In this document: in pieces, positions 1-64,000 of the stretch
Layout of the letters: each line of letters begins with the position of its first letter
Numbering within the stretch: position 1 is the first letter of the stretch
Assembly: GCA_963828465.1 (NCBI GenBank)
Contig: CAWHEU010000018.1
Location: 96,001-160,000 of the forward strand
DNA length: 64,000 nt
Reading direction: 5' to 3'
DNA from: an uncultured Acidobacteriota bacterium
Lineage (GTDB): Bacteria > Actinomycetota > Acidimicrobiia > Spongiisociales > ZC4RG35
Position numbers and translations under genes: made by a program
The notes under the pieces: generated by a model
Told to the model about the DNA's origin: nothing
Seen by the model: the letters and a program-made list of their open reading frames with translations, nothing else
Database searches by the model: none

Positions 1-119
1 GCCTTGCCCCGCTGTACACCACCCATCTGGATGTCCACACTGCGGTTCAGCGGCTGAGGCTGATCGTCGAAGGTGGTGTGCATACGGGCTACGACCGGAC
101 CAGGCAAACGGTCACGTAG
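1..119 (+). CDS. kynU: 3' end of probable kynureninase (partial)
   Basis: Frame from base 3 reads LAPLYTTHLDVHTAVQRLRLIVEGGVHTGYDRTRQTVT-TAG, resembling the kynureninase C-terminus (APLYT...R..VT). Confidence 0.6.
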   Translation, partial: LAPLYTTHLDVHTAVQRLRLIVEGGVHTGYDRTRQTVT

Positions 120-134
120 GGGTCTGACATTGGC

Positions 135-211
135 TGGTGGGCGATACTGGACTTGAACCAGTGACCTCGCGCGTGTGAGGCGCGCGCTCTAGCCAACTGA
201 GCTAATCGCCC
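135..211 (-). tRNA. tRNA-Val(CAC)
   Basis: Reverse complement GGGCGATTAGCTCAG...CGCGC-CTCACAC-GCGCG...GGTTCAAGTCC...CGCCCACCA gives a cloverleaf with encoded CCA. Confidence 0.96.
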
Positions 212-322
212 TGGGTGCCAAAGAGTACAGGCTCCCCGAGCCCTGGCCACAACCCAAACCGACCGAACGCAGTCGCCGCTTCGTAGAGTGTGATGGCGAA
301 ACAGCCCTCTCGAGGAGGAAGG

Positions 323-748
323 ATGACCACCGAGCCACCGACGCCATCGGAGCCCGAAAGTCCGCAGCCCATCGCCCCAACTCCCGCTGATACCACAGCG
401 TCATTGGGTGGTATGTCAGGCGAGATTATCGTGATGGTCTCCGGGATCCTGATACTCGGCGTCCATGTGATATTCGGTTTGATTGCCAATGAGTGGTACG
501 CGCAATTTCTGTCGGTAGTCGCAGCCACCTTCGCAGTGATTCTTCCCCGAGTGACATCAGTTGGCTCCGGGATCAGCGGCGCGACATTGCAAAAGATCAC
601 TGGATATGTGATCGCTGGGGCCGGTCTTTGGGACTTCGTGTCAACCCTCCGATTCGGTTGGGGCGGCTTCGTGGACGTCGTCGGCTGGACCCTCCTCGCA
701 GTTGCCGCTGTTCTGGCCTTCGTCGGCGCCCGCGCCATTGAAGAGTGA
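323..748 (+). CDS. hypothetical membrane protein (about 4 TM helices)
   Basis: Four hydrophobic segments; AGGAAGG just upstream of ATG 323. Confidence 0.7.
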   Translation: MTTEPPTPSEPESPQPIAPTPADTTASLGGMSGEIIVMVSGILILGVHVIFGLIANEWYAQFLSVVAATFAVILPRVTSVGSGISGATLQKITGYVIAGAGLWDFVSTLRFGWGGFVDVVGWTLLAVAAVLAFVGARAIEE

Positions 749-775
749 TCTCTCGTCCGACGGATCGATCAAGGC

Positions 776-1117
776 ATGAACAGATCTGAGTTCGACGCGG
801 CCGTGGATCGTGCCCTCGATGGCCTTCCCACGTGGGTGGTGGAGCGGGTGGACAATTTGCATGTGGTGGTCGAGGACTGGCCCACCGAGGAGCAGGGGGA
901 CGTCCTGGGCATCTATGAAGGCGTTTCGCTCTTGGAGCGCTCATCCGACTACTGGGGCGCCCTGCCCGACCGAATCATCGTCTTCCGTGAGCCTCATCTC
1001 GAGCTGGGTCTCAGCGATGAAGACCTCGAAGAAGAGATACGGAGGACCGTGCTCCACGAATTGGCCCACCACCTCGGCATCGACGACAGCAGACTCGAGG
1101 AGCTCGGCTGGGATTGA
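776..1117 (+). CDS. zincin-like metallopeptidase family protein
   Basis: LGIYEGV..., LPDRIIVFREP and TVLHELAHHLGIDD (HExxH). Confidence 0.88.
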   Translation: MNRSEFDAAVDRALDGLPTWVVERVDNLHVVVEDWPTEEQGDVLGIYEGVSLLERSSDYWGALPDRIIVFREPHLELGLSDEDLEEEIRRTVLHELAHHLGIDDSRLEELGWD

Positions 1118-1516
1118 CTACGAGCGGCGTCTGGTGGCGGGGATCCCGGCCCTCTTGAGCACCTCGGCCGACACGCCGAACTGCCGCCACGTGCTGTAAC
1201 TGATCCCTTTTCTCTCGGAGTACGACTTGGCGTGGGCAGTGAAGCCGGCAGCCAGTTCTTCTGGATCAACAGTGTTTTCCACGCTACCCAGCGCCTTCTC
1301 GGTGTCTGCTCTCGACTGCATGAGATCGAGCCGTTTCAGCGGATTTGGCTCCGACTTCAACTTTGAATCGATGGTGGAGAGCTTCTTCTGCAAGCTCCCC
1401 TTTGTCACCGGGCGACCTCGCTTTTTGTTGCCTAAAGCATCGAGATAAGCCTTGACGGAACGCGCCTCGAGTCGTCCCTGCGCCAGGGCCGCCTTGTGCT
1501 CCTCGGACATGGCCAT
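1118..1516 (-). CDS. small basic hypothetical protein with AT-hook-like motif (possible DNA-binding protein)
   Basis: 132 aa, Lys/Arg-rich, KKRGRP motif, coiled-coil middle, GAGGAG RBS. Confidence 0.75.
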   Translation of the reverse strand: MAMSEEHKAALAQGRLEARSVKAYLDALGNKKRGRPVTKGSLQKKLSTIDSKLKSEPNPLKRLDLMQSRADTEKALGSVENTVDPEELAAGFTAHAKSYSERKGISYSTWRQFGVSAEVLKRAGIPATRRRS

Positions 1517-1594
1517 TGCCTGCTCCTCAATGTCGTGTGGGACGGGATATTACCCAAGATATGGGATCGCATTGCCGGTAGGAATTATCATGAG

Positions 1595-1618
1595 AAACCC
1601 CCACAGTTGTGGGGGTTT
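1595..1618. terminator. hairpin, probable intrinsic terminator
   Basis: AAACCCCCACA-GT-TGTGGGGGTTT perfect inverted repeat. Confidence 0.6.
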
Positions 1619-1713
1619 GCTGTCGTGGGTGTCCCGCCGCCGTGGTCGTGTCGGAGATGCCCAACTCGGGGTGCCGCTCCTGCATCGAATCGAATTAGTG
1701 GAGACGAGGCCCC

Positions 1714-1908
1714 ATGCAGGAAGTCTCAAACGTCCTCAATGCGGGATACCCTGTCAGCGTGAAGATCAGACCGAAGACCGCCGAGGAACTGGAAGACACC
1801 GCCTTGTACAAGGAGCTGAAAGAGTCGGGTGCGTTGCACTCGCCCGGCATCTACACGGTCGAGGACCTCGAAGCCGACGACGAAGAACTGCGGGCTCAGG
1901 GCAAGTAG
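1714..1908 (+). CDS. small acidic hypothetical protein
   Basis: 64-aa ORF with GGAG/GAGG upstream and an AGGGATCC...GGATCCCT inverted repeat downstream. Confidence 0.5.
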   Translation: MQEVSNVLNAGYPVSVKIRPKTAEELEDTALYKELKESGALHSPGIYTVEDLEADDEELRAQGK

Positions 1909-2168
1909 CCAGGGATCCGGTCAGAGCCCGGTCCGGAGGATCCCTCTCTCGGTAGGTCGCCGGCATGACGGTGTCCGGTCCTGGTCAACTCGCCGGTGCG
2001 CATGATCCAACCCCAACTACACGCCTACTCCCATTCGGGCATGGCGCGTAGGTCGGTGAGGACGCCTGGGCTCACTGGCCACGAGCGGAGCGCTTCGAGC
2101 AGCCAAGACATTTCAGGCATGACCGGAACACAGGACATGTGGCAGAAGGTACGGGCGGGTAGTGACGC

Positions 2169-2255
2169 CTACTCGCCTCTGTTCGCCGCCCACAGCATCG
2201 ACGATGCCAGGAACCCGACCACCGCTCCCGCGAAGAAGATGAGTGCCTCGATCAT
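2169..2255 (-). CDS. 28-aa single-TM peptide
   Basis: MIEALIFFAGAVVGFLASSMLWAANRGE*, with AAGGGGA upstream; below the ORF-track size cutoff. Confidence 0.45.
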   Translation of the reverse strand: MIEALIFFAGAVVGFLASSMLWAANRGE

Positions 2256-2451
2256 TCGCTCAGATATCCCCTTGGCTCGTTAGGTAGTTCTGGGACCTCT
2301 TGCCGCTCAGGGTCTGGAAGCGTGTGGTTGTAGCAACCTAGCCCCCACGGACACGGAAGGTCGGGAAACCTGACGTGGAGTTTTCTCCGAATCTGATGGA
2401 GAAGCACGTTCTCGATCGAAATTGAAAGACAGGTTCGCGTTGTGAAGGAGA

Positions 2452-2496
2452 GGTGGGCCCTACTGGACTTGAACCAGTGACCTCTTGCGTGTCGAG
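2452..2496 (-). repeat. att-site direct repeat (3' half of tRNA-Val(GAC))
   Basis: GGTGGGCCCTACTGGACTTGAACCAGTGACCTCTTGCGTGTCGAG is identical to 6344-6388. Confidence 0.93.
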
Positions 2497-3297
2497 GAAC
2501 CCGACACATGTTCGCCAGTGTCCGTGGGTGTAGTTGAAAACCGGCTCCTATCAGGGCTTATAGAGGCTCGATGAGGTTTTCGTCAGGTGGTGGTTGATGA
2601 TCGCCGGAACCCCTGTTTTCGGGAGATAGGCACCCTGAAAGGCACCCGTAAGAATCTTCCAGGTGTGGTGCGGGCCGCCATCGTGTTTGTCCTCGGTGAA
2701 GGCGGAGACGACGCCAACGGGACTGGGATCGAGGGGGAGTCGGCCGTGCAGACCTGATAGATCAGGTGACCCGTCTCAGTCCGGCCACCAGGCTCCACAT
2801 CGCAGACAACCCCGCGGTGTACGCCATGAGAGAGGCATCGAGGTAGTCGTGGACTGGTCAGGACGAGCAGCTATCAGCTCAGAAGATGCAGCCGCTCTCG
2901 TCGCAGAAGCCACAGCCCTTACCCCCGAACAGGCAACCTCTGTGGGCCTCAGTCGTGAACGAGGCCACGGGTGCGATGAGACACATTCCGGCACCCCAAA
3001 TGTTCACCTTCTGGCCGTCCGCCGGCACGTATCCCACGGTTCCAATTCAGCGATTACATAACTGAAAAGCGCCGCCGGCTCCGGGGGCGCCGACTGGGCT
3101 GGGAGAGACCGGGGGAGAAGGCGGGAGGGATGGCCTATGAACATGGCCTCGAACACGGAATGGGTGGCAGGCGTAGTCCTCCTCAGGGACGAAAACTGCA
3201 CCGGATGTGGTCACGATGGGTGGTCGCACTTCTATGACAGGGTGGGAATGCTGGCCGAGTGTCACGCTCCGACCTGTCATTGTCTGCGGTACACGTC

Positions 3298-3399
3298 ATG
3301 AGCATCTTCATGATCTGGATGTTGACTGAGATCGTGATCCTGGTTCTGATAGCTGTTCTCTGGCCGTGGCCTCCTCAGCCACCAAGGGGGGGCCGATGA
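3298..3399 (+). CDS. 33-aa single-TM peptide
   Basis: MSIFMIWMLTEIVILVLIAVLWPWPPQPPRGGR*; stop overlaps the next start (ATGA). Confidence 0.45.
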   Translation: MSIFMIWMLTEIVILVLIAVLWPWPPQPPRGGR

Positions 3400-3623
3400 A
3401 ACTGTGGCTCCATGCCCGAGGGGGAAGGCACAAGCGGTGGATGATCGAAGCCGAGTCAGCAGTGAACGCCTCTTACCATCTCAAAGCCAACGGTGATCCT
3501 CTCGCCGGGTGGGACAAGATGCGAATGGCGACCAACATGCTCGCCGGCTGCGGCTGCCCATCTTCTCTGTGGCCTGAGACGGTGAGGGAGGCGGTGACTT
3601 CGACATCGGTGTTGGATCGATGA
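3396..3623 (+). CDS. hypothetical protein (may continue past a frameshift near 3598)
   Basis: MKLWLHARGG... after a G-rich RBS; another frame continues with protein-like IDDESYLATVRKLIIDYL. Confidence 0.45.
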   Translation: MKLWLHARGGRHKRWMIEAESAVNASYHLKANGDPLAGWDKMRMATNMLAGCGCPSSLWPETVREAVTSTSVLDR

Positions 3624-3774
3624 TGAGAGCTACCTGGCGACGGTCCGCAAGCTGATCATCGACTACCTGATGGATCTCACCGTGGAGGGCTTCGGGATGG
3701 TGGGGAATGAGCATCCAGTATTACGCCGAGATGGAGCCCGGTCCCCCAAGGCTCAGATCATCTTCCCCCGCATG

Positions 3775-3820
3775 GAAGCCCCGACGGGTTTGGCCGACGG
3801 GCCTGTCGGGGCTTCTTGTT
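3775..3820 (+). terminator. intrinsic terminator-like hairpin
   Basis: GAAGCCCCGACGGG...CCTGTCGGGGCTTC followed by TTGTT. Confidence 0.55.
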
Positions 3821-3955
3821 GGTCCTTGATCCGAATGCTTCACCCACAAAAGCCCTCTCAGTAGATTCCGTTTCTTTGAGAGGAGCCGTCGGACACCCTG
3901 CCCACCCGTGGAGATTTAGATTGATTGCTCAACAAACCGGGGTGGGCCTTCCCGG

Positions 3956-5141
3956 TTAGGGGGCGTTGAGGGTCCAGTTTCCGTCTGCCGTTATGTCGAG
4001 GATGGCGGTGCCGGTGGGGATCAGATCGGTCCGGAGTATGCGCCGATTTCGTTGACGATGAGCCCAGCGATGCTGCCGTTGGATTGGTAGCCCCAGATGA
4101 TGAAGTTGCTGGTTCCGTGGTGGATGGATGTCAGTGTTGATGCCGAGCCGTCGTACCGAACAATGTCGTCCCCCGAGCCGCTCAAAGACGAAGTCATAAC
4201 CGTGACTTCGGTCATGGGTCGGGCTGTAATCGACCAGGCGCCGTCGGCAGTGATGTCTAGATGCCGGACAAATCAGGTGCAGTGAACCATCCTCCGTGCA
4301 CCATTCTCCGACCCTCGTAAGGCCCGATCTCGTTGACCAACAGGTCGATCATTCCGAACGAGCTGTCGAGACTCCATACGATGAAATTGCCGGTCCCATC
4401 ATGGGTGAGGTCGAGGACTGCTGGTACGTCTCCGGGTATCCGAAAGTCGATGACATCATTTCCGACGCCGGTCACGGTGAACTTGGCGAAAGAGCCAGGG
4501 GGTGGTGGTGTCGGTGGACGTATCGGTGTCAGTCCGAGGGCTCGTGTCAGGAACCCTGCCATCTGACCTCGGGTCACGTTGTCAGTGGGACAGAGTTGGT
4601 GTTGGCTGGCGGGCTGCATCCGAGCGTGATCCGTGCGTCGGCCACCTTGTTGATGCCCGGTTCGAAAATCGAACTGTTGTCGTCGATGAAATGGTCGTTG
4701 GTCGAGTCGGGCAGGTTTTCTGCTCTCGACAGGAAGGCGGCCATCTCTCCACGGGTGATTGTGTCGTCTCCGCAATAGCGGCCTGGGGCACAACCTTGGG
4801 TCAAGCCGGTCTGGGCTAGTCGGTTGGCTGCGTCTTCGTAGACCTTGCCGTTGTCGTCGGTGAAGAAGTCGAGCGTGGTCGTCGGCAGGTCGTAGCCACG
4901 GACGATGAAGATCGCCATCTGACCACGTGTCACCTGATCGTCAGGACAGTATCTGGTGTTCGCCGGTGGGTTACAGCCGAGAGTGATGCCTTCGGCGGCG
5001 ATCGCCTCGATAGCTCCCCTCGAAAACGCTGTCGTTGTCGTCGGTGAACGTGCCGCCAGGTGGCAGCTGCGCGAATGCGGCCGAGGCTGTGAGTAGAACA
5101 CCCAAGCCTGCTGCTGCACTGATCAATCGCCACTTTCCCAT
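3956..5141 (-). pseudogene. secreted S-layer homology (SLH) domain protein, frameshifted
   Basis: Signal peptide MGKWRLISAAAGLGVLLTASAAFA; three SLH-like repeats (TRGQMA/TRGEMA); Pro linker; duplicated C-terminal module (NFIxW...LxVNEIGxYxG...LDITADGxW). Frame breaks near 5015, 4595, 4265 and 4025. Confidence 0.8.
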
Positions 5142-5374
5142 TGGGAACCCCCTTGCCGGGTCGAGTGGTCGCATCGAACCTAGTCGTGGGCACGATCCCG
5201 TTCAGCAGGGCTCCTGCATGACCTGCCGTTCATGTCACAGCCGGCTCGTACCGTTTCGAGGGTGAGTGACTGTCCTGAATGTGACCATCCGGTCATCCAC
5301 CGCAACGAACATGGCTGATTCGCCGCTCCCGATTGCGCCTGCACAGAACAGTCCGACTGTGTAATTTCAGAGTG

Positions 5375-5626
5375 ATGGATCCTCCCAAGTACCCGCTAGG
5401 AACGATGGTTCGTGGACGGCAGGCCGGCTGGGATGCGGCCAAGGAAGACGACTATGTCGCATCTTTTGAGCAAGGCCTGGACATTGTGCCGTCATTCGAG
5501 GATGTCCCCGAGTTTGTCGAGGGACCTCTGGAGGGCTTTTGGGTGCAGGTGACCGCAGAAAAGGGATACTTCAAGCATGTTGTCGGGGGATATGACGTTG
5601 ACCCCGAGACCTTGGAACTGTTATGA
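5375..5626 (+). CDS. small acidic hypothetical protein
   Basis: MDPPKYPLGTMVRGRQ...VDPETLELL*, globular-looking composition. Confidence 0.55.
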   Translation: MDPPKYPLGTMVRGRQAGWDAAKEDDYVASFEQGLDIVPSFEDVPEFVEGPLEGFWVQVTAEKGYFKHVVGGYDVDPETLELL

Positions 5627-5730
5627 CCTTGCCCCGATGGACTACGACTGCAATGAGTCCGTAGGGACAGCCCATTCACCGATCTAGAGCCAAAGTGGGC
5701 CACATGATGCGGGGGCGCACGGGACGCCGT

Positions 5731-5946
5731 CTAAGGCGTTTTCCGCGGTCCCCGTGACTCGGAGTGCGGGCTACTTGTCGCCAGGTGTCTGCCAGATGTC
5801 GTGTTTTCGGGTGACTCCGGCTTTGGCTCGGCATAGGTTCCGCACGATTCGGACATAGTCCCAACGTGAACCCACGGCGTTTTGGCGTTCGCTCTGATAA
5901 TCCACTCGTCGCAATGTCGGCACAGCCCGTCGGGTTTGTTCGCCAT
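5731..5946 (-). CDS. small Cys/His protein (possible Zn-binding, phage-like)
   Basis: MANKPDGLCRHCDEWI...WVH...SC within the longer ORF 5731..6309. Confidence 0.35.
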   Translation of the reverse strand: MANKPDGLCRHCDEWIIRANAKTPWVHVGTMSESCGTYAEPKPESPENTTSGRHLATSSPHSESRGPRKTP

Positions 5947-6311
5947 CGGTACCGTTATCGGTAATTGAATGGATTCCGCTACGGCCCGCGGGCTAGTCCT
6001 CATGGACGTTTTCACCATGGAACGTGCGCACTGATACGACGAACCCTCCACTCGCCGGGCATTTGATGTGATTCGATGGCTTGCGACGGATGGGGGGTTG
6101 TCGGTGCGGGTTCCTAACGGACGCCCGGAGGCGTCACCCTGCACAGTTCCGAAACATAGTTCGTGACATCGCCGTGATCGGCCTGCAGTCCGAGTCATGG
6201 CGAGTGTGTTGCGCCGTTTAGATCGCTTCCTGGGGGTGTTAGAACGCCTGTTCGGTGCCGATCGGCACCCTGGACGATTCCAGCCTGTCTCCGAGCTGAT
6301 CCTGGACATGG

Positions 6312-6340
6312 GAAAACCCCAGGTGATCCCTGGGGTTTTC
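6312..6340 (-). terminator. terminator after the tRNA cluster
   Basis: GAAAACCCCAGG-TGATC-CCTGGGGTTTTC inverted repeat immediately 3' of tRNA-Val. Confidence 0.8.
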
Positions 6341-6342
6341 GG

Positions 6343-6420
6343 TGGTGGGCCCTACTGGACTTGAACCAGTGACCTCTTGCGTGTCGAGCAAGCGCTCTAG
6401 CCGGGCTGAGCTAAGGGCCC
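6343..6420 (-). tRNA. tRNA-Val(GAC)
   Basis: GGGCCCTTAGCTCAG...CTTGC-TCGACAC-GCAAG...GGTTCAAGTCC...GGGCCCACCA. Confidence 0.93.
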
Positions 6421-6432
6421 GAGTTCCCTCCT

Positions 6433-6506
6433 TGGAGGCGACGACCGGAATCGAACCGGTGTGACGGGTTTTGCAGACCCGCGCCTAACCACTCGGCCAC
6501 GTCGCC
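6433..6506 (-). tRNA. tRNA-Cys(GCA)
   Basis: GGCGACGTGGCCGAGTGG...CGGGT-CTGCAAA-ACCCG...GGTTCGATTCC...GTCGCCTCCA. Confidence 0.96.
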
Positions 6507-6531
6507 GAGACCGGACGACTCGAGTCGTCGG

Positions 6532-6605
6532 AGCGGAAGACGGGATTCGAACCCGCGACCTCAACCTTGGCAAGGTTGCGCTCTAGCCAACTGAGCTACT
6601 TCCGC
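6532..6605 (-). tRNA. tRNA-Gly(GCC)
   Basis: GCGGAAGTAGCTCAG...CAACC-TTGCCAA-GGTTG...GGTTCGAATCC...CTTCCGCT; CCA not fully encoded; TAGAAT -10 box at 6617-6622. Confidence 0.96.
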
Positions 6606-6650
6606 ACGGGTAACGCATTCTAACTGTGCGCCCATTCCAGCCAAACAGCA

Positions 6651-7079
6651 TCACGAGCCGGTCGAACCGAAGCCGCCCGAGCCCCTGGAGGTCTCATCCA
6701 GCCTCTCCACCTCCACCCATTCGACATCTGGGATCGGGACCACAGCCAGCTGCGCGATCCGCTCGCCCCTGGAGAAGCTGACCCTCTCGGATCCGTGGTT
6801 GATGAGGAGCACCGACACCTCGCCGCGGTACCCCGAGTCGATGAGCCCGGGTCCGTTGACGACGCCCACCCCGAGGCGCTGCGCGTGACCGCTGCGGGGC
6901 AGGACCAGGCCGGCGAAGCCGTGGGGTATGGCTACGGCGAGTCCCGTAGGAACTGAGGCCCTCTCCCCCGGTTCCAAAATCACTTCATATCTGGCCTGAA
7001 GATCTACCGCCGCGTCGCCGATATGTGATCGCGAGGGAATTTCCACTTCCGGATCGAGTCTTATGAAACTAGCTTGCAT
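6651..7079 (-). CDS. dut: dUTP diphosphatase
   Basis: PRSG, GLIDSGYRGE, ERIAQL and RGSGGFGSTG motifs. Confidence 0.95.
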   Translation of the reverse strand: MQASFIRLDPEVEIPSRSHIGDAAVDLQARYEVILEPGERASVPTGLAVAIPHGFAGLVLPRSGHAQRLGVGVVNGPGLIDSGYRGEVSVLLINHGSERVSFSRGERIAQLAVVPIPDVEWVEVERLDETSRGSGGFGSTGS

Positions 7080-7127
7080 TCTGGAGTCACGGGGCATCGG
7101 GCGGGATGACCTGACGACTGTAAATGA

Positions 7128-8195
7128 GTGGTCCCGATGACTGCCACATCACAATCCAGGCGCGGCTCCGTGAGGAGCCCGTCGATGGAATCCCTGGGGT
7201 TCCTGGACGCGCCTTCCCGCTCGTGGAGCACGCCCTCTTCCACGCCGACCGGTGGGTCGGCGGCGCCCGCGACCAACGGGTCGCAGGTCACAACCCTGGT
7301 GACGGTGCCGCTCGGCCGCCACAGCCCACACAGCGAGCCAACGGGCGAGCTCGTGAAGGACATGTGGGAGACCACCGAGTTGCATGCCCCGTCCCTGCTC
7401 GACTGGACACCCGACGCCTTCGGCACCAAGCACCTCGGCCAGCGCCGCTTTCGCTGGCCCATGGTTCTGTCCCTCATGGCAATCCTCTTGGCCGCGGCCG
7501 GGTTCGCCTATTGGCTCTATCAGGAGCCGGCGAGTTCCGCAGCCGCAGCCCTCGGCGACGTTCGGTCGCAGGCGGAAGCGCTCGCGATAGCGATCGATGA
7601 CGTCGCTCCGCTCGTGAATGGTCTCGACCTGGATCGTCTCCCCGATGCCAATCAGGACGCATCGGTGTTCCTTCCCATGGGCGATAGGGCTCGGGCGATG
7701 TTCGCTGCTTCTGCGGATCTGCCCTCCGATGCCTCCGATGATCGATCGACGGCGGCCGAAGCCGCCGGTCTGGCCATCGACGCCTCCCGTCAGCTGATCG
7801 ACGCCACCGCATACCGCACGGCCCTGGAGCCTGCTCTCACCTTGCCTTTGCTCGAGACCGATCCGGACCTGACCGACATCACAACAGCTACCGACGCATT
7901 CACCGAATGGCGCGCCGGGTTCGAATCCGTCCGGGCCGCGCTTCCCGCCGGCATCGCTGACCAGGCGAGTTCGGCCCTGGAAACCATCAGCGCCGGACTC
8001 GAGACGACCCAAACGGCATATTTGGATGCCATTCGCACAGACAACCGGACCGCCGCCGTCGAGATAGTGGGAACACTCAGGGCGGACCTCTTGGGTGTTC
8101 GACAGGCGATGCTCACCGACATCGGCGCCGTGTCCGACTCGGTGTCCGCCCTCATCGAAGAGGCGCGGACGGATCTCAGCCGCCTACTCGGCTGA
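7128..8195 (+). CDS. hypothetical membrane-anchored alpha-helical protein
   Basis: One TM segment (RRFRWPMVLSLMAILLAAAGFAYWLY) followed by an Ala/Asp-rich helical region; start uncertain. Confidence 0.7.
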   Translation: MVPMTATSQSRRGSVRSPSMESLGFLDAPSRSWSTPSSTPTGGSAAPATNGSQVTTLVTVPLGRHSPHSEPTGELVKDMWETTELHAPSLLDWTPDAFGTKHLGQRRFRWPMVLSLMAILLAAAGFAYWLYQEPASSAAAALGDVRSQAEALAIAIDDVAPLVNGLDLDRLPDANQDASVFLPMGDRARAMFAASADLPSDASDDRSTAAEAAGLAIDASRQLIDATAYRTALEPALTLPLLETDPDLTDITTATDAFTEWRAGFESVRAALPAGIADQASSALETISAGLETTQTAYLDAIRTDNRTAAVEIVGTLRADLLGVRQAMLTDIGAVSDSVSALIEEARTDLSRLLG

Positions 8196-8633
8196 CTCCA
8201 GGGCCGCGACCTCCTTCTCGAAGTCAGCGGCACCCTGAAAATCCTTGTAGACCGAGGCGAAGCGCAAATATCCGACTTCATCGAGGGCACGAAGCCGCCG
8301 CAGAACCTCGCGGCCGATCTCCTCGGAGGTCACTTGAGACCCGGCGCCATTGAAAGATGCCTCGACTTCCTCGACCAGACGCTCGATGGTCGAGCTCGAC
8401 ACCGGTCGGTCGGCCAGGGCGGCAGAGATCCCAGCCGCGAGTTTGGCTGCGGAGAAAGGCTCCAAACGGCCGTTCCTCTTCCGGACCATCAGCTGCGGCT
8501 CGAGTCTCTCGTACGTGGTGAACCGCTGGCCACAGCCCTCACACTCGCGACGTCGCCGGATCGACTGGCCACCTTCAGCGGGACGGCTGTCGACGACACG
8601 GGTGCTGGGAGCGCCACAGACCGGGCAGAGCAT
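8184..8633 (-). CDS. nrdR: transcriptional repressor NrdR
   Basis: CPVC...VVDSR...IRRRREC..C..RFTTYE, ATP cone, YLRFASVY. Confidence 0.96.
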   Translation of the reverse strand: MLCPVCGAPSTRVVDSRPAEGGQSIRRRRECEGCGQRFTTYERLEPQLMVRKRNGRLEPFSAAKLAAGISAALADRPVSSSTIERLVEEVEASFNGAGSQVTSEEIGREVLRRLRALDEVGYLRFASVYKDFQGAADFEKEVAALESAE

Positions 8634-8666
8634 GTACGCAGGGTAAACACCGGAGGCGAGTAGCGC

Positions 8667-8948
8667 TCAGGTGGTCGGGATCAACAACACCTGTCCCGGA
8701 AAGATCGAGCCGGCGTCTACATCGCTCAGCCGGGCGATATCGGCGACGAGGCGTCGCACATCCTGATCGGGCCCTGCGTTGGCAGTGGCAATGCCCCAGA
8801 GGGTGTCACCGGATTCGACCACGTATTCGACCGGCGCCGTCGCAGGTCCATCGGCCTGCGCAGAACCACCGATCATGAGGAAGACCACGCAGAGGGCTGC
8901 GAGAAGCAATGACAGCCGGACGGACAGCTGCAGGTTTGCCTTCTGCAT
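8667..8948 (-). CDS. LysM-domain membrane protein (ChiZ/YneA-like SOS division inhibitor)
   Basis: TM segment plus LysM (YVVESGDTLWGIA...IFPGQVLLIP), divergent from lexA and upstream of nrdR. Confidence 0.85.
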   Translation of the reverse strand: MQKANLQLSVRLSLLLAALCVVFLMIGGSAQADGPATAPVEYVVESGDTLWGIATANAGPDQDVRRLVADIARLSDVDAGSIFPGQVLLIPTT

Positions 8949-9002
8949 TTTGGTCTTCCTCCTGATCGGGCCCTTGCGGGTTACTGGACGCAGTCCGTCA
9001 AC

Positions 9003-9086
9003 CGAACGTGCGTTCGCCACTCTATCGAACAGACGTTCGGTGTCAAGTGCCAATCGAACAGATGTTTGGAAGCGAACTCCTGTTCG
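9003..9086. promoter_or_regulatory. four LexA (SOS) boxes
   Basis: CGAAC-N4-GTTYG with GAAC at 9004, 9027, 9056 and 9074, between the LysM gene and lexA. Confidence 0.9.
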
Positions 9087-9137
9087 ATTAGATTGATGCC
9101 CATCGGAGTCGGTCGAGAGCTCCCGGAAGGAGTCACG

Positions 9138-9758
9138 GTGCTCACGGAACGCCAGCAGCAGGTCCTCGAATACATACGCCAGACGGTGGCTGCCCGGGGC
9201 TATCCCCCGTCGGTGCGCGAGATTGGTGAGGCCATAGGTCTCTCCTCTCCATCGACGGTGCATTCGCACCTCTCGGCCTTGGTGACCGCCGGGGCGATCA
9301 AGCGAGACCCCACCAAGCCGAGGGCGATCATGATCGTGGATGAAGCGGCCGTGATGACCCCTCCGCGTGACGATCGGGTCCGCGATGTGCCGGTGCTGGG
9401 CCGCATCGCTGCCGGCACACCGATCCTGGCCGCCGAACACGTCGAAGAGGTCTTGCCATTGCCCGTCGACCTGGTCGGCAACGATCCGGTGTTCCTGCTC
9501 GAGATCAAGGGGGATTCGATGATCAACGCCGGCATCCTCGAAGGAGACCTGGTGGCGATACGCAGCCAGAAGGACGCCCGCGATGGCGAGATCGTCGCCG
9601 CGCTCATCGATGGCGAGGAAGCAACGGTCAAGAGGCTGCGCCGTCGCGACGGAAAGGTGATTCTCGAGCCTGAGAACCCCGCCTACGAGCCGATGGTCTA
9701 CACAGACGGCGTCGAGTTGGTGGGGAAGGTTGTCGGCGTCGTTCGCCGCTACCCCTAG
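9138..9758 (+). CDS. lexA: SOS repressor LexA
   Basis: LTERQQQVL...GYPPSVREI, cleavage site IAAG, GDSM, EATVK; AAGGAG RBS before GTG. Confidence 0.97.
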   Translation: MLTERQQQVLEYIRQTVAARGYPPSVREIGEAIGLSSPSTVHSHLSALVTAGAIKRDPTKPRAIMIVDEAAVMTPPRDDRVRDVPVLGRIAAGTPILAAEHVEEVLPLPVDLVGNDPVFLLEIKGDSMINAGILEGDLVAIRSQKDARDGEIVAALIDGEEATVKRLRRRDGKVILEPENPAYEPMVYTDGVELVGKVVGVVRRYP

Positions 9759-10498
9759 TCGAACGCTCCGGTGAAGACGTACTCTGCCGGGCCGGTCAAC
9801 CAGGCGTTCTTGTCCGTGATCTCGACCTGACCCTCTCCCCCACGGACCTCGACCGTGATCGTGCCGTCCGCTCCATCGAGGGCGACGGCTGCGGCCGCCA
9901 CCATGCCAGTGCCACAGGCGAGCGTCTCTCCCACTCCCCTCTCCCAGACCCTCATCTTCACCCGGTCTCCTGTCACCGAGATCACCTCGACGTTGCAACC
10001 GGTGTCAAAGCCTGCCTCGCGCGCCACCAAAGGCCCGATTTGGGCCATGTCGATCGCATCAGGGTCCTCGACCACACGCACCGCATGAGGATTCCCGGTG
10101 TCGACCAATCGGTAGACATGACCGTCGATGGTCTCCTGACCTTCGATGAGGGTGAGTCCGATCTCGCCATCGACCAGGTCTGCACCCACCCGTACCTCTC
10201 GGATGCCGATCGGTGTGTCGACTGCGAAATCGGGGCCATCGACCCAACCCTTGTCGTAGGCGTAACGGGCTACACAACGCAACCCGTTTCCGCACATCTC
10301 TGCGGGGCTGCCGTCGGCGTTCCAGTAATCCATCACGATGGGAGACCCCGGAGACACGACCAAGACGCCATCGGCGCCGACACCGAAGCGTCGGTCGCAG
10401 AGCCGGAGCACATCTTCGACTGCTGGTTTGGCCGGCCCTTCGAGCACGATGAAGTCGTTGCCGAGAGCCTGCATCTTGGTGAACTCGAACCGGCTCAA
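9755..10498 (-). CDS. dapF: diaminopimelate epimerase
   Basis: GNDF, NADGS.AEMCGNG, GNPH, ERGVGETLACGTG. Confidence 0.96.
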   Translation of the reverse strand: MSRFEFTKMQALGNDFIVLEGPAKPAVEDVLRLCDRRFGVGADGVLVVSPGSPIVMDYWNADGSPAEMCGNGLRCVARYAYDKGWVDGPDFAVDTPIGIREVRVGADLVDGEIGLTLIEGQETIDGHVYRLVDTGNPHAVRVVEDPDAIDMAQIGPLVAREAGFDTGCNVEVISVTGDRVKMRVWERGVGETLACGTGMVAAAAVALDGADGTITVEVRGGEGQVEITDKNAWLTGPAEYVFTGAFD

Positions 10499-11391
10499 TC
10501 GAAAGCCTCCAAAATCCGCCGCACCCGCTGGTCAGGATCGTCGATCCAGGGTATCCAGCGTATCCGTGGATCACGCTGAAACCACGTGCGCTGCTTTCGC
10601 GCCAGCTTCTTCGTGTTCGAGGCGGCTCTCCCGAAGGCCTCATCGAAGCTCGCCGTACCGGAGAGCGACTCGAGGATCTCCTTGTAGCCGACCGCGTTCC
10701 GGGCGTTGCGGCCCATCACCGGCGATAGCGACCGCACCTCGTCGATCAGGCCTGAGGCCCGCATGCGGGCGAGACGCGTGTCGACGCGTTCTTCCAGCGC
10801 GCTTCCCGGGTCGACGCCGACGGCTGTGAACTCGATCTCGGGCACATACCTGCGTACGTCTTCGGCCACAGCCGTGCCCGCCCTGCTGCTGGGCGTCTCA
10901 CCGGTCAGTCGGTAGATCTCGACCGCTCTGACCACGCGTCGCTGGTTGGCGAGATCGACGATCGTCCTGGCCGACGGATCGAAATGCAGCAACTCTTCGA
11001 CCAGGGCCTCACTCTCGGTCGCCTCCAACTCGGAACGGAGCTCGGGATCGGTGGGAGCGAAGCTGAGGGGATCGACTAGAGCCCTGAAATGGAGACCAGA
11101 TCCGCCGGTGACGATCACGACCGGCGCCCTGGATTCAGCCAGCAATTCCCGGCCCAGTCGACGAAATCGAGCAACAGAGAACTCCTCGCCAGGGTCGGCG
11201 ACGTCGATGAGATGATGTGGGATGCCCCGGCGCTCCAGCATCGTCGGTTTGGCGGTCCCGATGTCCATGCCCCGGTAGACCTGCATCGAGTCGACGGAGA
11301 AGATCTCTGCCTGGAAATGCTCCGCCAGGCGTACGGATGTCTCGGTCTTGCCTGCTGCGGTTGGCCCCAGCAAGGCCAGGAGCCGGGTCAG
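10495..11391 (-). CDS. miaA: tRNA dimethylallyltransferase
   Basis: GPTAAGKT, DSMQVYRGMDIGTAKP, KQRTWF; start uncertain (CTG 11391 or TTG 11373). Confidence 0.95.
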   Translation of the reverse strand: MTRLLALLGPTAAGKTETSVRLAEHFQAEIFSVDSMQVYRGMDIGTAKPTMLERRGIPHHLIDVADPGEEFSVARFRRLGRELLAESRAPVVIVTGGSGLHFRALVDPLSFAPTDPELRSELEATESEALVEELLHFDPSARTIVDLANQRRVVRAVEIYRLTGETPSSRAGTAVAEDVRRYVPEIEFTAVGVDPGSALEERVDTRLARMRASGLIDEVRSLSPVMGRNARNAVGYKEILESLSGTASFDEAFGRAASNTKKLARKQRTWFQRDPRIRWIPWIDDPDQRVRRILEAFD

Positions 11392-12776
11392 ACAGGACTC
11401 CCCACGAGGTGATGCGGGTGGGCTCTCCCGACCTCGACGGTGAGGAAGGAGCCAGCACGATGGGTACCCTCCACATGCACCACTTTGCCGGTCCGGGTGC
11501 GTGTGGTCGCCACTTGTGGGTCTTTGCGCGAAGGGCCCTCACTGAGCACCTCGACCGTCCTGCCCACCAATTCGGCGTTCCTCTCACCCGAGATTCGATT
11601 CTGCATCTCGCTGAGACGGGCGAATCTCTCCTTGATCGTTTCCTCGGGCACGAACTGCTCGGTGAGGTTTGCGGCGGCAGTCCCGGGTCGCGGGGAGAAG
11701 ATGAACATGAAGGCGCTGTCGAACCTGGCCTCCTCGACCATCTCGAGGGTGATGGCGAAGTCGTCGTCCGTCTCCCCCGGGAAGCCGACGATGATGTCTG
11801 TGGACACGGCTAGACCGGGGATGATCTCTCGGGCCATGACCAGCCGCTCGGTGTATTTCTTGCGGTTGTAGCCACGATGCATGGCCCGCAGGATCCGATC
11901 CGAGCCGGATTGGAGCGGGAAGTGGAGGTGCTCGCAGACCTCGTCCGTCTCGGCCATCGCGTGGGCGACGTCCTCACGGAAATCGTTCGGGTGCGGGCTG
12001 GTGAACCGGACACGGCGGATGCCGTCGACCTCACCCACCCGGCGCAACAACTCGGCGAAGATAGGACGACGTTTCCCGTTCAGAGCCAGATCCCGACCGT
12101 AGGTGTCGACGTTCTGCCCGAGGAGGGTGACTTCGACCACACCATCGGCGGCGAGACGCTCCACCTCTCTCACGATGTCGCCGGGTCGACGGGACACCTC
12201 GACGCCACGCACCGAGGGCACGATGCAGAAGGTGCAGGTGTTGTTGCACCCCACCTGGATCGTCACCCAAGCGGAGTGCTCCAGCTCTCTTTTCACGGGA
12301 AGGGAGGAGGGCATGGCCTGGAGCTCGTCCACCACCTCGGTGATCGGGCCCCAGTTCTCGGCATGATCCATGAGGTCGAGGACCCGGTCGAGGTTGTGCG
12401 TCCCCATCACCACGTCGACCCACGGTGCCCGCTCTCGCACGAGGTCGCGGTCCTTCTGGGCGGCACAACCGCCCACGACGAGCATCATTTCCGGGTTGAG
12501 GTCCTTGACCGCCTTCAGCTGGCCCAGGTTGCCGTACATCCGATTGTCCGCGTTCTCCCTGATCGTGCAGGTGTTGATGTAGACCACGTCAGCCGACTCG
12601 AATCCTCCAGCCGGGGACATCCCGTCCATCTCGAAGAGCCCGGCGATCCGCTCGGAATCGTGCTCGTTCATCTGACAGCCAAAGGTGCGGATGAAGTAAC
12701 GCCGGCCGATGCGGGTGGGAATACGGCGGGCCGGTTCGCGCAGGGTCGGATTCGGGAGAAGGACGGTCTGGGTCAT
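11388..12776 (-). CDS. miaB: tRNA-2-methylthio-N6-dimethylallyladenosine synthase
   Basis: TFGCQMNEHDSE, radical SAM GCNNTCTFCIVP, C-terminal TRAM domain. Confidence 0.96.
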   Translation of the reverse strand: MTQTVLLPNPTLREPARRIPTRIGRRYFIRTFGCQMNEHDSERIAGLFEMDGMSPAGGFESADVVYINTCTIRENADNRMYGNLGQLKAVKDLNPEMMLVVGGCAAQKDRDLVRERAPWVDVVMGTHNLDRVLDLMDHAENWGPITEVVDELQAMPSSLPVKRELEHSAWVTIQVGCNNTCTFCIVPSVRGVEVSRRPGDIVREVERLAADGVVEVTLLGQNVDTYGRDLALNGKRRPIFAELLRRVGEVDGIRRVRFTSPHPNDFREDVAHAMAETDEVCEHLHFPLQSGSDRILRAMHRGYNRKKYTERLVMAREIIPGLAVSTDIIVGFPGETDDDFAITLEMVEEARFDSAFMFIFSPRPGTAAANLTEQFVPEETIKERFARLSEMQNRISGERNAELVGRTVEVLSEGPSRKDPQVATTRTRTGKVVHVEGTHRAGSFLTVEVGRAHPHHLVGSPV

Positions 12777-12786
12777 GTTGCCGGCC

Positions 12787-14328
12787 TCAGCGGGCGTAGT
12801 CAGTTGCCCGAAACTCCCGGATCACGGTCACCTGGATCTGACCCGGGTACTGGAGGTCTTCTTCGAGTTTACGGGCGATCCGGCGGGAAAGCTCCCGGGC
12901 CTCCACATCTGAGACATTGCCCGGGTCGACGACGACCCTGACCTCCCGGCCTGCCTGGAGGGCGAAGACATGATCGACACCGGGGAATTCCATGGCGAGC
13001 GTCTCGAGACGCTCGAGACGCTTCACGTAGCCCTCGAGTGTCTCCCTGCGGGCTCCGGGACGGGCCGCGGAAACGGCGTCTGCGGCCTGGACGATGACCG
13101 CCAGAACCGTCCGAGGCTCTACCTCGTTGTGGTGTGCCTCTATGCCATGGACCACAGCAGGGTCCTCGTCGAAGCGACGTGCGATTTCGGCACCGATCAG
13201 GGCATGGGAGCCTTCGACCTCATGGGTTACGGCTTTGCCGAGGTCGTGAAGCAGGGCAGCTCGCTTCACCGGAGTCGGGTCGATTCCCAACTCGGAGGCC
13301 AGCATGGAGGCGATGTGCGCCGTCTCGACGAGATGGTTGAGGACATTCTGGCCGTAAGAGGTCCGGTACTTGAGGCGGCCCATGAGCGTCACGATCTCCG
13401 AGTGCATGCGGGACACACCGGCCTCGACGAGGGCCCACTCACCGGCATCCCGGATGCTCTGCTCCACCTCGGCCTGCGCCTTCTCGTATGCCTCTTCGAT
13501 GGAGGCAGGGTGTATGCGGCCGTCGGCCACCAGCTTCTCCAGGGTGATACGGGCCACCTCGCGCCGGACCGGGTCGAACGAGGACACCGAAACCGCCTCC
13601 GGGGTGTCGTCGACAATGAGGCTGGTCCCGGTCACCGATTCGAGATGTCGGATGTTGCGCCCCTCACGGCCGATGATCCGACCCTTCATGTCGTCGGAGG
13701 GGAGCTGCACCACCGAGACCGTGGTCTCGGTGACCACCTCTGAGGACAGACGCTGGATCGCGGTCGCCAGGATTCGCCGGGCCCGGCGATCGGCCTCCTC
13801 GCGTGCCTTTATCTCGAGGTCGCGAACCACGATCATGGCCTCGCGACGGGCCTCATCCTCGACCTGCGCCAGCATCTCGGTCTTGGCGGCGGTCACGTCG
13901 ATGCCGGCCACCTGCTCGAGACGGAAGCGCGCCTCCTCCTTGAGGCGCTCCAACTCGCCACGGGAGCCATTCAGCTCCTCTTCCCGGTCGATGATCATCT
14001 TCTCCCGCTGGGCGAGATTGGAGGCGCGTTGATCGAGAGTCTCTTCGCGTTGCCCCAGTCTGGATTCGAGATTCGACATCTCGAGACGGCGGTGCTCCAG
14101 ATTGACGTCCTCGCGCTCTCGATAGGCCTCGGCTTTGGCCCGGCCCTCTTCCTCCGCCTTGGACAGAATGCGTTGGGCGTCGAGCCGGGCGCTGGTGACC
14201 ATGTCCTCGGCAGAGACCCCGTCACGCTCCTTGCGACGAGCAATGGCGAGACGGGCAAGGAGATAGCCGAAGCCCAGACCGAGGACGACCCCAAAGATCG
14301 TCAACCCGATGACGGGGATGGTTTCCAT
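12787..14328 (-). CDS. rny: ribonuclease Y
   Basis: N-terminal TM, coiled coil, KH domain (MKGRIIGREGRNI), HD domain (LLHDLGK), AARPGARRE. Confidence 0.96.
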   Translation of the reverse strand: METIPVIGLTIFGVVLGLGFGYLLARLAIARRKERDGVSAEDMVTSARLDAQRILSKAEEEGRAKAEAYREREDVNLEHRRLEMSNLESRLGQREETLDQRASNLAQREKMIIDREEELNGSRGELERLKEEARFRLEQVAGIDVTAAKTEMLAQVEDEARREAMIVVRDLEIKAREEADRRARRILATAIQRLSSEVVTETTVSVVQLPSDDMKGRIIGREGRNIRHLESVTGTSLIVDDTPEAVSVSSFDPVRREVARITLEKLVADGRIHPASIEEAYEKAQAEVEQSIRDAGEWALVEAGVSRMHSEIVTLMGRLKYRTSYGQNVLNHLVETAHIASMLASELGIDPTPVKRAALLHDLGKAVTHEVEGSHALIGAEIARRFDEDPAVVHGIEAHHNEVEPRTVLAVIVQAADAVSAARPGARRETLEGYVKRLERLETLAMEFPGVDHVFALQAGREVRVVVDPGNVSDVEARELSRRIARKLEEDLQYPGQIQVTVIREFRATDYAR

Positions 14329-14559
14329 GGTCGGTCCCCTTTCCCGGTCTGGAGAATGAACGTGCCGAGCCCTCTGCCTGATATCTGGCCCGATATCAGG
14401 TCGGTGGCCCGGCACACGAAGAGAAGCTGACTAACGAGGCGGGTCGTTCACCCGTCGGTTCGCTGGCTCCTTCTGTTCACGTCTTCTTCCCGGTTGCAGT
14501 TCAAAGGTGTGTTCGTGTGAGGTTCCGATGGTACACGCGGATCGCGAAATGGAATACCA

Positions 14560-15657
14560 CTACTCCGTGGCCCCGCTGCCCTCCTCCCCACCGGCCACGA
14601 CCTCCTCGCCGACGGCCGGGTCGGCTTCATCTCCTGGGGCCGACTCCCCGAGGCCGACCAGCTCGTACACCTTGGCCTGGAGCTGCATCGCCACCTCGGG
14701 ATTCTCCCGCAGGAAGCGCTTGGCGTTCTCCCGGCCCTGGCCCAGCTGATCGTCGTCGAAGGTGAACCAGGCTCCGCTCTTGCGGACCACGCCGTGCTCG
14801 ACAGCGACATCGAGCAGACTGCCCTCCCGGGAGATCCCCTCGCCGAACATGATGTCGAACTCGGCGAGCCGGAAGGGTGGGGCCATCTTGTTCTTGGCCA
14901 CCTTGACCTTCACCCGGTTGCCGACGCTCTCGGTCCCGTCCTTGATGGTCTCGATGCGTCGGATGTCGAGACGGACCGTGGCATAGAACTTGAGCGCCCG
15001 CCCCCCGGGGGTGACCTCGGGGCTGCCGTACATCACTCCGATTTTCTCCCGAAGCTGGTTGATGAAGACGGCGGTGGTCCTCGACTTGTTCAAGTTCCCC
15101 GCCAGCTTGCGGAGGGCCTGAGACATGAGCCTCGCCTGGAGCCCGACATGGGAATCACCCATCTCCCCTTCGATCTCGGCGCGGGGAACCAGAGCTGCCA
15201 CCGAGTCGATGACGAGGACGTCGAGTGCCCCGGACCGAATCAGCATGTCGGCGATCTCGAGCGCCTGCTCCCCGGTATCGGGTTGGGAGATGAGCAACTC
15301 GTCGACGTCGACCCCGATCGCCTTGGCGTAGACCGGGTCGAGGGCGTGCTCGGCGTCGATGAAGGCGGCGATCCCGCCGTTGCGCTGGGCCTCGGCCACG
15401 ATGTGGAGGGCGAGGCTGGTCTTGCCCGAGCTCTCCGGCCCGTAGAGCTCGACGATCCGCCCGCGGGGGACACCACCGATGCCCAGGGCGAGGTCGAGGG
15501 AGAGGGCGCCGGTGGAGATCACGTCCACCTTGCGGTTGGCCGCCTCCCCCATCTTCATGATCGCCCCTTTGCCGAACTGACGCTCGATCTGGCTGACCGC
15601 CATGTCCAGTGCTTTGTCTCGTTCCATCTTCGGCTCCTTCTTCGATTCCCCTGGCAC
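14560..15657 (-). CDS. recA: recombinase A
   Basis: [34 protein letters not shown]. Confidence 0.98.
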
Positions 15658-15739
15658 GAGTACCTCCGACGATCTGCTATCTCAGCCAAGGTATCTGCCC
15701 GGTGGGACAGATCTTGTCCTGAGTCCTCCGATATTAGAC

Positions 15740-15753
15740 CGAACAGGTGTTCG
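15740..15753. promoter_or_regulatory. LexA box upstream of recA
   Basis: CGAAC-AGGT-GTTCG. Confidence 0.9.
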
Positions 15754-15762
15754 TCAGTGGAT

Positions 15763-16317
15763 TTACCGGGTGAGAGGGAAGGTTTCAAGAGGCTCGTATC
15801 TGGCCCCACCCCGCCCGAGATGCGAGCGATAGACCACCACCGACCCGCATCGCCAACCGAGATCGGCACCGGGGAAGGAATCGAGGAGACCGCTCGCGTC
15901 CTCGGCCGGCCGCACCCGACTCAGGGTGAGGTGGGCCCGGAATGGTCGATCCTCCGCACCGAAGCCCGCGCTCTGTGCCGCCTCCTCGGCCGCGGCCGCC
16001 AGGTCCTCGAGCCGGGTCAGGCCTTTGGAGACCGCCAGCCAGATCACGGTGGCGCTCTTCGGCCGGGGGAAGGCTCCCATCCCGCCGAGCATCACATTGA
16101 ATGGGGGGCCTAGGTCCGCCCCGTCGAGCGCGGCCAGCATCCGGTCGTAGGCGACATCATCGGTCCACCCGAGGAAACGGAGCGTGATGTGCCAATGTTC
16201 AGGGGGCACCACTTTCCCGGGCATCTCGAGCGGTTCGAGCCGATCCGCCAGGGCCATCCGGACTTCGTCGGGCAGCGGCACCGCAACGAAGATGCGGGTG
16301 GCTACTCCTTCCACCAT
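15763..16317 (-). CDS. thpR: RNA 2',3'-cyclic phosphodiesterase (2H family)
   Basis: RIFVAV and two HxT motifs (WHITLRFLG, AHLTLSR); located between cinA and recA. Confidence 0.92.
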   Translation of the reverse strand: MVEGVATRIFVAVPLPDEVRMALADRLEPLEMPGKVVPPEHWHITLRFLGWTDDVAYDRMLAALDGADLGPPFNVMLGGMGAFPRPKSATVIWLAVSKGLTRLEDLAAAAEEAAQSAGFGAEDRPFRAHLTLSRVRPAEDASGLLDSFPGADLGWRCGSVVVYRSHLGRGGARYEPLETFPLTR

Positions 16318-17537
16318 TTGCCGATGAGGGCCAGCCGGGCGAGATGGAGTGCCGCAGCTGTGCCGTAGGTCCGCAGCCGCTCCCGGTCGCCACTGAATCT
16401 CAATTCCCGCACCCGGGTGTCGGCAGGGGTGGCGATACCGACGATCACGGTACCCACCGGCTTCTCAAGAGGCTCGGGACCGGCCGACCCGGTCACTGCG
16501 ATCGCGACGTCGACATCGAGCAACGCCCTCGCCCCTTGCGCCATGGCGAGAGCCGCGTCGCTGGTCACGACCTCGGTGACATCCGCCAATCCGAGCAGCC
16601 TCTGCTTCAACTCGGAGTCGTACGCGACGAGCCCTCCCTTGACCACGGCGGACGAGCCGGGGAGCTCGGTCAGTCGGGCGCTGACCATGCCGCCGGTCAT
16701 CGATTCTGCGGTCCCGATCGTGTATCCACGGTCCGAGAGCAGCCTCAGGAGAACCCGCTCGATGGTCTCGTCATCCAATCCGAAGACGGTCTCCCCCAGA
16801 CGGGAAACCACCTCGGCCTCCATCGGCTCGATGAGAAGCTGGGCCTCGGCCGCCGTGGCCGCCTTGGCCGTGACCCGAACCTTGATCTCCGAATTCGAGG
16901 CGAGGAAAGCCAGCGATGGGTTCACCGACGAGCTGTAGAGGTCGTCGAGGATCTCGGCAACCTCCGACTCGGGGCGACCCCAGGTGCGAATGACGCGACT
17001 CGCGATCACCTGCTGGTGTCCCGAGGCTGCCACCAGCCTCGGGACCACTTCGGTGAGCATCAAATGCTCCATTTCGGCGGGCACCCCGGGAACGCAAAAG
17101 ATCAGCTTGCCCTCGTGCTCGAGCATGAGACCGGGCGCCGTCCCGCGTGGATTGGGGATCATCTCCGCGCCTTCCGGGTAGTACGCCTGACGCAGGTTGC
17201 TCTGGGGCATCTCCCGTCCCCTTCTCGACCACCATTCCTTCAGCTGATCGGCGTAGTCCTCACTGAAGACAAGCTCCCGCCCGGTGACTTCGCAGACCGC
17301 CTCCCGGGTGATGTCGTCCTGAGTAGGCCCGATGCCACCCGTCATCACAACGGCATCCGACCTGTCGAGTGCGACCCTGATCGCCGAGGCGATGCGTGAC
17401 AGGTTGTCGCCGACCGTTTGCTGGTAATGGGCGTCGATGCCCTGCTCGGCGAGGGCGGCTCCCATAGTCGAGGTGTTGGAGTTGACGATCTGTCCGAGGA
17501 GGAGCTCGGTCCCCACTGCGATGACTTCGACGATCAT
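16302..17537 (-). CDS. cinA: competence/damage-inducible protein A (CinA, NMN deamidase fusion)
   Basis: EVIAVGTELLLGQIVNSN, GGIGPTQDDIT, PGVPAEM, AESMTGG; ATG overlaps the rimO stop. Confidence 0.93.
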   Translation of the reverse strand: MIVEVIAVGTELLLGQIVNSNTSTMGAALAEQGIDAHYQQTVGDNLSRIASAIRVALDRSDAVVMTGGIGPTQDDITREAVCEVTGRELVFSEDYADQLKEWWSRRGREMPQSNLRQAYYPEGAEMIPNPRGTAPGLMLEHEGKLIFCVPGVPAEMEHLMLTEVVPRLVAASGHQQVIASRVIRTWGRPESEVAEILDDLYSSSVNPSLAFLASNSEIKVRVTAKAATAAEAQLLIEPMEAEVVSRLGETVFGLDDETIERVLLRLLSDRGYTIGTAESMTGGMVSARLTELPGSSAVVKGGLVAYDSELKQRLLGLADVTEVVTSDAALAMAQGARALLDVDVAIAVTGSAGPEPLEKPVGTVIVGIATPADTRVRELRFSGDRERLRTYGTAAALHLARLALIGKWWKE

Positions 17538-18852
17538 CGACCGGGCACCAATACCGCCTCCATGTCGGGGCCGAAGACCCCCGTGTACTCGACGGTGACC
17601 CATTCCCCAACCCGACCGCCGTCGAGTCGGACGACCCCGTCGATCTCGGGAGCATGGCGGTGGGAGCGACCGATCGGGACCTCGTCTTCCACCTGGTCGA
17701 CGAGAAGTCGATCGACCCGGCCCAGCCATTCGGCGTGTCGGGATTCGGTGACTTCTTCCTGGATCGAGGTCAGATGACGGAGACGCTCCATCGTGATGTC
17801 GCGCGGAACCTGATCGTCCATCGCCGCCGCCGGGGTGCCCGGTTCGGCCGAGTATGGGAAGAACCCGGCCCAGTCGAGGCCGGTCTCGACGAGGAAATCG
17901 GAGAGACTCGTCGACCTCTTGGTCGGTCTCGCCGGGGAAGCCGACGATGAAAGACGATCTCAGGGCGGCATCCGGTTGGAGCTCACGGATCCGCCCCACG
18001 AGGGCGACGTGCTTGTCAAAGTTCCCGGGCCGCTTCATCCGACGGAGCAGGGGGCCGGAGACGTGCTGGAGGGAGAGGTCGAAATACGGCGCCACGACGT
18101 CGTTGGAGGTCATCTCGACGAGGAGACGCTCTCGTATCTCTCGGGGATGCAAGTAGAGCAATCGGAGGCGCGCCAGACCGGGGACGTCGGAGAGAAACAC
18201 CAAGAGCTCGGGTAGCCCGCCCGGTGCATCGATGTCCCGTCCGTAGGCCGCCAGGTCCTGGGCGACCAGCACGATCTCACTCGCACCTGCGGCCGTCAGC
18301 AACTCGAGCTCCTCCCGAATCTCGACCGGGCGCCGAGAGCGTTGCTTGCCCCGGATCGAGGGGATTGCGCAGAAGGTGCAGGGCTTGTCGCAACCCTCGG
18401 CGACCTTCAGGTAGGCATAGGGCAGGTCGGAGACAGGACGGCCGGTAGCGTGGAGGATGTCCATTACCGGACGCCGCCGCAGACCGACTCGGCTCCCAGC
18501 CCGTCAGCCCGTCGATCACACCGACCAACTCCCCGTAGCGGTCGATCCCGAGCACGGCATCGACCTCTGGGAGGGCGGCCTCGACCTCGGAGCCGAATCG
18601 CTGAGCCATGCACCCGATGACCACCGACCGGGCCTCGGGCCGCTTGCGGTCTTCCATCTCGAGGATCGCCTCGACGGACTCCGCTCTGGCCTCCTCTATG
18701 AATGCGCACGTGTTGACCATGACCACGTCGGCGTCCTCCGGTGCATCCGCCCAGCCGTAACCGGCCTCGGAGAGCATGGCGATGATCTTCTCCGAGTCGA
18801 CCTGGTTCTTGGCGCACCCGAGCGTGCTCAACCAAACCGTGGGAGCGGGCAT
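17534..18852 (-). CDS. rimO: ribosomal protein S12 methylthiotransferase (two apparent frameshifts)
   Basis: TLGCAKNQVDSE, NTCAFI, AYLKVAEGCDKPCTFCAIP, APEIDG spread over three frames; single extra bases near 18488 and 17907. Confidence 0.9.
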
Positions 18853-18877
18853 GACCGGGAGCTTATAAAGAGCGGGG

Positions 18878-19132
18878 TTACTCCCGCGACGACTCCACCA
18901 CCACCAGGAGATGGCCGGGGCCGACCGCATCGGCGAGCGTGTTCCAGGTTGCGATGCTCACCAGGCCGTCCTCCTCGATTTCGGCGCAGGCGAGATGAAC
19001 CGCGTCCACCAGAGGGTCCAGGGTGTGGTCGATGTCATAGGCCTGGGCGACGGCGATTCGGGCTTCGGCCACATCGTGGATCGCAACCGCCCGAATGGCC
19101 TCCTCGACGAAGGCCTCTGCCTTCGGCTGCAT
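18878..19132 (-). CDS. small acidic hypothetical protein
   Basis: 84-aa ORF whose start overlaps the upstream stop (TGATG). Confidence 0.65.
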   Translation of the reverse strand: MQPKAEAFVEEAIRAVAIHDVAEARIAVAQAYDIDHTLDPLVDAVHLACAEIEEDGLVSIATWNTLADAVGPGHLLVVVESSRE

Positions 19133-20187
19133 CAGATCTCGCGGAAGAGGTAACGACGGAGGATGTCGATGCGGTCGTCCAATGTCTCCGGGTCGAGATA
19201 CCAGAGCATCGCAGCCACCGTGGAGAGGAGCGGGTTCCCGTCCTGTGGGGTGAATGAGAACCCGACGACTTCGTTGCCATTGCGAACCGCCAGAGTGCTC
19301 AGGGCGACAACGGTCTGGCTCATGATCCGGCCGAAGTATCCGTGGTCACGACCGAAGGAGAACACCTGGTTGGCCGACGTCTTGTGAGTGACGGCGACCC
19401 GGGTGTTGGCCATGAGACGCTCCTTGGCGTCTTCGACGGTGATTTCCTCGTCCAACTGCAGGGAGAACTGGATCGAGTGCATGTACTGGGTATTGATCTT
19501 GACCGCAGACGAGTAGAGGTTGAGGTCGTAGCCCATGGTCTCGAATAGCTCATGGGCGTCCCGGGCATGGTGGGTCCCGAATCGCTCATCCTTGTGCGAT
19601 TCCACCGTGGGGCTGGCCACGAAGCCGTCGTCCTGGCTGATGTCATTGGCCCGCCTCATACAGAGGAATCGACCGTCCTCGAGGTGGTTTGTCCCGTCGG
19701 CGTCGATGGCCAGGGAGCGGACCAGAGCGGCAATGTTGTGGGTGTTACAGGAGACGATGTGGAGAAACCGGTCCTCGCCGGCGACCAGGGCGCTGTCGTT
19801 GATGCCCCGGGCATACATCTTCCCGAACCCGAACTCGGAGCCCTGGGCCATGAAGCCCCTCGGCCCATCGGCGTGGTCGTAGAACTCCGCTTTCATCCCG
19901 TTCCCCACCGGCGTGCAGTCGATGACGACCGTTGCTCGCTCGATCGCCTCGCGGGCCTCGTACTTGGGCGCGTGGCCAAGCTCTTGAAAAGACGAGAACC
20001 GCTCCTCGTCGACTGCCAACACCGCACCTCTTCCCTCGAGATCGGCAACCTTGGCCTTTTCGGTCAGCAATGGGGTGCGCTTGTGGAAAGTCACCTCTTC
20101 GATGCCGAAATGGTCCTTGTTGTCGGCGAGGAGGCCGATGAGGGGCTCACCTATGGTGCCGGTGCCCACCACATGGACGATGTTCAT
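19132..20187 (-). CDS. archaeal-type (class II) GAPDH-like NAD(P)-dependent dehydrogenase
   Basis: VVGTGTIG Rossmann motif, VIDCTP.G, QGSE, VSCNTH catalytic Cys, RRAND, HHA.D. Confidence 0.8.
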   Translation of the reverse strand: MNIVHVVGTGTIGEPLIGLLADNKDHFGIEEVTFHKRTPLLTEKAKVADLEGRGAVLAVDEERFSSFQELGHAPKYEAREAIERATVVIDCTPVGNGMKAEFYDHADGPRGFMAQGSEFGFGKMYARGINDSALVAGEDRFLHIVSCNTHNIAALVRSLAIDADGTNHLEDGRFLCMRRANDISQDDGFVASPTVESHKDERFGTHHARDAHELFETMGYDLNLYSSAVKINTQYMHSIQFSLQLDEEITVEDAKERLMANTRVAVTHKTSANQVFSFGRDHGYFGRIMSQTVVALSTLAVRNGNEVVGFSFTPQDGNPLLSTVAAMLWYLDPETLDDRIDILRRYLFREI

Positions 20188-20867
20188 GACGGGTTCCCTC
20201 CGAGAACAGCGCTGCTCCTGGGGCTCACACTAACTTGCCCCTCCTTTTCGTTACCCAAACTCTCGACGCGGACCAGTACTTCGCTTGCAATTGGGACAAA
20301 CCCACAGGCCAGGAACGAGCGCACGGAGCGTGCGTTCCCCGGCGCTACGGCTGCGAACACGGGTTCTCCATGGGGGGTCATCGTCAGCGCCTGATGGATG
20401 AGGTGACGCCCGCGTGGGCCATCGGGGGAGTTCTCCACACTCATCTCTCGTCGCCCTCCCAACCCAAGACCCAGTGTGAACAAGCCGTCGGGCGAACCGT
20501 AGGCCCGTACTTGCTCCCGTCTGGCTCGGGCGAAAGCCACCCGGGGATGGTGGTCGAGGTCGGGCCTGGGTACCAGGGCTCCGCCACCTCGGCCCTCGGC
20601 GAACATCGTGATATCGATCGAACCGATGCTCCCTCGTGGCCCGGCCATTCGGAGCATGACCTCGGGATGAAGCGCCCTGCCGAGCCCATCGGGAGCGAGG
20701 TCGGACAGGTCATCGGCTCTGAGCCGGCTGGCGATGAAGGCATGTCCCGTGAAGCACACCACCGCCTCCTGACCGTCGCCCAGCTCCGGGAGAAACGTGA
20801 CCCCACCGTCCATCTCGGGGAATCGGCCGGCCGCGGCGTCGCGGAGGATGGTCAGAAGCGGGTGCAC
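20184..20867 (-). CDS. GNAT-like acetyltransferase family protein
   Basis: C-terminal VFAAVAPGNARSVRSFLACGF resembles a GNAT motif B. Confidence 0.65.
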   Translation of the reverse strand: MHPLLTILRDAAAGRFPEMDGGVTFLPELGDGQEAVVCFTGHAFIASRLRADDLSDLAPDGLGRALHPEVMLRMAGPRGSIGSIDITMFAEGRGGGALVPRPDLDHHPRVAFARARREQVRAYGSPDGLFTLGLGLGGRREMSVENSPDGPRGRHLIHQALTMTPHGEPVFAAVAPGNARSVRSFLACGFVPIASEVLVRVESLGNEKEGQVSVSPRSSAVLGGNPS

Positions 20868-20883
20868 GTCTCAACGATATTCA

Positions 20884-22173
20884 CTAGCTCGGCGTCGAGA
20901 ACTGGGCCTGCTCCGTCGAGCCTTCAAGTGCCAGTGTGGATGACTTGCCGCCGGCCACCACCTGGCTCACCAGGTCGAAGTAGCCGGCGCCCACCTCGCG
21001 CTGATGCCGGGTGGCCGTGTACCCGTCGCCTTCCATCGAGAATTCCCGGTTCTGGAGCTCGACATAGGCCGGCATCCCCTCCTCGGCATAGCCACGGGCC
21101 AATTCGAACATCGATGCGTTCAGGGCATGGAACCCGGCCAGGGTGATGAACTGGTAGCGATAACCCATCGTGCCCAACTCCTTCTGGAACCGGCCGATCG
21201 TCGCCTCGTCCAGGTGCTTGGACCAGTTGAACGATGGCGAGCAGTTGTAGGCCAGCATCTTGCCCGGGTACTCGGCATGGATCGCCTCGGCGAAGACCCT
21301 CGCCTCGTCGAGGTCCGGGCGGGCCGTTTCGCACCAGATCAGGTCTGAGTACGGCGCGTAGGACAGACCGCGGGCGATCGCCGATTCGAGACCGCCGGTG
21401 ACCATGTGGAACCCCTCCGGGGTGCGCTCGCCGGTCGCAAAAGCGCGATCTCGCTCGTCGATATCGGATGTGAGGAGGGTGGCGCCATTCGCATCGGTCC
21501 GGGCCACGATCAGGGTTGGCACATCCATCACGTCGGCGGCAAGACGCGCCGCCTGCAGCGTTCGAACGTGTTGCGCCGTCGGCACCAGGACCTTGCCCCC
21601 CATGTGACCGCACTTCTTCTCTGCCGCCAACTGGTCCTCGTAATGGATGCCGGCGGCGCCGGCCTGGATGAATCGCTTGGTGAGCTCGAAGACATTGAGC
21701 GAGCCGCCGAACCCGGCCTCGCCGTCGGCGATGATGGGAACGAACCAGTCGATGTCGGTCTTTCCCTCCGCCCAGTGGATCTGGTCGGCTCGGCGGAGTG
21801 CATTGTTGATCCGCTCCACCAGTGCCGGGGCGGAATTGGAGGGGTACAACGATTGATCGGGATAGACGTCGCCGGCCAGGTTCCCGTCCGCCGCCACCTG
21901 CCATCCGGAGAGGTAGATCGACTTCAGACCGGCCTTCACCATCTGCACCGCTTGTCCACCGCTGAGAGCTCCCAGTGCGCTGACGTAGTCCTCGGTGGTC
22001 AGACGCTCCCAGAGAGCGATGGCCATCCGATTCGCCAGCGTGGACTGCTCCCTTATGCTGCCCCGGAGCCTCACCACGTCTTCAGCGCTGTAGTCCCGGG
22101 TGACGCCCTCCCAGCGAGGGTTGGCCTTCCAGTCGTCGGCCAGACGGCTGGCCTCGTTGGCGACGTGCGACAT
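20884..22173 (-). CDS. aceA: isocitrate lyase
   Basis: KKCGHMGGK signature, [21 protein letters not shown]; ATG 22173 after GGGAGAG. Confidence 0.97.
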
Positions 22174-22184
22174 GTCTCTCTCCC

Positions 22185-23744
22185 TCAGTTGATCAACTCG
22201 TAGGCGGGCAATGTCAGGAACTCGACGAAGCTCTCCCCGAGGGCCACGTCTTCGAAGATTTTTTGGGCGACGGGCAGCCGATCCCCATACGGGTTGTCCT
22301 CCCCCTCCAAGCGATCGATCACAGACCCGGCTATCGAGCGCACCCGGGCCTCGGTGATGGGGGCGGCGTCTTCGGTTTCGACGCCGTGTCGCACCCACTG
22401 CCACACCTGCGATCTCGAGATCTCTGCCGTTGCGACGTCTTCCATGAGATTGTCGATTGCGGCGGCACCGGTCCCGGACAGCCACGAGGCGAGATAGCGG
22501 ATGCCCACCGAGACATTCGTCTCCAGGCCAGTGGTCGTCACAGATCCGGGGAACTCGAAGTCGAGCAGGTCGCCCGCCTCCACGGCAACATCGTCGCGCT
22601 GGCGGTCCAGCTGGTTCGGCCGTCCCCCGAGGACGTCGTCGAACTCTTTCATGGCCACAGGTACCAGATCGGGATGGGCCACCCAGGTGCCGTCACAACC
22701 CGCCCCCGCCTCCCGGGCCTTGTCGGCCCTCACGGCAGCGATCGCCTTCTCTGTGACCTCGGCATCGCGCCGATTGGGGATGAAGGCCGCCATGCCGCCG
22801 ATGGCATGCGCACCTCTCCGGTGACACGTCTTGACCATCAGCTCGGTGTAGGCACGCATGAACGGGACTGTCATCGTGACGGAGCCGCGATCGGGCAAGA
22901 TGAACGATGGGTCGTTCCGGAACTTCTTGATCACAGAGAAGATGTAGTCCCAGCGCCCGGCGTTGAGGCCGGCCGCATGCCGGCGCAGCTCGTACAGGAT
23001 CTCGTCCATCTCGAACGCGGCGAGGATCGTCTCGATCAGGACGGTGGCCTTGATGCTGCCCTGCGGGATACCGAGCCGATCCTGGGCCCAGACGAACACG
23101 TCATTCCAGAGTCTCGCCTCGAGATGAGACTCCAGCTTGGGCAGATAGAGATAGGGGCCGGTCCCGGCCTCGATCGCCGCTCGCCCACCATGGAAGAGAT
23201 AGAGGCCGAAGTCGAACAACGAACCGGACATGGGACGCCCGTCGACCAGGAAATGCTTTTCGCCGAGATGCCAGCCACGCGGTCGAACCACCAGGGTCGC
23301 CGTCTTGCTGTCGAGCTCGTAAGTCTTCTCTCCGGTGTCGAGTCTCAACTCGCGCCGATAGGCGTCGACCAGATTGGCCTGGCCTTCGAGGAGGTTGAGC
23401 CAGGTCGGAGAGGTCGCATCCTCGAAGTCGGCCATGAAGACCCGGGCGCCCGAGTTGAGCGCGTTGATCATCATCTTGGCGTCGACCGGGCCGGTGATCT
23501 CGACGCGGCGGTCGGTCAGGTCGGCGGGCACCGGGTCGATCACCCAGTCCGACTCCCTGACATGCCGGGTCTCGCTGAGAAAGGCAGGTTGCTCCCCATC
23601 ATCGAGCCGGCCCTGCCGGGTCTGTCGCTCGGCGAGGAGCTGGCCCCGCTGCCAGCCGAACTCCTGTTCCAGATCGGTGAGAAACGCGACCGCTTCCGGG
23701 TCGAGGACCCGGCGCTCGATCTCGGTATCTCGAAACTGATTCAT
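22185..23744 (-). CDS. aceB: malate synthase A
   Basis: [48 protein letters not shown]. Confidence 0.97.
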
Positions 23745-23828
23745 AAGATGGCAGTGTCTTTACCAGAAGGTTACAATTTCAAATCAGGATAGACTAAAGA
23801 ATAGACGATCTTTCGGAAGCGAAGACAA

Positions 23829-25278
23829 ATGACCCAAACTCAGCAGTTGGACCCGCTCATCCTCGGCCGGCGGCTTCGTCATCACCGCCGGGAGCGTGGG
23901 ATGACCCTCGACGAGCTCGGCGCTGCGGTGCGCCGGCCCGCCCCGTATCTGTCCCTGCTCGAGAACGGGAAGAAGCAACCGCGTCTCAACCTGGTCGTCG
24001 AGATCGCCGCCGCTCTGGATGTCGACCTCGCCGAGCTTCTCGACCCCAACCCACCCAATCGGAGGGACGCGTTGGAGATCGCCTTGCTCAGATCGCAGGA
24101 AACCCCGCTCTTCGATTCGCTCCATCTCCCCACGGTCAAGCCGAGCGCCAAGCTCGACAACGAGACACTGACCCATCTGGTCGGTCTCCACGATGCGCTG
24201 CGAGAGCGCTCCAACCTGAGCTCTGCCGGCTCCGAGGACGTGAGGCGAGCCAACGGGGAGGTCACCGCCTGGCTCGCCGGACATGACGGCTATCTCGAAC
24301 AAGTGGAGACCGAAGCCCGAAGCGCACTCGCCTCGAGCGGGTATTCCGGTGAGGGCCCGTTCTCCTCGCGGAACCTGCTCGACCTGAGTGCCAGCGCTGG
24401 GTTCGAGCTGCACCCGGTCGAGGACATGCCTTCGTTTGCCGCGGTCGATCATCGACCTCGATCACCACCGGGTCTATATCGCCCAGCGTGATGCCTTGCG
24501 CACACGTCAGGCTCGCAAGGCGGTATTGCAGACGCTTGCCGGTTTCCTACTTGGTCACCAGACCGACCCCGACCTCGACACGTTTCTACGCCAGAGGGTG
24601 GAGACTGCCTACTTCGCCGCGGCGGTGCTGGCGCCCGAGGATGCGGTGGTGGCGAGGCTCAGCGCAGCCAAGGAAAACCACGACATCGATGTCGAAGACG
24701 TAAAAGAGCTCTTCTATGTCTCGTACGAGATGGCGGCTTGGCGAACGGTGAACCTGGCCACGCATCATCTCGGCATCAGGACACATCTCATTGTCAACGA
24801 TGCGATGGGGACGGTGGTCAAGGCCTATGCCAACGACGACGTGCCCATACCGAGAGATGGTCATGGCGGGATGGAGACACAGCGTCTCTGCCGCCGCTGG
24901 GGGGCACGGATCACGTTCGACTCGGCCGAGCGTTACGGGACCCATCATCAATACACCGACACACCTGAAGGTACGTTCTTCTGCACCACGCATGTCGAAG
25001 CGGGTCGGGAGCCGGGTAATGCGGTCACCGTCGGGGTCCCCTTCGTCGAGGCCCGATGGTTCCGGGGGCGTGACACGGAGAATCGTGAGTCTTCGACCTG
25101 CCCTGATCCGGGTTGTTGCAGGACGGCAGCGCCGGACCTGCAGCGGAAGTGGTCGGACAAGGTCATCGTCTCGGCCCGCTCTCAGAGCCGGATCCTGGGT
25201 CTCCTTGCCCCCGACCCCTATCCCGAACTGGACATGCCCGAAGTCCTCGACCTGGTCGAGACACACTCGGAGGGCTGA
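23829..25278 (+). CDS. XRE-family regulator, RamB/ScfR-like (one apparent frameshift)
   Basis: N-terminal HTH (YLSLLENGKKQP), YFAAAVLAP, Cys-containing C-terminus (CPDPGCC); divergent from aceBA; extra base near 24439. Confidence 0.8.
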
Positions 25279-26760
25279 TCAGCTCGAGGTGTCCTCGATG
25301 AATCCTCTCAGGTGGCCGGCCAGGGCATTCAGCGACTGACGCTGCAGGTACATCATGTGGCCCGCCTCGTAGTACTCGGTCCGGATGTTTTTCCGCAATG
25401 ACTCGTCGAGACCGAGATGGCTGATCGTGTAGTCGGTTGCGAAATGGGGCGTGGCCAGGTCGTAGTACCCGCTGGCCACGAACACTTGCAACCGCTGGGA
25501 TCGGGACATGACATCCCGAAGCTGTTCCGAGGTGTCGACGTAGTGACCCTTGAACTCTTCGTAGTCCCAGGACTCGTTCACCTTCATGCTCAGGGTCTCG
25601 TAGAAGGATTCGTTCTCGAATCCGAGCTCCACCCGCAGGTAGTCGTTCAGCGTCGCCGTGAAAGGCCCGCCGATCTGATCGGAGGCCGGGTCGTTCTCCA
25701 GATTGTCTCCAGCCGCTATCCGGTCGATCCCCGTGAAGCGAGAATCGAGCCGGCCGACGGTTCTTCGCTGGTCTCGCATCAGCTCCTTGCAGAAGCGTTG
25801 GATGTGGATCCGGAGGTTGTATCGATCGATGTAGTCGGCGGAGATCCCGGTGTATGCCGCCAGCTTGGCCATCACTCGTTTTCGTTCGGTGTCTTCGAGC
25901 GCATCGCCGCGGGCCAGGGCTGACCAGTAGGGGCCGATGGTGAACTCCTCCACCTCGTCGAGGAGGTCGCGGAGGTCACGGCGCTGGAGCTTGGATGAGA
26001 GCCGGCCGTGGAACCAGGCAGTGGCGGCGTAGGTGGGCAGGAAGACCATGAAAGGAAGGTCGTTTCCCGGCCGGAAGACGAGCGCATCAGGCTCCTGGCC
26101 GATCGTCTGGAAGTTGAGGGCCGACGAGATGAGGATCAGCCCGTTTAGCTCAGTTCCCTTGTGGGCGAAGAGACTGTGGGCGATCGCCGCCCCTCTGGTA
26201 GTCCCGTAGCTCTCCCCGGCCACATACTTCGGGGAGGCCCACCTCCCATTCCGGTTCAGGTAGGAAACGATGAAGTCGGTGAAGGCGCCGATGTCCTTGG
26301 AGAAGTGGTGGAACTCTTTCTCCTTGTCCTTGGGGGTTGCCGTGGAGAAGCCGGTGCCGATGGCGTCGACGAGGACCACATCCGCCACATCGAGTATCGA
26401 TTGATCGTTGTGGATCAGTCGGCCGGGCACCGAGACCTTGAAGCCGCTCTCGTCGAATTCCACCCGTCGCGGCCCGAGCAGCCCGAGATGGAGCCAGACA
26501 GTGGACGATCCCGGTCCTCCGTTGAAGGCGAACACGATCGGCCGGGATGCCGGGTCGGCTCCGTCCTCGGTGTATGCGACGTGGAAGAAGACCGCCTTCT
26601 TGTCGTCCTCCTGCTCGACGATCTGGGTGGCGGCGGTCGCGGTGTAGGACACCTTGCGGCGGCCAAACTTGCCGGTGTACTGCTTGGAGACGCTTTTCTC
26701 TTCGACCTCGGGAAGGGGTGGCGTGTCCTCTTGGACCTGATTGGTCTGCTCTTCTGCCAT
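25279..26760 (-). CDS. serine carboxypeptidase, family S10
   Basis: FNGGPGSS, GESYG nucleophile motif, GYYDLATP, YEAGHMMY. Confidence 0.93.
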   Translation of the reverse strand: MAEEQTNQVQEDTPPLPEVEEKSVSKQYTGKFGRRKVSYTATAATQIVEQEDDKKAVFFHVAYTEDGADPASRPIVFAFNGGPGSSTVWLHLGLLGPRRVEFDESGFKVSVPGRLIHNDQSILDVADVVLVDAIGTGFSTATPKDKEKEFHHFSKDIGAFTDFIVSYLNRNGRWASPKYVAGESYGTTRGAAIAHSLFAHKGTELNGLILISSALNFQTIGQEPDALVFRPGNDLPFMVFLPTYAATAWFHGRLSSKLQRRDLRDLLDEVEEFTIGPYWSALARGDALEDTERKRVMAKLAAYTGISADYIDRYNLRIHIQRFCKELMRDQRRTVGRLDSRFTGIDRIAAGDNLENDPASDQIGGPFTATLNDYLRVELGFENESFYETLSMKVNESWDYEEFKGHYVDTSEQLRDVMSRSQRLQVFVASGYYDLATPHFATDYTISHLGLDESLRKNIRTEYYEAGHMMYLQRQSLNALAGHLRGFIEDTSS

Positions 26761-26769
26761 GACTCGAAT

Positions 26770-27336
26770 CTAGGGCGTCTTCTCCCGCCCGTCGCGGTCG
26801 ATCCAATCCTCCGGTCCCACTCCGAGGCCCTCGGCGATGCGGTTGATGTAGTTGAAATAGGCGACGACCTGAACACAACTGGAGATCGCCCTGTCGTCGT
26901 AGCCATGCTGCCTCAGCTGGGCGACATCCTCCGCGCTGACCGAGGCGCAATCGTCTGTGAGGCGCTCGGCGAACAAGAGCAGGGCCATCGTGGCATCGTC
27001 GAGGCCGGCGCTCCGCCAATCCTCGGCGAACCGGTCCACCATCTGTTGATCGTCGACCTCATCCCGGAGGTCGTGTAGATGCGCCGCTATTCAGTAGTGG
27101 CACTCGTTCACGTCTGATGTGACTACAGCGATCATCTCCCGCTGGGACCGGGTGAGGGGTGAATCGCCGAACATGATCGTGGAATAGAGGCGCATCGAGT
27201 CCCGCATCACCTCGGGAAGCTGGCTCTGGATCGAGACGATGTTCCAGATCCGACCGGCCCTTCGGGTGGCGGCGTCGTACTCCTTCCTGGTGACACCGGC
27301 CGCCTCGTCGGCGGGTGTCACGTGAACGTGGGGCAT
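26770..27336 (-). CDS. AhpD/carboxymuconolactone-decarboxylase-family peroxidase-related protein, probable selenoprotein (CxxU)
   Basis: ORFs 27091..27336 and 26770..27042 share a frame and are separated only by TGA 27091-27093: REMIAVVTSDVNECHY-U-IAAH...YFNYINRIAEGLGV. Confidence 0.88.
27054..27073 (-). promoter_or_regulatory. candidate bacterial SECIS hairpin
   Basis: CGACCUC-CGGGAU-GAGGUCG beginning 17 nt 3' of the in-frame UGA. Confidence 0.65.
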
Positions 27337-27339
27337 GGC

Positions 27340-28596
27340 TCAACCGGCGAGAAACAGCGCCGGTTCCTCCAGATTCTCGATCACCAGGGCCATGAAGCGC
27401 CGACCCTGGGCGCCGTCGATGACCCTGTGGTCGTAGGACAGCGACAACGGCATGACGGGGGCAATCGCCAAATCCCCGTTGCTCACCACGACCTTCTCCT
27501 GGGCGCGGCCCACCGAGAGGATCGCCGTCGTGCCGTAGGGAACGATCGGAGTCCCCTGACCGCCACCCACGGCCCCGATGTTGGAGACCGTGAACGTCTG
27601 GCCGGTCAGCTCGTCGGGGGCGAGTGACCGTTCCCGTGCACCTTCTCCTAGACGCCGGACCTCGGAGGCAATGTCGAGGACCGCGAGGGCCGCGGCGTCG
27701 CGCACTACTGCCACAAGAAGCCCATCGGGTGTGTCGACCGCGATCCCTATGTGATGGGCGCCATGGACGATCAGGTCGTCGCCGTCGAGGGTGGCGTTGA
27801 AGTCGGGAAAGGCCTCGAGGGCCGGTATGACTGCCTTGATGACGAGCGCCTCCATCGGGAGCTTCACCTCGTGACGTGCGCTGAGGGCGGATCGGATCTC
27901 CACGAGCCTCGTCGCATCCACCTCGTCGAAGGTGGTGACATGGGGTATCTCGGCCCAGCTCCTCGCCATGTTGGAGGCAATGGTTCGGCGCAACCGGGAC
28001 AAAGGGCGACGCTCGTCCTCACCGGAATCCTCCAAAGGCGACGCGGTCACTTCCTGCGGCCTCGATTCTTCGGTGGGCGCCACCGACTCGGTTGCCGATG
28101 GAGCGGCCGCCAGCACGTCCTCCCGGGTGACTCTGCCCTCGGGGCCGGACCCGCGCACCTGTCCGAGATCCACCCCCATTTCCCTGGCCAGCTTGCGCAC
28201 AATGGGAAGCGCCTTGACTTCCTTGGTCCCTTCCCCTCCTGCGGTCGGGCCGACCGGGGAGAGCACTTCTGCTTCCTCGCTGAGGGTGCCGACGATGGGC
28301 GGCGCCGTGTGGGTCGCTTCTGGCTCGGATACGGAGTCGTCGGAGGTGGCGACCTCCCCGTCCTCACCGATGACGACAAGCACCGATCCGACCTGAATCG
28401 TCTCCCCCTCGACCCCACCGTGTCGAAGGACTGTGCCGGCATACGGAGAGGGAATCTCGACCACGGCCTTGTCGGTCTCGACCTCGACCACGGGTTGGTC
28501 GGCTTCGACACGCCCCCCCTCGGGGACGAGCCACCGCACGATCTCTGCCTCGGTGAGGCCCTCACCGATGTCAGGCAGGAGGAATTCCCTCGCCAC
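27340..28596 (-). CDS. 2-oxoacid dehydrogenase E2 (dihydrolipoamide acyltransferase)
   Basis: Lipoyl domain VETDKA, E3-binding GSGPEGRVTREDV, catalytic DHRVIDG. Confidence 0.95.
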   Translation of the reverse strand: MAREFLLPDIGEGLTEAEIVRWLVPEGGRVEADQPVVEVETDKAVVEIPSPYAGTVLRHGGVEGETIQVGSVLVVIGEDGEVATSDDSVSEPEATHTAPPIVGTLSEEAEVLSPVGPTAGGEGTKEVKALPIVRKLAREMGVDLGQVRGSGPEGRVTREDVLAAAPSATESVAPTEESRPQEVTASPLEDSGEDERRPLSRLRRTIASNMARSWAEIPHVTTFDEVDATRLVEIRSALSARHEVKLPMEALVIKAVIPALEAFPDFNATLDGDDLIVHGAHHIGIAVDTPDGLLVAVVRDAAALAVLDIASEVRRLGEGARERSLAPDELTGQTFTVSNIGAVGGGQGTPIVPYGTTAILSVGRAQEKVVVSNGDLAIAPVMPLSLSYDHRVIDGAQGRRFMALVIENLEEPALFLAG

Positions 28597-29573
28597 TAGG
28601 CCTCCAGTGTCTCTTGTGCCACCCGCACGATCCGGTCCACAGTCGGAAGGTAATGGCCCTCGGATCGCTTCAGCGGGAAGACGGTGTCCCAGCCCGTCAC
28701 TCGACGCACCGGCGCCGTGAGCGAGTAGAGGGCGCGCTCCTGGACGATTGCGGCCACTTCCGCCCCCATGCCTGCGGTCCGGGGGGCTTCATGGACCACA
28801 ACCACCCTCCCCGTCTTGGTCGCCGAGCGGGCAATGCCATCGGCGTCGATCGGAGAGAGGGTGCGCAGGTCGAGTACCTCCACTGATATCCCGGACTCTT
28901 CGAGACGGGCCGCTGCCGCCCGCGCCTCCTTCATCATCGCCCCCCAGGACACCACAGTGATGTCCTCGCCTTCGCGCTCGACCCGCAGCGGGCCGATCTC
29001 TGTGGTGTAGTACAACTCGGGGACCTCTTCCTTGACCGCCCGGTAGAGGCGGATCGGCTCCAGGAAGAGCACCGGGTCGGGGTCTTCGATGGCGGCCAGG
29101 AGCAAACCTCGAGCGTCGGAAGGAGTCGACGGGACCACCACCTTGAGACCCGGGATGTGGGCGTATATCGCCTCCGTCGACTCGGAATGATGCTCGGCGG
29201 CTCCGATGCCGCCACCGAAGGGGACTCGTATCACCACCGGTGCGGTGAAACGGTGGTTGGAGCGGTTCCGGATACGTGCGACGTGGTTGATGATCTGGTC
29301 GTATGCCGGATACGAGAAACCGAGGAACTGGAGCTCGGCCACAGGACGCATCCCGGCGATGGCCATCCCGAATGCCGCGCCCACTATCCCGGACTCCGCC
29401 ACCGGGGTGTCGAACACCCGGTCCTCCCCGTACTTGTCCCGCAATCCGTCGGTGATCCTGAACACTCCCCCGGTCCGACCGATGTCCTCGCCGAGCAGCA
29501 CCACACGCTCATCGGATTCGAGCGCAGTCGCCAGCGCTCCGTTGAGGGACTGGGCCAAGGTCAGCTCGCTCAA
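28596..29573 (-). CDS. pdhB: 2-oxoacid (pyruvate/branched-chain) dehydrogenase E1 beta
   Basis: GEDIG..GGVFR.T, DTPVAESGI, EHHSES. Confidence 0.93.
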   Translation of the reverse strand: MSELTLAQSLNGALATALESDERVVLLGEDIGRTGGVFRITDGLRDKYGEDRVFDTPVAESGIVGAAFGMAIAGMRPVAELQFLGFSYPAYDQIINHVARIRNRSNHRFTAPVVIRVPFGGGIGAAEHHSESTEAIYAHIPGLKVVVPSTPSDARGLLLAAIEDPDPVLFLEPIRLYRAVKEEVPELYYTTEIGPLRVEREGEDITVVSWGAMMKEARAAAARLEESGISVEVLDLRTLSPIDADGIARSATKTGRVVVVHEAPRTAGMGAEVAAIVQERALYSLTAPVRRVTGWDTVFPLKRSEGHYLPTVDRIVRVAQETLEA

Positions 29574-30610
29574 GAGCCGATCTCACCCAGCTGAGTTTCG
29601 ATAGGCGACGTCGGCTGCTCGTACATGCGCAGCAACATCTCCTCGGCGGTCGGCTGGGGCAGCGCCTCCGCCATCGCCACCGCCTCCTCGATCACGTCCG
29701 ATGCTCGGGTCTCGAGTTCTTCCTGCCATTCGGGGGTCCAGCCGCCGGCCCTCTCGAGGAGGAGACGCACCCGCTCGAGGGGATCCTTCTCACGCCACTC
29801 CACGGCCTCGTCCTCGTCGCGGTAGCGGCTCGGATCGTCGGAAGTTGTGTGAGGGCCGAGTCGGTAGGTCACCGCTTCGATGAGGGTCGGCCCCTCACCG
29901 TTTCGCGCCCTGGTGACCGCCCCACTCACGACCTCGAACACCGCGGCGACGTCGTTGCCGTCGACGAGGACGCCAGGCATGCCATATCCCTCCGCCTTCA
30001 TGGCGATCGACTCGGAACGGGTCTGCTCGGCTCGGGGGTAGGAGATGGCGAAGCCGTTGTTCTGGCAGAGGAAGACGGTCGGCGTGCTGAAGACGGCAGC
30101 GAAATTCATCGCCTCGTGGAAATCGCCTTCGGATGTGGCGCCGTCCCCGAACGAGGTCAGTGCAATGCGGTCAGAGCCCCTGAGCGCCTCGGCCCAGGCG
30201 AGCCCTACGGCATGGATCATGTGACCGCCGACGGTTATCGAAGGCGGAAGCACGTTGACCCCATCGGGGGCCTGCCCGCCCCGCTCGTCGCCGGTCCGTC
30301 CCGCCACGAGGAGGCTCCACGGATACCCGGCACGCCACATGAGTGCTGCATCCCGATAGGTGGCCGCTACCCAGTCGTCGGGTCGTAGAGCCGCTGCCGC
30401 CCCGATCTGGGCCGCTTCCTGGCCCTCGAAGGGGGCATAGGTGGCCAGCCGGCCCTGTCGCTGCATGGCCATGCATTTGTGGTCATAGGTGCGGGCCTCG
30501 ACCATGTCGGAATACAGCCGGCGCATCTCCTCGAGGGTGATGGGGAGACGATCGCCAACGGTCCCGTCCGGGCTGATCAGGGTGAGCATGCCGGCGGAGA
30601 GCTTATCCAC
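29570..30610 (-). CDS. pdhA: 2-oxoacid (pyruvate/branched-chain) dehydrogenase E1 alpha
   Basis: GQEAAQ, TPP motif GDGATSEG...NN, HTTSDDPSRYR. Confidence 0.93.
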   Translation of the reverse strand: MDKLSAGMLTLISPDGTVGDRLPITLEEMRRLYSDMVEARTYDHKCMAMQRQGRLATYAPFEGQEAAQIGAAAALRPDDWVAATYRDAALMWRAGYPWSLLVAGRTGDERGGQAPDGVNVLPPSITVGGHMIHAVGLAWAEALRGSDRIALTSFGDGATSEGDFHEAMNFAAVFSTPTVFLCQNNGFAISYPRAEQTRSESIAMKAEGYGMPGVLVDGNDVAAVFEVVSGAVTRARNGEGPTLIEAVTYRLGPHTTSDDPSRYRDEDEAVEWREKDPLERVRLLLERAGGWTPEWQEELETRASDVIEEAVAMAEALPQPTAEEMLLRMYEQPTSPIETQLGEIGS

Positions 30611-30637
30611 CGCCCGGTTTCACGAACCGGCGAGGGT

Positions 30638-32926
30638 CTAGACCCCGGCGCTCTCGGCGGCGAGGGCCTCTTCCATCTCCTCGACGGTCATGAGGACGTC
30701 TCGGGCCTTGCTGCCGTGCGACGGGCCAACGACACCACGGCTCTCCAGGATGTCCATCACACGTCCCGCTCGGGCGAACCCGATGCGCAGCTTGCGTTGC
30801 AGCATCGAAGTCGAGCCGAGCTCGCTCCGGACCACGAGATCCATCGCCTGGCGAACCAGGGCCTCTTCCTCATCGTCGACTTCTTCGGCCTTAGCCGCGG
30901 CGGCGGCAGTGGCTGCCACCAGGACTTCCTGGTCCTCGTATTTGGCCTCCTGCTGCTTGCGCACCCATTCGACGATCGCATGGACCTCGCTCTCCCGTAC
31001 CCAAGCGCCCTGGATCCGCTGTGGGCGTGGCTCCTTGGCCGTCACCACCAGCATGTCGCCCATCCCGATCAGCTTCTCCGCCCCTGATCCGTCGATGATC
31101 ACGCGGCTGTCGGTCTGGGACGCGACGCTGAAGGCGAGACGGCTCGGGATGTTGGCCTTGATGACACCGGTGATCACGTCGACCGACGGGCGCTGAGTTG
31201 CGACGACGAGGTGGATCCCGACCGCGCGTGCCATCTGGGCGATGCGGACGATCGACTCCTCGACCTCCCGCCCGGCCACCATCATCAGATCGTTCAACTC
31301 ATCGATCAGGATCACGATGTACGGGAAGCGATCAAACCCGCCGGGGTCGAGGCCACCGTTGTCCCACTTCAGGCGGTATCCCTCGATGTCGCGGACCTTG
31401 GCGTCGGCAAGCAGGTCGTAACGACGGTCCATCTCGGCCACCGCCCATTTCAAGGCGTCATTGGCCTTCTTCGGGTTGGTGATGACCCTGGTCAGCAGGT
31501 GGGGCACGCCGTTGTACTGGCCCAACTCGACACGCTTGGGGTCGACCATGATCACACGGACGTCATCCGGGTGGGTACGCATCAACAACGAGGTCACGAT
31601 CGAGTTGATGCATGAGGACTTCCCGGCACCGGTGGCCCCGGCGATGAGGACATGCGGCAGCTCGGACAGGTTGAGGAGCTTGGGGAGACCGGAGATGTCC
31701 ATGCCCAGCCCCACGGTCAAAGGGTGGGTGTCGACTGCGGCCTCGGCACTGGAGAGAATGTCACCCAGAGACACCAGCCGTCGCTTGGTGTTGGGAACCT
31801 CGACTCCGATGGCCGACTTGCCCGGTATCGGGACGAGTATCCGCACGTCCGGCGTGGCCAGGGCGTAGGCGATGTCATGGGAAAGGCTGGAGACGCGATT
31901 GACCTTGACGCCGGGGGCCAGCTCGATCTCGTACCTGGTGACCGTGGGCCCGGGGACGATCTTGGTGAGGTTGGCGTCGACACCGTGCTGGATCAGGGTC
32001 TCCTCCAGCTGGCGGGCGGTGTCCTCGAGAGCACGCTTATTGATCTCCCCACCGGTTCCCTCGTCGAGGAGGCTGAGCGGCGGCAGCTTGTAGCCGCTGT
32101 TCTTCGGTTCTCCTGACGGTGGTGGCACCGGGAGCGGTTTCGGCTTCGGAGTGACGGCCTCTTGGGGCTTCTCGGCCTTCGGACGAGAGGGCTTTGGCCA
32201 CGCGTGTCGCCCCCGAACGTCAGGTGCCGGTTTGGCGATCCGATCGGACACCTCAGCAGCACGCTCGGCACGAGCGCCGATCACGGCAGTGGACGCCATG
32301 GTCCGGGTCGACCGGTACAGGTCGGCGATGCCTGCGGCCAACTCACGAACACTGGTCTGGGTCATGATGAGCACGCCCATCCCCATCGCCGAGGCGAGCA
32401 CGACGAAGGCCCCCCACATTCCGAGGATCCTCCGCATAGGGAACGCAATCAAAGAACCGACTGCGCCACCGCGGTCCTCGACCAGTTCCAGGCTCGGCGC
32501 CAAGGCCACGGCCCCGGTCATGAGGTGGAACAGGGCGAGTGAGCCGATGAAGGTGACGATGCCACCGGCGACCAGGCGCTTGGCGCCGTCCCTCGGCTTG
32601 CCGACGATCATCGCCACTCCAATGCCGGCCAGTGCCACCGGGAGGGCGAATCGCCACACCCCGAACAGGAATCGGCTTCCGCCGGCCATTCCCTCGCCAA
32701 CCGGGCCGGCGAGATCGACAAAGGCAAGCAAGATCAGGATGGCGAGAACCACGAGGATCATGCCCCAGATGTCGTCGGTCTGACGCCCGAGGGTGTTGCG
32801 CACCGAGCCGCGGACCGCCTCCAGCTTCAGGCGGATCGCGCTCAGTGGCGCTGTCTTCTTTTTCTTCGCTGTGGACACCCGTCTCCGCCCGGAGGACCCC
32901 TTCCGGGTGGGTGTCCTGGTTCCCAT
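30638..32926 (-). CDS. ftsK: DNA translocase FtsK
   Basis: Four N-terminal TM helices, GATGAGKS, ATQRPSVDVITG, gamma domain LQRKLRIGFARAGR. Confidence 0.96.
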   Translation of the reverse strand: MGTRTPTRKGSSGRRRVSTAKKKKTAPLSAIRLKLEAVRGSVRNTLGRQTDDIWGMILVVLAILILLAFVDLAGPVGEGMAGGSRFLFGVWRFALPVALAGIGVAMIVGKPRDGAKRLVAGGIVTFIGSLALFHLMTGAVALAPSLELVEDRGGAVGSLIAFPMRRILGMWGAFVVLASAMGMGVLIMTQTSVRELAAGIADLYRSTRTMASTAVIGARAERAAEVSDRIAKPAPDVRGRHAWPKPSRPKAEKPQEAVTPKPKPLPVPPPSGEPKNSGYKLPPLSLLDEGTGGEINKRALEDTARQLEETLIQHGVDANLTKIVPGPTVTRYEIELAPGVKVNRVSSLSHDIAYALATPDVRILVPIPGKSAIGVEVPNTKRRLVSLGDILSSAEAAVDTHPLTVGLGMDISGLPKLLNLSELPHVLIAGATGAGKSSCINSIVTSLLMRTHPDDVRVIMVDPKRVELGQYNGVPHLLTRVITNPKKANDALKWAVAEMDRRYDLLADAKVRDIEGYRLKWDNGGLDPGGFDRFPYIVILIDELNDLMMVAGREVEESIVRIAQMARAVGIHLVVATQRPSVDVITGVIKANIPSRLAFSVASQTDSRVIIDGSGAEKLIGMGDMLVVTAKEPRPQRIQGAWVRESEVHAIVEWVRKQQEAKYEDQEVLVAATAAAAAKAEEVDDEEEALVRQAMDLVVRSELGSTSMLQRKLRIGFARAGRVMDILESRGVVGPSHGSKARDVLMTVEEMEEALAAESAGV

Positions 32927-33051
32927 GTGCTCTGAAACAATACATGGGAGTTGGATTTGGTCGTGGAATGCTCCTCTGAGGTCTAGGTCGAGCCGAACCT
33001 GAGGCGACTCGACCCGCATCCGGGCCGGGGAACCTGAGGTTCGCTGCCGGG

Positions 33052-34686
33052 CTAGAGCTCCATCACCACCGGGACGATCACTGGGCGGCGGGCGGTTTCG
33101 GCGCGTATGACCCGGCCGACGGCCTGACGGATCGTCTTCTGCAGCTCGCCGATGTCTGACCGGCCCGAGGCATGCTCCCCGATGGCCTCGGTCACGGCGT
33201 CCGCCGCTTTGGTCAGGACCGTGGCCGGGTCGTCCATCAGACCGTGGCTGTCCAGATCCGGCCCGTAGAGGACCGCTCCTGTGTCATGGTCGATGCCGAC
33301 TGTGACCACGACCACACCCTCGTCGGCGAGATGAGAGCGGTCTCGCAGGACGGCCGACTGGACATCTCCAACGGCAGAGCCGTCGAGATAGACGTATCCG
33401 GCCGGCACGGCTCTCCGCTGGACCTGGGTCTTCTTCCCGTTGAGGATCACGCGATCGCCGTCCTCCAGGACGTCGACGTGACGCACACCCATCTGTCGAG
33501 CCAGCTCGGCATGAGCGTGAAGATGCCGGTACTCCCCGTGGACCGGCACGAAGGCCTGGGGCCGTACCAGGTTGAGGAAGGTGAGCAACTCCTCCCGGTT
33601 GGCGTGGCCGGACACGTGGACATTGGCATTCGTCCCATGCACCACGCGCGCACCACGTCGTATCAGGTTGGAGATCACCTTCGAGACCGCCGTCTCGTTG
33701 CCCGGGATGGGCTTGGCCGAGATGAGAACGGTGTCGCCGTCACCGAGCTCGACGAACTTGTGCTGGCCCTGGGACATCAGAGACAGCGCTGCGAACGGCT
33801 CACCCTGACTGCCGGTCGTGATCAGGAGCTGTTGGTTCGCTGGCAGTTGCGCCAGGTCCTTGATGTCCATCACCGATTTCTGGGGGACATCCAGTTCCTT
33901 CAACTCGGCGGCGAGGCCGGTGTTGCGGTGCATCGAGCGACCGAAGAACGCGACCTTGCGGCCGTTGCGAATGCCGGCATCGGCGATTTGCTGGACCCGA
34001 TGTATGTGGGAGGCGAAGCAGGCGGCGATGACTCGTCCGCCGGAGTCCCGGATGACATCTGCGATCGGCTGGCCCACCGAGCTCTCCGAGGGCTCGAACC
34101 CCGGTCTCTCCGCATTGGTGGAGTCGGCGAGTAAGAGTCGCACTCCGCGTCGGCCCAAGTTGGCGAAAGCCGGAAGGTCGGTCGGCACCCCGTTGATCGG
34201 CGTCGGATCGAGTTTGAAGTCCCCTGAGTGGAGAACCACGCCTTCGGGAGTCTCCATGGCCACGGCGGTGGCGTCGGGGACCGAGTGACTGACCGGGATC
34301 AGCTGGAAGCGAAATGGCCCGTGATCGACCCACTTTTTGACCTGGACCTGCCGGAGGTCGGCCTCCACGCCGAGCTCATCGATCCGTCCTCGGGCCAGCT
34401 CGATTGTGAACTTGGTGCCGTAGACAGGCACATTTACGTCCCGGAGGAAGTAGGCGAGAGCGCCGGTGTGATCCTCGTGTCCATGGGTCAAGACGACACA
34501 TTCGACATCGTCCGATCGTTCGATGAGCCAGGACCAATCGGGGAACACCAGATCGACGCCGAGCATGTCCTCCTCGGGGAACATGAGGCCACAGTCGATG
34601 AGTGCGATCTTCCCGTCGACCTCGACAGCCGCACAGTTTCGGCCGATCTCCCCGAGACCGCCGAGAAATGTGACGGAGACGCTCAC
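33052..34686 (-). CDS. rnj: ribonuclease J
   Basis: LGGLGEIGRN, THGHEDH, GSQGEP, HVSGH, PVHGE. Confidence 0.96.
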   Translation of the reverse strand: MSVSVTFLGGLGEIGRNCAAVEVDGKIALIDCGLMFPEEDMLGVDLVFPDWSWLIERSDDVECVVLTHGHEDHTGALAYFLRDVNVPVYGTKFTIELARGRIDELGVEADLRQVQVKKWVDHGPFRFQLIPVSHSVPDATAVAMETPEGVVLHSGDFKLDPTPINGVPTDLPAFANLGRRGVRLLLADSTNAERPGFEPSESSVGQPIADVIRDSGGRVIAACFASHIHRVQQIADAGIRNGRKVAFFGRSMHRNTGLAAELKELDVPQKSVMDIKDLAQLPANQQLLITTGSQGEPFAALSLMSQGQHKFVELGDGDTVLISAKPIPGNETAVSKVISNLIRRGARVVHGTNANVHVSGHANREELLTFLNLVRPQAFVPVHGEYRHLHAHAELARQMGVRHVDVLEDGDRVILNGKKTQVQRRAVPAGYVYLDGSAVGDVQSAVLRDRSHLADEGVVVVTVGIDHDTGAVLYGPDLDSHGLMDDPATVLTKAADAVTEAIGEHASGRSDIGELQKTIRQAVGRVIRAETARRPVIVPVVMEL

Positions 34687-35576
34687 AAGCCCTGGAGGGC
34701 GCCGACCGCCTTCTCGACGGCGACCAGGGTCTCCTCGGACGCTCTCACCAGTGGAGGCCTGACATCACCGACCGGCTCCCAGAGCCGGTCCATGGCGCCC
34801 TTCACCGGTGACGGGTTGGTCTCGAGGAAACATGCTTCACACAGAGGCAGGAGCAGATGGTGGAGCCGGCGGGCCTCGGCGAGATCTCCGGCCAGCGCCG
34901 CCCGCACCATCGCGGCAACCGCTCTCCCCGCGAGATGTGAGACCACCGACACCACGCCCACAGCACCGATCGCCATCATGGGCCAGGTGTACGAGTCCTG
35001 GCCGCAATAGACGGTGAGGCCGGGCACCCGATTGATGGTGTGACCCGTGAACTCGATGTCCAGGGCGGCATCCTTCACGGCGACGATGCTCTCGTGTTCG
35101 GCGAGCCGGGCCAAGGTGTCGATTTCGATCCGCGTGCCGGTTCGGCCGGGGATGTTGTACAGCATGACTGGCAAACCGACATCGGCGATTGCGCTGAAAT
35201 GTCCTACCAAGCCGGCCTGATCGGGCTTGTTGTAATACGGGGTCACAGCCAGCACGCCGGCACAACCGAGTTCGGCCGCCCTGCCGGAGAGCTCCACCGA
35301 TTCCGCTGTGTTGTAGGTGCCGGTCCCGGCGATCACGTGGGTGTCCTTGCCGGCTACCGCGTCGACGACCGTCTTGTAGAGGGCCAGCTTCTCGACGCTG
35401 CTTAGGGTCGGGGACTCACCGGTAGTCCCGGTGACGACAAGGGCGTCGCTTCCGTTGTCGGACAGGAAGCGGGCAAGACGCCATGCCTTCTCGTGATCGA
35501 CGTCACCCGAGACAGTGAACGGGGTGATCATGGCCGTGGCCACATTGCCGAACGGCGCGGGCAGGAATGAGCTCAC
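34683..35576 (-). CDS. dapA: 4-hydroxy-tetrahydrodipicolinate synthase
   Basis: AMITPF, GTTGESPTL, TPYYNKP, YNIPGRTG, VAVKDA. Confidence 0.96.
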   Translation of the reverse strand: MSSFLPAPFGNVATAMITPFTVSGDVDHEKAWRLARFLSDNGSDALVVTGTTGESPTLSSVEKLALYKTVVDAVAGKDTHVIAGTGTYNTAESVELSGRAAELGCAGVLAVTPYYNKPDQAGLVGHFSAIADVGLPVMLYNIPGRTGTRIEIDTLARLAEHESIVAVKDAALDIEFTGHTINRVPGLTVYCGQDSYTWPMMAIGAVGVVSVVSHLAGRAVAAMVRAALAGDLAEARRLHHLLLPLCEACFLETNPSPVKGAMDRLWEPVGDVRPPLVRASEETLVAVEKAVGALQGL

Positions 35577-35614
35577 CGGACCCAGGTTACCGATCGATCC
35601 ACTAGAACACCCGC

Positions 35615-37102
35615 ATGGAGCTGCGTCTGCCCGCGCCCTGCCTGGTGGTGTTGATCGGCGCCTCCAGTTCGGGCAAGAGCAGCTGGGCGGCCACGACGTT
35701 TCGCGAGACAGAGATCGTCTCCTCGGATCGCCTTCGGGGGATGGTGGGCGCCGGTGAGGACGATCAGCAGGCCGGTACGGCTGCTTTCTCGATCCTGGAA
35801 CAGATCGTGGCAGAGCGAATGCGCCGGCGGCTGACGACGGTGGTCGACACGCTCGGCTTGGACCGGGACAATCGACGGAGATGGGCGGGTCTGGCCCACG
35901 AGGCTGGGCTCCCAGCCTTCGCCGTCGTGTTCGACACCCCGGCGCACCAAGCCCGGGCCCGCAACACGGAGCGCCCACGACCCATCCCGAAGTCGGTGCT
36001 CGACAAGCAGCTGAGCAGGTTTCGAGCCGTCCGGGCAGAGATCGACGACGATGGTTTCGACCGCGTCATCGTCGAACAGCCCGTGGCCCTGGTGGCCCCC
36101 TCGATCGCCGTCGCCAAAGACGAAGCAGCCGAGGACCGATCGGCCACGGCGGGACATCGTTTCGGGCTCGTGATCAACAGATTCGATTGGGACGAGGATC
36201 GATCCCAGATGGCGCCCCGCCTTGCCTCCATCGCCTCTCGGGCAGAAGCCGCCGGATTCGACGACCTGTGGGTGATGGACCACTTCCGCCAGATCCCCCA
36301 GGTCGGGCGCCAATGGGAGGACATTCCCGAGGCCTACACCGCGCTGGCATTCCTGGCCGGGGTCACCAGCAGGATCAGGTTGGGAACGCTCGTTACCGGG
36401 ATCGGGCACCGCCATCCTGTGGTCCTGGGGAAGACGGTGGCCACCTTGGATGTCCTCTCCGGGGGCCGGGTGAACCTTGGTCTGGGCATCGGATGGGATC
36501 GGGCGGAGCACGAAGGCTATGGGATCCCGTTCCCACGTGTTCCGGCTCGGTACGACCAGCTGGAAGACACCCTTCGCATGCTCCCACTCCTCTGGGGCAA
36601 GGGCTCTCCATCTTTCTCAGGCAACACGTTCTCCGCATCGGAATTGATCTGTTACCCCCGACCCATCCAGGACCCCATCCCGATCCTCATCGGAGGGTCC
36701 GGCGAGAAACGGACGCTGCGGCTGGTCGCCAGATATGCCGACGCCTGCAATCTCTTCGGCCGTCCCGATGTCATACGGCGCAAGGTCGGAATACTTCACC
36801 AGCATTGTGCGGAGGTCGAGCGGGACCCTGCGGAGGTCGAGGTCTCACACCTTGTGAATGTGATGACAGCGACAGACCGGGAGACCTTGCGAGAGCGAGT
36901 TGAGCTGCTGCGAGGGCGAAACATGTCAGCCGAGGCGTTCATGGCCCGGCACAACGCCGGCACCATCGAGGACCAACTCGATCACATGACCGGCTATCGC
37001 GCAGCTGGGGCGAGCCACTCGATGGTGGCAATTCCCGACGTGCATCTCGACGGCAGCATCGAGGCATTCGGCGAGGTGATCGAAGGCACGCACCACCCTT
37101 AG
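35615..37102 (+). CDS. fusion of a Pnkp-like P-loop kinase domain and an F420-dependent LLM oxidoreductase
   Basis: LVVLIGASSSGKS...SSD.LR...TVVD in the first ~150 aa; WVMDHFRQIP...LSGGRVNLGLG.GW...IGGSGEKRTLRLVARYAD after. Confidence 0.85.
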   Translation: MELRLPAPCLVVLIGASSSGKSSWAATTFRETEIVSSDRLRGMVGAGEDDQQAGTAAFSILEQIVAERMRRRLTTVVDTLGLDRDNRRRWAGLAHEAGLPAFAVVFDTPAHQARARNTERPRPIPKSVLDKQLSRFRAVRAEIDDDGFDRVIVEQPVALVAPSIAVAKDEAAEDRSATAGHRFGLVINRFDWDEDRSQMAPRLASIASRAEAAGFDDLWVMDHFRQIPQVGRQWEDIPEAYTALAFLAGVTSRIRLGTLVTGIGHRHPVVLGKTVATLDVLSGGRVNLGLGIGWDRAEHEGYGIPFPRVPARYDQLEDTLRMLPLLWGKGSPSFSGNTFSASELICYPRPIQDPIPILIGGSGEKRTLRLVARYADACNLFGRPDVIRRKVGILHQHCAEVERDPAEVEVSHLVNVMTATDRETLRERVELLRGRNMSAEAFMARHNAGTIEDQLDHMTGYRAAGASHSMVAIPDVHLDGSIEAFGEVIEGTHHP

Positions 37103-37111
37103 ACTGGCGCC

Positions 37112-37696
37112 ATGTCTGCTACCTCAACGATGCTCCCGCTCGGAACAAAGGCGCCCGACTTCACCCTGCGAGATGTCGTCTCGGAACGAGACGTCTCTCT
37201 TGGCGATTTCGACGGCTCGAAGGGCATGCTCGTCATGTTCATCTGCAATCACTGCCCCTATGTCCAGCACGTCCGCGACGAGCTGGCGCGCTTCGGGATG
37301 GACTACCAGGACTCCGATCTCGGGATCGTGGCGATATCCGCCAACGACGCCGACCAGTATCCGGACGACGGCCCCGATGCGATGAGGAAGGAAGCCGTTC
37401 GCTATGGCTACACCTTCCCCTACCTGTTCGATGCCGACCAGAGCGTGGCTGCCGCCTACACGGCCATGTGCACGCCCGACTTCTTCCTGTTCGATTCGAA
37501 TCGAGAGTTGGCATATCGAGGCCGTTTCGACGAATCGAGGCCAAACAGCGGGATCGCGGTCACCGGCGCCGACCTACGCGCAGCCGTCAACGCAGTCCTG
37601 TCCGGGCAGCCGGCAAGTTCCGAGCAATTGCCCTCGATGGGCTGCTCGATCAAGTGGAAGCCAGGCAACACCCCAGCCTATGTCGGGGCGGCTTGA
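37112..37696 (+). CDS. thioredoxin-like (AhpC/TSA) family protein
   Basis: APDFTL, FICNHCPYV, CTPDFF, SMGCSIKW. Confidence 0.9.
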   Translation: MSATSTMLPLGTKAPDFTLRDVVSERDVSLGDFDGSKGMLVMFICNHCPYVQHVRDELARFGMDYQDSDLGIVAISANDADQYPDDGPDAMRKEAVRYGYTFPYLFDADQSVAAAYTAMCTPDFFLFDSNRELAYRGRFDESRPNSGIAVTGADLRAAVNAVLSGQPASSEQLPSMGCSIKWKPGNTPAYVGAA

Positions 37697-37748
37697 CCGA
37701 AGCCTCATCCGCTCCACGTTCTACGTTTTCGACAGAAAGAGAGGCCGC

Positions 37749-38258
37749 GTGGCCAACCAATACCCGTCTCCCCCCGAGCTCACCATCGATCTGGACAAGG
37801 GCTACACAGCGACCCTCGACACCAATCACGGCGAGATCGTCATCGAGCTCGACCCCGCTCGCTCACCCCAGACCGTCAACAACTTCGTCTTCCTGGCCCG
37901 CGACGGGTATTACGACGGAGTCATCTTTCATCGAGTCATCAAGAACTTCATGATCCAGGGCGGCGACCCGACCGGCACCGGAACCGGTGGCCCCGGCTAC
38001 AAGTTCCGCGACGAGATCGAGGGCCCGGGCGGCTATTCGAGGGGGACGGTGGCCATGGCCAACGCCGGGCCCAACACCAACGGCTCCCAGTTCTTCATCT
38101 GCCACAGCGACGCCAGCCTGCCTCACTCCTACACCATCTTCGGGAAGGTGACGTCAGGGATGGAGGCCGTGGACTCGATCGCCACAACAACGACCGATCG
38201 CGGCGACAGGCCCGAATCAGAAGTGGTCATCAACAAGATGACTATCTCGGAGAGCTAG
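37749..38258 (+). CDS. cyclophilin-type peptidyl-prolyl isomerase
   Basis: FHRVIKNFMIQGGDPTGTGTGGPGY, MANAGPNTNGSQFFI. Confidence 0.96.
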   Translation: MANQYPSPPELTIDLDKGYTATLDTNHGEIVIELDPARSPQTVNNFVFLARDGYYDGVIFHRVIKNFMIQGGDPTGTGTGGPGYKFRDEIEGPGGYSRGTVAMANAGPNTNGSQFFICHSDASLPHSYTIFGKVTSGMEAVDSIATTTTDRGDRPESEVVINKMTISES

Positions 38259-38875
38259 CCGGTGCGGACGATCCGCGCCAACCATGCACGTGCCGGTTCC
38301 GGTGCCCAATGCTCCTTGACCTCGATGAGCGCCGGTTCGATCCGCTGAATCACCCAACCGTCGGCGAAGGAATCGAAGAGCTCCGTCTGAGTCACACGAC
38401 GCGGCCCCTCCTCGCCGGGTGTGTGCTCGGAGAAGCACAGGAGATGGAGCACACCGCCTGTCTCGATCGCCGAGGACAGACTCTGGACATAGCGAGGTCG
38501 CCCGTCATCGTCGAAGAGGTGAAACACGGCTGAGTCGATGATCGTCGCGAAGCGCCGATTCAGCCCATCCAGTTCGAGGGCATCACCCACGAGAAAGGTC
38601 ACACCCAGACCACGTTGCTCTGCCTTCGACCGTGCTCGGTCGATCGCGATGGTGGATATATCCATCCCGACGACTTCCAGCCCTCGGGCGGCAAACAACA
38701 GAGAGTGCTCGCCCGTCCCACAACCTATGTCGAGGACGGGAGGAATGATCTCGCCGGCAGCCTCGAGATCGATCCACGCCTGCTGGGGGTGACCTATGTC
38801 CCACGGAGCCCACTCGTCGACATAGGCCCGATCCCACTCCGCCCCGTGCGCCTCTGACCTCTCTTCGGGTACCAC
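38255..38875 (-). CDS. class I SAM-dependent methyltransferase
   Basis: PWDIG.PQ, VLDIGCGTG, IIDSAVFH. Confidence 0.9.
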   Translation of the reverse strand: MVPEERSEAHGAEWDRAYVDEWAPWDIGHPQQAWIDLEAAGEIIPPVLDIGCGTGEHSLLFAARGLEVVGMDISTIAIDRARSKAEQRGLGVTFLVGDALELDGLNRRFATIIDSAVFHLFDDDGRPRYVQSLSSAIETGGVLHLLCFSEHTPGEEGPRRVTQTELFDSFADGWVIQRIEPALIEVKEHWAPEPARAWLARIVRTG

Positions 38876-39082
38876 GGGCCGATCCTACGGCTACGGGTAA
38901 AGGTCAGGCTCCGCGTTTTCGTCACATGCGCGCGGGAATTCCACTACATTTCCGCCCGCTGCTTCGGCGGCGACTCGTTGGCTTCCCGTCCAGCATTGCG
39001 ACCGGATCGAGGGCAGGGTCGTACCGGACACATGGCGAAGGGCTGCCAAGAGGCCCTTCAATTAGAAAGGATGACGGGAGTC

Positions 39083-39343
39083 ATGAACATCTATGTGGGG
39101 AATCTTCCCTTCACCACAACCGCCGCCGATCTCGAGACCCTGTTTGGTGAGTACGGGGCAGTGGACAACGCTGCAATCATCAATGACCGTGAGACCGGCC
39201 GCTCCCGTGGCTTCGGATTCGTCGAGATGGCGAACGACGCCGGCGCCAAGGCGATCGAGGAGCTCGACGGGGCCGACTACAACGGCCGGAACCTCAAGGT
39301 CAACGAGGCGAGGCCACGCGAGGAGCGAGGTCCGCGTCGCTGA
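39083..39343 (+). CDS. RRM-domain RNA-binding protein
   Basis: RNP2 IYVGNL and RNP1 RGFGFVEM, LKVNEARPR. Confidence 0.95.
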   Translation: MNIYVGNLPFTTTAADLETLFGEYGAVDNAAIINDRETGRSRGFGFVEMANDAGAKAIEELDGADYNGRNLKVNEARPREERGPRR

Positions 39344-39395
39344 GCGACGCCTGATCGACACCGTCGCTGAGCGACGCCTGATCGACACCGTCGCT
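39335..39395. repeat. 27-bp tandem repeat (2.3 copies) with internal palindrome
   Basis: CGTCGCTGAGCGACGCCTGATCGACAC x2 plus CGTCGCT. Confidence 0.9.
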
Positions 39396-39397
39396 AT

Positions 39398-40189
39398 CTA
39401 GACCGACCGATCCCGATGATCGTGCCGCCCCGGGACGGGGCGGTGGGCTGGATCGTCGATGAACAGCCTCTCCCCCTCTACATGGAGGAGATTGGGCCCG
39501 TAGGCGGCTGTCAGATTCTCCACCGTCAGGACTTCTTCGGCCGCGCCCGAGGCAACAACGCGGCCCGATAGCAGAATCACGTGATCGGCCACCTGGGCTT
39601 CGGCCAGGTCGTGGGTCGTCATGACGATGGTGCACCCCGTCTGAGTCTCGTCGTGGATGACACTGTCGATGGCCTGAGCGGAGGTCAGGTCCAGTCCGGT
39701 CAATGGCTCGTCGAGGAGCAGGATCTCGTGCTCTTGGGCAAGGCCCTGTGCCACCAGGACGCGCTGACGCTGCCCTCCCGACAGCTCGCGTAAGTGCCGT
39801 CCGGCGAGGTGGCTGATCCCCATCCGCCCCATAGCCTCGTTTACTGCGACATGGTCCCCAGTGTCGAGACGACGGGCGTTGGAGCCGGCGTATCTCCCCA
39901 TCGTCACTACTTCCCTGACGGTCACCGGCAACGTGTCGTTGACCTTGGTGCTCTGCAACACGTAAGAGATCCTCTGATCCGACCCATCCGGTCCGAGCAC
40001 CTCGATCGACCCACCGATTGGATCGATGAGACCCGCCATGGCGCCGAGGAGGGTCGACTTCCCCGATCCGTTGGGGCCGATCAAGACGGTGATCCCACCC
40101 CTCGGGATCTCGAAGGACGACGCGGCGAGAGCGATGTTCGGACCGTACGCCAGAACCAGATCCTCCCCTCTGACGGCCACGGGTCTCAC
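39398..40189 (-). CDS. Zn/Mn ABC transporter ATP-binding protein
   Basis: GPNGSGKST, LSGGQRQR, LLDEP; GTGA overlap with the Fur-family gene. Confidence 0.92.
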   Translation of the reverse strand: MRPVAVRGEDLVLAYGPNIALAASSFEIPRGGITVLIGPNGSGKSTLLGAMAGLIDPIGGSIEVLGPDGSDQRISYVLQSTKVNDTLPVTVREVVTMGRYAGSNARRLDTGDHVAVNEAMGRMGISHLAGRHLRELSGGQRQRVLVAQGLAQEHEILLLDEPLTGLDLTSAQAIDSVIHDETQTGCTIVMTTHDLAEAQVADHVILLSGRVVASGAAEEVLTVENLTAAYGPNLLHVEGERLFIDDPAHRPVPGRHDHRDRSV

Positions 40190-40620
40190 CGGCACCTCGC
40201 GCAACGGCCGTCTACCTCGAGCGAGTGGCCGCCGGCCGAGAAGGAGGCCCACGCCGACACCTGGCCGACAAGACGCTCCAACTCCACTTCCAGCGGCTCC
40301 GGGAGCTCGATGTCCTCGACCGCCCCGCACTCGATGCACACGAGATGGTGGTGATGACCGGCGAGCCACTCGGCCATCTCATACCTGGTGATTCCCCTTG
40401 CGCCGTGATGCGGCTCGACCACACCCGCCTCCTCGAGCACCGCCAGCGTCCGGTACACCGATGAGACCGGCACCGCCCCTCCCATCTCCAGATGAAGTTC
40501 GGCCGCCGAAAGCGGCCCGTCCACTCGTTCCAGTGCGGATACGACGTGGCGTCTCCCCGCTGTGTAGCGAACACCCGCCTCGGCGAGCCGCTCCTCGATC
40601 TGTCGGTCCTGGACTGGCAT
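40186..40620 (-). CDS. zur: Fur-family regulator (Zur-like)
   Basis: SVYRTL, HHHHLVCIECG, C-terminal CARC; embedded in a metal ABC locus. Confidence 0.82.
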   Translation of the reverse strand: MPVQDRQIEERLAEAGVRYTAGRRHVVSALERVDGPLSAAELHLEMGGAVPVSSVYRTLAVLEEAGVVEPHHGARGITRYEMAEWLAGHHHHLVCIECGAVEDIELPEPLEVELERLVGQVSAWASFSAGGHSLEVDGRCARCR

Positions 40621-40644
40621 TTGTCGGTTACCCGATCCTACCCT

Positions 40645-40665
40645 TGTTGATAATGATTCTCATTA
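40645..40665. promoter_or_regulatory. Zur/Fur box
   Basis: TGTTGATAATGATTCTCATTA, an AT-rich near-palindrome between divergent zur and solute-binding genes. Confidence 0.85.
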
Positions 40666-40675
40666 TAGGCATGAG

Positions 40676-41563
40676 ATGAGAAACGCCGGCAGGCTCCTGC
40701 TTCTGGCCCTGACACTCGCCGCCTGCGCCGGTGGCACAGAAGACGCTGAGGAGGGTCTGGCGGTCGTGGCCACCACCTCGATCGTCGGTGACATCGCAGC
40801 CGCAGTGGTTGGCGACGAAGGGGACGTGGAGGTACTGATCCCGATCGGTGTCGACGCTCACGACTTCTCCCCCTCCTCCCAGCAGGCGAGCCTGCTGGCG
40901 ACGGCCGACCTGGTGCTCGCCAATGGGTTGGGCCTCGAAGCCGGGTTGGAAGACGTGCTCGCATCCGTGGCGGACGACGGGGTGCAGGTGTTGGAGCTGG
41001 CTCCCTTGATCGAACCGATCGAATTCCGTGATGGTGGCGCCCTCGACCCCCATTTCTGGATGGATCCCGTGCGGGTCGGCGATGCCGCTCACGCCGTGGC
41101 CGAGGCACTCGATGCCCACCATCCCGGTGGCTGGCAGGAACGCGCTGCTTCCTACGCCGCCGGAATGGAGGCGTCCGATGTGGAAATTGAGGGAGTCCTC
41201 GCCGTCGTGCCGCAGGATCACCGGGAGATGGTGACCAACCACGAGGCATTCGGGTACTTCGCCGCCCGTTACGGGTTCGAGACGATCGGCGTGGTGATCC
41301 CGGGTGGTTCAACGCTCACCGAGCCATCTTCGGCGGAGCTTGCCGATCTGGTCGAGGTCATGGAGCAATCGGGCACGAGTGCGATCTTCGCCGAGACGAC
41401 TCAGCCGACCGCACTCGCCGAGGCGGTGGCCGCGGAGCTCGGCGACGATGTCGAGGTCGTGGAGCTGTTCACCGAATCTCTGGGTGGGCCGGGATCGGGG
41501 GCCGAAACGCTCTCGGAGATGCTTCTCACCAATGCTCGGCGAATCTCGGAGGCCCTGGGATGA
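40676..41563 (+). CDS. Zn/Mn ABC transporter substrate-binding lipoprotein
   Basis: Lipobox LAAC, DAHDF, NGLGLE, DPHFWMDP, HEAFGYFA. Confidence 0.93.
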   Translation: MRNAGRLLLLALTLAACAGGTEDAEEGLAVVATTSIVGDIAAAVVGDEGDVEVLIPIGVDAHDFSPSSQQASLLATADLVLANGLGLEAGLEDVLASVADDGVQVLELAPLIEPIEFRDGGALDPHFWMDPVRVGDAAHAVAEALDAHHPGGWQERAASYAAGMEASDVEIEGVLAVVPQDHREMVTNHEAFGYFAARYGFETIGVVIPGGSTLTEPSSAELADLVEVMEQSGTSAIFAETTQPTALAEAVAAELGDDVEVVELFTESLGGPGSGAETLSEMLLTNARRISEALG

Positions 41564-41581
41564 GGCGGTAGCTTCGACCTC

Positions 41582-42424
41582 ATGGACTGGCTGATCGAGC
41601 CCTTCGAACTCGCCTTCCAACAGAGGGCCCTGGTTGCGGGTGTCCTCGCCGCGCTGGCCCTTTCGGTGGTCGGCACCTGGGTGGTCATCCGGGGGATGAC
41701 CTTTCTCGGCGACGCCTTGGTCCATGGTGTCGTCCCCGGCATCGCCATCGCCATCATCTTCGACTTCAACGTTCTCATCGGCGCCGTGCTAGCCGCTATC
41801 GCGATGATCGGCGGAATCAACTTCGTGCACCGCCAGACTGGGTTCTCGGAGGACACCGGCATCGGCCTTCTGTTTGTCGGAATGCTTGGCCTCGGCGTGA
41901 TCCTGATCTCGAGGACCGATTCCTTCGCGGTCAACCTGTCAACCATTCTGTTCGGCGATGCTCTGGGCGTCACCAGAGGAGACCTCATCGCGCTGGCTGT
42001 CGTTGCCGTGATCGTCGTGGCGATGACCATCGCCTTCTACCGGCATTTCCTGGTGCTCTCGTTCAACGAGCAGAAGGCCAGCCTGTTCGGGCTGCGACCA
42101 GGCATGACTCACATCGCTCTGCTCTCTCTGATCACGTTGTCGATCGTCGGCTCATTCCAGACCGTCGGGACCCTTCTGGTGTTCGGGCTGCTCGTCGGCC
42201 CGCCGGCCACAGCTGCCCTCCTCGTCAAGCGGGTGCCCTCGATGATGGCAACGGCGGCTGCGATCGGGATCCTGTCGGTCATCGTGGGCCTTCTCGTCAG
42301 CTACCACGCCAACACATCGGGTTCGGCGACCATGGCTGTCATCCCAATCGTCCTGTTTTTCCTGGTCCTGACCTTCAGATCGGTGCGTCGCCCCATTCCC
42401 GCCGTCTCGAAAGCGGGGAGCTAG
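41582..42424 (+). CDS. Zn/Mn ABC transporter permease
   Basis: GDALVHGVVPG, EDTGIG, ILFGD; multiple TM helices. Confidence 0.93.
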   Translation: MDWLIEPFELAFQQRALVAGVLAALALSVVGTWVVIRGMTFLGDALVHGVVPGIAIAIIFDFNVLIGAVLAAIAMIGGINFVHRQTGFSEDTGIGLLFVGMLGLGVILISRTDSFAVNLSTILFGDALGVTRGDLIALAVVAVIVVAMTIAFYRHFLVLSFNEQKASLFGLRPGMTHIALLSLITLSIVGSFQTVGTLLVFGLLVGPPATAALLVKRVPSMMATAAAIGILSVIVGLLVSYHANTSGSATMAVIPIVLFFLVLTFRSVRRPIPAVSKAGS

Positions 42425-42425
42425 C

Positions 42426-43136
42426 TCACTTCCCCCAGGTCTCGCCCGGTTCCAGCTCTGCGACTTCAGCTCTGGTGTGTTGGCGAAGCTCGTCGGGAGT
42501 ACCGGTCAGGATGGGGAAAGTCGCGTAGTGGATCGGGATCACTGTCGACACTCCAGCCATGTCGGCCGCCCGGCCGGCGTCGCGTGGGCCCATCGTGTAA
42601 TGCCCCCCGATCGGGAATACACCGATAGTCGGGCTGTAGCGCTCGCCGATCAGGGCCATGTCACCGAACAGATCGGTGTCGCCGGATTGGTAGACGACCG
42701 TGCCATCCTCGAACTCGAGAATCCAACCCCAGCACCCGAGATCGCGGGTCACCTGGTCACTCCCGGTTCCCAGCGTGGCGCCCCCGCTGTGGTCGGCGTG
42801 GACCATCGTGAACTTGACCCCAGCTGCCTCCACAGTCCCGCCGTTGTTCATGCCGATCGACTCGATCCCGCGGGATCCGAGCCATATCGACATCTCATGG
42901 GACCCGATCACGGTGGATCCGACGATCTCGGCCAGCTCGACCAGATCGGCGCAATCGTCCCCGACGTGGTCGAAATGACAGTGGGTGGGAGCCACAACGT
43001 CGACCTTCTCAGCCGTTCGGTACTCCTCGGCGTAATTGGGGGCGCCAGTCCATCGGTCGACCCAGATCCAGGCATCACCCGGCGACCGATAGAGGACTCC
43101 CCCATGCCCGAGCCTGGTGATGCGCAGATTGGCCAT
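42426..43136 (-). CDS. metallo-beta-lactamase-fold hydrolase (UPF0173-like)
   Basis: LGHG, THCHFDH, HADHS, GDTDLFGDM, PIGGHYTM, PIHY. Confidence 0.88.
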   Translation of the reverse strand: MANLRITRLGHGGVLYRSPGDAWIWVDRWTGAPNYAEEYRTAEKVDVVAPTHCHFDHVGDDCADLVELAEIVGSTVIGSHEMSIWLGSRGIESIGMNNGGTVEAAGVKFTMVHADHSGGATLGTGSDQVTRDLGCWGWILEFEDGTVVYQSGDTDLFGDMALIGERYSPTIGVFPIGGHYTMGPRDAGRAADMAGVSTVIPIHYATFPILTGTPDELRQHTRAEVAELEPGETWGK

Positions 43137-43190
43137 GCTGTCTCCTTCCCGTTCAGCCGACGTCGATGGCGGTCAGATCGGGGAAGCTAC

Positions 43191-44096
43191 TCATCGGAGC
43201 AGCGCCAGGACCTCCCCCATCTCGGTGACGGCCCGGGCATCGATGGGGTCGAGGACAACCTGAACATGAGTGATGCCCGCTGCCCCGAAACGCGCCAACG
43301 ACTCGGCCATCTCCGATGTCGAGCCGCTAATCGGCTTCACGTCAGGTCGTTCGCCGCTACCCGCGATCCGGCCGGTGCCACGCTCCAGCCCGACCAGAAC
43401 GGCGACGGTGCGATCGACATCGGCCGGATCCCGACCGACCTGGCGACAGGCTTCGTCGACGGTGTTCAGGAGCGGTGGGAGACCCGCGGGATCGTTGTCG
43501 AAACCGGTGTACCAGCTGTTCCAGAGGTCGACATGCGGGACGGCGATCCTGAGCATCCGCGGCCCATTCGATCCGATCAGTAGCGGCATGTCGTTTCGGG
43601 CCCTGGGCAGCAGCTCCATCTCCCGATGGGTGTAAAACGGGCCATCGTGGTCGATCGAGCCCTCCCTGATCAGGGTTCGGATGATGGTGAATGCCTCCTC
43701 GAAACGCGACACACGATGGTCGAACGGAAAGCCGAAGGCGGCGTATTCGGGTTGATTCCAGCCGGCACCCAGACCAAGCACGAGCCGGCCTCCGCTGATG
43801 TCATCGACCGTTGCCGCCTTCTTCGCGATCATCGCCGGATTGTGGAACGAGGTGGCTGCCACGAGTGGCCCGATGAGGGCCCTGTTGGTGGCCTCACCAA
43901 GGGCGGCCAGCAGCGACCACGCCTCGAGCGGACCACGCACTCCGGTCACCGCATCGCGAAACAGGAGATGGTCGCCGACCCATATCGAGTCGAATCCGAC
44001 CTCCTCGGCGGTATTGGCGATCTCGCGCACCTCCCGCCAGGACACCTGGCGCTCTACTTCGGGAAGCTGTATGCCAACCTTCATCTGACCGCTCAT
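43191..44096 (-). CDS. LLM-class flavin/F420-dependent oxidoreductase
   Basis: GFDSIWVGDH, SGGRLVLGLGAGW, GPRML. Confidence 0.9.
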   Translation of the reverse strand: MSGQMKVGIQLPEVERQVSWREVREIANTAEEVGFDSIWVGDHLLFRDAVTGVRGPLEAWSLLAALGEATNRALIGPLVAATSFHNPAMIAKKAATVDDISGGRLVLGLGAGWNQPEYAAFGFPFDHRVSRFEEAFTIIRTLIREGSIDHDGPFYTHREMELLPRARNDMPLLIGSNGPRMLRIAVPHVDLWNSWYTGFDNDPAGLPPLLNTVDEACRQVGRDPADVDRTVAVLVGLERGTGRIAGSGERPDVKPISGSTSEMAESLARFGAAGITHVQVVLDPIDARAVTEMGEVLALLR

Positions 44097-44104
44097 GGAT
44101 GCGA

Positions 44105-45810
44105 TGGTACGTAACCGGAGGCCAGCCTCTTCCAGCCTCAACCCCGCCCAGCGCCGGGCTCATCTGCGACGCATGGGCGAGGAAACCTTCGACATCGTGG
44201 TGATCGGTGGCGGAGTAACCGGGTGCGGGGTTGCCCTGGACGCGGCCTCGCGAGGACTGTCGGTGGCGCTGGTCGAGCAGCGGGACTACTCATCGGGGAC
44301 ATCGAGCCGCTCGAGCAAGCTATTCCACGGCGGGCTTAGGTATCTGGAGCAGAGGAATTTCAGACTGGTGCGTGAGGCGCTGGCGGAGAGAAACCTCATG
44401 CTCAACCGTCTCTGCCCCCATCTCGCCGAGCCGGTGTCCTTTCTCTACCCGCTGCAACACCGCGTTTGGGAGCGTCTCTACGTCGGCGCAGGCGTCCTTC
44501 TCTACGACATGTTCGCCTCGGCCGCCGACAGCCCGTTGCCCCGCCACACCCATCTGACCCGCAAGGCAGCTCTCGAGATGGCGCCGGCACTGGCGGGGAG
44601 CGACCTGGTGGGGGCGGTCAGGTACTGGGATGCCGTGGTCGACGACGCCCGCCACACGCTGATGCTGGCCCGGACCGCCTCCGCCCACGGTGCCCTGCTC
44701 GCCAGCAGCGTGAGAGCCCGCTCCCTCATCCTCGAAGCCGGGCGCGTCTCAGGCATCGAGGCCACTGACCTCGAGGACGGCAGCGAAATTCGGATCAGGT
44801 CCCGAAGTGTGATCAACGCCACGGGTGTCTGGAGCGACGACATCCAGGCCATGGCCGGGGATCGCGGGCTCGATGTGAAGGCATCCAAAGGGATCCACAT
44901 CGTCGTGCCGCGAGACCGCGTTAGGTCCGACACCGGGTTGATCTTGCGCACCGAGAAGAGTGTCCTTTTCGTCATCCCCTGGGATCGGCACTGGATCCTC
45001 GGGACGACCGACACTCCCTGGGACCTCCGCCGGGCCCATCCCGCCGCCTGCAGCAGCGACATCGACTATCTCCTTACGACGGTGAACAGCGTTCTCGCCG
45101 ACCCTCTCACCCCGGAGGACATCGTCGGCGTGTATGCCGGGCTCCGCCCCCTCCTCACCGGCGAGTCGGATGACACCAGCATGCTGAGCCGGGAGCATGC
45201 CGTCACGGTGTCGGCCACGGGGCTCATCAGCGTCGCCGGCGGCAAATACACCACCTACCGGATCATGGCCCGCGACGCGGTCGATGCCGCCGTCGCGGAT
45301 CTCGGGATGACGGATACCGAATCCCGCACCGACGAAATCGCCCTGGTCGGCGCACGCGGATGGGCCGAGTTGATAGAGGATCCGTCCCGGATCGGCCTAC
45401 CCGATCCCGTGCGGCTTCTAGGACGGTACGGCTCCGAGGTAGGGAGCCTGGCCGCGCTGGTCGAATCCGACCCGTCGCTGGGGCGGCCCCTCGTCGAAGA
45501 GGTCCCCTATTTGCGTGCCGAGATCGCGCTGGCCGCCCTGGAGGAGGGCGCCCTGCATCTCGACGATGTCCTCACCCGTCGCACCAGGATCTCGATCGAG
45601 ACACATGATCGGGGCCTGAGCGCCGCCGAGGATGCGAGCCGGATAATCGGGCCCATCCTCGGCTGGGACGAAGCATCGTTCACCCGGGAGATCGATCACT
45701 ACAGGGCGCGTGTGGCGGCCGAACGAGAATCGCAAGGCCAACCCGACGACAACACCGCCGACGCCGCCCGTATGGGTGCTCCCGACGTGAGAACGGGTCG
45801 GAGCGAGTGA
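44105..45810 (+). CDS. glpD: FAD-dependent glycerol-3-phosphate dehydrogenase
   Basis: IGGGVTG, GTSSRSSKLFHGGLRYLE, LGTTD, AGLRPL, GGKYTTYR; start uncertain. Confidence 0.92.
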
Positions 45811-47059
45811 TCAGTGAAGCTTCCAACTCGGCGTCGGTGGGAAGGGCGGCACGGTCGAAGTTGCTCACCGCGTTCCAGAGGATCCAGCCCACGCCGAGAT
45901 CCTCCGCCGCCTGTATCGATGTCCTGATCTGAGCGTTGGTCCACCAGAACGCCTGCAGCCACGGCCGCAAGACGACACCCTGCTCGATGCGCTCCTGGGC
46001 GTCCTGGATGGCGTCCGAGGTGACGTCGTAGGGGTGCTCGTTGGGGTCGTCGAGGCCGAGCCAGCCCGGTGAGTAGTGACTGGGGTACACCATTGGGCTG
46101 AAGGCGTCGAGGTGACGGGTCAGCTCTTCGGGCCGCTGCCCGATCCCCTGATCGTTGTTGGCCGAGACCACGATGGCGAACACGTCAGCGCTCACTGCAC
46201 AGCCCTCGGCATGGATCCTCTCCTGCGCCGCTCGGAGAAAGCCCTCGATCACGGTGGTCCGCTCCTCTTCCGTCATCTCGAGCTGACCGCTGATCTGTGC
46301 CGCCTCCTCCGACGGGAATCGCACGTAGTCGAACTGGATCTCGTCGAACCCGAGCCGGCACGCCTCCTCTCCGAGGGCAATGGGGTACTCCCATGCCGAT
46401 GTTTTGGTCGGGTTGATCCATTTCCCGTCATACGCCTCTTCGGGCCGGAATTCCGCCCGGTACGAGTCCTCGAACGTGACGATGCGGGTGATCGTGTAGA
46501 GATCATGCTCCTTGGCCTGGGCGATCCGCTCTGCGGGGTCATAGACATTCACCACGGCGCCCGACTCATGGGCCTCTGCAACCTCGGTGTCATAGAACAC
46601 CTTCCCGCCTTCCTGCTTGGTATCGAAGACGAACGCGTTTATTGCGGTCTCATCGGCCAGGGTGAGCAATGCGGCGAACCTCTCGTCGTCTCCGGCGCCC
46701 TCCGCTCCCACCCGCAAGGCACGAAGGCGACGGGGTTCCATCGCCACCTGGGTGAACGCATTCGATCCATCCCAGGCCGACTCCACGCCTACCCACGCCG
46801 GCTTGTCGACCTGAAGCGGGCCGGGGGTGGCGAGCATGTCGAACCAACCATCCGGGGCGGTGACTGCTGAGTTCGCTCCTACCGTCACTGTTGCCCGGGG
46901 TACAGGGATGCCGCTGGGGTCGGTCACCTTCCCGAGGAGCTGGATCCCTGGGACTGTCGTGGCGGCAGCGAGATCCCCCGCTCCATCGCCCCCCTCCTCA
47001 CCGGACGTACAGCCAGCAAGCAACAGAAGGATCGTGATGAGGACGGCGCGCCGGCTCAT
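45680..47059 (-). CDS. lipoprotein, putative glycoside hydrolase (DUF4015-like) with N-terminal carboxypeptidase-regulatory-like domain
   Basis: Lipobox LAGC, GFDEIQFDYVRFP, SPMVYPSHY, RPWLQAF; true 3' end probably near 45810. Confidence 0.8.
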   Translation of the reverse strand: MSRRAVLITILLLLAGCTSGEEGGDGAGDLAAATTVPGIQLLGKVTDPSGIPVPRATVTVGANSAVTAPDGWFDMLATPGPLQVDKPAWVGVESAWDGSNAFTQVAMEPRRLRALRVGAEGAGDDERFAALLTLADETAINAFVFDTKQEGGKVFYDTEVAEAHESGAVVNVYDPAERIAQAKEHDLYTITRIVTFEDSYRAEFRPEEAYDGKWINPTKTSAWEYPIALGEEACRLGFDEIQFDYVRFPSEEAAQISGQLEMTEEERTTVIEGFLRAAQERIHAEGCAVSADVFAIVVSANNDQGIGQRPEELTRHLDAFSPMVYPSHYSPGWLGLDDPNEHPYDVTSDAIQDAQERIEQGVVLRPWLQAFWWTNAQIRTSIQAAEDLGVGWILWNAVSNFDRAALPTDAELEASLITRSDPFSRREHPYGRRRRCCRRVGLAILVRPPHAPCSDRSPG

Positions 47060-47070
47060 GTCCGACCCGG

Positions 47071-47526
47071 TCAGGCTCCGAGGCGGAGCACCATCGCCGT
47101 GATCGTGAACAGGAGAAGGACGGTATCGAGGATCCCGAAGCCGGCCAGCCGTCCCCTGGCGGCGTTCACCGCTTCCTGATCACCGGCATCGATTGCGTCT
47201 GCTGCCCGAACCGAGCCACGCTCGAACACGAAGATGCCAAGCAAGGTGCCGATGAGGATCATGGCGAATCCGATAGTCACGAAGGTGCTGCCGAATCCGT
47301 ATGCCTCGTTGATGAGCACCATCCAGATCCCGGTGGCGAGCAGGACGATGGCAGCCGGCATGTAGAGACGGGTGGACAGGCCCGCGGCGATTCGGAACCA
47401 CCCGGCGGCTGCGGCCGGGCCTTGCCGTGCCGCCATCGATGGCGCCATCGCCTGGACGAGGTTGGCCCCGAGCCAGCTGCCCGCAGCGGCGATGTGCAGC
47501 ACCAGCAGGATTTCGCTCAATTCCAT
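47071..47526 (-). CDS. membrane protein (DUF2269-like)
   Basis: LHIAAAGSWLG and four TM helices. Confidence 0.7.
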   Translation of the reverse strand: MELSEILLVLHIAAAGSWLGANLVQAMAPSMAARQGPAAAAGWFRIAAGLSTRLYMPAAIVLLATGIWMVLINEAYGFGSTFVTIGFAMILIGTLLGIFVFERGSVRAADAIDAGDQEAVNAARGRLAGFGILDTVLLLFTITAMVLRLGA

Positions 47527-47611
47527 GGGACTCCGATCGCTCAGGGAAAAGGTACCCGGATTGAGTGTTTCTTCGTGGGCTTACCATCGCCGGCCCAAAT
47601 CTAAGGCAACA

Positions 47612-47986
47612 GTGGCAAGCAAATCTGAAGGCATCGGCTGTCGGGACGCGGCGCTCTCCACCGTTTTCCTGGTCGCCTTCGGGATCGTCTTCTTCGCCAC
47701 CGGGCTCACCTTGATCAATCGCGACGTCTGCACGGGGCTCTGCGAGACCCTCGGGCTCACCCTTCTCTATGCCGGTGGTCCTGTATCGGCGCTGTTCGGG
47801 ATCTTCAGCGACTCTGTGATCGTGGCCTGGCCGCTCGATGTGATCCTGTGGGTCGTGCTCGGTTTCGGGGTGGCACGCTACGCATCGAACCGTCGAATCC
47901 AGCCCTGGGGACCTCTAGTTGCCCTTCTTGCTTTCTTTCTGATCTACGGACTAGTCCTTTCGCAGTTAGTCGAATTGACCGTCTAG
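47612..47986 (+). CDS. hypothetical membrane protein
   Basis: 3-4 hydrophobic helices with CxxxC in a loop. Confidence 0.6.
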   Translation: MASKSEGIGCRDAALSTVFLVAFGIVFFATGLTLINRDVCTGLCETLGLTLLYAGGPVSALFGIFSDSVIVAWPLDVILWVVLGFGVARYASNRRIQPWGPLVALLAFFLIYGLVLSQLVELTV

Positions 47987-48018
47987 AAGTGCCCGCTGAG
48001 TGATGGGTCCCGGCTTCA

Positions 48019-48369
48019 ATGATGGAGGTGCTCCGGGTTCGAAATCTCTCCGCATTGGCAGCTGTCCTTCTCCTGACGGCGGCCTCGCTGGGCACCACCG
48101 CACTCTTTTCGGCGGATGGTCCCGGAGCGGATCTACACCCCGTCGACGGGGCCGATGAGGTCGTGCAGATCCTTCAGGGCAACCGGACGGTGCTCTGGAC
48201 CGCTCTCACCGGCTCGGTGGGGATGTACCGGGTCGAAGGCTGGCCGGTCACCGAGAACGGCAACGACCTGGGCGGCGCGTTGGTGATCCAGCGCCCCGCA
48301 GACGGCTCGGCCGGCGTGATCGAGTTCGGCGAGAAGCCGAAGTCGATCGTCTTCGATCTCGACGGTTAG
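48019..48369 (+). CDS. hypothetical exported protein
   Basis: Signal-peptide-like N-terminus and a beta-rich body. Confidence 0.55.
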   Translation: MMEVLRVRNLSALAAVLLLTAASLGTTALFSADGPGADLHPVDGADEVVQILQGNRTVLWTALTGSVGMYRVEGWPVTENGNDLGGALVIQRPADGSAGVIEFGEKPKSIVFDLDG

Positions 48370-49623
48370 TCAGACCGCCAGATACTGATCCAACTCGCCT
48401 TCCTCGTAAGGCCCCACCGCGCCGATCATGCGCTGACCCCGGTACATGTCTGTGGCGATGGACTGGACCTCATCGAGGCTGACTGCCTCCAGTTTCGCCA
48501 GCCGCTCGTCGACCGACAGGTGGGGCATGCCCGCCAGCTCGTCCCGGCCCAGCCTCACCATCCGGCTGTTGGGATCCTCCATGGCGAGGGCGAGACCGCC
48601 ACGCATCGAGCCCTTGGCCCGCTCCAGCTCCTCGACCGTGATCCCCTCTTCGACGACCTTGTCGAGCTCCTCTTTGATCACGGCCATCGCGGTCTCGGTC
48701 TGGCTCGGCGTCGTTCCCACGTAGACACCCCAGGCACCGGCGTCGGCATATGCCATCTTGAAGCCGTACACCGCGTAGGCCAGCCCCCGCTCCTCCCGGA
48801 TCTCGCGGAAGAGACGGGAAGACATGCCCGAGCCCATGACGTGGTTGAGCACCTCGAACGCCCAACGCCGCTCATCGCTCCTGGTAAGGCCCTTGCCTCC
48901 GATGACGAGGTGGGCCTGCTCCGTCTCCCGATGTGTGATCTTGACCACCGGCCAGGGGGCCGCTTCGGCCTGCTCATGCTTCACGGTCTCTCCTGACCAG
49001 TCGCCAAACCGTTCGGCCACCATGTCCACGACGGCCTCGTGGTCGATCGATCCGGCTGCCGCCACCACCATGGAGCCTGCCCCGTAGCGCCGGTTCCAAT
49101 AGCCGAGGATGTCGTCCCGGGACATGGCCCGTATCGATTCGCGGGTTCCAAGCACCGGGGCCTCGAGCGGGTGGTCGACGAATACGGCCATCGTGAAGTT
49201 CTCGAAGGCGACGTCGTCGGGGTCGTCATCGTTCATGTTGATCTCTTCGATTACCACCTGACGCTCGGCGTCGATCTCGTTCTGCCGGAAGGCGGGTCGC
49301 TGCAGCATCTCGGACAGGACATCGAATCCGGTACCCAGGTCCTGATCGAGGAGCCTCACCCAATAGCAGGTGCTCTCTTTCGATGTGAAGGCATTGGACT
49401 CCGCTCCTATTGCGTCGAAGATCTCCGACACCTGACGCGCCGACAGCTTCTCCGAGCCCTTGAAGAGGAGATGCTCCAGGAAGTGCGAGGCGCCGTGTTC
49501 ACTGGGCAACTCGTCGCGGGTCCCGGTGTCGACCCAGCAGCCGAGGGCAACCGAGCGTAGGGAGGGCATGGGCTCGGTTATGACACGAAGCCCGTTGGGG
49601 AGGGTGGTGAGGTCGTAATGCAC
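48370..49623 (-). CDS. M16 (pitrilysin-family) zinc peptidase
   Basis: HFLEHLLFKG (HxxEH), NAFTSKE, SSRLF.EIREERGLAY. Confidence 0.95.
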   Translation of the reverse strand: MHYDLTTLPNGLRVITEPMPSLRSVALGCWVDTGTRDELPSEHGASHFLEHLLFKGSEKLSARQVSEIFDAIGAESNAFTSKESTCYWVRLLDQDLGTGFDVLSEMLQRPAFRQNEIDAERQVVIEEINMNDDDPDDVAFENFTMAVFVDHPLEAPVLGTRESIRAMSRDDILGYWNRRYGAGSMVVAAAGSIDHEAVVDMVAERFGDWSGETVKHEQAEAAPWPVVKITHRETEQAHLVIGGKGLTRSDERRWAFEVLNHVMGSGMSSRLFREIREERGLAYAVYGFKMAYADAGAWGVYVGTTPSQTETAMAVIKEELDKVVEEGITVEELERAKGSMRGGLALAMEDPNSRMVRLGRDELAGMPHLSVDERLAKLEAVSLDEVQSIATDMYRGQRMIGAVGPYEEGELDQYLAV

Positions 49624-49692
49624 GGAGGGGAGTGTATGGGCCTGCCGCCAATAGCGTTTGGGGCCTCGGCCCAGTTTGACACCCGTGAGACA

Positions 49693-51786
49693 ATGACTGG
49701 CTATGCGCGGGACGCGACCAGACCTTTCTCACCGACCTGATCGGGCCCGAAGACCAGGCGATCGAGGCTGTGGTGAGCCGCTATCGAGCGCGTCGCCCCG
49801 GCCGTCACCCGCTTCGCCAGGACGCTATCCAACAACCCGAATCTGCGGGTTCGACTGGGCTCCGAGGCGGCGGCGTCGGCCGACGAAGTGGTCTGCGATC
49901 CGCGGATCTTCCAGGCGGCATACCACCGCAACGCCCCGGTCACCCCCGATGAGGTGGCCATCGCCTCCGCCCTCCACGAGGTGATGCACCTCGTTTCCAC
50001 CAACCTCGACGAGGTGAGGGAGATACCCGACGGCTGGCCGGTCGAGGGTGAATTGGCTCCCGAAGCCAAGGTCGACCTGCTCACCGCCCTCGAGCGGACG
50101 AACAAGCCTGTGGCCGAAGTCCTCTTCTTCTCCCTCGAAGACGCCCGGCAGGAAGCACAGGGTCTCGCTGCCTATCCCGGTGCGCGATCAGTCCTCGCCG
50201 ACCTGTACATGTCGTCCCTCAGCCAGGCGATCTCGCGTTCGGGGGCTTTGAGCCAGTTCGTACTCGGATGCTTTCTCCTCACCGGCGGTTACATCGAACG
50301 CGAGGTCCTGGAGAAGCGGTTCGAGTCACGCGCCACTGCGGCGATCGACGACGCCAGCCATCATTGCGAGACGGCCGCGGATTCGGATGATCCGTGGGAG
50401 GTGGCGCAGCTTGCACTGGAGTTGGAAGCCATCGCACGCGCCCATGGCCTGATCACCGAAGTCCAGGCCAACGACACGCACGCCAAGCAACAACACGCCG
50501 CTCAGGCGGACGCCGAGAAGGCCAAGGACGGGGTGGATGCCGTGCGCATGACCTCGCCGATCCTCAACGACGCCGACTCCTACCAGGACACCAGACGATC
50601 GAGCGAGGCCCGCTCCGGGATGTCCGATCGGAAGGGTGCCTCCGACATCGCCGACGAGGAGTCGACCGATCAGCTGCTCCGGGTCAGTCAGGCGCCTGAC
50701 ATCTTCCTCCCGACCGGTCAGGGCGGAAAGCTGGTCGTGGGGCCGATCCCGTCGTCATTCGCTCGTTTCTCCAATGAGGGGTCGGAGTCATTGGTCCGGA
50801 TGGCGCAGCGCTGGGGCATCGCGCAGCGTCGCGTCTCCGGGGAGTTGTTCCCGCTCTTCGCCGCCAACCAGAGGCGTGGGCTCCGCTCCGGCTTCGACCA
50901 GGGTGACGTGTCCCCACACGCAGCTCTCTTCATCGGGGCCGGGCTCTATCAGCGCCTCTACGAGCGGAGAGCGGCTCGCACCAGACGGACCTACGCCGTC
51001 TCGCTGCTCGTCGACGCGTCGGCCTCGATGCTCAGTCCGGGTAAAGCGGGAAGCTCGTGGGCGATGCCGGCGGCCATGCTCGGTGCCTGGACCATGGCCA
51101 GGCTTTGCGACGAGCTGCAGATCGACTTCGAGGTCGCTCTTTTCAATCGCGGCTTTGCCGCACGACCCGATGACACCGAGGACACCTACCGGCGGAAGAG
51201 ATCGGCGGCCACGGCCGGCCTTCGACGGACCCAGGGCACGGCTGCCGACCGTCTCACGTCGACTGTGAACCACTACGTCGTCAAGCCGTTCGAGCGCCGC
51301 TGGCGAGACGCCGAGCCCACTCTGGCCGGCCTCTTCTACACAGCGGCTGAGCCGAAATCAGCGGCCACGCTGGCCCGCCGGGATCCCAAGACGGCACCAC
51401 CGGTGTCCCTGTTCGAGAAGGCGGCCAATGTGGACGAGTTCAACATCATCCATGCCGCCGAGCGCATGGCGAGGCTCGGTGCCCAGGTGCGTGTGCTCAT
51501 GGTGCTTGCCGACGGGATGACCCGAGGATCGCTCGAGGCGTTGGCGAAGTCGGTGGCAGCCGTCGAGGCAAGCGGCACCACTGTGATCGGAATCGGGATC
51601 GGGGACCACACCGTGGACGAGGCATACCGTCGTCACGAGGTGGTGTCCCAACCGGAGGACCTGACCCAAGCGATGATCAACGGAACCAGAAACGCCCTGC
51701 GCCGGAGTCTGGCCCTGTGGGGGATGGACACATGGTGGCTCAGGGCATCAGAGGTCAAGACATACCAGGAGACGGCTGTTGCCTAA
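49693..51786 (+). CDS. vWA-domain protein with N-terminal HExxH (CobT/NorD-like architecture); 5' end frameshifted
   Basis: ALHEVMHL, LEDARQE, MIDAS LLVDASASM, LMVLADG, VIGIGIG. Coding-like sequence continues 5' of GTG 49888 through indels near 49708 and 49776. Confidence 0.75.
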
Positions 51787-52768
51787 GAAAGTCATCTTTG
51801 AAGACCCTGCCGGCGAAGGGCCGGCCATCACACTCGAGCGATTCGAGATTCCCGACGACGTGCCAGACACCGAGCTGAGGCATCGCAAGGTCCCCGAGCC
51901 AGACCCTCACTACGTCGATCTGGGAATGCTCTACCGGTTCGCCCAATTGGAGCACGCCCGCGTGTCGGGAGCGGAAGGTCTCGTGCCGCTTCATGTAGCG
52001 GTGCGCGGCCACATGGGGACGGGGAAAGACCACGACATCGAGCAGTTCGCTGCCGCCATGGGCCTCCCCTATTTTCGAATCCCACTCACCGGTGAGGTGC
52101 GCGATGTCACGCTCATCGGATCAACCCGACTGCATGGTGACGGGAAGGGAGGCACCGAGAGCCGCTGGGAGGATGGGGACATCACCCGAGCCTTGCGCGG
52201 CCCCTCCCTGCTCAACCTGTCGGAGCTGAATGCCGCCGGGGCGGAGACCTTGTTCGCCCTCCACGGCTTGCTCGATCGCTACTCGTCCCTCGACCTGCCT
52301 ACGGGGGAAACGGTGCGTCTGCGCCCTGATGTTCGGATCTTCGGGACCATGAACCCGACCGACCTACGCGACTACGCAGGGACCCAGACGCTGAACAAGG
52401 CGTTCGCCGATCGATGGGTCATCTGGGAGAAGAACTTCCCCGGCGGAGACCAGGTCGAGGCCATGCTCACCCGCAGGTACCCACGCTTGAAAGAGGAGTA
52501 CGTGACGGCCATCGCACGTCTCGCGGTCGAGGTGAACGCCTCATTCGAGGCCCAGGATTCGGGGGTCAGGGTGGAGACGCCGCTATCGCTGCGATCCGTG
52601 CTCGATCGGCTCCCCACTGGTTTGGTGGTTCATTCCGACCGCCCCGATCCCCTCCGCCAGGCATGGGAGGAGTACGTGCTCCCCCATGTCGACCTGTTCG
52701 ACCGGGACCACTACGAGACGGTTTGGAACGCCGTGGTGCGGAAAGGCCCGGCCGTCAAGCCGTTCTGA
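51779..52768 (+). CDS. AAA+ ATPase, MoxR superfamily (CobS/CbbQ/NorQ-like)
   Basis: GHMGTGKD, WEDG.IT.A, LNLSELN, GTMNP, YAGTQTLNKAFADRW, SLR; overlaps the vWA gene stop. Confidence 0.85.
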   Translation: MPKKVIFEDPAGEGPAITLERFEIPDDVPDTELRHRKVPEPDPHYVDLGMLYRFAQLEHARVSGAEGLVPLHVAVRGHMGTGKDHDIEQFAAAMGLPYFRIPLTGEVRDVTLIGSTRLHGDGKGGTESRWEDGDITRALRGPSLLNLSELNAAGAETLFALHGLLDRYSSLDLPTGETVRLRPDVRIFGTMNPTDLRDYAGTQTLNKAFADRWVIWEKNFPGGDQVEAMLTRRYPRLKEEYVTAIARLAVEVNASFEAQDSGVRVETPLSLRSVLDRLPTGLVVHSDRPDPLRQAWEEYVLPHVDLFDRDHYETVWNAVVRKGPAVKPF

Positions 52769-52802
52769 CGCCCATATCCGCTATCTGAGTACCGTCGGTG
52801 TC

Positions 52803-53885
52803 ATGCCTTACGACCTGGGCAACCCGGAGCTAGATGCCAGGCTCGTCGAGCTCGTGTCGGCGGCCACGACCACGCCCCACCCCGACCTCATCAACGAGAT
52901 GATCGTCACCGCGATCAAACTGGGAAGGGACGGCGCCTCCCGGGCAGACCTGAAGTTGATCAACACCGCCCTCAAGGAGATGCGGTACTCCAATCTCGTC
53001 TTCGCCCGGCACAAAGAGCCGAAAGTGACCATCTATGGATCGGCCCGGATCAAGGAGGGCGACCCCAACTTCGCCCTGACCGAGGAATTCGCCTCGATCA
53101 TGGCCAACAGCGGGTGGGGCATCATCACCGGGGCAGGCCCCGGGATCATGGAGGCGGGTAGCCGCGGCGCCGGCATCGACCACGCCTACGGCGTGAACAT
53201 CCGTCTTCCCTTCGAGGATGAGGTGCCGAAACACATCGCTCCCGAGCGAACGGTCAACTTCAAGTACTTCTTCACCCGCAAGCTCGGCTTTGTGAAGGAA
53301 GCACACGCCTTCATCCTGCTTCCCGGCGGATGGGGCACGCTCGACGAGACCTTCGAGCTGCTCACGCTGGTCCAGACCGGCAAGAGCGATCTACACCCGG
53401 TGGTCTTGCTCGAAGCGGAAGGGACCGGTTACTGGGAGCCCATGATCGAGTTCATCCAGGAGCAGCAGCTTGCCCGGGGACTCATCAGCGAGTCGGACAT
53501 GGCCCTGTTCTTCCGGACGACGGATGCCCAGGCGGCCGCAGAGCACATGTGGCATTTCTACGGCAACTACCACTCCTCCCGCTACTCGGGAGGGAGGCTC
53601 GTCCTGAGACTCAACGAAGAGCCGTCGAACGAGACGATCGAGAAGCTCAACGAGGACTTCGCAGACATCGTGGTCGATGGCCGGATCGAGAAGGTGGCGC
53701 CCAGCGCGGCTGAGTTGGAGGACACAGACGCCCTCCACCTGCATCGCATCGCTTTCGTGTTCGACCGGCGCCATTTCGGGCGTCTGCGGATGATGATCGA
53801 CGCCCTCAACGACCTAGTTGTCGCCCCGAAACCCTCCCATTTGCCCGAGCCAATGACCGAAGAGCACGCAGAAAGACCCTGGTAA
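52803..53885 (+). CDS. LOG-family (nucleotide phosphoribohydrolase-like) protein
   Basis: YGSAR, TGAGPGIMEAG, FKYFFTRK, PGGWGTLDE. Confidence 0.9.
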   Translation: MPYDLGNPELDARLVELVSAATTTPHPDLINEMIVTAIKLGRDGASRADLKLINTALKEMRYSNLVFARHKEPKVTIYGSARIKEGDPNFALTEEFASIMANSGWGIITGAGPGIMEAGSRGAGIDHAYGVNIRLPFEDEVPKHIAPERTVNFKYFFTRKLGFVKEAHAFILLPGGWGTLDETFELLTLVQTGKSDLHPVVLLEAEGTGYWEPMIEFIQEQQLARGLISESDMALFFRTTDAQAAAEHMWHFYGNYHSSRYSGGRLVLRLNEEPSNETIEKLNEDFADIVVDGRIEKVAPSAAELEDTDALHLHRIAFVFDRRHFGRLRMMIDALNDLVVAPKPSHLPEPMTEEHAERPW

Positions 53886-53935
53886 TGCATGGTTTGGCCT
53901 GGGATTAAAAACGGGCCTCCGGCTACAATTGGGAC

Positions 53936-54667
53936 GTGCGCGACATCCTTTCGGACCTGGTAGCCGAGCAGCAGTTCCTCGATCAGTCCCTCCAGAGGAT
54001 CCCCATCAAGATCTGGGACATGGTCACGCCGTCCAAGCCATGGACGGTTCGGGACACGATCGCCCATCTCGCCGACTACGAGGAGCTGGCCGCCGACACC
54101 ATCGCCGGCGGCAAAATGCTGAAGCGCTGGCAGAACGCTCCCAATCTCGGCCCGCTCCGCGCCGAGGCGATCAAGAAGGGCCGAGGCATGCGCCCTCAGG
54201 ACGTGATCGAATGGTGGCGCGGCGGTAGGGCCAAAGTCGTCGAGCCCCTCTCCCACATGGAGGCCGAGGACAGGATCGAGTGGATCGAGGGCGACATGAG
54301 CGCCCGCACCTTCGCCACCTTCAGGCTCATGGAGACCTGGATGCACGGTCTCGACATCTACGCGACTCTCGGGATCGAGGTAGAGGACACCGCCCGGATC
54401 CGTCACGTCTGCTGGCTGGGATGGAAGACCCTTCCCCACGCCTTCAAGCACGCAGGCGAGGATTACGAGCCGGTCCGGGTCGAGGTGATCGGCCCCGGCT
54501 ATGCCAAATGGGTGTACGGCCCGGAGGACACCGATGAGTTGATCAAGGGCTCGGCGTCGGATTGGGCCCGGATCGCAGTGCGGAGGATCAAGCCGCGGGA
54601 GACCAGCCTCAAAGTCTCCGGCGAATACGCCGAGAAAGCGATGCAGGTAGCCAGGGCATACCTTTGA
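53936..54667 (+). CDS. mycothiol-dependent maleylpyruvate-isomerase-family (DinB-like) enzyme
   Basis: WTVRDTIAHLA, RLMETWMHGLDI. Confidence 0.85.
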   Translation: MRDILSDLVAEQQFLDQSLQRIPIKIWDMVTPSKPWTVRDTIAHLADYEELAADTIAGGKMLKRWQNAPNLGPLRAEAIKKGRGMRPQDVIEWWRGGRAKVVEPLSHMEAEDRIEWIEGDMSARTFATFRLMETWMHGLDIYATLGIEVEDTARIRHVCWLGWKTLPHAFKHAGEDYEPVRVEVIGPGYAKWVYGPEDTDELIKGSASDWARIAVRRIKPRETSLKVSGEYAEKAMQVARAYL

Positions 54668-55455
54668 GCCCGATCCCCCGTCTCGTGGGGATGATCCATC
54701 TTCTCCCGCTTCCTGGCTCACCCGGGTTCAGGGGATCAATCGACGAAGTGCTCGAGACCGCCGTGGCCGATGCCGGGAAACTGGCCGGCGCCGGGTTCCC
54801 CGCCCTGCTCATCGAGAATTTCGGTGACGCCCCTTTTCACGCGGACAGATCCGACCCGGAGACGGTCGCCGCCATGACCTTGGCAGCGCGGGTGGTGAGT
54901 GATGCCACTTCCCTCCCCTTTGGCGTCAATGTGCTGCGCAACGATGCCCTCACTGCACTTGGAGTCGCCGCGGTAACTGGAGCCGCGTTCATCCGGGTGA
55001 ATGTGCTCACCGGGGTCATGTACACCGATCAGGGCCCCATCGTCGGCCGTGCCGACGAATTGGCCCGACGCCGCGCTGCCCTGGCTCCGGAGGTGGAGAT
55101 CTGGGCCGATGTGCTGGTGAAACACGCCACTCCCCCGCCCGGTCTCGACATCAGGCAGGCGGCCGAGGACACGGTGATCCGTGGCCTTGCCGACGCAGTG
55201 ATCGTCTCCGGCGCCGGGACCGGGCTGGAGCCAGATTTGCAAGAGGCCGGGCTCGCCCGATCGGTGATACCCAAGGGCACCCGACTGGTCATCGGGTCGG
55301 GCGCGGAAGTCGGGAACCTCGCTCAGCTCGTCGAGATCGCCGACTCCGTCATCGTGGGCTCATCGCTCAAAGCCGACGGCAAGGCCAGCTCACCGCTGGA
55401 CATGTCCCGGGTCACGACCTTCGTCGAGGCGGCCCGGCACCACGGCCTGGCCTGA
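54664..55455 (+). CDS. BtpA/SgcQ family protein
   Basis: GMIHLLPLPGSP, ENFGDAPF, GVNVLRND, ADVLVKH, IVSG.GTG. Confidence 0.9.
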   Translation: MSPIPRLVGMIHLLPLPGSPGFRGSIDEVLETAVADAGKLAGAGFPALLIENFGDAPFHADRSDPETVAAMTLAARVVSDATSLPFGVNVLRNDALTALGVAAVTGAAFIRVNVLTGVMYTDQGPIVGRADELARRRAALAPEVEIWADVLVKHATPPPGLDIRQAAEDTVIRGLADAVIVSGAGTGLEPDLQEAGLARSVIPKGTRLVIGSGAEVGNLAQLVEIADSVIVGSSLKADGKASSPLDMSRVTTFVEAARHHGLA

Positions 55456-55456
55456 C

Positions 55457-55939
55457 CTAGATCGGCCTCCGCCGTCGGGACGAGATCACACCGGTGTTGA
55501 AGCCGGCCAGATGCAGACTGCCCGAGAATCGGGCATGTTCGATCTTTAGACAGCGATCCTGGACCACCTGGAGCCCGGCGGCGCTGGCCTTGGCGGCAGC
55601 CTCGTCGTGTCGGAGCCCCAACTGGAACCAGACCACCTTGGCCCCGATCGCGATCGCCTCATCGACGACGTTCGGCAACTCGTCGTGCCGACGAAAGACA
55701 TCGACGATGTCGGGGACCACGGGAAGGTCAGCCAGCGACGGATAGCTCTTGAGCCCGAGGACCTCGTCGTACATCGGGTTCACCGGGTACATCTCGAGAT
55801 CGGTTCGGACCAGATAGGTGGCGACGAAGTTGGACGAGCGCAAGATGTTGGCCGACACGCCCACCAGGGCCACGGTCCGCGCTGTTTGGATGATTTGGAG
55901 ACGCTCCAGCGCGCTCGCCTCGTGGAGGACGGTGGTCAT
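55457..55939 (-). CDS. CoA-binding domain protein (YccU-like)
   Basis: VALVGVS, YPVNP, DIVDVFR, WFQLG, DRCLKIEH. Confidence 0.9.
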   Translation of the reverse strand: MTTVLHEASALERLQIIQTARTVALVGVSANILRSSNFVATYLVRTDLEMYPVNPMYDEVLGLKSYPSLADLPVVPDIVDVFRRHDELPNVVDEAIAIGAKVVWFQLGLRHDEAAAKASAAGLQVVQDRCLKIEHARFSGSLHLAGFNTGVISSRRRRPI

Positions 55940-57222
55940 TCCCCTTCCCCTTCCAGAGCCTGGCCAAGGTCCCAGAGGATGTCGTCGACATTCTCCAACC
56001 CGACAGAGATCCGGATCATCTCGTCACCGACACCGGCCGCACGCCGCTCCTCCACCGGCACCTGCTGGTGGGTGGTGCTGGCAGGATGGATCACGAGTGT
56101 CTTGGCATCCCCGACATTGGCGAGATGGGAGGCCAGCTCGACCCTGGCGATGAACTCGGCGGCCTGGTCGAAGCCGCCCTTCACCCCGAACGTGAACACC
56201 GCGCCAGGGCCTTCCGGGACGTACTTGTTCGCAAGGTCGGTCCATGGGTTGTTGGGGAAGATCGGGTAGCGGACCCATGCCACGTCGGGGTGCTCGGAGA
56301 GGAACTCTGCGACCCTCCGTGCGTTCTCGGTGTGCCGGGCCATGCGCAGAGAGAGTGTCTCCAGCCCAAGCAGGAGCAAGAACGAGTTGAACGGCGAGAT
56401 CGCGGCGCCGATGTCGCGGAGGCTCTCCACCCGTGCCTTCATCAGAAAGGCGTACTCCCGGAAGTTCTCCCAGAACATGAGGTCGTGATAGGCAGGTGAT
56501 GGCTCTGTGATTCCGGGGAAGTTTCCGTTGTCGTATGGGAAGAGGCCCGATTCGACGATCACCCCGGCGATGGCGACGCCATGGCCGCCGATGAACTTGG
56601 TGGCCGAATGGACCACGATGTCCGCCCCGTGCTCGATCGGCCGGCACAGATACGGAGTGGCGAAGGTGTTGTCGACGATCAGCGGTATCCCGTTGTCGTG
56701 AGCGATATCGGCGATGGCGCTGATGTCGAGGATGTCGGCTGCCGGATTCCCGATGGTCTCGCCGTAGAGGGCCTTGGTCTTGGGTGTTATCGCATCCTTG
56801 ACCGCGCCGTGATCCGAGATGTCGACGAATGTGACATTGATCCCCATGCGGCGCAGCGTGACGTCGAACTGGGTGAAGGTGCCGCCGTAGAGTGATCGGG
56901 AGGCCACGATCTCATCTCCGGCGTTACACAGGGTGAAAATCGAGATCAGTTGCGCTGCCTGGCCGGATGACGTGGCCAGGGCTCCCAATCCCCCTTCCAG
57001 CGAGGCCATCCTCTCTTCGAAAGCCGCGGTGGTGGGGTTGCCGATCCGTGTGTAGATGTTGCCGAAGTTCTGCAGGGCGAACAGGTCGGCGGCTTGCTGG
57101 GCATCCTCGAACACGAACGAGGTTGTGGCATAGATGGGCATCGCCCTGGCCCCGGTCTCGGGGTCCGGTCGCTGCCCGGCGTGGATCTGACGGGTATCGA
57201 ACCCGAAATCTCGATCTCTCAT
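55936..57222 (-). CDS. metY: O-acetylhomoserine sulfhydrylase
   Basis: [25 protein letters not shown] (PLP Lys), [20 protein letters not shown]. Confidence 0.93.
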
Positions 57223-57284
57223 GACGGTTTCTCCTGTCTCTACGCGCTCTTCCGAGCACCGTGACGGATAGCCGTCCTCGGCCA

Positions 57285-57363
57285 CTCATCGTTCAGGCAT
57301 TGGCACCGTTCGAGTCGGTTGCCGCGGTTTCGCAGGGCCTGTCCCTCCACCGCTCTTGATGAG
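57285..57363 (-). ncRNA. SAM riboswitch (SAM-I clan)
   Basis: CUCAUCAAGAG...GGAGGGACAGGCCC..GAAACC..GGCAACC...GGUGCCAA...GAUGAG in the metY leader. Confidence 0.92.
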
Positions 57364-57527
57364 CGCGTCTTTCGCTTGGACCGAAAGTTAGCGAAACGCG
57401 GCATCTGGCTCCAACTCTGGGATGGCCGGCGGCAGCGCTAGTCCATATTGGCGACGGCATATAGTCCATTCGGCCCATACCCCAGTCTGCGACCTCCAAC
57501 CAGACTTCCCCATCGGGTGATTTCGTA

Positions 57528-58103
57528 ATGCGGGAACTTCCAAGAGACATATTGATCGAGGTCATGGAGGACGTGATCGAGGACCTGCACGGTCACGTGC
57601 ACCGGGTCTCCGATCTCGCCGTGAACCTCGGCATCGGCATCGGGCTCGGCGAAATCGAACTCGACCGCCTTGCCCTGGCCGGGGTACTGCACGACGTGGG
57701 CAAGATCCACCTCGATCCCGGCATCCTCGGCAAGCCGGGCCCGCTCGATTCCACCGAGCGGGAGCTGATGAACCGTCATCCCGAGCTCGGTTTCGCCATG
57801 ACACGCAATCGTCTCGACCCCAAGGTCGCCGAGGCGATCCTCTATCACCACGAGCGTTACGACGGCCGTGGTTACCCCTTCGGCCTCGGTGGCGAGGAGA
57901 TCCCGATCCTGAGCCGGATCATCCTCGTTGCCGACGCATTCGACGCGATGACGTCGACCCGCTCCTATCAGAGTGCCCTCCCCGTCGAGTTTGCGGTGAA
58001 TGAAATCCGCAAGCACGCCGGGACCCAGTTCGACCCGCACGTGGTCGATCTCTTCCTCGAGCTGGCCGCCATCAACCGGCTGCCACTCGAACTCTCTGCC
58101 TGA
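57528..58103 (+). CDS. stand-alone HD-GYP domain protein (cyclic dinucleotide phosphodiesterase)
   Basis: LHDVGKI, HHERYDGRGYP, ADAFDAMTS.RSY, GTQFDP. Confidence 0.92.
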   Translation: MRELPRDILIEVMEDVIEDLHGHVHRVSDLAVNLGIGIGLGEIELDRLALAGVLHDVGKIHLDPGILGKPGPLDSTERELMNRHPELGFAMTRNRLDPKVAEAILYHHERYDGRGYPFGLGGEEIPILSRIILVADAFDAMTSTRSYQSALPVEFAVNEIRKHAGTQFDPHVVDLFLELAAINRLPLELSA

Positions 58104-58207
58104 TCCCGCTCGATCTCCTCGAAATTGGGACGGAGAGTTGTCACATGCGGGAATGTGGCTCCCAATCACGGACAATTGTTGTCCTGGACCTCTGATACCT
58201 TCCCGAT

Positions 58208-61200
58208 GTGGACCCGCTCGGCGCCTTCACCCCGGCAACCCGCACTTGGTTCGAGGCCTCGTTCAACGAGCCAACCCGAGCCCAGGCCCTGGGCTGGCCC
58301 GCCATCGCCGACGGCCATCACACGCTGATCCATGCCCCCACCGGGTCCGGCAAGACACTGGCCGCTTTCCTCTGGACACTCGACAAACTGCTGACCGAGC
58401 CCCAGCCCGAGAAGGCCAGTCGATGCCGCGTGCTCTACATCTCGCCCCTGAAGGCCTTGGCCCATGACGTCGAGCGCAATCTCAGAGCGCCATTGGCCGG
58501 GATTCGCCACGCCTCGAGCCGCATCGGTGGCCCGACCTTGCCCACAGTCGACACCTTCATCCGCACCGGTGACACGCCATCCGACGCCCGACAGCGGATG
58601 CGACGAAACCCGCCCGACATCCTGATAACCACACCCGAATCGCTCTATCTCATCCTCACGTCTGCGGCCCGGGAGATACTGCGCAGCGTACGTTGGGTGA
58701 TCGTCGACGAAGTGCACACGGTGGCGGGCAGCAAGCGAGGGGCGCACCTCTCGCTCTCACTCGAGCGTCTGGAGGAGGTCACCGATGTCCCGCCACAGCG
58801 GATCGGCCTCTCGGCAACGCAGCGCCCTCTCGAGGACATCGGGCGGTTCCTCGGCGGCGGGACCCTCGACGACGACGGGACCTGGGTGCCACGGCCAGTC
58901 CGTCTCATAGATGTGCCACATGACCGGGACCTGGACATCCAGATAGTGGTCCCGGTAGAGGACATGAATGAACCGGGCGAACCCGATCCCCTCGACCCTG
59001 ATCAGCGGTCGACCCGCTCCATCTGGCCGGCCGTCTACCCCCGGTTGCTCGAGCAGATCCAGGCCCATCGCAGCACGATCGTGTTCGCCAATTCGCGTCG
59101 CCTTGCGGAGCGACTTTGCTCCGAGATCAACAACCTGGCGGGCGAGGAAGTGGCCAAGGCCCATCACGGATCGGTATCCCGCGAGCAGAGGCTCCTCACC
59201 GAGGAGGCGTTGAAGCGGGGCGATCTCCGAGCGGTGGTCGCCACTTCGTCACTCGAGCTCGGCATCGACATGGGTGCGGTGGACCTGGTGCTCCAGGTCG
59301 AGGCGCCGACCTCCGTCGCCTCCGGACTGCAGAGGGTGGGCCGCTCGGGCCATCAGGTCGGCGGGGTGTCCAAGGCACGAATCTTCCCCAAATACCGGGG
59401 CGATCTCCTGGTTTCGGCCGTCGTCGCCAATCAGATGCTGGAGCGACAGGTCGAGACCACGAAGATCCCGGCCAACCCCCTCGATGTCCTCTCCCAGCAA
59501 CTCGTCGCGAGGGTGGTGGCCGGACCGGCCAGCGCCGACGATCTCTACGAGATGGCGACCAGGGCGGCGCCGTACTCGGGGCTGAGCCGGGCCGTCTTCG
59601 ACGAGACGCTGGACATGCTGGCCGGGCGCTATCCCTCGGATCTATTCGCAGAGCTGAGACCCCGGATCAACTGGGATCGGGTGACAGGCGAGGTGACGGC
59701 TCGGCCCGGGTCGCTGCAACTGGCCGTCACCAACGCAGGCACCATCCCCGACCGAGGTTTGTTCCGCGTCACGCTCCCTGATGGGAGTCGGGTCGGAGAA
59801 CTCGACGAGGAGATGGTCTATGAGTCGCGGGAGGGAGACGTCTTCCTGCTCGGCAGCACCGCCTGGCGGATCTCACAGATCGGCCACGATCGGGTCGAGG
59901 TCGTGCCGGCGCCCGCCGAAGGCGCGGCCCGCATGCCGTTCTGGCATGGCGACTCGATGGGGCGGTCGATAGAGACCGGCAGAGCGGTCGGTGCCTTCGT
60001 CCGCGAGACGGGACGTCTCGACCCGGAGGAAGCGCACGAGGACCTCATGACCCGCTTTCACCTGGACGACCTGGCGGCGAGGAATCTCGTTGGGTATCTC
60101 ACTGAGGAACGGGAGGCGACCGGGGTGTTGCCCACCGACCAGACCCTTGTCGTCGAGCGGTTCCGTGACGAGATCGGGGACTGGAGACTCGTCCTGCTCT
60201 CGCCGTTGGGCGCCCGGATCCACGCCCCGTGGGCGATGGCCCTGCGTCATCGGTTCCGCGACCGCTACGGAGTCGACGTCGACGCCATCTGGTCCGATGA
60301 TGGCATCGCGTTCCGGTTCCCCGATGCGGACAACCCCCCCGGCCCTGAGGATCTCCTGCTCGATCCCGAAGACGTCGAGGCTTTGCTCCTCGAGCACCTC
60401 GGTGACACGGCGTTGTTCGCCGCCCGATTCCGTGAGGCGGCCGGGCGCTCTCTGCTGCTGCCCCGGCGTCGTCCCGGCGAGAGGACACCGCTCTGGCTGC
60501 AGCGCCGCCGATCGGCCGACCTGCTCGGCGTCGCCAAGCAATTCGGCTCCTTTCCGATCATGCTCGAGGTGTACAGGGAGATCCTCCAGGACGACTTCGA
60601 CTTGCCCTCGTTGATCGAGGTCCTGACCGACATACGGGCACGCCGCATCAGGATCGCATCGGTCGATCTCGACTCTCCGAGCCCGTTCGCCTCATCGCTG
60701 CTCTTCTCGTTCATCGCAGCGTTCCTCTACGAGGCCGACGCCCCTCTGGCCGAACGTCGGGCGGCGGCCATGACGCTCGATCGGGACCTGCTCCGTGAGC
60801 TGCTCGGTGAGGGGGAGCTCCGCGAGCTGATCGACCCCGAGGTGGTTGCCGCCGTTGAACTCGAATTGCAATACCTGACCGAGCGCAGGCGAGTCAAGAG
60901 AGCCGACGGGGTCCACGACATGCTGAGGGACCTCGGCCCGCTCACCGTCCAGGATCTCGAGGTGCGGACTGACGGGCTGGATATCCCGTCGGTGCTCAGT
61001 GAGCTCACCGGCCAGAGAAGGATCGTCGAGATCACCCACGGTGGGGTCACCCGATGGGCCGCGGTCGAGGACGTTTCGAGGCTGCGTGATGCCCTCGGGG
61101 TCCAGCCACCTGCCGGCATCCCCCATGTGTTCCTCGAGCCGGTCGATAATCCGCTGGGCGATGTGGTCGGCCGGTATGCCCGAACCCACGGCCCATTCAC

Positions 61201-62581
61201 CGCCCGAGAGGCGGCCGATGCCCTGGCCATCCCTTCCGGCATCGTCGAGACCATCCTCCGGCAGCTGGAGGCGTCGGGGCGGGTCGATGTCGGCGCCTTC
61301 CGTCCGGGCGGGCAGGGACGGGAATGGATCGACCGCGACGTGCTGAGACGGCTCAAACGTCGGTCCTTGGCCGTTTTGCGCCGGGAGATAGAGCCGGTGC
61401 CTCCCGCCTCCCTGGCTGCCTTCAACATTGCGTGGCAAGGAGTTCGGGACGACCCGCCGTCGAGCTCGACTGCCCTCACCGATGCGATAGCCCGACTCAC
61501 CGGCGCGGTGATCCCGGCATCCGTACTGGAGCGCGACGTCCTCGCCTCGAGGGTCGCCGACCCTGCTTCCCACCTCGATCGGCTCCTCCTCGATGGCGAC
61601 CTCGTCTGGGTGGGACATGACTCGCTCGGGCCCGGCGATGGCAAGCTGGCCCTGTACCCGCGATCGAGTCTCGGCTTGCTGTGGAGGGGTCCTCGTGAAA
61701 TGCCGGAAGGGCCCGAGGCCGAATCGATCCATGACTTCCTGGAGCTGAGGGGAGCCAGCTTCTTCCGGGACATCTACGTCGGCACGGGGGGTGGCGACCC
61801 CGTCGACCTCCTCGAGCATCTCTGGGACCTGGTCTGGTCCGGCCATGTCACCAATGACACCCTCGCCCCGCTCCGCGCCTTCATCCAACAGCGCAGCACG
61901 AGACGGACCGGCCGTCCCGGGCTCTCATCACAATTCCCCCCTCAAGCGGGTGGGCGCTGGTCGTTGACCGGCCAACTCGTAGGTGGGGATGTGAGTGATA
62001 CCGAGCGTCACGCCGCCTGGGCCCATCTCCTCCTCGACAGACACGGCGTGGTCACTCGGAGTGCCATCCTCGCCGAGGGATACCCGGGCGGCTTCAGTGC
62101 GATCTACCCGGTGTTCTCCCATCTGGAGGAGACGGGGAGAGTGCGTCGTGGATACTTCGTCGAGGGTTTGGGCGGCTCACAGTTCGCACTTCCCGGCGCG
62201 GTCGACCGTTTGCGCACCGATCCGCCCCGCCAGTTGACGGTGCTGGCCGCCACCGACCCTGCCAACCCCTACGGGGCCACACTTCCCTGGCCCGACGTCG
62301 AAGAGGCTCGACTGGCTCGCGACGCCGGCGCCTATGTCTTCCTCTGGGAGGGCCAGTTGCTCGGTTACCTGGACCGGGGCAGGCGGCACCTGACCGTCCT
62401 CGCCGAAGACATGTCGATCTATGGCAACTTGGGCCGAGGGCTCTCCGAGATCGCCACCCGACATCGACGCACGACGGTCAACACGGTCAACGGCCGGCCG
62501 GCGCCCGCCTCTCCGATCGCCCCGGCACTGGCAGAGTGGGGGTTCGCCACCGCCCCGAGAGGCCTCACCTACCGCGGCTGA
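58208..62581 (+). CDS. lhr: Lhr ATP-dependent helicase (long form)
   Basis: APTGSGKT, TTPESL, DEVH, SAT, ATSSLELGID, QRVGRSGH, C-terminal RRGYFVEGLGGSQFA. Confidence 0.95.
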   Translation: MDPLGAFTPATRTWFEASFNEPTRAQALGWPAIADGHHTLIHAPTGSGKTLAAFLWTLDKLLTEPQPEKASRCRVLYISPLKALAHDVERNLRAPLAGIRHASSRIGGPTLPTVDTFIRTGDTPSDARQRMRRNPPDILITTPESLYLILTSAAREILRSVRWVIVDEVHTVAGSKRGAHLSLSLERLEEVTDVPPQRIGLSATQRPLEDIGRFLGGGTLDDDGTWVPRPVRLIDVPHDRDLDIQIVVPVEDMNEPGEPDPLDPDQRSTRSIWPAVYPRLLEQIQAHRSTIVFANSRRLAERLCSEINNLAGEEVAKAHHGSVSREQRLLTEEALKRGDLRAVVATSSLELGIDMGAVDLVLQVEAPTSVASGLQRVGRSGHQVGGVSKARIFPKYRGDLLVSAVVANQMLERQVETTKIPANPLDVLSQQLVARVVAGPASADDLYEMATRAAPYSGLSRAVFDETLDMLAGRYPSDLFAELRPRINWDRVTGEVTARPGSLQLAVTNAGTIPDRGLFRVTLPDGSRVGELDEEMVYESREGDVFLLGSTAWRISQIGHDRVEVVPAPAEGAARMPFWHGDSMGRSIETGRAVGAFVRETGRLDPEEAHEDLMTRFHLDDLAARNLVGYLTEEREATGVLPTDQTLVVERFRDEIGDWRLVLLSPLGARIHAPWAMALRHRFRDRYGVDVDAIWSDDGIAFRFPDADNPPGPEDLLLDPEDVEALLLEHLGDTALFAARFREAAGRSLLLPRRRPGERTPLWLQRRRSADLLGVAKQFGSFPIMLEVYREILQDDFDLPSLIEVLTDIRARRIRIASVDLDSPSPFASSLLFSFIAAFLYEADAPLAERRAAAMTLDRDLLRELLGEGELRELIDPEVVAAVELELQYLTERRRVKRADGVHDMLRDLGPLTVQDLEVRTDGLDIPSVLSELTGQRRIVEITHGGVTRWAAVEDVSRLRDALGVQPPAGIPHVFLEPVDNPLGDVVGRYARTHGPFTAREAADALAIPSGIVETILRQLEASGRVDVGAFRPGGQGREWIDRDVLRRLKRRSLAVLRREIEPVPPASLAAFNIAWQGVRDDPPSSSTALTDAIARLTGAVIPASVLERDVLASRVADPASHLDRLLLDGDLVWVGHDSLGPGDGKLALYPRSSLGLLWRGPREMPEGPEAESIHDFLELRGASFFRDIYVGTGGGDPVDLLEHLWDLVWSGHVTNDTLAPLRAFIQQRSTRRTGRPGLSSQFPPQAGGRWSLTGQLVGGDVSDTERHAAWAHLLLDRHGVVTRSAILAEGYPGGFSAIYPVFSHLEETGRVRRGYFVEGLGGSQFALPGAVDRLRTDPPRQLTVLAATDPANPYGATLPWPDVEEARLARDAGAYVFLWEGQLLGYLDRGRRHLTVLAEDMSIYGNLGRGLSEIATRHRRTTVNTVNGRPAPASPIAPALAEWGFATAPRGLTYRG

Positions 62582-64000
62582 GACTCGAGGATCTCGTAGG
62601 TCGTCGATCGCAGTGCGGGCCGGCGCCCGGCCGCCTCGATGACCTCCCGGAACTCCTGGGGGGTGACCTCCTGACCATGGGCTGCACCGGCGGAGCGGGT
62701 GATGATCTCGCCCATCAGGGTCCCACCGAGGTCGTTACATCCCGCGTCCAGGAGACGTCGACCGCCATCGAGCCCGAGCTTGACCCAGGAGGCCTGGATG
62801 TTTGGCACAAGGCCATCGAGGGCGATTCGGGACACGGCATGTATCAGCACCACCTCGTCCCAGGTGGGCCCGGGGCGTGACCGCCCTCTGAGGAAGATCG
62901 GCGAGCCCATGTGGACGAACGGCAACGGAACCATCTCGGTGAATCCGCCGGTCCGGCGCTGGATGGCGCGGATCACTTCGAGATGGTTGGCCCAGGAACG
63001 CGGATGGTCGATGTGGCCGAACATGATCGTCGAGGTAGCCCGCAGCCCGAGTTCATGGGCAGTGATCATCACCTCTGCCCACTGGGAGGTCCGGATCTTG
63101 TCCGGGCAGAGGTGTGCTCTGACGTCGTCGTCGAGGATCTCGGCGGCGGTTCCCGGAAGGGTGCCCAGACCGGCGGCCTTGAGCTCCTCGAGAAAGCGGC
63201 GCACCGGTATCCCCAGGGTCTCGGCCCCCTGCCAGACCTCGAGCGGGGTGAACCCGTGGATGTGCATGTCGGGCAGCTCCGACTTGATGGCATTGACCAC
63301 GTCGACATAGAAGTTGCCCGTGAAATCGGGATGGATGCCACCCTGGAGGGTCACTTCGGTCGCACCCCGCCCCCAGGCCTCGAGAGATCTCTCCACGATT
63401 TCGTCGAGTCCCATGAGATACGGCTCGCCTCGGAGATTTAGGCTGCGCGGGCCCTTGGAAAATGCGCAGAAGCCACACTTGAAGTAGCAGAGATTGGTGT
63501 AGTTGATGTTCCGGTTCACGACATAGGTGACCGTGTCACCGGCCGCCCGCTCTCTGAGGATGTCGGCGACGTGCGCGACCGCGTCGACCTGGTCCCCCCG
63601 GGCCCGGAACAGCGCCTCCACCTCCGTTGTCGTCGGCGCGGTGCCTTCCAATGAGCGCTCCAGGATCGGAGCCAACTCCGCCGCCGACCCAGGGAAGGAG
63701 GTCGATGTGCCGTCCAGCCAGGAGCCGTCGAGCCACTCCGCAGACAAACGACCGTCCGGCACCGGTGGCGAGAGATCCTTCCCGGGCGCCCATTCGTATC
63801 GCGGCCTGGCCACACCGGCTCCGTCGACCTGGCTCAGCCAGGCGGTGAAGGTCTCGGCGGCCAACACAGAGCGGGCCTCGTCGATCTCGATGCCTGGGGG
63901 AACGCGGTCCTCTCCACGAGTCGTCTCTCGCCGAGAGCCGCCCGCAGCTCGCCGATCCCTTCCACGTCCCAATCGCGCAACAACAAGTCGGTGGCACCCT
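62569..64000 (-). CDS. cofH: FO synthase CofH domain (FbiC-like), 5' partial with an apparent frameshift near 63897
   Basis: YVVNRNINYTNLCYFKCGFCAFS, QGGIHP, PGTAAEILDD, NIQASWVK, GCNDLGGTLM. Confidence 0.9.
   Translation of the reverse strand, partial: GCHRLVVARLGRGRDRRAAGGSRRETTRGEDRVPPGIEIDEARSVLAAETFTAWLSQVDGAGVARPRYEWAPGKDLSPPVPDGRLSAEWLDGSWLDGTSTSFPGSAAELAPILERSLEGTAPTTTEVEALFRARGDQVDAVAHVADILRERAAGDTVTYVVNRNINYTNLCYFKCGFCAFSKGPRSLNLRGEPYLMGLDEIVERSLEAWGRGATEVTLQGGIHPDFTGNFYVDVVNAIKSELPDMHIHGFTPLEVWQGAETLGIPVRRFLEELKAAGLGTLPGTAAEILDDDVRAHLCPDKIRTSQWAEVMITAHELGLRATSTIMFGHIDHPRSWANHLEVIRAIQRRTGGFTEMVPLPFVHMGSPIFLRGRSRPGPTWDEVVLIHAVSRIALDGLVPNIQASWVKLGLDGGRRLLDAGCNDLGGTLMGEIITRSAGAAHGQEVTPQEFREVIEAAGRRPALRSTTYEILESQPR

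Follow-up and report, generated by a model that had tools for sequence, protein, structure and literature searches.

Introduction

AhpD-like selenoproteins, in which selenocysteine (Sec, U) is carried in a CxxU motif, have been catalogued since 2005. From the Sargasso Sea, 27 sequences of such proteins (COG2128) have been reported (PMC1088965). In the GOS data the 'AhpD-like 1' group, which comprised 299 selenoproteins next to 902 Cys homologues, was one of the commonest families of selenoproteins (PMC2398784). The entry 'AhpD-like protein, TIGR01926, CxxU' stands in the table of a 2026 review (PMC13188914) and the AhpD-like selenoprotein family is also present in BSepDB (PMC13326102). Regarding the phylum, Actinobacteria were counted among the selenoprotein-rich phyla in an early survey (PMC1794560), and a 2026 preprint has described Sec machinery across Actinomarina (Acidimicrobiia) without mention of AhpD (10.64898/2026.04.03.716425). 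For the mycobacterial AhpD, the reductant is a lipoamide-bearing protein together with NADH, and the enzyme passes electrons to AhpC or acts directly on peroxides (PMC8945050). In the limited literature collection that we searched, no paper combining selenoprotein, AhpD and lipoyl was found.

In the present study, one gene of this type has been analysed in a window of 64,000 nucleotides (G000:C18:96001-160000) from the genome of an uncultured bacterium, which is a MAG of 3.07 Mb in 29 contigs with 92% completeness. The initial annotation had placed an AhpD-like selenoprotein at 26770..27336 and had left the strand unstated; our analysis supports the selenoprotein and places its gene on the minus strand. 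The stretch 27336..26770 (minus strand) is very probably an intact AhpD-like selenoprotein gene, in which UGA-82 would be read as Sec by SelB and tRNA-Sec by means of a downstream hairpin. This reading is supported by the membership in TIGR01926, the Sec machinery of the genome, the conserved UGA with a likewise conserved frame behind it, the selection on the hairpin and the existence of Sec/Cys orthologue pairs.

The gene does not differ in kind from the known AhpD-like CxxU family, as it scores above the cut-off of the same HMM family, has its UGA at the second position of CxxC, possesses Cys homologues and a stem-loop just past the UGA, and lies in a genome with the Sec genes; this branch of the family comes from uncultured, mostly soil Acidimicrobiia. 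The initial annotation had already regarded AhpD-like selenoproteins as known, and since they are indeed catalogued, our result is a correct re-annotation and no new mechanism. One point is possibly new: a single family of Acidimicrobiia has the gene directly behind E1alpha, E1beta and E2, as the fourth member of that block, which hints at a lipoyl-dependent recycling.

Reading frame, redox motif and fold

Under translation table 11 the region has two ORFs on the minus strand, one at 27336..27091 (81 aa, ending in NECHY) and the other at 27042..26770 (90 aa). When TGA is translated as U, both become part of a single frame of 188 codons, just as the initial annotation had proposed. This frame, 27336..26770 (minus strand), starts with the ATG at 27336 and gives 188 residues followed by a TAG stop. 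The sole U of the frame is residue 82, encoded by the TGA at 27093..27091 (minus strand), and its surroundings read VVTSDVNE-C-H-Y-U-I-A-A-H-LHDLRDEV. The earlier placement of this TGA (NECHYUIAAH) at the second cysteine of the redox motif was right, whereas the 'CxxC-xx-H' spacing given with it was not, the actual arrangement being C-x-x-U-x-x-x-H. The complete signature of the product is E67-x11-C79-x2-U82-x3-H86, where E67 lies 12 residues N-terminal to C79.

The read-through product scored 141.7 bits against the NCBIfam model TIGR01926 ('peroxidase-related enzyme', cut-off 81.8), residues 3-176 of the product being matched to positions 2-176 of the 178-position model, and 40.9 bits against Pfam CMD. 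It stays below the cut-offs of the canonical AhpD model TIGR00777 (23.1 bits vs the cut-off of 191.95) and of NF041238 (AhpD_rel_CFYUT (seleno)protein; 53.4 bits vs the cut-off of 175), where it covers just the C-terminal part of a 357-position model. The nearest solved structures by sequence are 2oyo, 2pfx, 3c1l and 6k40 (E-values 3e-25 to 2.3e-22, nearly full length), and C79/U82 are paired with the CxxC of 2oyo and 2pfx in the two alignments displayed. Through these matches the product has been assigned a predicted AhpD/CMD fold. The solved homologues, 2oyo and 2pfx ('uncharacterized peroxidase-related protein'), 3c1l (Mlr4105) and 6k40 ('alkyl hydroperoxide reductase AhpD'), are Cys proteins with largely uncharacterised functions, whereas the present product would carry Sec. 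In comparison to the mycobacterial AhpD, the CMD fold and the E-x11-C-x2-C/U-x3-H signature are shared; the differences are the score below the TIGR00777 cut-off, the lack of an adjacent ahpC and the Sec in place of the second Cys.

From these features the product may be described as a 188-residue thiol-selenol oxidoreductase of the AhpD/CMD fold, whose putative redox centre is C79-x-x-U82 with H86 and E67. SelB and tRNA-Sec would decode UGA-82, guided by the hairpin 17 nt downstream, and would thereby presumably insert selenium. C79 and U82 would then cycle between the selenolate/thiol and the selenenylsulfide states, as the CxxC of AhpD-type enzymes does, and the chemistry is probably a reduction of peroxides or of a peroxiredoxin-type partner.

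Sec machinery and genetic code of the source genome

A search for selA, selB, selC and selD had been suggested as a check on the reading, and all four were found in the source genome. The selA match has 436.1 bits, selB lies directly behind it (300.6 bits, with one apparent frameshift in the assembly), selD has 389.9 bits, and the tRNA-Sec has 72.3 bits with the anticodon TCA in ARAGORN. A second selenoprotein gene was also identified, which encodes an FdhA-type molybdopterin oxidoreductase with the motif NRTUHAPSVAG (G000:C16:7045-8298; L113, UGA at 1717) and has a 6-bp hairpin with the loop GGUCU 15 nt past its UGA. A near-identical but frameshifted second copy of this fdhA is present on another contig (G000:C26:2016-3268; L115), suggesting an assembly duplicate or contamination.

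The frameshift of selB raises the alternative that the source genome no longer decodes the gene. In that case selB would truly have lost its C-terminal domain, UGA-82 would terminate translation, and the locus would yield an 81-residue fragment, perhaps along with a 90-residue product from the ATG at 27042. The selB of this genome does match the SelB of a relative in two frames, with residues 1-472 in one and 469-582 in the other (contig C9, around 52817; L002:2912-2916), so that the last ~110 residues, which we take to be the SECIS-binding end, are in another frame. However, selA, selD, tRNA-Sec, the UGA-containing FdhA gene and the AhpD-like gene are otherwise intact, and the latter is 96% identical to its same-genus orthologues without further damage. 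Eight other genomes of this genus have an uninterrupted selB, which matches model positions 2-580 in a single frame. Since split selA or selB genes are also found in other assemblies of the genus (G006, G012), and since the near-copy of fdhA is frameshifted as well, we regard an indel of the assembly as more likely than a true lesion of selB, and a loss of decoding in the source genome as improbable.

We consider it still less probable that the UGA is read through by a route other than Sec, such as a near-cognate Trp or Cys tRNA or a reassigned code. This possibility is suggested by public protein records: among the database homologues (24 of 118 hits aligned, 21 full-length and 3 fragments), 13 of the 21 full-length sequences have W at the Sec column. 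The peptide context of these W forms, however, occurs in genomes which have TGA at this codon, and W is therefore most likely the translation of a gene caller under another genetic code. Moreover, among the 49 tRNAs found in the source genome, both tRNA-Trp genes have the anticodon CCA and UCA is found in tRNA-Sec only. Elsewhere in this genome TGA is a stop: it terminates the E2 gene 2 residues past the end of the catalytic Pfam domain, and it ends 1848 of the 2583 ORFs of at least 300 codons, a set which includes spurious frames. A Sec system is likewise consistent with the conservation of the hairpin and with the joint occurrence of the gene and selA.

The three aligned fragments begin two residues past the Sec column, and many C-terminal pieces of ~104 residues are present in the public sets. 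Such W forms and fragments occur among the records P0003, P0004 and P0016-P0054; they probably represent a TGA that was translated under another code, or genes truncated at the TGA. The gene clearly illustrates the way in which selenoprotein genes are damaged by standard gene calling, either by division into fragments of ~104 residues or by writing W for Sec.

A genome-wide scan for TGA read-through with a hexamer coding model was also carried out, and it gave 699 candidates, which were mostly neighbouring genes sharing a frame by chance; the scan was not discriminating and was replaced by searches with individual families.

Conservation of the UGA codon in relatives

In a set of 61 genomes, the source genome included, one in-frame TGA was found at all 29 orthologous places (61-99% identity), where it is always the U of C-x-Y-U. 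The frame past the TGA is open for 105-115 codons in 28 of the 29 and ends after 90 codons in L048, at the end of its contig. selA is present in 55 of the 61 genomes and in 28 of the 29 which have the TGA orthologue, the exception being G023 (76% complete), and the orthologue is absent from 5 of the 6 genomes without selA. These counts, like that of the same-genus selB genes, include five genomes flagged as unpublished (G018, G027, G028, G039 and G050), among which only G018 has an orthologue (L041). When the five are removed, the figures become 28/28 for TGA and 51/56 for selA, and no conclusion hinges on them.

A scan of species-representative genomes gave 58 loci with TGA at the codon in 58/58, 54 being recognised by pattern and 4 by inspection; the record titles are nearly all Acidimicrobiia/Actinomycetota MAGs, with some 'Acidobacteriota' and one 'Boseongicola'. 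In a sample of the class, 77 of 301 Acidimicrobiia genomes have an orthologue (E-value 1e-40 or better), with one TGA in 74 of them, two in 1 and none in 2. The codon itself was inspected in 26 new loci of this sample and was found to be TGA in 24 and TGC in 2. The ~1-Mb genomes of family f16 have the TGA form in 52 of 65 (44-52% identity). Sec use is thus common and not rare in Acidimicrobiia; the expectation of the initial annotation that it is sparse in Actinobacteria does not hold for this lineage, with selA in 55/61 relatives and the TGA form in 75/77 of the orthologue genomes.

A reading of TGC or TGT at 27091-27093 had been named as evidence against the selenoprotein. The TGA codon is spanned by an independent soil DNA contig (X1) and by a 150-nt RNA-library contig (X15, which extends just 30 nt past the TGA on one side); both carry TGA and every listed difference lies elsewhere. 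Contig X16 ends at 27073, short of the TGA, and contig X7, which covers the TGA, was not counted because 3 of its 9 differences are unlisted. The RNA-library contigs are no evidence of transcription. From the two ORFs of the gene callers and the many C-terminal pieces in public sets, it might be supposed that a Cys-type AhpD-like gene has acquired its TGA by a nonsense mutation or through a sequencing error, and is a pseudogene or an artefact. This is hardly credible against the same TGA in 29/29 and 58/58 loci down to 61% identity, its presence also in loci of ~1-Mb genomes at 49-51% identity, the open and conserved downstream frame and the independent DNA contig.

Further proteins of this kind were observed in the relatives. 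A second, more distant AhpD/CMD clade of the same order likewise has an in-frame TGA, as seen at about a dozen places (36-42% identity) and in the 40%-identical paralogue L049 (G060:C88:33809-34339), where the motif is CxxU. A search of the source genome with PF02627 found no TGA-containing paralogue there. G047 (98% complete) gave no selA match and nevertheless contains a paralogue of 39% identity that is interrupted by one in-frame TGA.

Cysteine forms of the gene

An alignment of homologues had also been proposed as a check on Cys/TGA pairing, and pairing of Cys with Sec was seen at this column in database proteins, in the PDB homologues and in two orthologous loci. Among the database proteins, Cys forms are found in P0002 (CRYC, 71% identity), in P0103 (CAYC) and in six TxxC forms. 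The two loci are L124 and L130 of genus g37 in the family that we designate f1, where the E1beta-E2-X-S10 order is kept, the Sec codon is TGC and the motif is N-S-T-R-Y-C; the first Cys is here replaced by Thr (from C-x-x-U to T-x-x-C).

The hairpin is broken in both. Their 30-nt windows fold with -6.1 and -4.2 kcal/mol in different pairs, while the TGA rows (n=109) have a mean of -11.0 kcal/mol in a distribution that overlaps with the TGC values. In a tree rooted on the sequences of the ~1-Mb genomes, L124 and L130 form one clade (SH-aLRT 100) on a branch of length 0.89, and this clade is nested among the TGA forms; the enclosing branches have values of 90 and 82 and are not starred. The tree fits a replacement of Sec by Cys with moderate support, and the T-x-x-C motif along with the long branch suggests that the mechanism changed after the loss of Sec. 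The two loci would thus represent a natural Sec-to-Cys replacement accompanied by decay of the SECIS hairpin.

SECIS-like hairpin

The initial annotation had described a 7-bp hairpin with a G-rich loop 17 nt after the UGA, and stem and loop were found as described. The SECIS-like element occupies 27054..27073 (minus strand), with the stem CGACCUC (27073..27067) and GAGGUCG (27060..27054) enclosing the loop CGGGAU (27066..27061), whose start is 24 nt past the UGA. In bacterial SECIS elements the apical loop follows the UGA at a distance of 16-37 nt and has a G near its start, and elements of the fdhF type are read by SelB. Like the fdhF-type elements and the fdhA element of the same genome, the present hairpin is a stem-loop soon after the UGA whose apical loop contains G residues; similarity in sequence to them is limited to the loop. 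An Rfam search of window positions 26600-27500 gave no match at E-values up to 1.

The hairpin by itself is not beyond chance. For the single-sequence fold of 67 nt the z-score is -0.69, and equal or better folding was seen in 46 of 200 shuffles. It is the comparison with orthologues, in which the TGA, the downstream frame and the hairpin are all kept, that raises it beyond chance. For the comparison, 64 distinct 75-nt sequences were obtained from 86 rows, L107 being too short. Standard pairs were found in 447 of the 448 stem cells, and the remaining cell is a C-A mismatch. One stem pair varies as C-G in 56 sequences, U-A in 6 and U-G in 2, where the U-A version requires a change from Val to Ile; another is G-U once, 4 of the 7 pairs are invariant, and covariation is seen in 1 of the 7 only. 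The observed covariation score was reached by 0 of 500 column shuffles, and pairing fell to 17-51% when the 3' partner was shifted by 1-3 columns. RNAalifold returned exactly the same 7 pairs and no others.

The synonymous sites of the stem are more telling than the covariation. For a six-fold Leu of the stem, CTC is the only codon used in 62 distinct coding sequences (entropy 0), and the lowest entropy among 23 other conserved six-fold columns is 0.58. A four-fold Val codon in the stem has an entropy of 0.13 against a minimum of 0.68 for 21 others. Jointly, the five stem codons lie below random sets of conserved columns in a permutation test (p ~9e-5). On these comparisons, the hairpin is under selection at the nucleotide (RNA) level. 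The element also takes other forms in the orthologues: those with Ser at codon +10 have a longer stem and a GGUC tetraloop, and those of the ~1-Mb genomes, although low in G+C and only ~50% identical as proteins, keep this GGUC loop on a 5-bp stem of the CUCC(A/U) type.

Gene neighbourhood and a possible electron donor

The selenoprotein gene lies in a run of five nearly abutting genes on the minus strand. The E1 alpha subunit, of pyruvate dehydrogenase type, is encoded at 29570..30610 (TIGR03181, 425.9 bits vs the cut-off of 411.35) and the E1 beta subunit of a 2-oxoacid dehydrogenase at 28596..29573 (Pfam Transket_pyr and Transketolase_C; NF006667 with 298.9 bits, below the cut-off of 321). 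These are followed by the E2 dihydrolipoyl acyltransferase at 27340..28596 (Pfam Biotin_lipoyl, E3_binding and 2-oxoacid_dh; lipoyl-lysine motif ETDKA). The 'pyruvate' assignment comes from E1 alpha alone, because the matches of E1 beta and E2 lie below the equivalog cut-offs. The TGA stop of E2 is 3 nt ahead of the selenoprotein ATG, and a serine carboxypeptidase-like gene of the S10 type (25279..26760, Pfam Peptidase_S10), which is the last gene of the conserved block, begins 9 nt past the selenoprotein stop.

Of 28 loci that could be assessed among the relatives, 23 have E2 directly upstream, and the other 5, which belong to other families, are without E2. In the MAG loci, E2 stands directly upstream in 49 of 56, and in 5 more its end lies ~1 kb upstream; the remaining loci are L106, which is frameshifted with E2 adjacent, and L104, which is without E2. 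The E2 proteins of these loci range down to 59-60% identity, and S10 is directly downstream of the selenoprotein gene in 48 of 53 loci. In the class sample, family f1 has E2 adjacent at 11 of 13 loci and 0.3-1 kb upstream at the other 2, whereas 0 of the 13 loci of other families have E2 nearby. The linkage to E2 is therefore confined to one family of Acidimicrobiia (f1). No neighbour was shared by the orthologues outside f1 among 23 flanking ORFs, many of which are without a Pfam match and some of which are probably spurious.

The gene for the dihydrolipoyl dehydrogenase (Lpd, 457.8 bits) is located elsewhere in the source genome. No ahpC is found beside the selenoprotein gene; the genome has six PF00578 (AhpC-TSA) matches, none of them adjacent, and the nearest lies at window positions 37142-37516, ~10 kb away.

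The conserved place behind a lipoylated E2 suggests a candidate electron donor for this family of selenoproteins. We tentatively propose that, in f1, the Sec AhpD-like protein is the product of a co-transcribed fourth gene of a pdhA-pdhB-E2 block, and that its oxidised centre might be re-reduced by the lipoyl arm of the upstream-encoded E2 together with Lpd and NADH. The lipoyl arm is a plausible donor because, within one family, numerous genera have the gene packed behind the lipoylated E2. The proposal nevertheless remains doubtful, since the linkage is restricted to this lineage and the binding is putative. With the mycobacterial system, in which AhpD is linked to a lipoamide-bearing protein, the present gene shares a link of this kind through its genomic position beside a lipoylated E2. 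If true, the lipoyl donor would make this a relay like the lipoamide-dependent one of mycobacterial AhpD, but based on selenium, and it would tie peroxide defence, or the protection of lipoyl groups, to pyruvate oxidation.

Two other features of the window were observed in passing. An ORF of 720 residues at 16302-18464 (minus strand) combines an N-terminal radical SAM domain with MoCF_biosynth, CinA_KH and CinA domains, and we know of no other fusion of radical SAM to CinA. The genes of isocitrate lyase and malate synthase, the enzymes of the glyoxylate shunt, follow the dehydrogenase block at a distance of a few genes downstream, at 20884-23744 (minus strand).
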